NCBI GenBank assembly: GCA_976551045.1
Contig: CDPCPM010000012.1
Location: 6,882,001 to 6,946,000 of the forward strand
Direction: 5' to 3'
DNA from: Glaucostegus cemiculus
Taxonomy: Eukaryota
DNA length: 64,000 nucleotides
The notes under the pieces were generated by a model, which saw only the letters and a program-made list of their open reading frames with translations, was not told the origin of the DNA and searched no databases. Shown piece after piece: positions 1 through 64,000 of this stretch (position 1 is its first letter; each line of letters starts with the position of its first letter). A program made the translations under genes and the position numbers.

Positions 1-180
1 ACTGGCATAATCTAATCTTCACCTTGACTGGAATGCCGGGGGAATGACTTAAACTGTGGCAAAAATGCACAAGAATGGTTAAGCAAACAACATTCACAAT
101 AACTGTATAAAGGGAATTTTTGGCTGTATTAATTTATTTTAGTTATTAGTGGTTGGGGATGAGGGGAATGGATGCCCAGA

Positions 181-421
181 AGATATCTTTTATTAGTCAC
201 ATGTACATCAAAACACACAGTGAAATGGATCTTTTGCGTAGTGTTCTGGGGGCAGCCTGCAAGCGTTGCAATGCTTTTGGTGCCAACACAGCATGCCCAC
301 AACTTCCTAACCTGTACGTCTTTGGAATGTGGAAGGAAATCGGAGCACCCGGAGCAAACCCACGCAGACACGGGGAGAACGTACAAACTTCTTACAGAGA
401 GTGGCCGGAATTGATCCTAAG
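181..421 (-). mobile_element. V-SINE (HE1-like) with Rex-type tail, head truncated
   Basis: V-domain core (tttggaatgtgg..gaaa.cggagcacccggag.aaacccacgcagacacggggagaac). Tail is near-identical to the copy at 48111-48405. Confidence 0.85.
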
Positions 422-3096
422 GTAACCTCACTAAAAAAAAATCTGTTTGGTTCAAATGTTGATTATTGGAGATAATGTCATACTACATGTTCTCAGCAGG
501 GCAGCCAGGTTGATATTCTACATTATATGTTGAGGAGATCTCACGAGTACAATTGGAGAGATCTCTCAGAGCCTATTATATCATACTGCAGTTTAAAACA
601 AGGTGGCACAAATTCACTCCTGAGAAGACCTGGTTTACAACATCACCAATATGAAGCTCAGATCAATCCAAGTAGACTGCAGACCTCAGCCTCTGATTCA
701 ATTTCAGTTCTGATATAACTTCCTCAACACAGGAAAGAAATGAGTTATGCAAGTAATATTTGGACACACTATTCTTTGTCTCATAGGTATGAGCTCAATT
801 AAGGTGAAAACTTTTCTCATCTATTGTTTTGAGCATTGTTATAGCCAGCATTTTGTTAAACAATATGCTGCAATATCAATTTTCTTCCAAATGCAAACAA
901 AGTTTGTACCCTGGTCAAATTAACCACTAATGTTTTACCTGATTTTTAATTAAACTATTCATAAAAACTGCCCTATATGATGTTCCAAACAAGAATATAC
1001 AGAAAATCTACTATTGTTATTATTCTTGGAATAATTGCATAACTGCAAGAAAAAATAACAGAAAAAGTATCTACCATACAGAAAACTACTAAATGCAAGC
1101 CTCTCTTCCAAAGGAACAGTTTCATGGTATATGACTTAACCTTAAAACTTTGTAAGGTGTAGAAAAAACTCATAAGTCCAACAAAATATCTGAATTAGTC
1201 CAAAGTTTAGATTTATTAATTATTGATGCAGGCTGAATTGTGTAATGTTATCCAAGGGAGTATGTCTGCAACACTCTCATTTCAATGCCCAGTATGAGCC
1301 TGTTAATATTCAACTAAAGGAAGCCTTACGTTGTGGAAATTGAACCTTTTTGCTCCACTCATCACCAGGTTAGATTGGGCTAGTGAAAACTTTCAAGTAA
1401 ATTGGCTGGGACTTTTTTGTACTTGATTCACCAGAGCACGACCAACATTTCCCCAGCTTCAGTTGCACAGCTATTGACGTCATCACATGTGCAGCAGCCA
1501 TTTCCACAATTACAAAACAAACTGGTGCATTTAGGTAAAATCTATGACCTTCAGTTATCAGTCAACCCAACTGTGGAAGGGTAAAGAACTGTGAATTAAA
1601 GTGATTGCAGATGATATCCATGCTCAACTCACTGGATCTACCAAATTCAGTTCCTATTGTTCAGTATATGTACAGATGCATCAATATGTGTGCCCTTACT
1701 GGCTGTAGAATTTCTTTTGTGTACCTCAGTTCAGGGTGCTCTGATGTTGACCAGACTGATCAACCTATACTCCAGAGAAATACAAGGTCACAATGAAGCA
1801 AGGCTTTGGATTGCACAGAAGATTGTTTGCCACACATATTGGAGATTACAGCTTCCTACTTCTATGTTTTCCATCATTTTCATGGCAATCTTTTCTGTAG
1901 CTGGTCTGTGGCAGCTATGGAAAAGTTCTTTATGGTCTGACCACATTACCTAGGAGCTCTGCAGTTACTGACAGGAACTGATTTATATTCGAATATGGTA
2001 TTCTGTGCATACAATGTTATAGAACTGCTTTCAATGAATTTTTACCCATTTTGTGTCTTTTACTCAAGAGGAAATTTGCACCAAATGCAACTCGTGTTTC
2101 GTGCACCAAAAGGGTAACTCAATTTCTAAGCAAATGATTTAAGGTTTTCACCCTCTTACTCCAGTAATTTTTTCAACAGATCTGAGGTGGGCAAGAATGT
2201 AGAAACAATGTTACTACAGCCTTTGGTTAAAAACAGGACAGTGAAAATATTTTATAGACATTGATGGGTAGCTTTAAAATTCAGATAATGGGACATTGAG
2301 GTGTTTTTGGCATAGGGGCTTGTGAATCATACATAGATTTATGCTGTGTACAACTCCCAAAATTTATTTTAAAAAATATTGTGAATTGCTGTGCCTCATG
2401 CCCGTCATTATAAGCATGTGCGCCCAGTCTATCCACATCAGAGTCAAGGGAAAATGACCTCACATATGTAAGTAACCCAGGGTTTAAATATTAGGCTAAA
2501 ATTAGAGGAGCAGGTCTGTGCTGGGTGGAAATCCCAATTTTCCAGGCATGTACCGGCAATCATAAAACTGGGCCAATATTATGCCGCAATACTAAAAATA
2601 TTGCTTCAGGAACCTACATTATGTTTTTATCACAAGAAAATTAAAGTGCTTCACAGAAGAAAATAGAGACAACAGGTACAACTTGCCAAATATGGAGATA
2701 TTGGACCAAATCAAGTTGACTGACAACCAACAGTCAATAGGGAACTGCCAGCTGTCAGTCATCTGTGGCTCAGTTTGTCTTGGACTCTGAGCATGCACAA
2801 GAAAATGTGGAAGGCCAGAACAACAGGAAGGCCAAGTGCTGCCAAATCTGAACTCTTGTTTTGCCACAAAAGAAAAGGTAAAGTATATCCAGCTCCTCTC
2901 TACAGCACATCAGTGACGGCTACTGACTAAGAGACTTAACACTGAACCAATGTGGGAGCACTATGTCCTAGAGAGAGGAGATGAATGTATTTAACCTTCA
3001 ACTTATAATGAGACAGAAGGGGCCATTTGGCCCATTAGGTCCATGTTGACTTTCAGGGGAGAAATTCTGTTATTCCATTCCCCCTCTCCTTGTTTC

Positions 3097-4748
3097 ATAG
3101 AGAACATATAGAACACCACAGCACAGTACAGGCCCTTCGGCCAACAATGTTGTGCCCACGTTTTATCCTGCTCTGAGATCTATCTAATCCTCCCCCCCCC
3201 CCCCACATAGCCCCCTATTTTTCTATCATTCATGTGTGTCTAAGACTCTCTTAAATGTCCCTAATGTATCTGCCCACACAACCTCTGCAGGCAGTGTGTT
3301 CAATGCACCCACCACTCTTTGTGTAAAAAACTTACTCCTGACATCCCCTTATATCTGCCTCCAATCACCCTAAAATTATGACCCCTCATGTTAGCCATTG
3401 TCACCCTGAAAAAAAGTCTCTGACCGTCCACTTGATCTATGCCTCTTATCATCTTGTACACCTCTATCAAGTCACCTCTCATCCTCCTTCGCTCCAAAGA
3501 GAAAAGCCCTAGCTCGCTCAACCTATCCCCATAAGACATACTCTCCAATCCAGGCAATACCCTGGTAAATCTTCTCTGCACCATCTCTAAAGCTTCCACA
3601 TCCTTCCTACAATTAAGCAACCAGAAGTGAATACAATACTCAACTGTGGTCTAACCAGAGTGCTATAGAGCAGCAACATCACCCTGTGGCTCTTGAACTC
3701 AATACCCTGACTAATGAAGACCACCACTCCACATGCCTTCTTACCACCCCTGTCGACCTGCATGGCAACCTTGAGGGATCTATGGACGTGGTCCCCAAGA
3801 TCCCTCTGTTCCTCCACACTGCTACGAGTCCTGCTATTAACCTTGTATTCTGACTTCAAGTTCTATTTCCTGAAGGTATCACTTCACACTTATCCGGGTT
3901 GAACTCCATCTGCCACTTCTCAGCCCAGCTCTGCATGCTATCAATATCCTGTTGTAATCTACAGCAAACTTCTGCACTATCCATTCTTGGTGTAGCAGCC
4001 AGCATAATCAAAGACCCCACTCATCCGGGACATTCACTCTTCTCTCCTCTTCCATTGGGTAGAAGATATAGGTGCCTGAGGGCACGCATCACCAGACTTA
4101 AAGACAGCTTCTTCCCCACTGTGATAAGACTATTGAACAGTTCCCTTATACAATGAGATGGTCTGTGACCTCACATTCTACCTTGTGCGACCTCGCACCT
4201 TATTGCACTGTACTTTCTCTGTAGCTGTGACACTTTATCCTGTACTGTTACTGTTTTCACTGGACTATTTCAATGCACTTTGTACTAACTATGTAACTAT
4301 GTGTAATGAATTGACCTGTACGATCAGTTTGTAAGACAAGCTTTTTCACTGTACCTCAGTAAAAGTGACAGTAATAAACCAATACCAATCACCAGCAAAC
4401 TTACTAACCCACCCTTCCACATCCTCATCCAAGTCATTTATAAAAATTACAAAGAGCAGGGATCCCAGAACAGATCCCTGCGGGACACCACTGGTCACCA
4501 ACCTCCAGTCAGAATATGCTCCATCTACCACCACCCTTTGTCTTCTATGGGTGAATCAATTCTGAATACACATAGCCAAGTTTCCCTGGATCCCATGCCT
4601 CCTGACCTTCTGAATAAGCCTTCCATGAGGAACCATATCAAATGCCTTACTAAAATCCATGTAAACCATATCTTCATCAATGTGCTTTGTCACATCCTCA
4701 AAGAATTCAATCAAGCTTATGAGGCACTCCTGCCCCTCACAAAGCCAG
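3097..4748 (-). mobile_element. CR1 LINE 3' fragment (RT C-terminus plus 3' tail), degenerate
   Basis: ORF pieces [49 protein letters not shown] and [15 protein letters not shown], plus the CR1 tail gggccgaagggcctg. Confidence 0.93.
3994..4389 (+). mobile_element. Rex1/Babar LINE 3' fragment nested in the CR1
   Basis: AASIIKDPTHPGHSLFSPLPLGRRYRCLRARITRLKDSFFPTVIRLLN is the Rex-Babar C-terminus. The tail is tttcactgt...aataaacc aatacc. CR1 rejoins across the insertion as ...ggtgt|caccagcaaac (FAGDTK). Confidence 0.9.
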
Positions 4749-5554
4749 TACCTCTGCAATTTATTCTCTCTCGCACATGCCTATCAACTCCCATTTTGAT
4801 TCTTTTTTGCCATTAACCACTATTAGAATAATTTTTGGTAGCCAATTAACCTACTAGCATGCCTTTGGGGTGTGAGAAGAAGCTGGAGCACTCAGAAGAA
4901 AACACGTATGATCATGGAGAGAATGGGCAAACTTCCACAGACAGCACCATTAGTTAGGATCGAACCCCGGTCTCTAGAGCTGTGATGAGCACTACCAAAT
5001 GCTGTACCACGTTGCTGGCCACTATGCATCCGACCCTCTGTTTTACAGGGATGGCTGGCATTTGGGGGATGTTGCCATCCATTTGAATGAGATTGGTGTC
5101 TTTGTGAAAAAAGATAAAATGCTGGTAAGCATCTGATTATTTTTAATTTTTTTAAACATTATATTGGTATCTCAAGGTTCCCAATTATTATTATTTATTA
5201 TTTCAAACTATTTGAATAGTTTTAAAGATGTCTCTAACTACCACAGACATTTAAAAGCAGTGTCTTGTCTTGTCTCTCAGAGGCCATTTTGCCCCTCAGG
5301 TTGGCAGGTGCCACAGCAGCAAGTTGGTGCAGCGGGCCATGTCCAGCACAGCCCAGCCCGATAACAGAACTTGAAAAAGCAATGAAGATTTTGGATGGGT
5401 CCTAATCATGGAAAGAGAGAAGGAATCTAGTGTCTAAGAGGGAAGTGACCAATGGCCGGGTGTCAATGGGATTGGAATCAGAGGAATATGAAATGCTGGG
5501 ATGGAGATATGGGAAAAGTGAGGTTATAAAGGAACCTAAGGAGCTTAGTAGACA

Positions 5555-5845
5555 GTAGAGCTGCTGCCCAGATCTCCAACAACAAAGAGTCAATACTGAC
5601 CTCCTCTGCTGTCTGTGTGCATTTTGCTCTTTTATCCCACATCTGGAAGATGTAAGGGTTGGTAGGTTAAGTGGCCACTGTAAATTCCCCCTCCTGTGAA
5701 ACACAGGGCCATGTACTGGTGGGAGCTGATGGGAATGTGCTGAGAATAAAATGGGATTAATGTAGGATAAATCTAAGTGGGGGCTTGATGGCGAGCACTG
5801 ACTCAGTGGGCCAAAGGGCCTGCTTCATTGCTGTATGACTCTATA
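5555..5845 (+). mobile_element. Degenerate V-SINE (HE1-like, CR1 tail)
   Basis: cccacatc...ggtaggttaagtggccactgtaaatt core and gggccaaagggcctg...ctgtatgactctata tail. Confidence 0.7.
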
Positions 5846-6397
5846 ACACAAGGATGAAAATTTAAACTCGGAAGAGGTGTTGGTTGGCGAGCTGTTGTAC
5901 CTCACCAAGTAAACAGGTGGTGGATGAGCACGAAGAGGCATGGGACAGGAGATGATGGATGGCAGTACTTTAAATGAACTGAAGGTGATAGAAAACAGTG
6001 GAATAACTAAGGCTGGACTCGACATAGGCATGAATAGGCTGAAATAAGGATGGAGGCAGGCAATGCTATAAAGAGAAACAATTTCTCCTCCACCAAGATC
6101 TATGTCATTGCTGATGCACTGATGTTTTCACACATGAAGGAAATCACAGGCAAGCTAGATCCAACAACTTTAATCCATCGAAGAGAACATCTTCGACCCT
6201 GAGGGCTGTCTCCACCAATAACTTCAGAGGTGGAATGAGACTGCACGTGTAACATTACTCATAATTTGAACAGGCAAAACCTGAATTGTATATCTTTGTC
6301 TAATTTTAAACCCAGTTATCATAATTAAGGACTGCTTTCCAATTTTGACTGAGCTGTCTCCAGTAGAGTTTTGGACACTTGATTTAACAGTTGATCA

Positions 6398-6544
<147 letters not shown>

Positions 6545-9500
6545 CTAAAGACATAACACATGAAAATAAGGAACAAAATATTCCTGAAGTTCTACAATTA
6601 CTTGTAATGATTGTCACATAATAGAAGATTGAGTAAATGTTGATATCGCTGAATTAGTACAAAAGCTATAACGCAACATAATTCAAACAAGCTTATTTAA
6701 CATTAGTATGTTGCCATTTTTTAACCATTTTTGGAGCAGAAATCAAACCTTAAAAGATTAGATATTTTGTTTATTACATCAATGTTCTGTATTCTTCATC
6801 CTTAGTCTTGGCCTAGTAGTTGGTTGAGGATTGAACCAATGAACATTATAACCCACTATGATTGGTTTTAACAATTAGCTTGCTTCAATCATCAGAGTAT
6901 TTAAAAATTGAAATCAACTTTAAAAAAAAGCCATATGCAGATTTGCTACTATAAATGCAAATGAAGGGGACAAATACTGCTATCATTAATACAAATCTGA
7001 ATTGCCTTAGCTTGTTCCTACAGGAGTTCTGCCATTTCCTTAAAGCAGCATCCACTGTGCATACGCTGATCTAAACTATGAATGTTATACTGCAGATCTT
7101 TTTACATTGCTGATATAGTCATAGCAGATTTTTTAACTGACATTTCAGTGACAAACAGTTAGTGATGAACCTGATAGCATTTCAAATTTGCAACTGTTAA
7201 CATGGACATCCTTCTAAACTGAAACCAAGTAACCTGTACATTGTGTCTGAAGGATGATGTCTTGTTCTGATAATGAAGTCGACATTAAAATGACAGTCTG
7301 TCTTGAACAAGGTTGCATAGTTATTTTCAAGCTTACACTTAATGACACTCCTATAAATTTTGCATGTTTGTAGAATGAAATTCAGCTATTGAAATCAATC
7401 ATTACATTCTGTTGAAATGCTGGGGATATTGGATACAAATTTCAGGCATCTAAATGCAGTGCTGATTTAAGCCATTTTAGAAATGAACAAATAGAAGGAA
7501 CATATTTAATGCTTTATCAGCTGAAAAGTATTACTGTAAAACTCCGATTAAAATACATATGCTTCCTGGTGTAATTATTTTTAAATGCCATTTTATTATT
7601 TTATAGATATATGACTTAAATTTTGCTCACAAATTCTGAATTCCATCTGGTTTACATTTATTTCATCCATGGATGCAAACTTCCATTGATCACACAAAAG
7701 GTAGAAACATGAAAGTGTAAACTGATCTATAGCTTTATATCATCCTTGGGGATTTTTTTCCTACCTAAAAATAGGTTAGTGCTAGTGAAAGGATTTAGAA
7801 AGGTATTGAATAACAATCGCATATACAAAGAATCCAGCAAACAAACTTATTCAGCTTTATGCTGTGGAAAAACATTTCAGTATGCCTATAATTAAGACTC
7901 GTATTCCATTTTATCACATCTATCCCACCACCTTCACTGATTCCTCCTGCCATTTGCATAGCGCATTCACTTTCCTAATTTCACAGTCATTATGCACTGA
8001 TGTCCTGATTTCTCAGCATCACTAATCTTGACAAACTTAAATCACTGATGAAGGTCAGACAGATGAAGGAACGTTGCAAACTCTACACAGAGCTTACTAT
8101 CTACGTGGCAGCAACAAATTTCCATTAAACGACTCAGACTCACCAAGTTTACCAGTTATTTTGGGACAGGGTGACGGAAGTTCACACTTAAACTGCACAT
8201 GTTCTATCCTATTGTCTTTTGTGTTGTAACTAATGTCAGGAATCAAAGAGCATGCAGCATTGGCAGTAGGCTATTATAGCACACACTTTATTACACATTA
8301 CTACAGAGGTCATTAGCAACAAGAGTGATTGTACAGTTCTTAACCTATTGATCACTCCAACTACTGCCATTTAATCCCTTGTTGAATGACTGAAACTGCT
8401 ATAAGGCACACTATAGAGAATACTTGAACACAAATAAATAGCTAAGCACCGAATGTTGAAAGCTAGTGCACAGATTCAGAACAGAAAAGTCACCTATGCA
8501 AAAAGCGAAATGCGTGAATCTGATGTTGAGCATTTTATCTACCCCACGTTCAAGATGCTTTGAAAAGCATTCCACTATGGATAGTGAAACAAAACAATGT
8601 GAGTAAATACATTAAATACAATAACCAAATTCTTTTCTGCAAGATTCTAAATTGAACTTTATAACATGTTGAAAATGCACCACTGATTTAAGATAAATCT
8701 AGAAAATTGATTTAAATATTTGTTCTTGTTTTTGGAAAATGGTACATAACTCATGCAATGAAATAACTTTCTTATATTAAAAAAAACATACCTTAAGTAC
8801 ATGCTCGACGATAAATCTGATTAGCAAGGCACAACTTTGACAAAACAGCTTAAAAAGCAGAGGTAGTCATTAACTGGTTACCTCAAGAGTTAAAATATGA
8901 CTTGAAAGTTAAAAGGACAACCACAGTGTGACGTATTTTCCTGTATGAAATTTTATTTGTGACCTTATGGGTTTTTCAAGAGCAATTTACACTACACAAA
9001 AGAGTAATAAAACTGATGTTGTGCAAAGAAAATCAAAGATATGCATCCATCAAAGGCATAGGCCTTTAGTTTACTTGATTGCAAAACTATACTGTTGCTT
9101 CCAAAAGAAGGACAAAAATATATTGTCTGTAAAAAAAAATGCTATTTTTGTGATTCAACTACACTATTCATTCCAAATAAAAGTCCACCCATTTATGAAC
9201 CAGTCCAGATCCAGCTCCGCTAACAAATGATTTGTTCATTCCATCTGGCAGTTATTATCTATCAGTCATAAATAATACGTCACAGATTTATAAATAATAG
9301 TGTTTATGAGGGAGAACAGCATGTGTTCACGCGTGACCAAAACACGGATGCTGTATCAAAATTTGGAAACGGATGTTCCCTGATGAAATGCATTGACCAA
9401 CACTAGCTTGTAACTACTCAAGCATCTTTAATAAACAGAACAAACTCTGTGATTTCACAAAGTACTCAATAAATAGCAATCCAGACCTTGTGAAGTGAAT

Positions 9501-9679
9501 AAATACATATTTAGAATAACCAATAATGATGACACATGAACATGGTTTTAGGATATAACTTTAGTACTACTGTTTTGGAAAAATCAGAACTTCCTTCAAA
9601 ATATGCCAAAGTGCTTCATAACTATTGAATTACTATTGAGGGATAAGCATTGTTATTTTGTAGGCCAAAACAATATTAA

Positions 9680-9990
9680 ATCTGTGCACTGCAAGATCCC
9701 GCAAACAGAAAATTTAAGAAATAACTAACATATTTTGGTGACAGCATCTGAGGGAGGAAAGCTGCAAGGACACCAAGAGCCAGCTCAACCAAATTATGGA
9801 ATGAGAATTTTTATGTTCACCTGACAGACAGCTGGACCTCTTTTTAAAATCATCTGATTTTGAAAGATGCTTGCAACAATGCAATCCTCCAGCAATACTC
9901 CAGGGAAGTGCCAGTTTAGTTTATGTTCTCATCTAAAGTGGGGCTTCAACTCAAGTCCTTCTGAATCAAAGGAAAGGATATTTCAATGGC
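9680..9990 (-). mobile_element. Degenerate SacSINE1/Deu-domain SINE
   Basis: Reverse complement is collinear with 31588-31940 and 59470-59797. Confidence 0.55.
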
Positions 9991-10439
9991 TAACACTGTT
10001 TAAAGATTAAAATATTTCACTTGACTTTTAAGTCACACATTAAAGTTTTAAGCATGCCCTATACATTCTTTAAAATTTAATAAACCATAGTTCCCCATCC
10101 AGGTAATGCACTTCTGAACCAACTAACAGATTGGGTCATGTAATGGGGACCCATTTAGTTTTTTTTAAACCAACTCATTAATTGGTTTTACCATATCAGC
10201 AAAACCATTTTGCTTTCTATTTGCATTACCTGGCAAGGTTTCTGGTCAAGGAATCCGTTGGCACCTACTGAGGCACATTAATTCACCTTTATGTAATCTG
10301 CCAATAACTGTTATAATTGTTGCCCAACTGCTTAAAAATTCATGGCTCCCAAGGCCCAAGGAGGAGTAGGGCACAAGCAATGGCCCCGACACATTCACCT
10401 GCTGCCAAACACTTAAGGGAAAATGGCAGGTTAATGTGA

Positions 10440-10740
10440 GAGTGGGTTTGGATCAGCAGGGGGTGGTTGGGGGGGGGGGGTGCAGGGAAAGAGACCCTGA
10501 AATTATGTATTCGGTCATCAGATCAAGGACTTGGGAGAGGTAATGTGATCAGGGTCATCAAAAGAGGCCAGGGGCTGTGATATGGACAGGAAGGGAGTTT
10601 GTCAAAGGATTAGGGCCTGTTGGAGGAGTGCTGCCTGGATGCCTCAGTATTATGGGCTGAGGGAGGGGTCAGTATAGTAGGGGAGGGAAAAGGCATGGGA
10701 GGGGTTGGGGGCGGGGGGTGGTAATAAGGAGGAGGAAATC
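10440..10740 (+). repeat. G-rich low-complexity tract (G-runs, poly-G), probably inside an old non-autonomous DNA element
   Basis: gggggtggttgggggggggggg and gggaggggttggggggcgggggtgg in otherwise AT-rich DNA. Confidence 0.55.
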
Positions 10741-11349
10741 TGATACGAAAATAAATTCAAAGGGACTTAACCAACAATTGCTCTGGGCTGGAAACTGGGA
10801 GAGTACCCGATATGCCTGAAAACCAGAAATATTCTAAAGGAGCATTAAACAACAAAAAGTCCACATCTAATGTGAAAAACATATCATCAGTGCAAGTGCA
10901 ATTTGTCTCTGGAAACGCTTTGTCCTCGTCAGATTTCTGAGGTGGTGCAATTTGACCCGGAAATAATTCTAATCACAATCCACTTCAGGAAAACACTGAA
11001 TTTCATAAGCATTAACCATAAAATAGCCTCTTATTTTTAATATACATCACATCCTCAGCCAATTGGCATAGGTTCACAAATAAAGACACATCTCACAAAG
11101 ACAACTTAAATGATGCTTTGTGAAGACCTGAACAGATGAATTCATATCAGTCCCTTAAAATCAAAGAATAATGGATAGACATCTTCCAGAATGGACAGCT
11201 TCATTAAGTGCCCAATATATAGCTACAGGAAACAGTCAAAATTATCCATTTTTATGAGGATGATAATCACTTAAGGATACAAGGACATAAAATAAACCCA
11301 TGGCTTGAATGATTTGAAAGGTTTGAGCCACTTTCTTTTTTCATGAAAT

Positions 11350-11585
11350 TTGGAGGCCACGAGCAATACGGACACTGACTGTCTACCTCTGCCCATGGAT
11401 TGAGGAGCTAGTTAAGAGTGAACAACCTTAGTGAGCCAAGAAGTATATATAGGCTAGATCAGATAAAGATGGCAAATTAACTTCACTGAAATTCATGAGT
11501 AAAACAGATAGATTTTTATGACAATGCAATAGTATCATGGTACTGATACATTACAGATACCAGATTTATTTAATTACTTGATATA
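11350..11585 (-). mobile_element. Degenerate tRNA-derived SINE (LF-SINE-like shark family)
   Basis: gttaagagtgaac...gatggcaaatt...aacagatagatttttatgacaat...catggt. The same family appears at 47795-47985. Confidence 0.5.
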
Positions 11586-12607
11586 TGCAGGTGAAATCAC
11601 AAAATAGTTGTATAGAAAAGGCAGAGAGAATCCAAAACTCTCCTCATGTGGTGCTAGAAGAATTTAAAACAACTCCATCACAAGACATAATTTGTTCCAG
11701 CTACTGATGGGCATCTAATAGCCCAATGAATTTAGTAATGATGAAAGAATGAGAAGAATATTTGGAATAATAAAGCATATTATGGTCTTAATATGATGTA
11801 TTTATCTGATTATGAAACCCTACCAAATCCTTCAGTTAGTGAGATCCTTTTCCATTTAGCATCTCATTGAGAACTGTAGCTAGGGACTTCCAGCAGATGG
11901 ATTTGTGAATCAAGTGGGTGTGTCCAGTTTGGAACTCGCTGGGAGGGGGAAGTCAAGTATTATGGGTACACCCAATGGAGCTGGAATGGCAACATAGCAA
12001 ACTTCACAAAACAGCTTGCACAGGAAAACCTTAACCAAAAGATTAAGAAGCAAAACTGACAAAGCAATTGGAGGAACAAATCTGTGATCAAAACAGTACA
12101 CAGACAGTTGAAAGCATTTGGTACTAATAAGTTACAAAGGGATAATCAAGCCAGTACTGAAACTGAACTAATCAAATCAGAAATGAAACTAAACAGATCA
12201 ATGATGTCCAGACTGAAACTGATCAAGCAAGGGCTAAACTCATCAAGTGAATAAACAACTCTCTAAGGAGGATACATGGAAGGTCAGAAAGCCCACACTT
12301 GAGTGATACCTCCATGGAGATTAACCTTCATAAAGAGAAAGCCCTCCATGCCCAAGAGGAAAGAGAGATCAACAGTCAAGAGGAAGCCCCTACATCTGAG
12401 ATGAGGAGATCAGACCCAGGTAGTTCAACGTTGTGTATCTAATGGGTCACTTTGTAGGGGTAATATCCTAACTAACTTGTTCTGGTGGTTATTTTTGTAG
12501 TCTTAAATGTATTAGTGACAATACTTGTGTATTAAAAGATGAATAAAGAAAGCTTGACTATAAAATGTACATTCTGCCTCAAACTCTCCTCCTACCCAGC
12601 ATGTGGC

Positions 12608-13460
12608 CAGAATCAGAATTATTATCACTGACATATGTTGTGAAATTTGTTGTTCTGCAGCAGCAGTACAATGCAAAACATAAAAATTACTAAGTTACAT
12701 ATTATATATAAAATGTATATTATAAATTACTAAGTTTTATATATATTTATATACACACATTATATACATATATATTTTTTAAATTTTATTTACAGCGTGG
12801 TAACAGGCCCTTTCGGCCCAACGAGTCCACGCCACCCATTTTAAACCCCCAAATTAACCTACCCGTATGTCTTTAGAATGTGGGAGGAAACCAGAGCACC
12901 TGGAGGAAACCCAGGCAGACACGGGAGAATGTACAAACTCCTTACAATCAGCAACGGGAATCGAACCCCGATCGCTGGCGCTGTAACAGCGTCACGCTAA
13001 CTGCTACGCTATCATGCCGCCCCACATATATACATATACATATCTCCTCAAACTCCTAATTAAGTAGAGTCACTGGCATGTTTTCTTCATGTGTTGGGCC
13101 CAGGATAGATCTTCTGAGATGCTGTCCTCCCAGGAACTTGACACTGCTCACCCCTTCCATCGCTGATCCCTCAATGAGGACTGGTGTGTGTTCTCCTGGC
13201 TTCCCCTTCCTGAAGTCCACAATCAATTCCTTGGTCTTGCTGATGTTGAGCGCGAGGCTGTTGTTGCGACACCACTCAACCAGCCGATCTATCTGACTCC
13301 TGTACACCTCCTCGTTGCCATCTGAGATTCTGCCAATAACAGTGGTGTCATCGGCGAATTTATGGATGGTGTTTGAGCTGTGCCTAGGCACACAGTCATG
13401 AGTGTAGAGAGAGTAGAGCAGTGGGCTAAGCAGGCATCCTTGAGGTGCACCTGTGTTAAT
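12608..13460 (-). mobile_element. Rex1/Babar LINE fragment (RT core plus 3' tail, internally deleted)
   Basis: TGAPQGCLLSPLLYSLYTHDC...KFADDTTVIGRI...LNISKTKELIVDFRK in ORF 13056-13520. Rex-type tail at 12608-12690. Confidence 0.88.
12775..13023 (-). mobile_element. Young full-length V-SINE (tRNA head, V-domain, short CR1-type tail) with 9-bp TSD
   Basis: Head ggcggcatgatagcgtagcagttagc...ggttcgattcccg. TSD ACATATATA at 12766-12774 and 13024-13032. Confidence 0.9.
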
Positions 13461-16400
13461 TGCTGCAGGATATAGACAACAGAACCCTGACATCACATTT
13501 TGCTTCTTGAAGCCTTCCACTCATTGTGAAGTCTGCAACTATCTCTTATTCATATATCCTTGTTCATAACAGCATTGAAGCACTTGGTGTGCAGCTCATT
13601 GAGTATCTTTAAAAAGTTTATTTTCTTCAATTCCCCAAAATAGAAACAGAAACAATTAAAGCTTTTAGAGTAGTGTTCATCTCTAGCAATCAGTAGCTTT
13701 TTTATATTTATTATTAATAGTATCCAGCACAAAAAAAGACAGCTGTATTACATTAATTACTAGTTTTAATGCCATTAATATTCACCAAGAATAAATACTA
13801 ATGTAGCAAAAGTGGTTAGTCTAATTTGCAATAAATTAGGAAATACAGTGGTTTATCACTAGTTATACTTGATGAAGTCTGTGAATAACTATTCAGATAA
13901 AATATTAATGCTTAGCATAGGCCCTATGGAATCATTTTGCACAAAAAATTCATCCAACAATTCTGTGCCAATTCTATCTCATGTCCTTTTCATATTCAGA
14001 AAGTTAAAACTTAACAGATAAAAACGTGCAAAAAAAAAGCACAAAAAAGGAAATGTTACACCAGGTCAGTCTCCAATGTTAGTGAAGGAGCAGTTACACC
14101 ACAGTGTAACCAGATTTGTATTTTCTGATTGCATGTTGATCACATCTAGATTATAAATATTTCAATTGAAGGTAGATTTTTTATTTGCATATTTCTATGG
14201 TTATTAACAACTATATTGAAACCACAATGGAAAGACAACTAAAATTAATAGTTGTACTGGAATTCACAACCTAACAGAAAAAAGTAGCGACAGGAAGTGA
14301 AAGCTGAAATTTAATTTTTTTTTAACCACATAGACCATATGATTGACACAGATGGAAGCTGCATAAACTACCAAGGACTAACAGCACGGCAGATCTATCG
14401 TGATATTTGTAAGTCAACAAGGCCACCTTCATTTTTTTGTTATAATGGGACATAATTGGGTTTCCCAAATCCTTTACCAAAGAATGACAAATGCTGTTAA
14501 CTGCTACTGAAATAAACTTCTCCACCTTCCCTGTATGCCATTATCATCTAGTGTACCAGGCCACTATTATCATAAAAATGTTTGGCTGCATTACAATACA
14601 TCGATGGGAATAATACCTGAAGAAAGATTAATGCCTTACCTGCTCTGTCTTATCAACACAATACAGCCAAATTAGGATTTTATTTAAGGATTAAACCAGT
14701 AGTCACACAGCAATATTTACTTCCAAAAGAGTAGCATGGGAGAAATCCTTCTATGGTTACCAGCAGTAAAAACGAGCTTGATTATTGGCTGCCATTTCTA
14801 ACTTCTATTAGCTTCAATGGGATCAATGATATGTAGATGTGTAAAATTGACAAGAAATGCACGTGTCCAGCATCAGCAACCAAAATCAAATTTTACCCCT
14901 TAGATTTTCACAAGCCACCCGCTAAAACAAATTCCAACAGTGGTGTCAGCCAATCTGTTTTCAATTGTCTGTTGATGCCATTCTACATGTGTAAACAAGC
15001 ATGTTCAGAAAACTGGATTAGTGTGACATGATCTCTTTATCCTTTCCCTGAGCCACCTAGCTTGCACTTGGTACCCTGCACTTCATTCCATAAGCCCAGC
15101 TAAGCAGTGCAATTTTTCTTTAACAATAAAATTCATGGCCTCTTTCAATGCCTCTTCTCCACTGATGGATGCAGTCCTCAATATAGGAATAGGAAAGACT
15201 ATTTACAGAAGTCAGCCAACTTTTAAATACTTTCTTCTGTCACACATGGCACAAACATCATGTATTTTTGGATATTTTACTGTATTTTAAGTGTATTCTA
15301 AAATATAAAAATAATTAAACAAATATAAACTTAACACACTTGAACTTATACTTATTAATATACCTCATTTCACTGCAAATCTGATTAGTACTCCAAAGTA
15401 CTTCCACCAAAGAAAATGAAAACATAGCTTGATTCTATTTTCTCAACAATTCCAACGATGATTTACCAGTTACAATCTTTCTCAGTCTATGAGGTGCCAA
15501 TGTCTTTTCAATAACATGGGATGAAATAAAAAAAACACGAGCAATTATTTTTAATGTAGAAGCAAAATGATGTAGACCATCAAAAGCGTTCTTACTCTGG
15601 AATCAATATTGTTAACAAGTATATTAAGGATGCAAGTTTCTTTTCGAATCAGGCATGTTTTTAATCATTAAAACACAAACATAGGGTTCCCCTATGATTG
15701 GGAATATTAAAGCAGTTAATAATTTCTAATAAAGTGGAAACCAGGAGATTATTTTCAGGTTTTTACTTAAATAACTTGCATTGATTCAAATATAAAAAAT
15801 ATTTACTAAGAGGATAAACTGAAAAACCATCATATTGAAATGGATTTATTATAAAAGGAAAAATGCAGTTTACATTCCTGACATTTGCAGATCCTATATA
15901 ATGAAGCAAATGATATTTAGCTTGAAGGTTTGTTTTTAAAGAGAAAATATAAAATTCATTACTTAGATACATGTTCCAAATCACAGACTGCTCTGACTAC
16001 ACAATGCTTATTTGTTTTACCTGTTACTAAAAAAATGTGGGCTCTTCATGTAATCCTAATACATTTTGTTACAAGGATGATTAGTTATACACATATGCTG
16101 ATCAATCAATTTTTTTGCAGAATACAGCCATCTATAAAAGACAAAATATAGATCATGAAAAAAATGACACCATTAAAAGGTGAATGTGTGCCAAATGTTT
16201 TACTATGGCGGTAGAAAGTGCCCTTTCAGCAGCTTTTCACAAGTGACGAAGAAAATATTATTTAAATCTCTCAGCAAATTGCATTAAAATATTATAAAGT
16301 CCATGAAATCTTTAACCATTCAATGCAGCCTTCAAAACATTGGAAAGATTTTAACATAATCAGCATTGGTATTAACATTGTTAATAAAATTATGGTCTTG

Positions 16401-19400
16401 CAGCTGGATCTAACTCAAATTGAGGTGCATACACTGCACTTGCCTAACAAGTTTAAAGCTAGAACCAGAGCAAACTGGCCTACTAGCCTCACTGGGGAAG
16501 TACCAGCTGGCAGCAGGCATCAGGAAAAGGCTTTGAGCTGGCTAGCTGAAGGCCTGGACACCTAGATCAGCAAGCTCAGGTACTGGTTAAGGATGGGAAA
16601 AGGGAGATCAAGATGGGGGAAAGCAATAGCCAGAAACACTAAAGTTATAATATAATGCTCTTACTTTTTTTGTTCCCCTGTCTCTGCTTAAAGGCAAGTA
16701 CACAAACTTGCTTCTTTGGCTGATATCCTCAGAGTTTCCTTTCAGGGCCTTTGGCTTGGCTGCAGCACATCGAAAGAACTGCTTGTGGTATGCAGTCAGT
16801 CAGTTGCAAACCATTTCTCAAAGGGATCTGCAACAAGTATACTGTCCATTGCACAAGCAAAGTGGAAGCCTAAAAGCAATTCAAGCATGCATTCCGGACC
16901 TGGAGAGGAACCTGATCTGATTTTGGCTGCCAGTGCATATAGAGAGGAGAATGACTGTGCATATGATGCCTGCTATATTGAATCCTTAAACTTTGGGCAA
17001 TTACTAATTTGGCTATAGTGCTTAAAGATATATACTTAAAAATGGATGTAAATGCTCTGCAATTGTACTGATAACTATCAGAAAATTAATCTCTCCAAGA
17101 ATGATTTCAGATGGTTTGTCCCACTAGGTGATTGCTTCATATAGGCTGAAGTGCACTTCATTCTCAGCTAGGATTATCACAGATAGGTGGCCAAACTATA
17201 TACAAAGTCAATAAGACTGGCCAATTATAGTAAATACACTAAAATTAAGTTTCATAACAAACACAATGTTGTTTTAAATTTGGAAAAATATATTACTTAA
17301 AAATAAAGTAAGAAATGGACCAAATCTCTGGAATAATCATTGAAAACGTGTGCAATGGAATAAGAATTTTTTCCAAGAATGGTTACACACTGCAGATTTA
17401 TTCAGTGATAGCACAAGATGCCATAATAAGAACATTGTATGTGTCCTAAAATGTCAGTGTAAGAATCATTTAAGAATATTAACCCAGGTACTAAAATCTA
17501 ATTAATCTGCACCCACTTCTATTCTGCAGAATCACCATTATTCTACTGGAGTCAAAGTTCAGGCAGTTGTGAAAGCCGTGTACTGCTACTTGATGAAGGA
17601 AAGTTTACCCCAGCTGTTCAATCAGTCTCTTCAATTTTTAATTTTCATTCAATCATCATTAAATGGAGAACAGTTAATGGGCCATGTACACAGCGGCCCG
17701 TATATGTGCCTTGTGTTGCTCAACATGCCTGCAGAAGATTTAATTGAAAATAGCCTCTATTATAATAAAGAAAATGTATTATGTATACTTCTGAAGACAG
17801 GATAAATGATGTAATTAATAGAATATTCTGACAGTATTGATTTACAAGTTATGCAACATAATCAATGGTTGAAAGCATATATAAGGTGCAATAATTTTTT
17901 TGTTAATTGGTTACGGTAACATATCTAATGCATGCTTCTAGACGTTGCTTGATTAAAAAATATGCTTAAATTTACTTTAAAGAACTGTATTGTAAAGAAA
18001 TGACCTGCCAACACATTATGTTGAGATGCCACTTTTAGTCTAAAGAAGTGTAAAAAAGCCCAAAATGTTTTCTGAAAATTAGAAATGGACCCAAAAGGCT
18101 CCTGGAGAATATCCTGGAAAATTCCCACAGCACAAGGTACAAGAATACTGACAATCAAATCAGTACTACCAGGGCATGCAGTCTAAAGTTACAAAACTAG
18201 AGATATGCATACATCTGAATTACTATATTCCACATATAATAATTTGCTGTAAGATTCTGTCCTTACATGATCTGAAACCAGGTGGTTTCTACTTAACAAT
18301 TTTAAACTTTTATTTAGTTTAAATACACAAGATGTGCACTGTGCAGCCTGAACCAGACAAATCCTTTGGGCAGAATTGGCTATACGTCGGAACTAAGCAA
18401 AAGGGTTCAAATTAGATTCTAATGAGAAAACATCAGTCGCTCCTCTGATGATTTCACCATTCACTGATTCACTCCTAATGAAGACACACTCTATCCAGAA
18501 TGCTCTTGAACTGTCAGAGGTCAAAATGAATTCAAAAAGCCAAAAGCAAATCAAGACAAATCGGAAGCACTGAAAGAAACCTTTTTTCAGAGTGGTGTGG
18601 CAATTAAAGTAATTGCACAAAGAGACAACTTCTATCAATGGCAACAGAAATTAAGCTGCCAATGTTGTAACAGGTTAGATGAAAATCAGATTTTAATGTA
18701 TGCTTCCTCATGTCATCTTGTTTTGTCAGGACATCAAATAAAATTGAAAAGTACAAAATAACAAGCCCCAGAGAAAACCAGAGAGGATGACCTTTCTGAT
18801 ATTGTTGGTTTACCATGTTCAGAAATATTTTAATAATAATGAAGTTGACTTCAGTAGCAAGGGTAAGTCATGCAAACAAATCATGCTTCATCCCTTTAAA
18901 TATATCTTTCTCTTAAGTACAGGCATGCGTATAACTACTTGAGAAATTCCATGAATGCTGATGCACAGCCATTAAAATCATAAACCGGAAACAACTGACT
19001 CAAGTATCTTCATCTACAAATTCTTAATTTTAACAGCTCAGGAATTATGATGATAACAATAACACACTGCTTTTGTTAATAATAAAAAACAATTAAATTC
19101 ATTTATTTCAAAAATGCCATGCTCTTTTAACAGTTCTGGATGAAAGGATCAAAACTTAAATGTTAAAGTATTTTTTATTAACCACCTTCATATTTTTTTA
19201 TGAACTAAACATTAAACATGGCAACTGGCAATTTCAGAGCTTGAGATAAGTAAAATCTCCAGGTAAATCTGGTTTACTTTACTAGTACGTTCCTTCGATT
19301 GGTTTACAAACAGAAAGTCATGAGCATAGATATAGATGCGAGATTTAGATTTTAATTCCAGCCCAAATAAACAGAATATTGCAAGCAAGAGGTTTCAGTG

Positions 19401-21719
19401 TAAAAGCACATATGCATGCATTTAATAATCTCCCAAAACAAACAATAATATCTCTCCCAAAGGTCATTTTTGTTTTCTTTTGAACAAACAAGCCACTAAA
19501 AGGAACCAGTTAAGCCTTTCACCTAAAAACAACATATTTAGTTAGTGGTGTCAGGACTTTCCCACAGACAGCTCTAGTTACCCACAGGTGCTTACAGCAA
19601 TTTTGAAAGGGAAAACACAAGCTATATTTGATTTAACATCTTATCTCAACACTCAGATGTTTGGAGGCTTGAAAGTTGCAGACAAAATGTATACCAAAAC
19701 TAACAAAACAAATGGCAACACTCCATCTTATCCTCTTCTTTCCCACCCTTCTCCATTCATTCCCTTGTGCCATTTGTTTTATATAACACCTCCCTTCACA
19801 GTTCAAGGCAGACTATTATATTGTGAATGATGTTACATTGTGTGGCACTCACTTCAAACTACACCTAAAAATTAAAAAAGCATGTTCAACAGCACTTCTT
19901 CCTATCATGTGGGCAGATGATTTATGGTTTACCCGTTCAGCAAGGTTATGCAACGCTGCATGCCTTCAGAAGTATTATTTGAGTCAGTTGAGATTTAATT
20001 AAGATCACAACCCTTAAAATCCCTGCCCCATGAAAATTCACAGAAGACAATGCACAATACATCCTGGTGCAACACTACAGAACAGATTGTTTTCATTCCA
20101 ATCTTTGTAACAACACAAGCTAATCCTAGTTTCCATGACGACAGACAAAAGTTGACAAATTTTGTTTTGTTTAACATTCTGTTGCTGTTGCTTACAGTCC
20201 CATCAATTAAAATATGCACGCAAAACGACAGCCAAAGAAAATATCAGCCTCGGCCCTACTGTGCAGATGCACCACTCAGTAGTGTAATATATGGTTGCCT
20301 ATGTCGTGGTAAAGAAATGACAGGTGCTAGCAGTCTCTTTGGTTGACAGGCCACTGCACAAATAACTGCCTTCCCTGAAAGGGCTAATGCACTACTAATG
20401 AACAATAAATCAACTTTGATTATAAACTGTCAGACAAATCAGTTCTCAGTTCAGCACTCTGAGATTCTATGCCAAGTCAGCTGCACATTGCTGGAATACA
20501 TCATCCACATTTAGTTTTGTTCACACAACACCATACTGAAATTTCAAAATGAAAGTTGAAACTGAAAATCAAAACAGGTCCCTTTATCCCCCCTGGCCAG
20601 CGGAATTCATCCACAGCAAAACAGCTGCGAATTGGGGGCTCAGGTAAATCCTTTAACCACAATCCTCCGATCATCAAAACAATGTATTTATTGTCTTAGT
20701 TGTCTTTAAGCTCTTCATATCGATAGCAATCCATTCTAGATAAGGTTAGTGCATACTGTAACCTGTAACTTGCACTGCAGTGGGTTTCAGCCTTTTAAAA
20801 AAAATGATAGAAATTTGAAAGGGAAAGTTACTTCAAAAGACAAAAAAAACTTTGATCTAACAAAGCACACTGTACACATCAACAAAAAACAAACGTTTAG
20901 AAATATCTCCTGTAGATGGTGACAGCCATGATAGGATCATCTATTTTCTTACAGTATGTACTGTAGAGGCACTAGGGAACACTTGACTCAATTTGTCAAC
21001 TAATCAATAGGTTTTCAAGTGATTTTTAAACTATTGTGGACTCATCAAGTTAAAACAATCTAAAATGTGGCATCTCTTTTTTATACAAACAGCCAAGATG
21101 ACTTCTTTTGCACTTAAAATGCAGCAACACCAAAACCATGTACAGTTTTCAAAATTACCACCCTCCCATTACTTCATTTCCTGAGGGCATCCTTAATGAT
21201 GACAACATCCCATTTGAATCTAAACACTGCAAGGTTGACATTCAAGTTACTTGCATCTCACACACCATTGGACTCTGTAGGAATGAGACTATTCAGTGAC
21301 CAAGAAAAAACTACTCGGTACTGCACATTTTACACGAGAGAATGGATGACATATAAACTCTGCATTCAAATTAACTTGTTCATTTTCCCTGTTGCTTCAT
21401 AATGCACGACCATATAAAAATATTGAAATATTTACAAAGGTTGTGGCTAGTATCAAAAATATTCTAGGATGTTCCTATTTTACAACTCTAATATGTTACA
21501 AATTGCCATTAAATGCAGCATAAATTAATTCTTGCAAAATCTGTTCCTGCTGGTGAAAGACACAGTAAATACAATGGGTTCAATGATGAAAGGAGCTTTT
21601 AAAGCAAGCTGATAAATAAAGTAGTAACAATGATAAAATATTGCAGAAAGTAAGTTGTGCTGCTTTTCTCCCAGATAAATTAAATTGTCAGTTTTACAGA
21701 GGAAAGGTACTAAAATTGT

Positions 21720-22230
21720 GGAATCAATCATATTGACAAACCTGACAAACTCCATTTAGCTGCCGCAGTAAACAGAGTGGTGGGCCATGAAACACTAATA
21801 AGCCTCCTGTACAAACTCAGCTTTCTGCAGATACAGATTACACCCGCAAGGGTGAGCACGGACTGACGTGATATAAAGTCAATCAGCCACACCCTGCTCA
21901 CCAATCCCAACTACTCACCATCATCAATCCATGAGATTCAGATGCCTCTTGAAGTGGCCCTCCTCTTTTGTGATGACAGGTGAAATAAAGTCCTTGTCTA
22001 AGGGACTTCATAGTCAATTGTTTGCTGAAAGAACTCTAGCTTATTTTTCACAAAGAAAAATGTGTGTTAATTCCTACTTTGTAGTTTTGTCTTTTGACAA
22101 TCAGCTCAAGCTCATGCCAAGTTACTCTATCAGCAGCAATGTACTGAGATCTGAACTATAAACATTTTATTAAAAATAATTAATGCAGCAGTTCTAATGT
22201 CATATTGTTCCCACTTCCTGTTTTCTAAAC
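21720..22230. promoter_or_regulatory. Candidate conserved non-coding element / intronic promoter
   Basis: TE-free and locally richer in GC/CpG. It contains a CRE-like TGACGTGA, CCAAT, PBX-type TGATTGAC and TGATTGAT (minus strand), GTAAACA, an ETS site (CACTTCCTGT ~22212) and a strong minus-strand donor ATG|GTGAGT at 21919/21918. Confidence 0.4.
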
Positions 22231-22793
22231 AAATTTGAGAATGAGCATTCGTTGAAAACAATTTGTTTTTTTCCTATACCAATTTCATTGTTTTGTATGC
22301 CCAACCTGCACCTAAAAATTAATACTCCAAGGAGTATGCTTAAGTGGAATTTTAGAAGGATACTCTGAATGTTTCAACTGGTTCATATCTAGCAATGGCT
22401 TTGAAGAAACATTTTTTAATGCTACTTCTGTCCTATTTATCTGATTTGCAAAGGAGCACCTAAATTATCATTTAAGGTATTAACATAAGTAAAACAAAGT
22501 ATTGGTTTTTTTGCTAACTTGGAGAGCTGACTTTTCCTCCCACAGATCTCCCTGGGAACAAAATGTTGTCCCAGTGTTTGAACTTACATTGAAATCTTGG
22601 TAAGTGCATAACTGATTTGGACATAGGAATCAAATATAATAATTCCATTCCCTCAGGTTTTAAATAAGTTTGATTCAACAAATGCATTGCAAAACATGTT
22701 ACTAGAATATATATTTTTGTTCTTGATTCCTGTCTGAGCCAGGCTGCCTCCACACTAGAAAATATTAAAGATTACGTCCTGATGGGCAGCTTG

Positions 22794-22809
22794 TAGCCAC
22801 CTGCTGGCA
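22794..22809 (-). promoter_or_regulatory. CTCF-like motif TGCCAGCAGGTGGCTA
   Basis: Close match to the CTCF core CCASYAGRKGGCR. Motif only. Confidence 0.4.
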
Positions 22810-23074
22810 ATAATGTCACTATCAAAGACCTGGAGGTCTCTCTTCATCCTCATCAGCATGAGTTGGTGTATAATACTGGGACTCCACAGGCATACTTACA
22901 GAAATAATGGCAGCCACAAATGGACAATTTTTCCACTGCTGGCTCCAATACAAAATGAGTCTTTTATTTCAGAGAGCTGACAGAAGTTTAGACCTCTGAA
23001 TATGAGAAGGTGCTGACAGTCCAGCAAAGTAAGCATGGGAAGTCAGTCTACACAAATGCACTCTCAGCAAGTTC

Positions 23075-23345
23075 ATTAGAACAGAGATGAGATGATTTTC
23101 TTTTTTCTCTCAGATGGTTGTGAATCACTGAAACCCTCTTCCTCATAGGACCACAGAAGTAGTCTTTGAATTATTTTTAAGGCAGAGGTAGACAAATAGT
23201 TGATGAGCAAGAAGTGACAGATTACCATGAGTAGATGGAAATGCTGAGATGAAGTTATATGCAGATCAGCCAAGATCTTATTAAATGGATAAGCATGTTT
23301 GAGGGGTTGAGTGGCCTACTCCTGCTCTTAATTAGCATATGTTAT
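23075..23345 (+). mobile_element. Old CR1 3' end
   Basis: ttctctcagatggttgtgaat...ttaaggcagaggtagac...gatcagcc...gtggcctactcctgctc. Confidence 0.75.
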
Positions 23346-25892
23346 ACGTTGATAAACTAGCTATTGGCCCAACCACTAGATCTGATCTTACTTGAGGAAG
23401 ACATCTAGAAACAACTACCTCAAGGAAATTAGCATAGTCTTAATCAGCAAGATCCTACGACCTTCCAAAGGTAAATCCCGCAAAAATGCTTTGAAAGTCT
23501 GTGGAGGCATGCTCTCAGGCTGAAATGGTGAGAATATCTCTGAACTTCACAACATCCAAAAACCATTAAAATAAATTACATACACTGTTAATATCTTTTT
23601 ACAATATTAAAAATCTAAATTCTAAATAATAGTAGAAAATAATTAAAAATCAATTGTAAGGATGCAGCTTATCTGAAAATTACATCTCTCCCTCTGACTG
23701 AATGGAGTTGATGAACCTCTGCTGACTTCAACAGGTGGTTTCCCCCAGCCTAACAGCTGGGAAATTGCAGAAATTCATGCTAGACTCCATGAGCAGTCTA
23801 GTATCGGAGTGAAGCAAACTTCACAGTGGCGATCAGCTGCATAGAAACTTAGGGTATCAGTACTCGTGTACATCTGTCCAAAGCCCCAAACCTTTTCAGA
23901 AAAAGGACAAGGACTTTCATACTGGATCAAAGATATTTTTTTGTGGAAATTCTGGGCCAAATCTGTAATTCTGGAAAGAATTTAACTGTTCAAAAAAATA
24001 TACCTTTGCATACTTGAATGTGTTTTCAGAGGAAAAGGAAACATATTGTACGCACACAGGTAATATAAATTTCTCTTCCATCGTATTTTGAAGAACCCTG
24101 ACTTTACTGGCCTCTCATGTTCAATGCTACATTGACTGCAGTCAATGTGAAGTCATTGGTAGTGTTTTATGTGTGATATGGCTTTTAGTTTTTTGGGTAA
24201 GTTGTTGGTTGGTTTTATAATTTGTTAATGCTGCACATAATGTTTCTTCAGGTGTATGTACTAGATAAAAAGGTAAGTGGCTGGCTTTATCCTACCCTGA
24301 TTGTATGCCAAAAGGAAAACTGAAACTATTCATAAAGCAAGATTTTGCATCTTCAATCCATAAGCCCTTTACTAAGATTTCACAATCCAAGTCAGACCAT
24401 CACAAACTCTGCTGAATAACAAAATAAAACTTTTATTTATCAAAAAGAAAATATCTAGAAATTATAGCTGAGTTTAGCAGCGGGGTGTCAAAATGATTCA
24501 CTGATCACCATCACAAATTCCAGGAGGCATGATAAGCATTTGGCTTTGAAATTCTGATGCCCTGTGGAGTTTATTCAGGGGACAGATTCAGGTTTGTTGG
24601 CTGCCACAGATCCAATTGCTGAGATGGGAAGTCAATAGGAGAGTGGTGTGTAATCAGGAGGTTGGCAGTGTTTGGATGGTGTCAGGGCCAGGGTAGGGCA
24701 ATTGTGGGATAAGACAATGGGAAATTGTGACAGTTGTGACCTGAATCTTTGGGGATTTTGGGTCCCTGATGGAGAAGTGTGGAGGGGATGGAATTGAATG
24801 CAGGTATGTAACTGACTCACCTGACAATCATCCCACTCCAGCAATGTGCTGGATAGTCCAGGTTTCAGAAGTGCTCAGCTTGATCTATGTTCCGCTGCAA
24901 TACTTCAAAAAGAATGCTGCACGGGGAATAACATCATCCCTTGCACCCGACATGAAAATGATCAGGCATGCAGGGGTGACTCATATCATAAACCATCTGA
25001 TCAAAATTCCAAAGTGATACAAATCACCTGTAAATCACTTATGAAAATAAATATTTCAACTGCATATTACCGAGAAAAAATATCATTATGCAATTAGCTT
25101 TCTGGGTAACTGTTTTACCAATTTTAGTTACAAGACCTCATTTGCTTGTACAAGGATGTTCTCTATTCCCTGGTGCTCAAGTAACCAAAAAGTTTCATCA
25201 TTTTGCATCACTAATTAACTAACCAATTGTCTCCAATGTATAATATGAGTATTATAGAACAGTGAAACAGCACGCTTTGCTCAAGTTTCCTTTATTGGAT
25301 TTTTTTTAGATTTGAATTAGGAGTGAAAGCATCCAAGATGAAGGATTTTGGAATCATTTTGCTTATGTCTAGACCATTAAGCAGTAACTCAAATATGTAC
25401 TGTAAAACCACAAGTGATGTTTTAATATTTAACACTATTGTGCTGAGATCATAATCTATATTTTACTTATTCATTTAAGACTTAACATTGCATTAACAAT
25501 GATGGGGAGGTTTGTAGTAGTATACATTAGAAAACTGTAAACCTGAAAACAGAAATAATTTACAAACCTGCTGCTGAAATTTTTACAAATTAAAGGGAAC
25601 ATATATTAATCTGATGCCAAGCAAACTTATTTGGACCAACTAACTCCAGTGGGAGTAAACCAGAAGACCATGGATTTGGACCACAGCTTGACTGTGCATT
25701 CTGGGTGGACTTGAGAGGGCAGAGAATTTCATCTGAGGCACCTGATATGGTAGAATGCTGAACACTTGTTCCAACAGAGAACAAATCCCTGGCCTCAAAA
25801 GCATCATTACTAATTTTAAAAGCAACACAACCGATGGTAGAATGGTCATCGTGAGCTACACATTTAGGGCAGGACACCTCCAGTGACTTAAA

Positions 25893-26125
25893 ATCAATAC
25901 TGATTTCCAGTGCTCACTCTGTGGAGTTTGCACATTCTCCCTGTGACTGCTGAATTAACTCCAGGTGCTTCAGTTTCTTCCCACATCCCTAAGATATATA
26001 GGCAAGTGGTAAAATCTTGGCGCAGTTGCTGGGAATGTGGGGAAAGTAAAATATGATGAATGATCAGTGTAAACGGGTGTGCAGTGGTTGGCATAACCTC
26101 AGTGGGCTGAAGAGCCTGTTTGTGT
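25893..26125 (+). mobile_element. Degenerate V-SINE
   Basis: gtggagtttgcacattctccctgtgactgc...ccaggtgcttcagtttcttcccacatcc core and gggctgaagagcctgttt tail. Confidence 0.75.
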
Positions 26126-26282
26126 GGTGAATTACTCTAGGTGGTCCAGGCCCAGGGCTGGGGTCTGCAACCAGATGAATTTCACAGCAGGATTTTTTTT
26201 CTTCTTTTAAGGAGGAGATAAAAGCCAGTCTCTAGACACAACACAGTGGGATGCAGAAGTTTTTTTTCCTCATTCTTCAGAA

Positions 26283-26455
26283 TCACGGTATCGCCAGCAA
26301 GGCCGAAAGTTGTCATCCACTCTAAATTGCCCTTGGGAAGGTAGTGGTAAACTATTTTAAAATGCTGCATTTTTTCTGGTCAACATACTCCCACAGCACT
26401 GTTGGGTTGGGATTTTCAGGAATACAGACCCAGTGGCAATGAAGGACCAGCAATA
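26283..26455 (-). mobile_element. Old CR1/L2-group LINE 3' end
   Basis: Reverse complement is collinear with the 3' end at 50800-50950. Confidence 0.55.
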
Positions 26456-26462
26456 TGATTTA

Positions 26463-26650
26463 CAACAGCCAATTATCCTACCAACCAGCATGTCTTTGGG
26501 ATGTGGAAGGAAACTGGAGAACCCAGGGCAAACTCATGTGGGCACTGAGAGAATGTGTAAAGTCAACATAGACAGCACCAGAGGTCAGGATTGAACCTGC
26601 AATGCTGGAGCTCTGAGGCAGCAGCACTGCCTTCCTGCTACTATGCCACT
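26463..26650 (-). mobile_element. V-SINE head and core
   Basis: tgtctttgggatgtggaaggaaactggag...gacagcaccagaggtcaggattgaacc. Confidence 0.8.
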
Positions 26651-26934
26651 CATGCAGCCCATACTCATGAGGCTAACACCCACATAATTGTGCAGAGCAC
26701 TGATCATGATCTCAGTCAGTGTACAGCACTGATTTGATGCAATCAAAGTCATTTAAATCAATTATTTTTCTTAATCTTGTAGAGCAGAGCATACATTCAG
26801 CAGCAGGCAGACCTCCATCCCACTCCACTCTCCCCCCAGTCACCACCACAATTTACAGATGAGATGCTGTTTGGTTTCTTCCTTGCTTTGTGTGCACAAG
26901 TGCTTGGTGCTTTCTATAACCTTTTCAAGTAGTA

Positions 26935-27650
26935 GGAGTCTACAGGGAATGCTGGGCAAGTTCTAACAGACTTCTGTCTGAGGCAGCTGCGTTAAAGTAA
27001 GGCTTGTATCACTGAACTCTCTGCTGTTCCAAAGTCACACCTTCAACCTCTCAGCAGGGCAGGTGTGCAATGCCCGAGGCCATTAATTAAGTGACTGTGA
27101 CAATGAAATTCAATATGACCAATCCCTTCCGGGATGTTTGCAATACCATGCAGTACGTGACACAAGGAAGTCACTGCTGCTCTCAATTCAAAGAGAACCA
27201 AGTAAACTTTATTCACTGCCCCAAGACCAGCAGGCATCATTTAAATAAGATCAGACACCTCTTTGTGGTCCACAATGTCATTGACTGTACACATGATTTT
27301 TTGTTTTGGGAGGCGGAAAACACAAGTTGACTCTGTCCCATATCAGACTGGAAAGGATTTCACTCCTATAATGTCCAATAAGGATTTGACCATAAGCAGC
27401 AAAATATGTGGTCAATACCCAAGATTCATTCTTCAGCAATCTGCTATCTACACTGGATTCACAAAGTGTGGCATGCAAAGACTGAATAGCATGACATCAA
27501 TGCAAAAACAATGTTTCCACTATCTGTAATACTCCTCAGTACACCAGCAATACTTGGCACAATTTTTGCCACCAGATGTAACACACAGAGCTGAGAAGTA
27601 GAAGCATGAAGAGGTTGAAAAAGAGAACAAGGAGAAAGGAGCATGCAAAC
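26935..27650 (+). pseudogene. Degenerate Harbinger (HARBI1-like) DDE transposase
   Basis: Collinear motifs across frameshifts and stops: VYRE, CLRQLR*SKACITEL, VTVTMKF, VVHNVIDCTH (27265-27294), WKGFHSYNVQ*GFDHKQQ (27349-27402), FILQQSA, KQCFHYL, then an acidic tail. Confidence 0.8.
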
Positions 27651-28559
27651 TAGAAAGACTCTTTCTTCCTGGGCTGTTTATGAGGAACTTGACTGCAGTA
27701 CTAACTACAATCCCAATTCCCCATTCTCCAGTCCCACATCTCACTTGTCATTGCCCAAGGTTAACATTCACTTGGGCAAGTGCAATTACGACAGCTGGGG
27801 TAGAATATTTTTTCCAGTCCAATTTATAAATGAAACATGCTACACTGCAAACAAGAGTCAACTAATGAACAGTTAGCATTCACTTACAGCTCATCTTGAG
27901 CATGATGCTGTTTGCACTACTGCTCCTATGCAGAACTGCTCCAGGAGTTGTGGCACAGTTGAAGGAAGGCTGCTGACTTTCAGTGGAGGAGTCTTTCAGA
28001 TGGTGTTAGAGGATATTCTCCAGCACTCTTGAAATTAAAAGGCATGGTTGCAGGCTGCACCATCTCAGTAGAGGCCAAGTCCAGACAGGCTGGTTGACAA
28101 ATAACAGCAGGGCATTGTGGGTGAGAGGGCAAATACCACTCTTCTATGACAAAATTGTTGGCTTGTGCTTTAAAACGTGTCTGCACTCCCCAGGGGCACT
28201 ACCTCTGCACAGCTGGTAATCCATCAGATAAATAGTTGCAAAATTGCTGGGAGACCCTGCAAGCTCTTTTGCACGCTGTAATCCATAGTCCTGATGGCAG
28301 CAGTCTGAGCTCGTACAGCAACAATCTGAGCTTGCATGTAAGCAGCCAGCATTTCCACTGCAGCACTCAGATATTGGGTGGCCACTGTTTACACTACAAT
28401 AGAAGCTGTGACATTAGCCTTCAATGGCTGCATCACAGTCAAGTCCAAAACTACAACAGTGGAGTTGGCCACTTCTTGCATGTCAGAAAACTGTGCTCCC
28501 GAGTTCTGCTTAATTTTTGTACATAGCTGGTGTTGATCTTATCCAACATATTTTCATGG

Positions 28560-28903
28560 TTACAACATAGAAGGAGGTCATTTAGCCCATTGTGTCTATG
28601 CTGGCTCTCAAAACATTCCCATCCATTCTTTTTGTCCCTCTTACTTCCCTGTAACCTATTCTGTCACACGTCCATCATTTCTGCCCTAATTCTCCAGTCA
28701 CATCACCTACATTAGAGCTAATTTACAGCAGCCAATTAACCTACAGTACCAGACATCACATTTTTGGAAGTATGGGAGGAAACAAGAGCAAACGGGAGAA
28801 ACTCACGTATTCACGGGTAGAATGGGCAAACTTTATACAAGCAACACCAGAGGTCAAAAATCAAACCCAGGTCACTGGTGCACTACCTGCTGCACCACTG
28901 TGA
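28560..28903 (-). mobile_element. Degenerate V-SINE
   Basis: gccaattaacctac...gggaggaaac..gagca...caccagaggtc core with a CR1-type tail. Confidence 0.75.
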
Positions 28904-29409
28904 GCTTGCTGAGAATTTGAACCTGGGACCTCTCACTGACACTCAGTACTTGATACTGAATGTAAAATTTCAGCAGGCTTCCATCTACACAGAGAATGTC
29001 ATTTTGAATACCTACTACCTTTCTGCTGTAGTTCCAGAAATGTTTCACCAGCTTCCTTTTTCAGAAGGGCTCATGTATAACCTCGCCCTGTGATAAGCTA
29101 GACATGTGCTAATTCATGCCTGGAATCTTACATGTAGATTAGGCCTCCAAGCACATAAGAAAGGACAGCATCTCAGTATCTGAGATGTTGATTGCAAGCG
29201 CGAAGATGACTGATGGTGCTTCCCGATCCTTGCTGTCACTCCAGAACAGCTCTTGGGTACATGAAAAATGAAAGTGACAAGAGCATGGTTGTGATATAGT
29301 AAGGTTGTGAACATATGTGTTCGTGAACTTACATCATAAGCAGGTTCTGAATTACAGAGAATTTGGGTTGGGGACAGGTGGAGGTTGTTTAAATTTTAAA
29401 TTTTTACAG

Positions 29410-29647
29410 TTTTTTTTACAGCGTGGTAACAGGCCCTTCCGGCCCAACACGTCCTCATCGTCCATTTTAAACCCAAATTATCCTACCCATACGCCTTTGC
29501 AATGTGGGAGGAAACCGGAGCACCCGGAGGAAACCCACGCAGACATGGGAGAACATACAAACTCCTTACAGATAGCAATGGGAATCGAACCCTGACCGCT
29601 GGCACTGTAATGGTATTGCACTAACTGCTACGCTACCATGTTGCCCC
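29410..29647 (-). mobile_element. Young V-SINE, same subfamily as 12775-13023
   Basis: tttacagcgtggtaacaggccctt.cggcccaac...gggaatcgaaccc...ctaactgctacgcta. Confidence 0.9.
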
Positions 29648-29729
29648 TTGTAGAACAAGATGAAGAAATAAGTTCTGTCATCTTTTGGTGGGTTTCAGCC
29701 CTGCTATTCAGAACACCCTTAATGAAGTT

Positions 29730-30500
29730 TGTTCTCACAGTGGTCATCCCCTCCATGGGTGACATGCATGCTCAACCGTTCACAGCTAGTTGGCTTCTGC
29801 TGCTGCTAGTTTTGCACTATTTCTGTTCAGCAAAAGAGAGTAAAACATTTCAGGGAGTGTCATGTAATCAGTCTGCATGATACGGATGTAATGACTAAAT
29901 AACTGACGGGTCTTTAAGGTACATTATGGGTGTGGGACTTGATCAGAGCTAAGTGGGTGACCATGTAGTGAACCTTAGAACTGTTAGCTATAAGTCCTGA
30001 TAGCAGAGATTATTGAATATAGAACATTATAGCAGAGTACAGGCCCTTCGGCCCACAATGTTGTGCTGACATTTTACTCTGCTCTGAGATCTGTCTAACC
30101 CTTCCCTCCCACATAGCCCTCATCCTTCTATCATTCATGTAGCTATCTGAGAGTCTTTTAAATGTCCCTAATGTATCTGACCCACAACCTCTGCCGGCAG
30201 TGCATTCCATGCACCCAGCACTCTCTGTGTGAAAAACTGTAAATAAATATTGGTGTGCAATTGATGGAGGTTTGAATTGAAGGCAGTAGTGCAAATGGCA
30301 TTCTGGCCTCATGCAACCAGACCCTCAGGGTTTCACAGTGACATCAGCTTCCATGACAATCATCCATTTCTTTTCTGAACATGTGCCCACAGAGTCTCCT
30401 GCAAAGACAGGGCACCACTCCTATGCTGCACCTCTTCCACCAAGGCCTCTGGTGAGTGCCCAAAGACACCAGAGCCTGCTCACTGCTATGTGTGCCATCT
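29730..30500 (-). pseudogene. Degenerate Harbinger Myb/SANT-like partner gene (exon remnants)
   Basis: EALVEEVQHRSGAL (30449-30408). A second piece after the acceptor ctctcttttgctgaacag reads IVQN*QQQKPT...MHV..PME (~29830-29745). Both resemble the Myb/SANT (trihelix) ORF of chondrichthyan Harbingers. Confidence 0.55.
30017..30237 (-). mobile_element. CR1 3' end, same subfamily as 3097-4748
   Basis: gtacaggcccttcggcccacaatgttgtgc...aaatgtccctaatgtatctg. Confidence 0.9.
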
Positions 30501-30874
30501 TCAATATTTTGCTGGTCCACTTTCCCTTTGCCCATGGTTGCCACAAGGCAACTCATCACGTGAAGCCTAGCTTTTGAGGGCATACCTAGATCTAACCACT
30601 TATCCAATGCCCCTTGCAGATGCATGCACCCAAAGAGTAGTTCAGTTATTGCTGGCTGATTGTGTAACCATTTCCAACAGCAGGCAGCAAGTCTGTGCAC
30701 TACCTACAAAGCCAGCAATGGGTGCATAATTCTTGTACACCTTGATCCCTACATCCTCCTTAGGTGGGAGGAGGGATCTTAATTCAGTCTCCACAATCCA
30801 CAAAATTAATTTCTGCATGTAAAAAAAATCCACTAGTTATGTCCATTCACATTAAAACTACTAAAATGAACAGA

Positions 30875-31170
30875 TAGAAGCATGGAAAATAGCAGTACAA
30901 TTAGGCCAACTGGCCCTTCAGGCTTTATACAACATTCAATACGATCATGGTTAATCATCTGTCTCAATACTTTTTTGCTGTTCTCTTGATGTCTTTTGTG
31001 TCTAGAAATTTATCTACCTCCTTCTTTAATAGTCTCCTACTGGACCTCCATCACCTCCTGTAGAGATTTCACAGATTCAGCACCCTCCAATTGAAGAAAC
31101 TATCAGTCTGGTGAGCCTTCACTGCACTCCCTCTATAGTAAATATGTCCTTTCTTAGGTGAGGATGCTCT
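30875..31170 (-). mobile_element. Old CR1 3' end
   Basis: taggccaactggccctt...cattcaatacgatcatgg...cacagattcagcaccctc. Confidence 0.65.
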
Positions 31171-31587
31171 AAGAATTGGAGAAAACATTTCACCCTTGCA
31201 TTACATCTCCTTGGTGTATGAGTTTTTACACCAAAAGTCAAGAAAAATATAAAATCAAAACTATTGTTCTTCCTTCTCTGCCAAACACTCTTGCAAAAAA
31301 TAACTAAATACTTGAAAGACTCTCAAATAAATGCTTACATTTACAACATTTTCCCAAGCGTGAAATAATAGTGCAATCTTTCCAGAATTTCTACTGATGA
31401 AGCTGAAGTGTGTCCCATGTTAGAATTATTTTTCACAGTATATAGGTCAATCTCTGAGAAAACAATGATGACATGGGAAAAAAACAGATTAGTGTGAATG
31501 GTTCAGCATTGCCTGACTTGGATTGGTAGATTTTCTTCATTAGTCATGCACAATCTGTAGCTTGGATGTATGTTTATTTGAGCCTTG

Positions 31588-31940
31588 GCTCACTCTTGCC
31601 TCTGAATCAGGAAGGTTGTAAAACCAGCTCTCAGAGGCTTCCAAAATTCTAGTTAGACATTCCAGTGCAGTACTGAGGGAATGCTGTGTTTTCAGAAGTG
31701 GTATCTTTCAAGTAAGACATTAGGCTCAGTCTCTCAGGTGTACATAAATGATTTTACAGCATGATTTGAAGGACAGCAAAGTTATCCTCAGTGTTCTGGT
31801 CAATATTTATCCCTCAACCTCCACTTCTAAAGCAGATTAGCTGATCATAATCACATTGCTATTTCCAAATTAGCTACTGTGCTACTTACACTGCAATCAC
31901 GGCCATGTAGCAAAGTAATTGCTATAAAGCATTTCAGATA
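31588..31940 (+). mobile_element. SacSINE1/Deu-domain SINE
   Basis: cactcttgcctctgaatcaggaaggttg...cagtgcagtactgagggaatgctg...caatatttatccctcaacc...atcacattgct. Confidence 0.8.
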
Positions 31941-32769
31941 AAATAACCACCTGTTCCTATTTGGCAGGACAATCCTTAACTAATTCTGTCCTGGTCATGA
32001 GCTGATTGAAACTAGTACAACTTTTGTCTCAGAATTCCTAAACCAACATAATGAACATGATGGGGTTGCTGCTGACTATTAAAAATAAATTCAAAATTGC
32101 ATCAATGATCCTCCCAGCAGGACCTTGCAAAAGTCACTTTAAGGAACACTTCACAACAAAGTAGAACAAGCCCCATCAAAAAAATTGAAAAACCTTTAAT
32201 AGCTGGATAGGACACACCCCATAATTAGTCAGTGTCAAAGCATTAAGACACCTGGATGTTTCCAACTTATTTAAAATCTTTCCATCCATTATAAAAAACT
32301 TTAAAGAACAAAAACTTAGCCGCAAACACTTTGAAATCTTCAGACACTTGAAAAAAATCTAAATTACCTTTCCTTTAGCAATATTTTTAAGAAAAATAGA
32401 AAAACTACATTAATATTACACTAAAAACTTGTCTTATGCATCTTTTTGAGGAACTCCAGCAATTTTGCAGATATTTCTCTGCAAGTTCCAAGTCAGAGTA
32501 ACTATAGCATAGCTCGTGAAAAATCAGTGCATTGTTTCAAAATAGTGGGAACAGATTTATGAGGTATCTGTAGCGGTAATAGTGCTTTGAAGCAGTTTCC
32601 AAGGGTGAGACAACACAAGGGTGGCAAGGAAGTCAACAGGATCTGCTCATCCCAATCAATTCCCTCTCTCCCCCTACACACATCCCCTTCCACCTCTTTT
32701 TTTTAAAGTGCATGCATTTCGTTTGGGCTGTTCAGCAGCTTCATCAATGACCTATTTACTATCATAAGG

Positions 32770-33255
32770 TCAGAAGTGGGGATGCTTGCTAATGATTACA
32801 CAACGTTCAATTCCACTCATAAATCTTGGCAAATGAAGCAGTTCACGTCTACACATAGCAAGACCTAACAACAAGTAGGCATGGGTTGGTAAATAGCAAT
32901 TAACACACAAAGACCATTTTCGACAGCAGTCAAGCCATCTACCCTTGACATTCAATGATATTACGTTCACTGAGTCCTCTACCATCAACATCCTGGAGAG
33001 TCACCATTGACCTGAAACTCAACTGGCCCAGCTGCATAAATATTGTGGTTACGATAGCAGGTCAGAAGCTGGGTATCCTGCAACAAGTGACTCACCTCCT
33101 AATACCCTAAAGCCTTTATATCATCTATACGGCACAAATCAGAAGGGTGATGGAATATTCTCCAACTGCCTGTATGAATGCAGCTTGAGCATCACTGAAG
33201 CTCAACAACATGCAGGACAATATAACCCACTGACTGATGCACCACCAACCACAAT
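32770..33255 (+). mobile_element. Old CR1/L2-group LINE RT fragment
   Basis: HLPLTFNDITFTESSTINIL...IDLKLNW...IYTAQIRRVMEYSP-like translation. Confidence 0.7.
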
Positions 33256-34436
33256 GCCCTAAGAATGTTGAAACAGCTGTATAAATGCAAATCCTTCTTC
33301 TGTTTCTTTCATTACCAATGAATTAACTTTGTTGGTTTGCAAAATACAGTTTGAACCAATCAGGAGTGCTTTGTGAACTGCAGCATGACAGATAACAAAT
33401 GCACACAATCACAATATTTTATTGTTTTCTATTGGTTCCCCTTGTGCTTTGCTAAACTACTAAACACAGATTATTGCTGCAGGTATGGGAGAGAGAACAC
33501 ATTGACTGAAAGAATTTGGAAAGAAGTTTTTAAAAGTTGCTCAGAAATAATGAGCACGTTTGTCATAGAAAATTATAAAATCTGCAATTTGTAAAATAAA
33601 AATGAAATTTGGACAATTGAAATTGTTAAAAATTGTTTGTATAGTGCACCTGAATAATTCAGCTATAATTACATTTTAATTCTCAATGCAAATAAAACAC
33701 AAAAAACTCTATAATCAATCCCACAGGAATTACGCTTGATTTTGTGTGGTAGGTCAAAGCTTACCTCCAAAATGAAATTTCATAATGAAAAACACATTTT
33801 GCTTTGAAATTATTTCAAAAATAAATAGCTATATTATTATAATCTGAAGAAATAGACAATTGCTTATTATAGAAAATCATACCAATCTATGAAGGGAAAT
33901 TCTTCACACTTCGCACAATTGCACTGTTGTACTCTTGGAACCACAGTCATATGAATAGTTTGCTTGCTTTCTTATTTTTAAGAAATACACAAATGACCAA
34001 GTTCACATTTAATACAATGAATCACAATATATTTGGCTATAAACAAGAATGTGATTACCCAGAGGTGCAAGTAGGAAAGTAATCAGGTGCAATAAAATAG
34101 CCAGCCTGATGTACCTTTTTATTATAATCATAGAGTCCTCTGAGGTGTAACTGAAAGTAACTTGAAGAAGGATGATGACATTAACAAGAGCTAAAGTTTA
34201 AGGGTGTGTTCCTTTAAGGCCACAATGCTCTTTTGTGTTAAGTAGACATTGGATGAGTTCAGGAACAAATCAAGTAAATGGCTGATGGTAAGTGGTTTTG
34301 ATACATTCTAGTTCCAGATAGCTTTTCTACTCTTACAAATCACTGCTCACGTTTGCTTTTAAAGCAAGTATGACACTGTAATTCACAGCATGTCACATCT
34401 GGAATGCAAGTGTTGATTTTTCTCTATCCTTTATCT

Positions 34437-34795
34437 GGGTGGCACAATGGTGCAGCAGCTAGTGTTACTGCAGCATCCCTCTAATGATCTGGGTTCAATT
34501 CTGACCTCCGGTGATCTCCGTGTGGAATTCACACATTGTTCCTGTAACCACGCGAATTTCCCCTGATGCTCCAGTTTCCTCCCACATCCCAAAGACATGC
34601 TGGATGCTAGGTTAATTAGTCACTGTAAACTATCTGTAGTGTAAGTGAATGGAAAGGGAGTCAGGGTGAAATTAATGGGCACGAGAGAGAGAATAGGTAA
34701 CAGGGGCAAAATAGGGGGAATAGGATTGATGGAGTTTCTCTGAGAGCCTGTGTAGATGCAGTGGGCTGAATGGCTTCCTATGTTGTGAGAATATA
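34437..34795 (+). mobile_element. Full-length older V-SINE (HE1-like)
   Basis: A-box ggcacaatggtgcag, B-box gggttcaattctg, V core and CR1-type tail gggctgaatggcttcc. Confidence 0.8.
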
Positions 34796-37700
34796 TGATG
34801 TAGGAGATAATCTGACATTGACCAGGCACAGCATACCCAAGCAGTGCTATGTTCATGCATGATCCTTGTTCTGAGAACTTCAAAAAGAGGAATACAGCTA
34901 TTGTCAGAAGGGTCCAAAGAGCAGCAGCCAGAAGGCACCAGGGACCAAAGAATTTGCTGGAAGTAAACCAGACTGATCTGTCATACTGGTGTAATTCAAA
35001 CCTGCCGTCAATCTCTTCTCACGTTTACCAGAGGTTGTTGCTCTTATAAGCAGTTTGGCCCTGTTATTATCATGTGAGTTGACTTATATTGCTTAATATC
35101 TACTTCTTCCACAGTATTTCAACAGTTACAGCTGTTTACCTGTGTCTTTCTCCCATGTAATGCTTCAATCTTTCCGAAGGTAGACTAAGTGGGGAGAAGT
35201 GACCAGGTAAGGCATCACTGAGCTGCTTTGCTTCATAGCATGTAGGTACAGGACACCAGCTGTAACGGCTGTGCTTCGATATACTTTGCTTTCAATATTA
35301 ATTAAAATAATGAATTACGATATACTGCATTGGCACAGTATTTATTTATAATTGTAAGATTGTTGTATAACCATCTGATAAATCCCAGCCTTTGCATTCT
35401 GCAGTTCTTCAATCTCTAATGTCAGCTTTTATACAAATTTACTAACCCTAGCCAATTGCCTAATTTGGCAAAGTCCCTCCCTAGCAGAGGTCAAATGAGT
35501 AGAATCAATAAAGTAGCAATGAGTAAAAATGATCAAAAGTATATGCCACTATGTTTCACCGTCTGCTATATGTTAGTACAGAAACCTCATCTGAATGTTA
35601 ATCTGTGGGTTAGATCATGCTGGCTGATCAGAACTAACTGTGTTCTGTCACTTGAATTGAAGTCCCAGACTTTGCATGCATTCTGGAATGCTGATGTCAG
35701 GCACACACTGACAGATACATGGGGCCCAACCTGTAAATATGCCCCAACACTGGATAAACTATTGGATCCAACAACAGGGCCCAGTCTCAGATCTTGTAGT
35801 GGTTCAGACTTGTCAGGTACAGATTTAGGAGGAAAAGGGTAAGCTACCTTTTAAACTGTTCTTAGACAAAATGCTTTCATTTTTGTGTGTTCATGTGTTT
35901 GAACTTTTTTTGACAAAATGTTTTTAATTCTCAACATCAATTTTAATAGTTTTTAAAACATCTCCAAATGTCAAAGACATTGAACATTTTGCATAACCTA
36001 CAGGTTTCACATATGGCAAAGCTCCGCCCTCAGTTCCGTGAGCTGTCAGGGCCTGTCAAGCTGTTCTGAGGGACAGGCCTCTGCACCCGTGCTGCTCACA
36101 GTCTAAACGTCAGCCAGGCATTAGGATGCAATGCACTAGCACAATAGTTCTTCCACTTCTGGCCTAGGTAAATATAGGTGAGTGGAGACTGAAGGCAGTG
36201 CCTCCAGGAAAAAGATATGGTCTGGCACAGTTCACCCATATCTCATTGCCTTGCCAGCTTGTGAACTTTCCTATGAAAATTAAGTTTATCTAAATGTTTA
36301 ATTTTTCAAATTTATTAAGTATACTAATATTTGAAAATACCATGAACACTTGAGGCAGCATAATCAAAACCCAAAAATGTGGCACTGCTTGGCAAGCTCT
36401 GTGGTACCCTTTATATACACTTTGGACCACAAAGGTCCCTGGTTCAAGGTTCAGTGCTTTCATTGGGATCTTTCCAGAGAATGATCAAGTAAATTATAGA
36501 GGGAGCATCACACACCTGCTTCAATTCTGTAACAACAATGGGCCTGTGCCAATAACAGGATTATGATCAGGTCTGTATATCTAGGAAGTCCCTCAATCCA
36601 AGAAACACAGATATGATATATCCATTGCTCCTTCACCCATTACTCGAGGGAACCAGGTGATCGCCAAGTACCACAAAAAACAAATTCAGCTCACTGAATA
36701 CCATGTTCAGGGAATTTAAGCAGATATAAAATGTTATATTGCGAGCAAATCCCTCACTGTATTGCAGGTGGTGAGTTGGATGGTAGTGCAGTGTAAGGAT
36801 AGAAATGCACAAAATATATTAACATTACCAATCATATATAGATGCCCTAATGTTCTACAATAGGCAAAATGCCCAGAGTTTTATATGCATGGCTAGGATC
36901 ACCTTGATTTTTAGCAAAGGAAGAGTCCTCAGGTTTTACAGTGTGATTGGGTGAGTGTTGTGGCTTTAGCACCATGCCAGCCTGGGTTTAAAAGCAACAC
37001 AGAAATAGCTTATTTGGGTTTAGGAGTACTTTCCTTCTTTATAACACTTCAAAGGCAGTTTATTGGCTATAAGACATATTAGGATATCCTGAGATCATCA
37101 AAGGTCCTAAATAAATTAGAGTTATTTATTTTTTCTTTGTGTCACTTATGCCACAGCTTAGCACTATGGCAGGAGATGGGATCGATGGCACTGTCTCCTG
37201 TGCCTTGCCAGCATTAAGAGGAACTTGGGATTTTGATTGTGAGATTGTGGAATTTCGTTCAATGGAGGCCTTTTGTGGTCCATCAGCATTGAAGGGAGAG
37301 GCTATAAATGCACTGGAATGGTGCCTGAATGTGATAATGTTGGAAAAGTTGTTGAGGTCTGACAACTTCATGGAAAAATTCTTTGGATGGCTTTGGGGAG
37401 GGGAAACTGGAGTAGCTGGTAATTCACTTCAGCTGACAAGAGTGAACGATAGGTAGAGTAAATCCAACCCTAGGCTTTCGAGAGGTGATGAAGTTTTCAT
37501 GTAAATACAGTAATGGAACTACTCAAAGACGCCAAAGACAATTTCATTGTTTTAAATTTAAATATGACAGAAGGTGTTATTTCTTTCATATCCAATTATG
37601 TTAAAACCATTCTTTGAACCGATACCTGATATGCTGAGAGAAACATAACAGTAGCAAGTACTTTAAGTAATTTGATTGGACTGCCTCCTCATTTGTAAGA

Positions 37701-40700
37701 GATATGCAGGTGACGAAATTACAACTAATACATTATAAAGCAGCATATTAGCCTATCAGCTGGATAAATTTGCATTGCGCTGAAACAACTTTAACACAGC
37801 AGAGAAGCAGCTGCATGAAAAAGCGATATAAAAAATGCAATACAAGAAACAGTGATCAGTAACAGGAAGCAAAGAAAGATCACACCAAACTTAGCATTTT
37901 GATAAAATCTGCAGATCTCCTGAGATGATGCAAATGGTAATTTTGAGAATATGGTCACTTTTTAAAAAATCTTTTACTTTAGTTTTGCTGTTTCTGTCCA
38001 TCTTTTTTTGCTAGCTCTCTTCAATATCTGTGTCTCTAGCCATCCCATACCCCTCCACTTTTTTGGCATCTTTTTCCCTTTGAACAACTCAATCCATTTT
38101 TTAAATTATTTCATCTTTGTCACTTTAACTATATCTTGTTACCCAATCCTCATTCTGTTTCTTTCCTTGTCCTGAACTCCTAAAACCCTGTGCCACAAAT
38201 TCGATCTTTCAACTTTCTACTGGGTACAGGGAGAGGCAAGTTGTGAGGTGGCAAAAACACCATGACCAGGGGTCTACAGAAGACTTTTGAAGTGAAGGCT
38301 AGAAATATATACAGATCTAGGAGATGAGAGCAGTTGGAAAACTGTATGTGCAGTTGGGTGGGTTGAGAGCTCCAATGTAGTCAAGGTAAATTAATTCCCT
38401 CTATTCACCAGGAATATAGGAAAGCCTTCTGCAGAGTTATCTCAGAAATATCAATTAAAATATGTACTTTCAGGTGTTGGACTATGACAAACTCCAGAGG
38501 AAATACACACAAGACTAGTAGTTCTATTCAAATGCATTCCCATTGGTGTGGATAGTGGCATAAAACCAAATGAAGCAGGGAAATTACATGGAAATAAAAA
38601 GACAACCAAACCTCTACTTTATAGTAGTGTCATTGAGGACAAATTGGTGTGAGAGAAATATCATTTGGGTCTTCGACTTTTCTCTCTTGAATAAGTTCAC
38701 TGCTTGTCCTTTAGTCAATACTTTAATCACACTTCCACAGAATTATAACACTCATCTAATGTCTGTGCCAGAAGGCAGCTGAGTATGGCACCAAACCAGG
38801 GAAGATGAACACACAACTTGTCCAGACCTCTACTGAAAAGCAATGAACACATAATAAACAGACTCCTGGGTCAGGCTGTCCTTAAAATCCCCCAAAATCT
38901 TTCATTTATACCAAGTGGAGGAAGGTGGCCCAAGTACAAACTGCCAACTCCCTCAATCCAGAAATGCAAAACAGCAGGCATAAAATCTCCAAACTCTGTG
39001 CAAAACAGTCTAGGTTGTACCACTACGTCCCTCCTGTTTTAACCCACTAAAAGCACATCTCCTCTTAAAACATAATTTACACAACCAACCCTTCCCAAAA
39101 CTATCTGAATTCCACAACCTAGGATCCCCTTCTCTATTCAGGGTTAGAAATGGTAGGGTTTTTTTGCTACTTCAAATATCAACAAAATCGGATTTTAAGT
39201 AACCTAACAATATGGCAGGGATTGCCTCAGCACATGTCCGGAGGTTAGGGATAATTGGCAGCTCCATGTCTGGGCAAAGGAATACATTCAGTGACTTTAA
39301 GTCTAATTCTTGTTATTCTGTGGCAGACCATGTAGAAATGAACACACAAAGGCTTCCTGAAGTATTTAGTGTCATGACTGAACTTAATATTACACATTCT
39401 GTTCCAAGTTCCATGTTCTAAGAACTGCACTTTATTACTTTTGTGCACTGAAAGTTGCAGATTCCTTACAAAACAGTGGAACTTGTAATGAAGATATTTT
39501 TTCTAATATTACAGTTTTAATTTTAATAAAGCTGATTAGCAGATTATAACCTAAACCACACAACTTAATAGAATGGTTGTTCTTCAGTTATCAAAAACAG
39601 AGGTCAGTTGCAATGAGCTGATTAAAGAAACAAAGTGGTTCTGTTCTTTACACCATCTCATTTGATATTGTAAAGTGCGAGAGCTTGTTTATGTAAATTG
39701 ACCTTGATAATGCACATGAGGAACACTTTAGGAGAACCCCAAGTTTGTAACAGCTGCATTTTTGCATGAAAAACTATAAATAAGTGACTTTCATTATAGA
39801 ATATTCCTTTATCTATAAAGTTAATAGATTAACATAATGAGTAGATTGCAACAATTAAATTACATCAGAAATCCCTGTGTTAGGCTCTGTCCAGGGCAAA
39901 ATGTATCATAAGGTATCAATCTTTGCATGCATTATCTATTACACTCATCAACATTGCTGTGATGGGGATTTGAATGTTAAATGTTGTTTGAACATGTGCT
40001 ATTAAAATAATATCTACTACATTGAATAAAGAGGGTGCAGAGTGAAATATAACTGAGGAACCTGACATGACCCTGAATGCATTTGCAACCTCACAATAAA
40101 CTTCTGTTCTAGAACAATCCAAGATGGATTCAGAGTCACTATTGTGCTAATCAAAAGCAATGCTGATATTGGTAAGAAAAGAAGCTGAGCAAGAATCTAT
40201 AAAAGTACATTTAAAAACTTTATTTTGTCACTATTCCCCCTCCTCCACAATTGCCACCAAACCTCACCACTGTGGCTAGCACTTTGGAGATTTTGTTGCA
40301 ATTTTAACCCATTAGATTTTAGGATAGCATTAATAATCCACTTTTTGCCACAGAACTATCTATTCCATTCTGTCATGGAAAAAGGACAATGCCCCTCCTA
40401 ACATGCCTGAATTCCCCTTACCTTCAACATCAACTCAAAAAAATCAGGTGATAGCAGATCAGTTGTCTGCTCTACAATCTGCCTCCTTTGAGATCTATGT
40501 CAGTTGGCAAGTAAGATCAGGAGGAAAGCACTAAAGGAAGCTTATCTGCTGCCACTTGTTTTGTGCCTTTGCTAAAGTTCAATTTTTGCTATTCCTCTAC
40601 AATGGGATGCTGCAAGGGATAACAATAATTTACACCTTGTGCATTTTATTGAATAACTAATAAACCACATGTAGCAGATTGAAGTTAGGCATGATAAACA

Positions 40701-40729
40701 CAATGTAAGAAAAGGGCTGAGGTTGCCCA

Positions 40730-43700
40730 GTCAGCCCATTAAGCCTATTCTACCAATCAGTAAGAAAACAGTCATTCCCCCTTCTCAGAATCCTATACCA
40801 TTCAGTCAGATATCCTGTTGTTATTCTGCAATGCAAAATGTCTAGGTCCACACTACTCGATCTCTTCTAAAAGACACTCTGCCATGCCAGGAATTAATCA
40901 ACTTGACCAGGAGGTCCAATACCAATTAATCTGGTGAATCTTGTTCACTCTAAGGCAAGTGTCTCTTCCCTTGGGTATATAGACCGAAACTCCAAATGTG
41001 GTCACATCAAAACCCTGCATAAATACAGCAACATTTCCCTACTTTTCTGTGCCAACCACAACGCAATAAAGAGCAACGTATCACTTGCTGCCTCTATATG
41101 CTCAAAGTACCTTTACTTCAACTTACTGGATTTCCTTCAGGAAGACACCAAATTCCTCTCTTTACAAACATTTACTAGATTCTCACAGTTCAAAAAATAT
41201 TCTGTTTTGCTATTATTTGTATGAAAGTGAGAAACCTTACATTTTCTTGCATTTTACCTCATGTCCCATCTTCTTCCTCATTCACTTATCCTGTCTATAT
41301 GTCCCTTTGCACACTGTTCTTCACAGATTACATTCCCATCCACTTTTGCATCATCAGCAAACTTGCACATATTATTTTACCTTCATCTAAATAAAGATGT
41401 AAACAACTGAAACCCCACATTGATCTTTGTGGCAACCCACTGGTAACAGTCTATCAATTCCCAGACTTTTTTTTGTCCTTTAGCTAACTCTCCATTTACC
41501 AATACTCAATCATAAAATTAGTCATTTTAGTTAAAAAGAACTTGTGTGTTATGACATCAATTGTCTTTTAAAAATCCAAGCATTAGATATCCATCAATTA
41601 TCCCTTATCTGCTCTGCATATAATCTTCATTAGTATAGACACAATCAAGATTAAACAGTTTCCTATTTATGCAGTAGGTTAGCTCTTCTCCAGAAGAAAC
41701 TTGCTGGAGATGAGGTACACCAGAACAGCAAAAAAGAGTGAAAGTACATGCTGGACTGAAGACATTGTCCTGCTTAGCACCAATCTGCAATGAGATTGGA
41801 TCTGCTGTGGACCAATGGTTAAGATCACAGCTCACGTGCCATCACATATCAAGCATAGAATTAAAATGAATTTTTGTGGGCAAACAAATGTGGAAAGTTG
41901 TTCCACAGTCCCTCTTGACTGAAGGGGTGCAAGACTTTTGTGAAATCAAAAAGGTCATGTATCTCTGCATTTCTCTGACACCTTCAATATAGAACCAAGG
42001 TCACCCCAGCTTCAGTCATTTAGCTGCAGTATGTGGACAACGCCAGTAGGTGGCTGAGTTCCAAGTCATTGTCAACTCTTTAACTGAAACATGCTAAAGA
42101 ATGGATCTTACATTTAATGTGTGCAAACCAAAAGGTCCCCTACCAACTTGCCTTTGGTATACAACAAACCTTCTTACAACAAAGCTACACAATGAACTTC
42201 TAGAAAATTTGGATCACTGCCATATCTTGAGAGCAACTTCTCAATGAAGGCAAATATTATTGACAAAATTGATCATTGTGTCAGCACTGTCTCTTGCCAT
42301 CTGGCAGAGTGTTTGAAAATCAGGACTTCAAAGCCAACAGTGATCCTTGCCCTCCCGTATGCCTCCAAGTCATGGTTAACCACAGCAGGCACCTCAGAAG
42401 AAGTGGAGGGTTACCACCAACATTATCTCTGGAAAATCCTCCAAATCCACGGGCAGGATAAATAAACAAGTATCAGGGCTGTTTCCCAAAACATTATCCC
42501 CAGCATTGAGGCGTTAATTACACTGAGTGGCCAGGCAACATTTTTCTCAAGCCCAACATCAGAATTCATAGTTCTACCATGGTAAGTGATTACCAGATGG
42601 AAAGAGGAAACAATGTATAACATCTTCATTGTCTCATAGGAATTCTTGGTGCAAGACCACTCAAGATGAAAAAAAGTATTTGAGGTGGTCTTGCAAACCT
42701 CATTCTTTCATCAGGATCGCACCACCTGCCAAACCACCCAGCTGTCTGCCCTGTCAAGCACTTCCTATTCTTCTTGTCTAAGAATCTGCAGGTCCCACAT
42801 TGGCCTCATCAGTCAAATCAGAACCCAATCCCAGTGTAGAAGCAAGTCATCCTCAATCCCCAGGGACAGCCAAAGAGAGAAAGAGGGAGAGGGAATTATC
42901 CTCACAAACAACTAAATGATTTATCAAATATGATTTCCCTTTCATTAGGCCATGGCCACTCTGCCTAACCATATTATGATTTTCTAAGTGCTCAGTTATG
43001 ATTTCCTTAATTAATGGATCCCATCATTTTCTTGACAAACAACGTCTGTAGTTCCCTCCTTTCTTGAACAGTGATGTTTCATTTGCCATTTTCCAATCTA
43101 CTGGGACAGATTTTAGGGAATTTCATTTGACCACCACCATGCATCCATCATCTCTGCAACTATTCCATTCAAAACCTTAGGATAAAAGCCATTAGGTTTC
43201 AGAGATATATCCATTTTTAGTCTCATTATTTTCTCTAATATTTTCTTTTTACTAACTATAATCATTTTAGCTCCTTGCCTTCATTATATTATTTGTTTCA
43301 TAAGACCTATACAAAATATTTATGTAAAATTTAAACTACTTTCTTATTCCCAGTTATAATTTCTCTTGCTTTAACTCCACAGGGTCCCACATATACCTTT
43401 ATTACTCTCTTTTTGCATACTTACAGAAACTATCACTTGCCAGCTTGTTTCTGTATTCTACTTTCTCCCCCTTTATTAAAATATTCCAGTTCACATACTG
43501 ACTTCAAAACTTCCCCAATCTTCACAATGAACAAGCAACATTATAATTTCTTCCTTTAATCTATCACTTTTGCCATTCTCTTTAACTACAGATAGATAAT
43601 TTTCCCCATATGTTCTTCTATTTCTCAAAGTAATGTCTATTTGTTAAGAATTATGAAGCATTTCTTTAAATGTTTACCTCACATCATATCTTTTAATCTA

Positions 43701-43900
43701 AGTTCCCACAGCTCAATCCAATGTAATTGGCTTTATTTAAAGTTAAGACTTCAGTTTTGGACTCTCAGACTCATTGTAACAATTGATCACATCATTCTTC
43801 CCACCAAATTAGTGATTACCCATGTCTCATTGTACCAGTTGACAAGCATTCAAATAAACTGTTCCCTTGAATTTCCATGACTTACTGTTCAAGGAAAAAC
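40730..43900 (-). mobile_element. Old, highly diverged CR1 (about 2 kb), interrupted by the RTE
   Basis: CR1 remnants catcagcaaactt, gatctttgtggcaacccactggt, aaaatccaag and tcaaatatgatttccctttc are collinear across the RTE. The right boundary is approximate. Confidence 0.6.
41630..42893. mobile_element. RTE-clade LINE with inverted 5' segment (41630-41975 minus; 41980-42893 plus)
   Basis: Minus: DPISLQIGAKQDNVFSP..GEELTYCINRKLFNL. Plus continues LQYRTKVTPASVI*LQYVDNA...VILALPYASKSW...YHQHYLWKILQIHGQDK. RTE 3' end gaagcaagtcatcctcaatccccagggac followed by an AG-rich tail. Confidence 0.8.
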
Positions 43901-45499
43901 TTTCAAATTCATTCTTTTAACTCTTCGCCTAACTACTTTGAAGTATGTAACAGTGAGCATGTATATAACAACAGCTGGGAGGAGGCTTGGCATTTGGTGA
44001 ATTTCCAAGTTTCTGATTCATAGCAACATTTTTGATAGCATGGGGGTGAGATATTGCATTTGAATAAGTGGATGATTTTAAGTTTATAATAGTGTTCCAT
44101 AGCTATATCACAATGGAAGATGTGTGTTTGAGATTATGTGAGAGGAAAAGTAAAGATGTCTATGAGCAATGAGGATGGAGTTTTTGGATCTACAAACACA
44201 CTTGATTTTTTTTTCAAACTAACAGGTTGTCAGTGGTGTTGCTCGTGATAAGTCAGAGGTTAACACATTAGGGGATTGCCAGCACAGTGTGACAGGGAAA
44301 GTTTCACAGGAAATAAAAGTGGCGTTTACAGGATGTTCATGTTATATGCAAGACTTCTAATGGATGATGGATTATAAACTAACAGTGTTGAAAATATAGT
44401 TAACATTTTGTTTTAAGAGCAAATATTCCAATTCTAGAATTAGAAAATTTACTCTTTAGTGATCACTCATCCAGTAGCAAATGTCTCAAAACACGATGCC
44501 AATCAAGTTAATCATGCAGGTTATTACACCATTTAATGGTATGTGTCAAAATCAAGCGTTTATTTTATAGCAGGACCATAGATCTTAACAAAGCATTGCT
44601 AGCGGTAGTTTTATCTTCTGCTATTCCTATTAGGAATATCACTTTCAAATGCATTCCCAATTTGGTTTCCTTAACTAGATCCGAAAACTTTAATATCAGC
44701 AGGTAATTTTCAACCAACAATGCTCTTTTAAAATTATACAGCAACCATCCTATTTCTAGAGTTTTAGTAAGATAGCTACTTCACATTGTTCGATTTGTTT
44801 TTTTGGACAATATTAAAGTTTTGACTTCTGGTATAACCAATTCTTTTCAGATGAAAACAATTACGCTTCTTTTTCAACAAACATTTGTGAAAAGGTTATG
44901 TTTTATATTAACCACATGTTCATAACCTTATTCTGTCAGGTTACTTGAAATGTTGCCACTATTGAAAAAATAATGGTCTGGTTAAATTTTGTTTTGTATT
45001 TTGATGACTGGTTTCAGTTACAGATCAGTCACGTAATGGCACACCAAGTACATTTTTCACACTGCTTGTTCAAAACACAGAAATGACATTAATTTAACTT
45101 GCAATGGAAAACAGAGTACAATTAAGAACATCATGATTGAACTGAACTCCCTCACAGCTACAATAATGTAGATCCAAGTTATACAGACAAGGGATATCCC
45201 AAATTTTAAGTTCTAAGCTAGAACAACACCTGAAACACAAGACTTTTCTTCCCTCCCCCATCCTAACAAGAGGGAAATGAGCCATGCTTCTAGCATCTTA
45301 AGCTATCTGACACTCCTTGCTAAAAATGCACCAGCGTTAATGCCAGATGAATTTCAGTTATGATTCCTTCAACAAATTTCCTTTGACCATTCTTTGTTGG
45401 GTTTCACATGAAAATGGAAGTAATGGCTTCAAACTGCCAGTGAGGAACGTTTGAGGTATGTTTATTTTTTGGGAAACCCTGATGTCATCTGCACACAGC

Positions 45500-45810
45500 A
45501 AGCTTCCACGAACAGCAATAATAAAAATAAACAGCTAATATATCTTGAAAAAACTGATTCAGGGATAAATATTAACCAGAACACTGGAAATAATTATCCT
45601 GTTCTTCAGCACAGGTTTAATCACCAGGGAGCAGATGGGGCTTTGGCTTAACACTCATCTTAAAAACGGCAGCTTTGAGGATGCAGCACTTTCTCCCTAC
45701 TGCATTGAAGCATCACCCTGGAGCTATTTGCTCAGATAGGTTGAGCAGGACTAGAACCCACAGCTTACTGACTCACAGACTAGAGAGTTACCGTCTGAGT
45801 CACAGCCCAC
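45500..45810 (-). mobile_element. SacSINE1/Deu-domain SINE
   Basis: gggataaatattaaccagaacact...tgcagcactttctccctactgca...gaacccacagcttactgactcacag. Confidence 0.7.
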
Positions 45811-47379
45811 TATACCTGTGCAAGAACCATTGCCTATATTATTGAAAAAAAGATGGCACTAAGAAATGGGGAAATACAAAACTTCTGATAAAATTATTTG
45901 CACTCTACAGACAATTCCATTCCTATTTACAGAAACACAAGTAATTACACTGTTGTCTTTGGCACATGGTAAAATTATAATAGAAAAGCTTCTATTTAAC
46001 AAAACAATTTCTCTGATTTATTTCCCATTGAGCTATGGCTTGTGATAAGTTTAAAAAAAAATAATTGATAGAAATGCAGAATCCCTATTTGCAGATACAA
46101 TGAAGGAGGTGGATAATTTTATAACAGGTAGAATGAAAAGGTAGTATACTATTATCCCAGAGCACTGTGAGAAGTTGTACAATATGGTCAGTACCAATGA
46201 TTGCCAACGCATGGAATCTCTTGCACTAATCAGGCTATTAGGATGGAAATACTGAATCAACAGCTTCATTTTCAGAGTCAAGGGAACCTGGGAGTTACCT
46301 CCTGGAAGATACTGTCAGAAATAGCAAGAGGAAGCAAAACAAAATGACCAAGGTTTTTCTTTCAAGTCCAAGTGCCAAGTAGTTAATAGGCCATCTGAAT
46401 ATGTTAAATATGAAAAGACAAAAGAAAATGTCTTTGTTTTGTCACAACCTCAGGATGCCTCAAAGCCAATGAAGTACCTCTGAACTGCCATCAATTTTGT
46501 ATTATTGGAAATATTAATGGACTGATTGCTGAAATCACCACAGCAGCTACAATTTTCTCTTCTCTGCCTTAGAAATAATGAAACAATTACTATTATTGCA
46601 TAATTTATTATACTGGATGATTGAAAGTGCTCTAAATGTCCTCAGAATGTTCTAAAGAATACTAGTCACTAATACACAAAGGCAAAACATAATAACTAAC
46701 CTGCCCCGAGCAGCTAATGCAAACAGAAAAGGGTTGAGGTTTTTGTTGAGAGCCAAGTCACTAGAAGAGCTTCTCATTCCTCTTGAGAAGGACACCATAG
46801 AATATTTTCTAATTACACAAAATAGAAGGGACCTTGATTTAACATTTCACTGGAAGGATTGCTGTCTGGGAATGAAGTTTGACCCCTTCCTTTCTTAGCT
46901 GGGAATTTCCTCACAGGTTCACCTGATTGGCCACTGAAACTCAATGGAACATTATTCACATATGTTACTGGAATTCAAGACAATTTGCTATCAAAATGAC
47001 AGGAATCAAAGAACATAATATCAAATAAGACCAAAGAATACAATCCAAAATGCACCAATTCATGTTGGAGCCAATTCTTCTTGCACCTCAGATTCGTGGT
47101 CATTCTTCATTCACAAGCTTAGATACTGTAAGGAAACATTTCAATGGCAAGGATGGAGGGGAAGTCATAGTCAAACAAAATTCCACTCTCATCTAAAATC
47201 TACTTGGAAACATTTCACTTCAGACACCATTGGATAACAATTAGGTGGAAAAGGTTTTGCAGGTATTGGAGCAGGAGGTCACCTACTCACAGGTTAACAC
47301 CCAGCCAATGATCAGAGTAACAACTATGACATGTGTGTAGCTGATGCTTTTGCAAATCTCATCTATAAATCTACCACCA

Positions 47380-47600
47380 ATTAACCCCACACCAGGGGAT
47401 GTTGAGTATGAAGATCTGATGATGGTAATGCCACTTAAAATCACAATGAGATGATTATTTCTTTCTTGGCATTGATTGGTCGCCAAATGGTGTGAACATT
47501 ATGTCCACTTAATAGCCAAGTCTGAAAGCTGTCCAGATCTTGATGCCCAGGATTGTCTCATTACCTGAGAAACTGAACAGATTTTCATTATCACAGCTGG
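47380..47600 (-). mobile_element. Old CR1/L2-group LINE fragment (family of 32770-33255)
   Basis: ccccacaccaggggatgttga...tgatggtaatgccacttaaaatc is the reverse complement of the 32940-33010 region. Confidence 0.5.
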
Positions 47601-47794
47601 TATGTTGTCAGGTCTTGCAGTCTTTGTGTTCAATGAACTCAGCTATTTGATGTCACATGGAGTGAATGGTCACATGGAGAGTTGGTTTAGGACTATGAAT
47701 TATGATGGTGGGAATCTTAGGTGGCTACAAAGAAGGATCTTATTCTTGACCATTCTGGCTCAATGTGGTTCAAATGCTTTAGCATTGCTGTTTG

Positions 47795-47985
47795 CAATCA
47801 CTGAAACAGATTGGTTTTTATGACATCTAATAGCTTTGTGTTCACTTTTATTGATATTAGTGTTATATTTCTAGACCTATTAAAAATTGTTGAATTTAAA
47901 ATTCTCAAAATGCCATGGTGTACACTCAATTCCTATCCTCTGGATTATTAGTTCAATAGCCAAGTAACTGCACCACAGCATTCTA
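47795..47985 (-). mobile_element. tRNA-derived SINE (LF-SINE-like shark family)
   Basis: aacagattggtttttatgaca...tgaatttaaaattc...tgccatggtg...ctctggattattagt. Confidence 0.6.
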
Positions 47986-48110
47986 TCAAATGCAAATTGT
48001 GTTGTTACCAAATTCAGCTTAAATATTGTAGAAAACTAAAAAGATGTGAAGGGAACACTGAAGGCTGATATAACATGCCACATGACTGGAGGTTTAGAGT
48101 AGCTTTGTGG

Positions 48111-48405
48111 AAGATAAGATCTTTATTAGTCACATGTACATCAAAACACACAGTGAAATACATATTTTGCGTAGTGATTTTGGGGGGCAGCCTGCAAGTG
48201 TCACCACGCTTCCAGCACCAACATAGCATGCCCATAACTTCCTAGCCTGTACGTCTTTGGAATGTGGCAGGAAACCGGAGCACCCAGAGGAAACCCACAC
48301 AGACACAGGGAGAACGTAGAAACTCCTTACAGGCAGTGGCTGGATTTGAACCCAGGTCTCTGGCGCTGTAAAGCATTGTGCTAACCACTTTGTTACCATG
48401 CCATC
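48111..48405 (-). mobile_element. Full-length V-SINE with Rex-type tail
   Basis: tRNA head (ggcatggtaacaaagtggttagcac...cctgggttcaaatcc), V core and tail tttcactgtgtgttttgatgtacatgtgactaataaagatcttatctt. Confidence 0.9.
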
Positions 48406-49117
48406 CGGGTAAAAAGTCTAGGGCATTAAAAGTCCTAAAACGACCTAAAAGTCCAGGACATTAAGCTCCATTCACTCAAAAGGGTAGAATGGGGAAAGAA
48501 AATAAAGGCTCCTTATGTAGAAGGTATGCCAAAGAGCAAATAATCCAACACAATTGATCTTTGCTGGTATTTATAATCTACATAATGTTCCTCCCCACTC
48601 TGCTTATAATGACATCAAAATATCAGCAGATTTAATTCATCCATTTTATATTTTAAACTTCTTATAAGATTAAGACCAAATTGAGACATAATAGTGCAGT
48701 ACCTTGATTGTATTACCAAATAGCTTATCTGTGTAAGAACTTATTTTCTTACAATATTTTCAGACACACTTATTGTTGCACAAATTATTTTAGCAGGTTC
48801 CAAGTACCAGAGCACTGCAAATGGCAAATTTTGGCAATCTGATAAATCTCAAAAGCAAACACGTTAAGTAGATTGTACATTTGATAAAGTCTTGGGTGCC
48901 AATTTCAACCTAATGCACCCAAAGAAAGGTGTGTTCAGTTTGGACTTCTGATTTACACCCTGCTAAATACTAGGTACCACTGACCTCAATATAACCATAA
49001 ATCAGATATCTGAAACAAACAAAATATAGCTCTACAACTCCTTGGGTTCTGCTCCTGTGCCACTGCAATGTGACCACCTTCTTGATTGCTATTTCTTTAG
49101 CATCACCTTTATTTTAT

Positions 49118-50460
49118 CATAGAACCATAGAAAAATTCAGCACAAAACAGGCCCTTCGGCCCACCATGTTGTGCCGTCCATCAAACCTCACACGATCTAA
49201 CTCTTTCCCCCCACATATCCCTCTATCCCACATTCCTCCATATGCCTATCTAACAATCTCTTGAACCTGTCCAACATATCTGCTTCCACCACAATGCCAG
49301 GCAGCGCATTCCATGTACCAACCACTCTCTGGGTGAAAAACCTCCCTCTGACATCTCCCCTGAACCTTCCACACAAAATCTTAAAGCCATGCCCTCTCGT
49401 CTTGAGCATCTGTGCTCTGGGAAAGAGGCGCTGGCTGTCAACTCTATCTATTCCTCTCAATATTTTATACACCTCTATCAAGTCTCCTCTCATCCTCCTC
49501 CTCTCCAACAAATAAAACCCTAGCACCTTAAGCCTCTCCACATATTCCATACCTCTAATCCAGGCAGCATCCTGGTAAATCGCCTCTGTACCCTCTCCAA
49601 CGCCTCCACATCCTTCCTATAATGCTGCGACCAGAACTGAACACAGTACTCTAAGTGCAGTCTAACTAGAGTTTTGTAAAGCATCATCATCACCTCGTGG
49701 CTCTTAAACTCAATCCCACGATTTACAAAGGCTAACATCCCATAAGCCTTCTTAACTGCCCTATCCACCTATGAGGGAACTTTGAGTGAACTGTGGATAT
49801 GAACCCCCAGATCCCTCTGCTCCTCTACACTGCCAAGTCCTTGTACTCTGCCCTGGAGTATGTCCTACCAAAGTGCACCACCTCACACTTCTCCAGATTA
49901 AACTCCATCTGCCAGCTGTCCGCCCAGCTCTGCATCCTATCAATATTCTTCTGTAAGCTCCGACAGTCCTCCACACTATCCACCACACCGCCGATCTTGG
50001 TGTCATCTGCAAATTTACTAACCCATCCTTCCATCCCTTCATCTAAGTCTCAGAACCGATCCCTGCGGGACACCACTAATCACAGCCCTCCAATCCGAGG
50101 GCACTCGCTCCACCACAACCCTCTGCTTTCTACAGGCAAGCCAATTCCTGATCCACACAGCCAATCTCCCCTGAATCCCTTGACCTCTGACCTTCTGAAG
50201 AAGCCTACCATGAGGATCCTTACTAAAATCCATGTAGACCACATCCACCGCACTGCCCTCATCAATCTTCCTCGTGACCTCCTTAAAGAATTCTATAAGG
50301 CTCGTGAGACAAGATCTTCCCTTCACAAAGCCATGCTGACTGTCCCTAATCAGTCTGTGACTCTCCAGGTGTTCATAGATCCTGTCCCTTAGAATCCTTT
50401 CCAACAGCTTACCCACCACAGAAGTGAGAGTCACTGGTCTGTAATTCCCTGGACTATCCC
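49118..50460 (-). mobile_element. Young 5'-truncated CR1 LINE
   Basis: LTSVVGKLLERILRDRIY...SQHGFVKGRSCLTSLIEFF...KFADDTKIGG...LEYCVQFWS...[16 protein letters not shown], with a (TTCTATGG)n tail. Confidence 0.95.
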
Positions 50461-50499
50461 TATTTCCCTGGACTATCCCTTCATCTATTTCCCCGGACT

Positions 50500-50950
50500 A
50501 TTTCCATCATCTTTAAGGCACAAGTCTGGAAGGAGTACTCCCCATTTGTCAGAATGAATGAAGCTCCAATGGCATCACTCAGGACAGAGCAACCCACTTG
50601 TTTGGCACTCCAATGATAAACATTTATTTCCTTGCCACCAGGGTACTATAGTTATAGTACGAACTGTCTACAAGATGCACCCGAGCCACTTCCTTGGACA
50701 ACGGTCCCCAAAACCTGGCGAGTGGGAAGTGAATATATCATCACACTTAGATTCAATTCCAAGTTAGACATCATACTGCTTTGGAAATATAACACAGTTC
50801 ATTTTGTATGGCATGGTTAAAATCTTGGAACTCTCTACCTAACAGCATTGTGGATGTAACTTTACCACAAACTCCACAGCAATTCAGTTAAGCAGCTCAT
50901 CACCACATTCCCATGGATAATTAGGTGTGGGCAATAAAAAGCTGACCTTG
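50500..50950 (+). mobile_element. Old CR1/L2-group LINE 3' part (host of the young CR1)
   Basis: catctttaaggcacaagtc continues the family seen at 33120, and its upstream part lies at ~49065-49110. Confidence 0.6.
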
Positions 50951-51751
50951 TGGGAGCATGGACTTAGCATAAGAGGCCAGCTATTTAGGACTAAGATGAG
51001 GAGAAACTTGAAGTGAACCCACCCACCAGGCAACCTCTTATGGGACTGGATAGACAAAGGTACAGTGATCTGCTGAACTCAGATCTCTCTTACCAACATT
51101 TCACCCTCCAGACCTGGAGCTGAGCCAGCTGACTGACTCCAAATCCTTGGTTATTTGTCCCTGCTTCTGTCTTCACACTTCTCTGAATCAGCTTTCTGTA
51201 CAATCTGAGCAGGCCTCTGCTCGCAATGCAGAGGGATGTGATAATTGGTAGTGGGTAAATGTCTCTGATCATACAGAATAGAAACCAGTTCCCATGTGCC
51301 ATTTCTCTCTTCCTATTGGAGAATGCTGCCTATGGCTGTCAAGGTCTCCATGACATTGAACTTTTGTGCATTTGGTTTGTAAGTGCTGTTGATGAGATCA
51401 CTAAAACTTATTTCAAAAGATCTGACTACATTTTATTCTCTTGCTTGAGACCAGCAAGAGGGGATACAGCCTTACAGGAAACACAAGACTTTTCTAGGAT
51501 TCTGATGGTGCAAGCAGCTGTTGATTGTATGCATATAAGTTTGTTAACTGTTTTTTAATGGCTTCTTCAATGTAGCTGGCACAGCAGACTGTGACAGAAT
51601 GAAGGAATTACAGCATCTGGATTTGGGGCATGTTTGAGGCACAACTGAAGTGTGAAAAGGGGGATTGGATATTTTAGAACCAATATTTTCAGTCTTCTGC
51701 TTGGAGGGTAGGATGTGGGGGAATCCCTCTTCTATCCCTGATAGTTTCTGG

Positions 51752-52907
51752 TGCGTTTGATAAGGTTCCTCGTGGTAGGCTTCTTCAGAAGGTCAGAGGT
51801 CGAGGCATCCAGGGGAGTTTGGCTGTGTGGATCAGGAATTGGCTTGCCTGTAGAAAGCAGAGGGTTGTGGTGGAGGGAGTGCCCTCGGATTGGAGGGCTG
51901 TGACTAGTGGTGTTCTGCAGGGATCGGTTCTGGGACATCTACTCTGTTATATTTATAGATGACTTAGATGAAGGGGTGGAAGGATGGGTTGGTAAGTTTG
52001 CTGACGACACCAAGATCGGTGGTGTGGTGGATAGTGTGGAGGACTGTCAGAGCTTACAGAGGGATATTGATAGGATGCAGAGCTGGGCGGACAGGTGGCA
52101 GATGGAGTTTAATCCGGAAAAGTGTAAGGTAGTGCACTTTGGTAGGACAAACTCCAGGGCAGAGTACGAGGTAAATGGCAAGGTACTTGGCAGTGTAGAG
52201 GAGCAGAGGGATCTGGGGGTTCATATCCACAGTTCACTCAAAGTTCCCTCGTAGGTGGATAGGGCAGTTAAGAAGGCTTATGGGATGTAAGCTTTAATAA
52301 ATCATGGGACTGAGTTCAAGAGCCGAGAGGTGATGATGCTGCTTTACAAAACTCTAGTTAGACTGCACTTAAGAGTATTGTGTTCAGTTCTGGTCGCCGC
52401 ATTATAGGAAGGATGTGGAGGTGTTAGAGAGGGTACAGAGGCGATTTACCAGGATGATACCTGGATTAGAGGGTATGGAATATGAGGAGAGGCTTAAGGT
52501 GCTAGGGCTGTACTCGTTGGAGTGGAGGATGATGAGAGGGGACTTGATAGAGGTGTATAAGATATTGAGAGGAATAGATAGAGTTGACAGCTAGCGCCTC
52601 TTTCCCAGAGCACAGATGCTCAAGATGAGAGGGCATGGCTTTAAGATATTGGGTGGAAAGTTCAGGGGAGACGTCAGGGGGAAGTTTTACACCCAGAGAG
52701 TGGTTGGTGCATGGAATGCACTACCTGGGGTTGTGGTGGAGGCAGATACATTGGACAGGTTCAAGAGATTGTTAGATAGACATATGGAGGAATGTGGAAT
52801 AGAGGGATATGTGGGAGGAAAGAGTTAGATCGTGTGATGTTTGAAGGACAGCACAACTTGGTGGGCCGAAGGGCCTGTTTTGTGCTGTATTGTTCTATGG
52901 TTCTATG
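51752..52907 (+). mobile_element. Young 5'-truncated CR1 LINE, same subfamily as 49118-50460
   Basis: AFDKVP.GRL...KFADDTKIGGVVDSVEDCQSLQRDIDRM..., with a (TTCTATGG)n tail at 52893-52907. Confidence 0.95.
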
Positions 52908-53456
52908 GAAATACTTTGTAGAGTACAAGGCAAGTCACTCAGCACACAACAACCTGTCCGACCTGTTCAAAACTGCAATGCATTACAGGGCTGACCCAGT
53001 TATGTTCCTGATCAACTTTGAGGCCAAGGATATTGATGGTGGGAATTTCAGTGTTAATACTGAGGTTCAATTTCAAGTGGCTATGAGTTCCTCTTGTTCA
53101 TTTTCTGGTACTTGCCGTAGAATGAATCTCACTTGAACAATATTCAAGCATGGGCAGATAAGTGGCAAGTCTTGCAGAAAAAATCAATTTTCAATTGCAT
53201 AATGCTGGAAAACAAAATGGCATTATGCAACTGAATTTCCAGACAGTTGTTGTTCTTACCATTAGGCTGGATCTCTAGATCACGTCTAGTCCCGTAACTC
53301 CTATGCTATTTACAAACTGTGCCACAAAATTGATGCAATGTTCTCACATGTGCACCTGAGCTATTGTTAGGTCTGCCAATGCCAAGAGCTATCTAATTGT
53401 TCGGTTAGTGTTGTAACAATTTCATTCTCACTTTGTTGTGCTCAATGCAATTAAAA

Positions 53457-53665
53457 ACTGCAGATGCTGGAAATCTGAATTCAAAACAGAAGATGCCAGA
53501 AATACAGTTATGGACTGTAGCAGGGAGAGAGGAGTGGAGTTAACATTTCAGATAGTTGAAAATTTGTTTTGTTAACCTGAAACGTTATGAAGCATTGACC
53601 ATGTTTCTCTCTCTGTGGATGCTGAATAATCTGTTGAGTACTTCCAGTGTTTTCTGTTCTTATTT
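53457..53665. repeat. Imperfect palindromic element (Penelope-terminus/MITE-like shark repeat)
   Basis: Arms aaacagaagatgccagaaatac / gtacttccagtgttttctgtt and gagagag..gttaacatttcag / ctgaaacgtta..tctctctc. Confidence 0.7.
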
Positions 53666-54309
53666 GCATCATTTTAAATCTTTCCCCAATCATCAAAACT
53701 GAGTTGAGACAGTGCAGGAAAATTGATGGCATATAAACTATAAGAACAGTACAATTATTGAAAACCTCAACTAGCAAGTAAACAATAACACCATTTACTA
53801 ATGGCCTACTGCAAAGTTGTACCATGAGAGACATAAATCATCGAGTTCACTTTCTAGGGCAGTTGACCACAAGTTTTAGACATTTAAATCCAACAGTATG
53901 GATTAGAAATTTCATCCCTATGTATTAATGGATTTAATAACGCACCATGATTAGTTTAACAATGTTTGTGAAAGTTACAATAAGATCGAGAGCTTCAATT
54001 GCAAGTTCACAAAGCAATGTTTTCGGCTTCCCTCTGTAACGCTGCACTGCAAATGACATTGTTGCAGGTGCAACTTTTGCACCCAATTCTTAACGGGGGT
54101 GAGATAGTGTACCCATGGGATCAGAGGGACCTATACGAGCTGGTGAAAAACTGTCCATAGGAGGCATGTTCTTTGAGTGAGTGGAAGAGACTCTTTAGGG
54201 CCACAGCCACACATTTGTGGCAGGAGCTTGACAGAAAGGTCACTTTAAGGACGAGTACAGTGCAGGATAAGCAATGCAGGCAATTGCAAACTCTTCCTGC
54301 TGCTCTAGG

Positions 54310-54410
54310 TAGATGCCGGAAATCTGAAATAAAACAGAAAATGCTAGAAACACTCAGCAGGTCAGGCAGTATCTGTGGATGGAGAAACAGTTAACATTTT
54401 GGTCCGAACC
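54310..54410 (+). repeat. Half copy of the same palindromic family
   Basis: agatgccggaaatctgaaataaaacagaaaatgctagaaacactcagcaggtcaggcagtatctgtgga...gttaacattt. Confidence 0.75.
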
Positions 54411-55699
54411 CCTTCACCTCCTCTCTTTGAGCATGGAGTTTGTGACTTTCCTAATCCAGTAATGAGCAGTAAACCTTGAGATGCAACAGCATCAGCAGCA
54501 GCTGCATGAAAAAATCCTGAAGTTGAGAGTGACCATGATTTTGAATTCCATGAACAAAGCATTCCAGGCACATGTTTAAGGCTGTATTAGGTTGCTGGAG
54601 GTCAAGGATCTCAGTGAGGACAAAAAATACAGTTTAAATTTCCAGTCTACTCTAATTCAAGCTAATTTTTGTGACTTTTTTTTAATGTATTCTCCCAACA
54701 TATATCTAGGCCCACTGCCTGTAAGTTCATCTTTTTTAAGTTGTGAAGCATTAGTGCCCAATCAAGTGACTTTGGGAACTTGGGAGAAAAACACAGTAAC
54801 AAAAAATCATCAGGTAGTTTTCACCCTTATTCATGTGGTAAAACTCTATCTGGACAGTTCCCAATAATAGCTGCCAGGTCACTGCTGCAATGAACTATGG
54901 AATGCCATCAGATCCTTAAAACATACTCTCTCTGTGACGACCACAAAGCACTTATGGAAAAAGCTTCATGGAGGTGGGGGGAAACATCAGGGAGGTCTGG
55001 AAAGAGGGGAATACTTAACACCTATCAGTCACCACCACCTCCAGCACCCCATCATCATGTACACTGATCTGATTCTCATGCTGCTCAAGGCTCCTCATCA
55101 TTGCAAGGTAAGAGCTCATCAATCTGACAGATCGCAGTACTGATTTCTGCTGTGAATTCTTTTGAAAGATAGGAATAAATAGTGGTAACCAGTAATGCAG
55201 TATCAAAAACGATGAGCAATAAAAACTGAAGTGAGAGATGCTGAGAGCAATCAATCAATGGAACAATAGGGACCTTTAATTGGCATCTCTTTGCCAATCT
55301 GCTAGAGGTTTTCTCCTTGTTTTACTGAGTGTGAAAAGTGCAAGCTATATGTTGTCCCCATAAAATCCCATCAGTAATTGCAGAAATAATCATTAAACAA
55401 AGGATGTTTGATGCCAAGAGAACTTCATTTGGACTATCATGGATCACATGGACTATCATGGTTCACAAACAGAAGTATCTGGTCCAACTTCTTGATGTGC
55501 AGAATTTCAAATTCTGTTCCCAGATAAACAGATATTGGAGGTTGGGGGAAGTGGAGCAGGTTCAATATTGCAAACGGACATTTTTTTTGTTGAAGTAAGT
55601 ATAATCAGTTAAAAATACTCAACATTAATGTACAAGATACACAAAGATTGTTAATGTTTTTAAATGCCAAGATGTTAATTAATTAATCTATTGTCGTTC

Positions 55700-56185
55700 A
55701 TAGATGATCCTAACTAGTTGCAGGTTTTACAAATGTCTCCTTCCACTAATGGGTGTATGGTAGCTTGTGAGGTAGCCCTCTTGCCATCACTTATGCAAGT
55801 CCCCCAGGTACACCTGATGCATAGCTTGGACGTGGACGAGAAATCTCCTGGAATTGGTACATTTCTTCAAGGAAGATGCAAGTACATCCTTAAATATTTT
55901 TCTCCACCTGCCTAGTTTTCTCTTGTAATACAGTGTCTATTTTAAGAGCCTGGTGTGTTTTCAGTGTATGAATGACATAGCCTCCCCAATTAGCCATATT
56001 ATAACCAGGGCTTCAATATGGTCTTGGCCTAGCAAAACATACTGAAATTGGTTTCCTTGTCTTTCCAGTGATTTTAGAGGATTTTGTGGAGATAGTATTG
56101 ATAATTTTTTCCCAGTTCCTTTGCAATATCTACTAAAGGTAGACCAGGTCTCAGAAGAACACAGGAGAGCAGCCATTACCATTGT
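55700..56185 (-). mobile_element. Degenerate RTE LINE fragment
   Basis: VMAALLCSSETWSTFSR...IEALVI is homologous to the plus-strand RTE at 42340-42530. Confidence 0.6.
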
Positions 56186-58806
56186 AAATCCTTAAGGGAT
56201 TTCATACACGATGTAGAAATTTATTTATTCAGAAAAAATCTGCAGTGGTGAGATTCTTCCAATTTAAATTATATTTATTATTATTATAACCTTACATTGA
56301 GTGGCATAATCACACAGAAGACTCAGGAACTCAAATCATACAGATGTGAACTACAACCTTTCCCCAGTCAAACTAACCAATGAACAAAGGCTGTTAACAT
56401 TAAATGCTTCAAAAAGAATAATAAATCTACACCTTCAGTGAAACACAGAAAGCTGAGATGTGATGGTAATTTTTACATTTTCACAGATCGACTATAATTC
56501 AAAAGAGAAAATCCACAAAACAACAACTACATTGTTAGGGTAGCAACACCAATCTGATTCTAGTACTTCACATTCCAGTTAACTTTTTTTGATATGCAAA
56601 ACATTTCTTAAAATCCTTAACCTTTGTTGAAGTATTTTAACTGCAAATATGTATGGTGCATTTATAAAGAAATTCCACACCTATACAGCCAATCTGAAGT
56701 GTCGAGGATATGCTCTATACTATATTTGCGAGGATCCATTACGAATACATAATCACAGCCCAAATTCTGCTTTATACAAGCAAGCAATGGAACTGGTTGA
56801 TGCTGACAATATTGTTTAAAATAAATTCTCTTTTCAAAACGAAATCAGCTTCATCCAAATATTGGTTACAAAACCCATATGGATGACAGCAATATCACTG
56901 TCTTGCTACTTCAGCTAGTCTTCTTGACTGGGCATAATGCCAATAAGGGTAGACCGCCCCTCATTGTCACTTCTATAGTGTGGCATTTGCACCAACTGCT
57001 GTTATTCTGGGCTTCAGGAAATATTCTAACCACTGGATGGGCTCCAGTGCTGTGCAGTAATGAGTTGCAGATTTGAGCACTTTGGTGTGCATATGCAGGG
57101 ACAATGCTATGGTGTGTACAGCACAGTAGTTCAAATGCTGCTTCCACAAACTAAAGGAAAAAGACCTTGGCTCACAACACAAAAAGCTTCAGACTTTGAA
57201 GAAAGGTAAGTATTCATCTCCCACCATGATCCATATTCAGCCAGCTGAAAGAGAGAAAACACGGCACTATTTGACCTTAGTAGGAAACCCTCTAACCCAC
57301 ACAATTATTTAGTTTAAGTCATTATTAGGATGTGAGTTATGCTTTTTATAACATGTGGATTTCTATTCAGAAAAGAAAAACTAAGCAACTGCAATATTAT
57401 AAGACTCTGTTTTGAGTTCAGCCTACTTCTTAAGCCTGCTAATATTATACAGGAAATAATGAGCACTATTTGCAAAGATCACGTCATAATGTTTTCATTG
57501 TCCCTTGTACATATTTTTATAATACTAAGACATCAGACAAATTTCACCCAGTAAGAAAATTACATGAATGGAGGGCACTTTGAACAGAGAACAGTTGGTT
57601 GTTCTGACAATTCTCATGTACACTAATCCAAGACATTAAATTTAGTTCCACATCCTGCTACACAGTTTGGTTTGATAGCTTTTTTTTCACACAAATGAAA
57701 AAACCTCAGAGTACATAGTTCTTGCATTACCTCATGCCTACATGCAATATGTTGACTTCACTTGTTTAAACTACACATTAAGAAGTTCATTGTGGAACCA
57801 TGTGGACATAACATCTTCAACACAGCTGCACATCACATAAACCGCAATAGGTGGCAGCAGTCTTCCCATGATTCCAAACAGAGCAGAATATTATTTCCAC
57901 AATTTTAATGCCCCTGCTTGTGGCAGTGTTACAAAATAAAACTATATTTTTCCACAGTATTAGTGGACTATCAGCAAGGGTCCAGCGCTGTAGTTCCTAA
58001 TTACCTTCTTCTTCACTCTTGATCCTGTGGCTCTCATAATTAGTTACCTGGGGCTGCAATCCAATTTGAAGTGATGACAAGAAAGTGATCCATGAAAAGT
58101 AATAAGTTAAATCCAATTTCAGTCTGCCTCTAATTAAATGCACATGGAACTAATGACTCAACCCTACCATTTCAGTGATAATGTTAATTAGCTAGGTGGG
58201 AGTCTCTTTTGCAGTATTCTATGTGTAAACCAAGTAATAGGGGGAAGGGATGTCCATAATTACACGTGACATTTTTTGGAAAATTGTCAGCAATTTGCAC
58301 GTTTATGATTAGTCAAATATACTTAGTTTGTCTTTTGTACCTCCTTAAAAAAAACTGTTGTGCGCTGTACATCAGTTTGAAGAATTGATTTGCACTCCAG
58401 GCTATGTTTTGCATTCTAATACAAGAAGCTAATAATATCTTTTACAATATCTGCATCACATAACCCACAAACACAGAATTTAAATTCATTCTGTAAGCCC
58501 AATTTAACTGAAAACTAATGATGGCACAGGCAAAGTAGTACTTTAGTCACTTAAAGCAAAAGAGAGCAACAGCCAGATGGGCCTAAACTGGATCAACACT
58601 CAGACCATTTTACAACAATTTACTTAATTCATGCCCCAGAATCAATTCTCCTACATTTTGCAGCAATTACCATCTTTGCTAGTTTAAGGTCTATGAAGTT
58701 TTTACAAGACAACAGAAAAGCAATTTCTACACGTCAGGTAAGCTTCAGTACACAGAAATAAATTCAGTGGGTCTAATACCCCAACAATCTATGTGAGTGT
58801 GTGCTG

Positions 58807-58847
58807 ACACATGCACGCACACATAGACATAGACACACACACACACT
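58807..58847. repeat. Imperfect (AC)n microsatellite
   Basis: acacatgcacgcacacatagacatagacacacacacacac. Confidence 0.8.
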
Positions 58848-59469
58848 TGCATGCACTTAAAAGAATACAATTGTCTTAGCCAGTCATATTTGAGAGGAAA
58901 GTGGTGGATTGAAGAGGTGTCCAAGTAGAATTTTAATTGTCAATCAAATGATAATGGCAAAAATGACCTAATTACTCCCATGAAAGTCACTTATTTTAGT
59001 TGGTGAGTCAGTGAAGTCGGACAACGGTCAGCAATGCGAGCATCTTATAATAGTCAGCTGAGTTACTCAGCTGATCATGAACTGCTTCAATATTAAGCCT
59101 ACATCTGCAGTGACTCTGGAGCTTGAATCCTTCAAATTAAAAACATGAAATCACCAGAAAATCCTTCCCCAACGTGTTTTAATCATTATCAGATGTTTAA
59201 AGATCATTTATTTTGAAACTACTTCATCTAAAGTTAGTCTTCAAAGAAGGTGCATTGAAGAGTTAATCCAGTGAGAATTTTAAATAGATCCTAGGCAGAA
59301 TTGCTGTTCAACACTAAATTATTTGATCTCATCAATTCAACAATTAGTTTGGGGTGGAGGTGTGGGAAGAACAGGATAAGGCTACCATTGGCCACTAAGC
59401 TCTTGGGTTATTAATCAGAAAGTTAGCCAATTCCATGACTCATACACAAATGCTCTGTCTTAGGATGTT

Positions 59470-59797
59470 ACTGGAGGACAGGGCATTCATCCATCTATTG
59501 GACGAGACATTAAACTGAAACCCTGTCTGTTCTCAAACATAACATGACACCATTTCGAAGAAGAGCATGGGAATTAGCCCTGGTGTTCTGGCCAATATTT
59601 ATCTCTCAACCAACATCACAGAAACAGTCATAAGAAAATGATCATGTTGCTATTTCTGGAAGACTGCTGTGCATAAAGTGGCAGCTGCATTTCCTATATA
59701 ACAACAGTAACCACCCTTTAAGGTACTTTATTGGTTGTAAAGTGCTTTGGGATGTCCTGTAAGGGACATGAAAGGCAATATACAAACACAAGTCTTT
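59470..59797 (+). mobile_element. SacSINE1/Deu-domain SINE (core and tail)
   Basis: gagacattaaac...ttcgaagaagagca...ggtgttctggccaatatttatc...caacagtaacc...ttggttgtaaagtgctttgggatgtcctg...gaaaggcaatatacaaacacaagtctttc. Confidence 0.85.
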
Positions 59798-60621
59798 CAG
59801 TGTTTAGGACTGGAGTTCAGAGAGGCACACCATACTAAATTGATAATAAATTTTCAGCAAAAATCTCATAACTATCATTTTTTTGTTTCTTATACTTTTA
59901 GTTTGAAATTGTCCTTACTCATACAAATCTTCCTCTGCTATAAACATTTCGCAATCCTAGTTCAATGCAACTAAATTTAAAACTGTTTAAGGAAATGCAG
60001 AAGCTTATTTCTCTCATGTACAGTTTTACTGTGTCATTAAAAAAGGCAACAATGCACATTACTGAATTATATTTAATATAACATCAATGAGAACAACAGA
60101 ACACAGACAGAAGATATCATTCATTAAATAGAGGGTGTATAGATTTAAATATAAATGTTAAATATCCAAGTTAGCATCACAATGATGGAAAGGTGCACTT
60201 AATTCAAATGACTTAATGATGACATTCAGTTTGATCATCAAGCTTTCATAAGAATCAACAGTTACCTTAAAAAAAAATCTTCCACTTGGTGGCTATTGTC
60301 GATCTTTGTAACAAAAATTGCTAGCTTGGGTATAAAAAGTGATTAGTTTTGGTCCTTTCAAATTATTTGAATCCTCACCAACATACTGAGAGAAATTATT
60401 TTTCATTTTCCTTGGGAATTTTCAAAAACATTAGCACAACAAAGCACTTCTTTGGTGCCTAATGTCCAGCCTATTAGACGATAGCACATTAAGTGATGAC
60501 TATATTGTCATTCCATTAAATATGGCACATGACAGTTAGGTCAAGTTGTACATGGTTTCTATCCAAAAAAGAACTAGGTACACACATTATGTATCATCCA
60601 TATATAAAAGAATACACTTAC

Positions 60622-60711
60622 CTGTAGGGTTGGTTGCTTGTCATTTCCCTTGGGAGACTTCAACCCACTAGCTTGTTGCTGTAGCAGAAGCTGCCGTGCA
60701 ACTTGAAGAGC
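60622..60711 (-). CDS. FOXP1: FOXP1 internal coding exon (90 nt, phase 0/0): [30 protein letters not shown]
   Basis: Minus strand reads tttatgtag|GCT CTT CAA GTT GCA CGG...ACC CTA CAG|gtaagtg, with a canonical acceptor and donor. ALQVARQ and NDKQPxLQ match FOXP1 (ALQVARQ...KRNDKQPALQ) better than FOXP2 (ALQAARQ...SSDKQRPLQ) or FOXP4. Confidence 0.9.
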
Positions 60712-62039
60712 CTACATAAAAAAAGAATAACATTCACCTTTTAACCATAAATACACCCAATGGGACAGTTTACTACTCCATAATACAAAGAAGAATAATA
60801 GCAAATAGTGTTGCATACCATTTGTTTTACCATCAAAAACTACAAGTTAATATCCTTAAAACATTTAAACAGATAAACCAAATTTATTTCCATTGATGGC
60901 AGTGCCACGTATAATTCTGCAGCATTAAATTCTGCAAGTCTCTTTAAAGCTAACAGTGCTTTTATTGAACATAAATGTGCATCAACAAAAAAAATCTGCA
61001 TTTCAATGCCTCTTTTTCCACTAAAATTTCAGACTATATTGATGGATGGTTGTCATTTGATATGAAATTTTCAAAGGGAACAATATATTATGAAAAGCTG
61101 GCGAGCATGTTCCAGAACAGCTAAGCCAAAGAATCCCTTGTGGCTGTGAGTGGGAGAAAAATAAAATAGGACATTGCAAAATGTTCTACAAACTAAAAGA
61201 AAAACAAAAATTGTAAGAGCTATCCTTATACTATGAAAAGTTAGATTCAGATAAAATTATTGGCCAGATCATTAAAGATGTTTCCACAAATACAGTGCAC
61301 TCTGGGGTAAATCAGAAGTGAATTAAAAAATTTATGACATAATATCAAAACCAAAATCATACCCTAGATTGTTGGCTTTAAAAGAGTTCAGATGCACTAA
61401 AACATAGACTGGCTGCTGGAAATTAAAACCCAGTACAGTTGTTTTATGCCCAAGCTACTCCCTTTTCCTTCTGATAAATAATCAGAGACTGTCCAGAATA
61501 AACAAAACCAATAAGCTGGGAAATTTGATGGCCATCAGAACTATGAAGATACCAACAGAAAGCAACTCATAGTTCCCACAGTGACTTAGTTCCACACCTA
61601 CATCAGCATAACATCTGAGTAAATAAATTCAGTCACTCTTTCCATTCCCCTCCCCCATGTGATTACTCCTACTAGAAAACAGTTCAGATCAGTTTCAAAT
61701 ATCGGACCACTTTTAAGCACAAAAGACAATTTTAATGCAGTTGGATTTTATTTTGTAAATATGTTTTGTGCATGCTTTAAGATACTGCATATTCTTTGTT
61801 ACCATCTGTTATTTGACTCTATTTATCATGACTTTTTAGTTATACACTCATATACAACACAAATTGATCAAATATAAACTAATTCTTCGTAACATTTTCC
61901 TTACTCCTCAGCATGACCTAATTTACCACCAATTTAAGGTTAAATCGTAACATTTGCATCTTTCGACAACTCCCTTATTCAGCTCATCAGTATTGTTTCA
62001 TGTGACAGATTTAATTCTGGATATGACACAAACAATTAC

Positions 62040-62250
62040 AGAGAAAGTGGGGAAGTTTACCGAAAGAGCTTAGTGCCTCTAAATTTCCGTCGGCTTGCAG
62101 TTGTTCTTTGGCTGTTGCTGTAGAGCGGGGGTTGAAGAATGGTGTAAAGATGTTGAATAAACAGGAAGTGCTGTGCAGCTGAAACACACTGAAATGAAAA
62201 TATACTGGAAGGCTGCCCTTTCTGGCCAGCTAAAAAGGCCCGTTTCCACA
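62040..62250 (-). other. FOXP1: Candidate alternative internal first exon of FOXP1, apparently non-coding here
   Basis: Shifting frames give FQYIF, HSTSCLFN, HSSTPALQQQP, KPTEI and FGKL. These are collinear with the N-terminus I recall for a human FOXP1 isoform (MFQCVF...HSTSCLFK...HSATPASQKQP...KKTEI...FAKLFIFS|ALQVARQ). Candidate donors are TCT|GTAATT (exon end 62040) and TCG|GTAAAC (62061). The 5' end is approximate. Confidence 0.7.
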
Positions 62251-62760
62251 GTAGCAATACCCACATAAGCAAATGAGAAATAAACAAAAAAGTACAATAC
62301 CCATCTTGACTGTGCTCTCAAATTTATCCTTGATTCTACTCATGATAAGGCTCCCTTCTGTCAGGTGTGTGCCTCAATATAAACATCTTCCAGCATAGAA
62401 AACTGGTGCTGCTTTGCAACACTCCAAGGCAAGACAGCTTGTAAAAAGATGAGCTGCCACACAAACGTTTACAATATAACTGGAACAAAATTCCTTTAGA
62501 AATCTTAGTTCTGTTGTGGCAACTGCCTGCTGGCTCACTGGGACTGATTTGTTATTTTGCACAGTCTCAGCCTGTCTGTCATCCTGGGTGCTAATGCTCC
62601 AGTAAAATAACTCATTGGGAGCTGTCATGGGGATGTTTACACAAGACTATTCCTTTCTTCATACAAGGAAATTTTTTTCTGGAACTCATCTTCTTTTGAT
62701 CTCACATTCAAAGCAACACCACCGTGATAGACATACAAGTCTTAAAGCAAATCCAGACAC
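62250..62760 (-). promoter_or_regulatory. Putative internal promoter/enhancer upstream of the alternative first exon
   Basis: TE-free stretch immediately 5' of the candidate exon. It carries several forkhead-type sites (ATAAACA ~62280 and ~62379; TGTTTAC ~62634) and a GATA site (TGATAA ~62343). Confidence 0.4.
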
Positions 62761-63089
62761 CAGAGATAAACTACCAAAGGCTGACAGACAGCAGCAACTA
62801 AAGCTCACAAATGTGGGTAACAGCATGTTGTCTGAGTATGTATTATGACAAACCCAAGACGTATATTAGGTGGAGTTGACTGTTCGTATATTAATGTTCA
62901 GAAAGGCAGGATCATATGACCAATATGCTGCTTAGAAAAGCACAGGGAGCATAAGTCATAGTGACTATATCACAATATTAGAAGTTTTTACTGTTTTAAA
63001 CTGATAATCTACAAAAACTGGATTCTGAAAATACTAAAGAGAGGTTGCAGTGCACATGTGCCAAAATGTAAATATTAGAGACAACTAAA

Positions 63090-64000
63090 AACATAAGAAA
63101 TAGAATCAGGAGTGGACCATTTGGCCCCTCAATCCTGATCTCCCCATTCAATGAATTTGTTACTGATCCTTTACCTCAGCACCACTTTTGCGTACTAACC
63201 CCTTATCACTTGATTCCACTAATATCTAAAAATCCACCTCAACCTCTATCTTGAATATACTCAACAACTGGGTCCTCTGGGATACAGAATTCCAAAAATT
63301 CTCTGCCCTCTGGGTGAAGAAATGTTTGTCTGAGTCACCAAACCCTTCTGCTGAGCCAGTGACTTCCAATTCTAAAGGCATCCAGTCAGGCAAAGCATTA
63401 TTCCTGCATCTATCCTGTCAAGCCCTGCAAGAATTTTACACATTTCAATGAGATCACCTCTCATATTTCTAAACTAAAGAGAGAATAGGGAGTGGTCTGC
63501 TTAATCTCTCTTCATGGAGCAAACACCCCAGCCCAGGAATCTGGTGAACCCTCCTTGCAGTTCTTCAACTGCATGCTCTCCCTCATCAGATAGACCAGAC
63601 CAGACCTTAATATAATATTCCAGTTGTAGCCCAGTACTCAAATCCAACATATAATTTACTTTTCTAATTGCTTGCTGAAGCTGCATGTTAACTTTCAGTG
63701 ATTTGTGTACAAGAATACAAAGTGTGCTGTTTTGCGCTCATCACTATTTATTGTTCTGTTTATTGTTACTTCATTTACTGTTTACTCTGTGAGCTTCACA
63801 AGAGCAAAGAATTTCATTGCGCCTGATGTATATGACAATGTAATCTGAATCAAAGTCCCTCTGAATATCAACATCTTTGTCTTTCATTATTTAAATAACC
63901 CTACTATTCATAGCCTTCCAAGTCAAAGACAACCTCATCCATTCTTCTGTTTTCTGCCTGTTAACCAATCTTCAATCTCAAAGTTTTCCCTGATCACTAG
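63090..64000 (-). mobile_element. Old CR1 3' region
   Basis: acataagaaatagaatcaggagtggaccatttggcccctc tail. ORF 63501-63686 reads QLEYYIKVWS...LQGGFTR. Confidence 0.8.
63724..63850 (+). mobile_element. Short Rex-type LINE 3' tail inserted in the CR1, with 6-bp TSD
   Basis: CAAAGT at 63718-63723 and 63851-63856. Tail is gaatttcattgc...tgtatatgacaat..aatctgaat. Confidence 0.65.

What the first reader, a model, noticed from the sequence alone, without database searches (positions are those of the whole stretch)
62040..62300. Deeply conserved but apparently non-coding alternative first exon of FOXP1
Seen: 1.3 kb upstream of the ALQVARQ exon, the minus strand carries collinear blocks FQYIF, HSTSCLFN, HSSTPALQQQP, KPTEI and FGKL, ending at TTTCTCT|GTAATT. 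The blocks sit in different frames, with TAG after KPTEI and no ATG at the corresponding position. Recalled knowledge: a human FOXP1 isoform from an internal first exon begins MFQCVF...HSTSCLFKHLFYHSATPASQKQPEPIYSKKTEI...FAKLFIFS and splices into ALQVARQ, and internal FOXP1 promoters give N-terminally truncated isoforms in B cells. Inference: the exon predates the split between cartilaginous and bony fish and is conserved at the DNA level. HSTSCLF is encoded by CACAGCACTTCCTGTTTATT, an ETS site overlapping a forkhead-type site. The mammalian coding N-terminus may therefore be a later or incidental ORF on an ancient promoter/5'UTR exon. Here transcripts would probably initiate at ATG-ATG (6526-6521), possibly under control of the uATG at ~62266.
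Basis: partly seen in the sequence, partly recalled or inferred. Interest (0 to 1): 0.8.

Follow-up and report, generated by a model that had tools for sequence, protein, structure and literature searches.

The report
Ancient non-coding FOXP1 alternative exon
In this ray's FOXP1 gene a spliced exon with stop codons and no in-frame start codon matches the exon that mammals annotate as an alternative protein start, so it is likely an ancient regulatory leader, predicted to yield the short FOXP1 isoform, whose mammalian peptide would be a later add-on.

Summary
The blocks lie in two frames, GCC stands where mammals have ATG, and two in-frame stops precede the donor. Mammalian proteins fetched here, including human Q9H334-3, carry the recalled N-terminus. 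Their back-translated profile aligns to this spot, ending at 62040 (80.3 bits; shuffled maximum 36.4). RNA shows the exon spliced to the ALQVARQ exon, but from donor 62061, not 62040 (1 read, 1 contig). New: a marsupial (Dromiciops) is annotated with the same exon read largely in other frames (17 of 62 residues identical to human), and third codon positions are conserved (12 of 14). DNA, not peptide, is therefore the conserved thing. Best reading (0.7): an ancient non-coding 5' exon of an internal promoter, probably human exon 6b, giving FOXP1 that starts at MMTPQ. Not shown: the transcription start, the protein, the ETS/forkhead motif's function, any uORF control. RNA counts are tiny, and no DNA of bony fish, amphibians or reptiles was compared.

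The parts
62061..62289 (-). Alternative 5' exon as far as RNA shows it; the upper bound is a lower limit, not a mapped start
   Evidence: X1 contig 62060-62250 joined to the next exon; X2 contig 62074-62289; X14 reads; no depth at 62325-62660 or in the intron bins in 4 of 4 runs
62040..62255 (-). Block homologous to the mammalian alternative N-terminal exon and about 15 codons upstream of its ATG
   Evidence: P0212: 84.1 bits, 89 of 117 fixed positions; Dromiciops: 70.1 bits, 73 of 96
62156..62169 (-). ACTTCCTGTTTATT: ETS core overlapping a forkhead-type site; on the + strand it reads as a FOX:ETS-type composite (motif label recalled)
   Evidence: DNA inferred from human and Dromiciops peptides read in two frames agrees with the ray at 23 of 24 positions; 11-mer found 2 times in the window, 0.07 expected (pattern chosen after the fact)
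62211..62213 (-). GCC at the position of the mammalian ATG
62070..62081 (-). Two stops (TAG 62081-62079, TAA 62072-62070) in the frame that is in phase with FOXP1
62059..62061 (-). Splice donor used in RNA (exon ends 62061; TCG|GTAAAC)
   Evidence: joint 60710/62060, GT..AG on the minus strand with cut +1; 1 read in X14, 1 contig in X1
62038..62040 (-). Second donor-like site (TCT|GTAATT), 21 nt further down, matching the mammalian exon end; use not seen
   Evidence: alignments end at 62040; no joint listed
60712..62060 (-). 1349-nt intron
60622..60711 (-). FOXP1 second coding exon (ALQVARQ; human exon 7 equivalent); no in-frame ATG
6407..6544 (-). FOXP1 third coding exon (human exon 8 equivalent), with the first in-frame ATG-ATG at 6526-6521
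   Evidence: (100% identical to chondrichthyan FOXP1); X1 loose end joins exon 7 to it
62264..62266 (-). Out-of-frame uATG, weak context; would open an 85-codon uORF ending 56 nt before the main ATG in the 62061 model
   Evidence: lies above the homology block; inside the X2 contig, outside the X1 contig
60642..60644 (-). Second out-of-frame ATG in exon 7; 14-codon uORF whose stop overlaps the main ATG

Best explanation
[quoted passage not shown] Shown: sequence, homology, splicing 62061 to 60711, lack of an in-frame ATG, different reading frames in human and marsupial annotations. Inferred: transcription starts at or above 62289, inside the 89-kb intron after the first coding exon. An ETS factor and a forkhead factor would bind the composite site inside the exon, and this DNA role is what selection keeps. 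Ribosomes would scan past two out-of-frame ATGs and start at 6526, giving a protein 93 residues shorter, the counterpart of human FOXP1-iso (delta-N100). In therian mammals an ATG in the exon (gained there, or lost in rays) lets the same DNA be read as a 61-62-residue leader whose amino acids are not what is conserved over long distances.
For: Splicing: joint 62061>60711 with GT..AG ends in 1 X14 read (reads 99+% alike) and 1 X1 contig (depth 7.8, against 34.3 for the exon-7 contig); all laid read pairs have the first mate on +, which in most stranded libraries means minus-strand RNA. Homology: 80.3 bits against shuffled maximum 36.4 of 222; 16 of 391 N-termini scored reach 53 bits or more, the next is 23.7. 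DNA over peptide: Dromiciops P0322/P0323 share the start and the end with human but only 17 of 62 residues, while the rest of the protein is 95% identical over 477 residues; gene model P0188 reads the motif in a third frame; DNA inferred from two frames matches the ray at 41 of 46 fixed positions, 12 of 14 third positions. Position: between first (G000:C12:7032052) and second coding exon. Product: 53 of 479 fetched proteins start at MMTPQ, 11 of them chondrichthyan predictions; human FOXP1-iso starts at M101 from a transcript lacking exon 6 (PMC5394978). First exon: contigs run unbroken across the acceptor-like sites at 62188, 62178 and 62117 and show no upstream joint or loose end.
Against: RNA support is thin: 1 of 8 reads crossing the exon-7 acceptor in X14 and X15 came from this exon, 7 from the canonical exon; X15 had none; 18% and 24% of these runs were read; 4 of 19 listed runs were laid. 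Contigs cannot show a start, and X1 and X2 are RNA by guess only. No TATA box and no CpG island (CpG o/e 0.23). Among placentals 53 of 62 residues are invariant in 10 proteins, which fits protein-level selection there as well. No non-mammalian bony vertebrate showed the exon, though a protein search cannot see a non-coding exon. Of 7 listed substitutions in X1 and X2, 4 are silent in the in-phase frame; too few to test. P0188 does not read GT-starting valine after the mammalian exon end, which is unexplained.
Confidence: 0.7

Rival explanations
1. The element is a conserved enhancer (FOX:ETS type, endothelial or blood) acting on FOXP1's main promoter. The spliced transcript is a low-level by-product with no selected protein output.
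For: The composite motif is the best-conserved part. The human FOXP1 locus has a validated FOX:ETS endothelial enhancer (PMC10952167 table). FOXP genes hold 61-66 ultraconserved elements (PMC11276968). Junction reads are rare (1 of 8). The donor differs between ray RNA and mammalian annotation.
Against: Spliced into the same exon in rays and mammals (16 proteins). Conservation runs through both donor sites. X1 contig depth is about a quarter of that of exon 7. Exon 6b transcripts were frequent in human 5'RACE (PMC3887110), if 6b is this exon.
Confidence: 0.17
2. It is an internal cassette (poison) exon spliced between exons 6 and 7, whose stops send the mRNA to nonsense-mediated decay.
For: Two in-frame stops just above the donor; acceptor-like AG sites at 62437, 62421 and 62386; low abundance.
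Against: No upstream joint or loose end; contigs end at 62250 and 62289, short of those acceptors. None of the 3 fetched proteins with an insert between exons 6 and 7 matches the segment (13.0-15.8 bits). Mammalian annotations start in the exon.
Confidence: 0.06
3. It is an ancestral coding exon for an alternative N-terminus that decayed in rays, or is still translated there from a non-AUG start.
For: Start-to-donor length is a multiple of 3 in ray (171 nt from 62210 to 62040), placentals and Dromiciops; human and Dromiciops share the ATG; placental peptides barely vary.
Against: Human and Dromiciops peptides are in different frames over most of the exon. Third positions are about as conserved as first and second (12/14, 14/15, 15/17). 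Only 3 codons separate the last stop from the used donor, and none is a start codon.
Confidence: 0.05

Closest known systems
Human FOXP1 alternative exon 6b / UniProt isoform Q9H334-3 N-terminus (P0291)
   Same: Homologous sequence; spliced to exon 7; lies after the first coding exon. Full-length proteins with this N-terminus weigh 76.2 kDa, as does FOXP1-011, the exon-6b isoform in PMC3887110 (76 kDa); the other 6b transcript there, FOXP1-009, is 573 aa/64 kDa, the size of an MMTPQ-start protein (64.3-64.7 kDa).
   Different: No ATG, two stops and several frame changes in the ray; donor 21 nt further up. The name '6b' for this exon is inferred from protein mass, not from a sequence.
FOXP1-iso / FOXP1S (delta-N100, start at M101 in exon 8) and mouse Foxp1 short isoforms from alternate 5' exons
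   Same: Same predicted product: exon 6 absent, exon 7 onward present, start at the first in-frame ATG of exon 8 (PMC5394978; PMC7145990).
   Different: Reported for human and mouse lymphocytes; protein, tissue and inducibility are untested in the ray. Several different 5' exons can give this product.
FOX:ETS composite endothelial enhancers (De Val 2008), including Foxp1+138
   Same: Overlapping ETS and forkhead-type sites, deeply conserved, inside FOXP1.
   Different: Foxp1+138 is at human chr3:71,493,515-71,493,886, which by my recall of the gene's layout is far upstream of the coding exons, so a different element. Binding and reporter activity are untested here; the motif lies inside a spliced exon.
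Conserved non-coding and ultraconserved elements of FOXP loci
   Same: Shark-to-mammal conservation in a FOXP intron is common (PMC11276968).
   Different: This one is exonic, gapped, and annotated as coding in mammals.

Membership tests
Orthologue of the mammalian alternative N-terminal exon (probable exon 6b) | Sequence homology above chance | tested here: met
Orthologue of the mammalian alternative N-terminal exon (probable exon 6b) | Lies between first and second coding exon and splices to the second | tested here: met
   position; joint 62061>60711
Orthologue of the mammalian alternative N-terminal exon (probable exon 6b) | Own ATG and open frame into exon 7 | tested here: not met
   GCC at 62213-62211; TAG and TAA in frame
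Orthologue of the mammalian alternative N-terminal exon (probable exon 6b) | Same donor as in mammals | tested here: inconclusive
   Site present at 62040 but no joint listed; 2 records use 62061
Orthologue of the mammalian alternative N-terminal exon (probable exon 6b) | Identity with the exon named 6b in the literature | tested here: inconclusive
   Mass agreement only; no 6b primer in the supplement read; Brown 2016 not held
First exon of an internal promoter | Capped 5' ends in or just above the exon | not testable with these tools
   Contig ends 62250 and 62289, no upstream joint, too few raw reads for start sites
FOX:ETS enhancer | Conserved composite forkhead-ETS motif | tested here: met
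   the consensus itself is recalled, the source paper was not held
FOX:ETS enhancer | Bound by ETV2/FOXC-type factors and drives an endothelial reporter | not testable with these tools
   Needs binding and transgenic assays
Poison cassette exon | Premature in-frame stop | tested here: met
Poison cassette exon | Upstream junction from a coding exon | tested here: inconclusive
   None seen in 4 runs, at very low depth
Structured non-coding RNA | Rfam match or unusually stable fold | tested here: not met
   No Rfam match over the exon; fold weaker than shuffles, z +2.04, 199 of 200 shuffles fold as well

The most novel reading that the evidence does not exclude
A 450-million-year-old promoter exon was turned into a sequence-blind translation switch: therian mammals gained an ATG in it, and selection keeps only an open frame in phase with exon 7, so that the promoter makes long FOXP1 (with the exon-7 glutamine tract) instead of short FOXP1, while the leader's amino acids are free to change frame. 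Human and Dromiciops share ATG and donor with different frames between; a 60-codon stop-free run has a chance of 0.12 at this composition, times one in three for phase. Against: only open frames get annotated as proteins, 1 of 10 named marsupial genera showed it (15 of 49 members of their main cluster listed), and P0188 breaks the frame.
Probability: 0.2. Interest if true: 0.7.

Novelty: new variant of a known kind. Interest (0 to 1): 0.48.

Why it matters
Short FOXP1 isoforms from internal promoters matter in B- and T-cell activation and lymphoma, and were described in human and mouse. A spliced, non-coding orthologue in a ray would date one such promoter to the jawed-vertebrate ancestor, the age of adaptive immunity (dating from general knowledge). 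It points to a 14-bp ETS/forkhead site as a testable core. It also warns that a curated human isoform N-terminus (Q9H334-3) may be conserved for its DNA, so variants there should be read as regulatory as well as missense. It is a clean case of coding sequence arising on a regulatory exon. The surprise is moderate: FOXP introns are known to be full of ancient conserved elements.

Tried and rejected
Protein search with the ray's HSTSCLFN frame: 31 candidates, none at E <= 10; uninformative for a frame-shifted exon. Pattern scan of metagenome contigs for vertebrate DNA: 1 match (L002), a chance hit in what reads as a bacterial gene region, no further similarity. Run search: no RNA holder on record was listed; no evidence either way. 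Paralogous copy: 1 match genome-wide by DNA search, and no more than 24.7 bits, within the null, in about 20 kb above the exon-7 equivalents of the two FOXP paralogues on C142 and C141; only part of those introns was read. RNA structure: rejected. Homology above 62255: none for codons 1-43 of P0212 (17.7 bits). Identity with Foxp1+138: rejected from coordinates plus recall. Earlier findings of this scan: none. dN/dS: not possible, since no mammalian DNA was available; 7 substitutions among rays are too few. The stretch above 62660 has no RNA evidence laid on it.

Full report
Setting. The window is G000:C12:6882001-6946000 in a 2.85-Gb genome. It holds two FOXP1 coding exons on the minus strand: ALQVARQ (60711-60622) and VPVSVAMM (6544-6407). 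The second is 100% identical to chondrichthyan FOXP1 proteins. The first coding exon lies outside the window at C12:7032052, 89 kb above the ALQVARQ exon. It matches batoid proteins best (52-57 of 57 residues, against 51-54 for sharks and 45 for chimaera), so I call the animal a ray.

Observation. All five blocks are present in the stated order. FQYIF, HSSTPALQQQP and KPTEI share the frame that is in phase with FOXP1 at either candidate donor; HSTSCLFN and FGKL lie one base off. That in-phase frame has TAG at 62081-62079 and a second stop, TAA at 62072-62070. GCC stands at the mammalian ATG position.

Homology. A direct protein search with one ray frame found nothing. I then fetched 479 proteins through FOXP exon queries and cluster look-ups (at most 15 members per cluster were listed). 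They include the recalled N-terminus in human (P0291, named Q9H334-3), other primates, carnivores, camelids and an anteater. A nucleotide profile back-translated from 7 of these scores 80.3 bits on the window and ends at 62040, just before GT. The best score elsewhere in the window is 25.7; 222 shuffles give mean 24.3, sd 2.0, maximum 36.4. Plain tblastn gives E 0.001 and 0.003 in two different frames. Of 391 N-termini scored, 16 reach 53 bits or more and the next is 23.7: 13 placental proteins, 2 of Dromiciops and gene model P0188. With the upstream extension in P0212 the homology reaches 62255 and no further.

Transcription and splicing. The run search listed 19 runs and no holder on record as RNA. 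I laid 4 of them on 60500-62660. One joint appears: 62061 to 60711, skipping 1349 nt with GT..AG ends on the minus strand. It is carried by 1 raw read in X14 (all 5 laid reads 99+% alike) and by 1 contig in X1, a relative (depth 7.8, against 34.3 for the exon-7 contig, which runs on into exon 8). A contig in X2, another relative, covers 62074-62289. The canonical upstream exon accounts for 3 reads in X14 and 4 in X15, so the alternative junction is 1 of 8. X15 showed nothing on the exon. No joint at 62040 is listed; a joint with under 3 reads and no contig would not be. First mates all lie on +, as expected for minus-strand RNA in most stranded libraries. The depth table implies a second X14 read on the exon whose other part is not reported. 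Limits: 18% and 24% of the raw runs were read, human-like reads are dropped without notice, X1 and X2 are RNA by guess, and contigs do not show starts.

What is conserved is DNA. (a) Dromiciops isoforms P0322 and P0323 begin MFQ, end FIFS and splice to ALQVARQ, and align to the same ray interval (70.1 bits, 62210-62040; maximum of 60 shuffles 27.8). But they read ALPVYS where human reads HSTSCLF, and DGNL where human reads KTEI; each of these matches one of the ray's frames. Identity to the human leader is 17 of 62, against 95% over 477 downstream residues. (b) Human HSTSCLFK and Dromiciops ALPVYS are compatible as two frames of one DNA, which 4 of 2000 random 6-mers are, and that DNA agrees with the ray at 23 of 24 positions. 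(c) P0188 reads the motif in the third frame and then shifts into the placental frame; this may be a real frameshift or a model error. Combining it with camel P0225 fixes 46 positions, 41 of which match the ray, including 12 of 14 third positions, with 2 gaps (this assumes the two species share the DNA). (d) In X1 a C>T at 62168 changes the threonine of HSTSC but keeps the GGAA core (one contig). Against: placental leaders are invariant at 53 of 62 columns in 10 proteins, which DNA or protein selection could both give; and 4 of 7 listed ray substitutions are silent in the in-phase frame.

Donors. Two GT sites 21 nt apart are in the same phase. Non-primate placental peptides (SVK) and Dromiciops (GK) are compatible with the upper site, primates (FAK) are not (inference from peptides). 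All annotated mammalian leaders end at the lower site; the two ray records use the upper. P0188 continues with histidine after FIFS, which does not fit a simple read-through of a GT donor and is unexplained.

Product. In a spliced model from 62289, the first in-frame ATG is 6526 (context GTGGCTATGA). Two out-of-frame ATGs precede it: 62266 (weak context; 85 codons, ending 56 nt before the main ATG) and 60644 (14 codons, stop overlapping the main ATG). Proteins starting at MMTPQ make up 53 of the 479 fetched, 11 from cartilaginous fishes; these are predictions, and their first exons are not visible here. Nothing supports a conserved role for the 62266 uATG.

First exon or not. Contigs cross the acceptor-like sites at 62188, 62178 and 62117 unbroken and stop at 62250 and 62289, below the next ones at 62386-62437. 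No TATA box or CpG island is present. This favours a 5' exon, but does not prove it. The exon has no Rfam match and folds less stably than shuffles. No paralogous copy was found.

What is known. PMC3887110 (passages; supplement file 2 read whole; file 7 not searchable): 5'RACE from exon 7 often found exon 6b, shared by FOXP1-011 (76 kDa) and FOXP1-009 (573 aa, 64 kDa). Proteins with the MFQCVF leader weigh 76.2 kDa and MMTPQ-start proteins 64.3-64.7 kDa, so this exon is probably 6b. PMC11171328 (passages): long FOXP1 starts in exon 6 or 6b. PMC5394978 (passages; supplement passages, files 3-4 not searchable): FOXP1-iso lacks exon 6 and the first 100 residues. PMC7145990 (passages): alternate 5' exons also in mouse. 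PMC10952167, PMC5295818, PMC11896612 (passages): FOX:ETS motifs and the Foxp1+138 enhancer. PMC11276968 (passages): 61-66 ultraconserved elements in FOXP genes. PMC9576946, PMC4777777, PMC11380455, PMC6812510 (passages) added nothing on this exon. Brown 2016 and De Val 2008 were not held; I saw their titles only, the FOX:ETS consensus is recalled, and their text or supplements may already cover the exon's conservation. Searches for this exon outside mammals or for its frame changes returned 0 papers, 2 general ones, and nothing further; most subscription papers are not searched.

Verdict. The exon is real, spliced and homologous to a mammalian alternative N-terminal exon, and it cannot encode that N-terminus here. 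The strongest new point is that human and marsupial annotations read the same exon in different frames. My odds: homology 0.99, spliced exon 0.93, first exon about 0.75, short isoform as selected output about 0.6, motif functional about 0.5; overall 0.7. It is a new variant of a known kind, interest 0.48.

Noticed in passing
L015:4935-4967 minus strand (G000:C12 about 7010937-7010969): A second alternative exon in the same intron reads MDDRTLSWSTK then a GT donor. Near-identical in-frame N-termini are annotated in sharks (P0049, P0141, P0177), a turtle (P0342) and frogs (P0381, P0383, P0441). Unlike the exon studied, it looks conserved as peptide.
   Followed up: partly
window 60642-60644, minus strand: Out-of-frame ATG inside exon 7 whose 14-codon frame stops on the main ATG of exon 8; it could damp translation of every short-isoform transcript that includes exon 7. 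Codon conservation not checked.
   Followed up: partly
window 22213-22223, minus strand: The only other AAACAGGAAGT in the window, in the 54-kb intron between exons 7 and 8; a candidate FOX:ETS site, conservation unknown.
   Followed up: no
proteins P0045-P0048, P0154, P0314: Five shark proteins and one sheep protein begin with a lone methionine spliced onto exon 7, implying another upstream exon that ends in ATG; not located in this genome.
   Followed up: no
window 62033-62178: X14 depth implies a second read on the exon that is only partly laid and not listed as a joint; it could skip exon 7 and join exon 8, which is a guess from depth arithmetic.
   Followed up: no
window 58705-58881, minus strand: Weak Rfam match to sno_ZL1 (27.9 bits, gathering score 64, E 0.00073); probably chance.
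   Followed up: no
window about 3300-4800, 13060-13520, 49200-52830, 63200-63740: Decayed reverse-transcriptase-like fragments typical of LINE/CR1-type repeats (labels recalled; translations).
   Followed up: no
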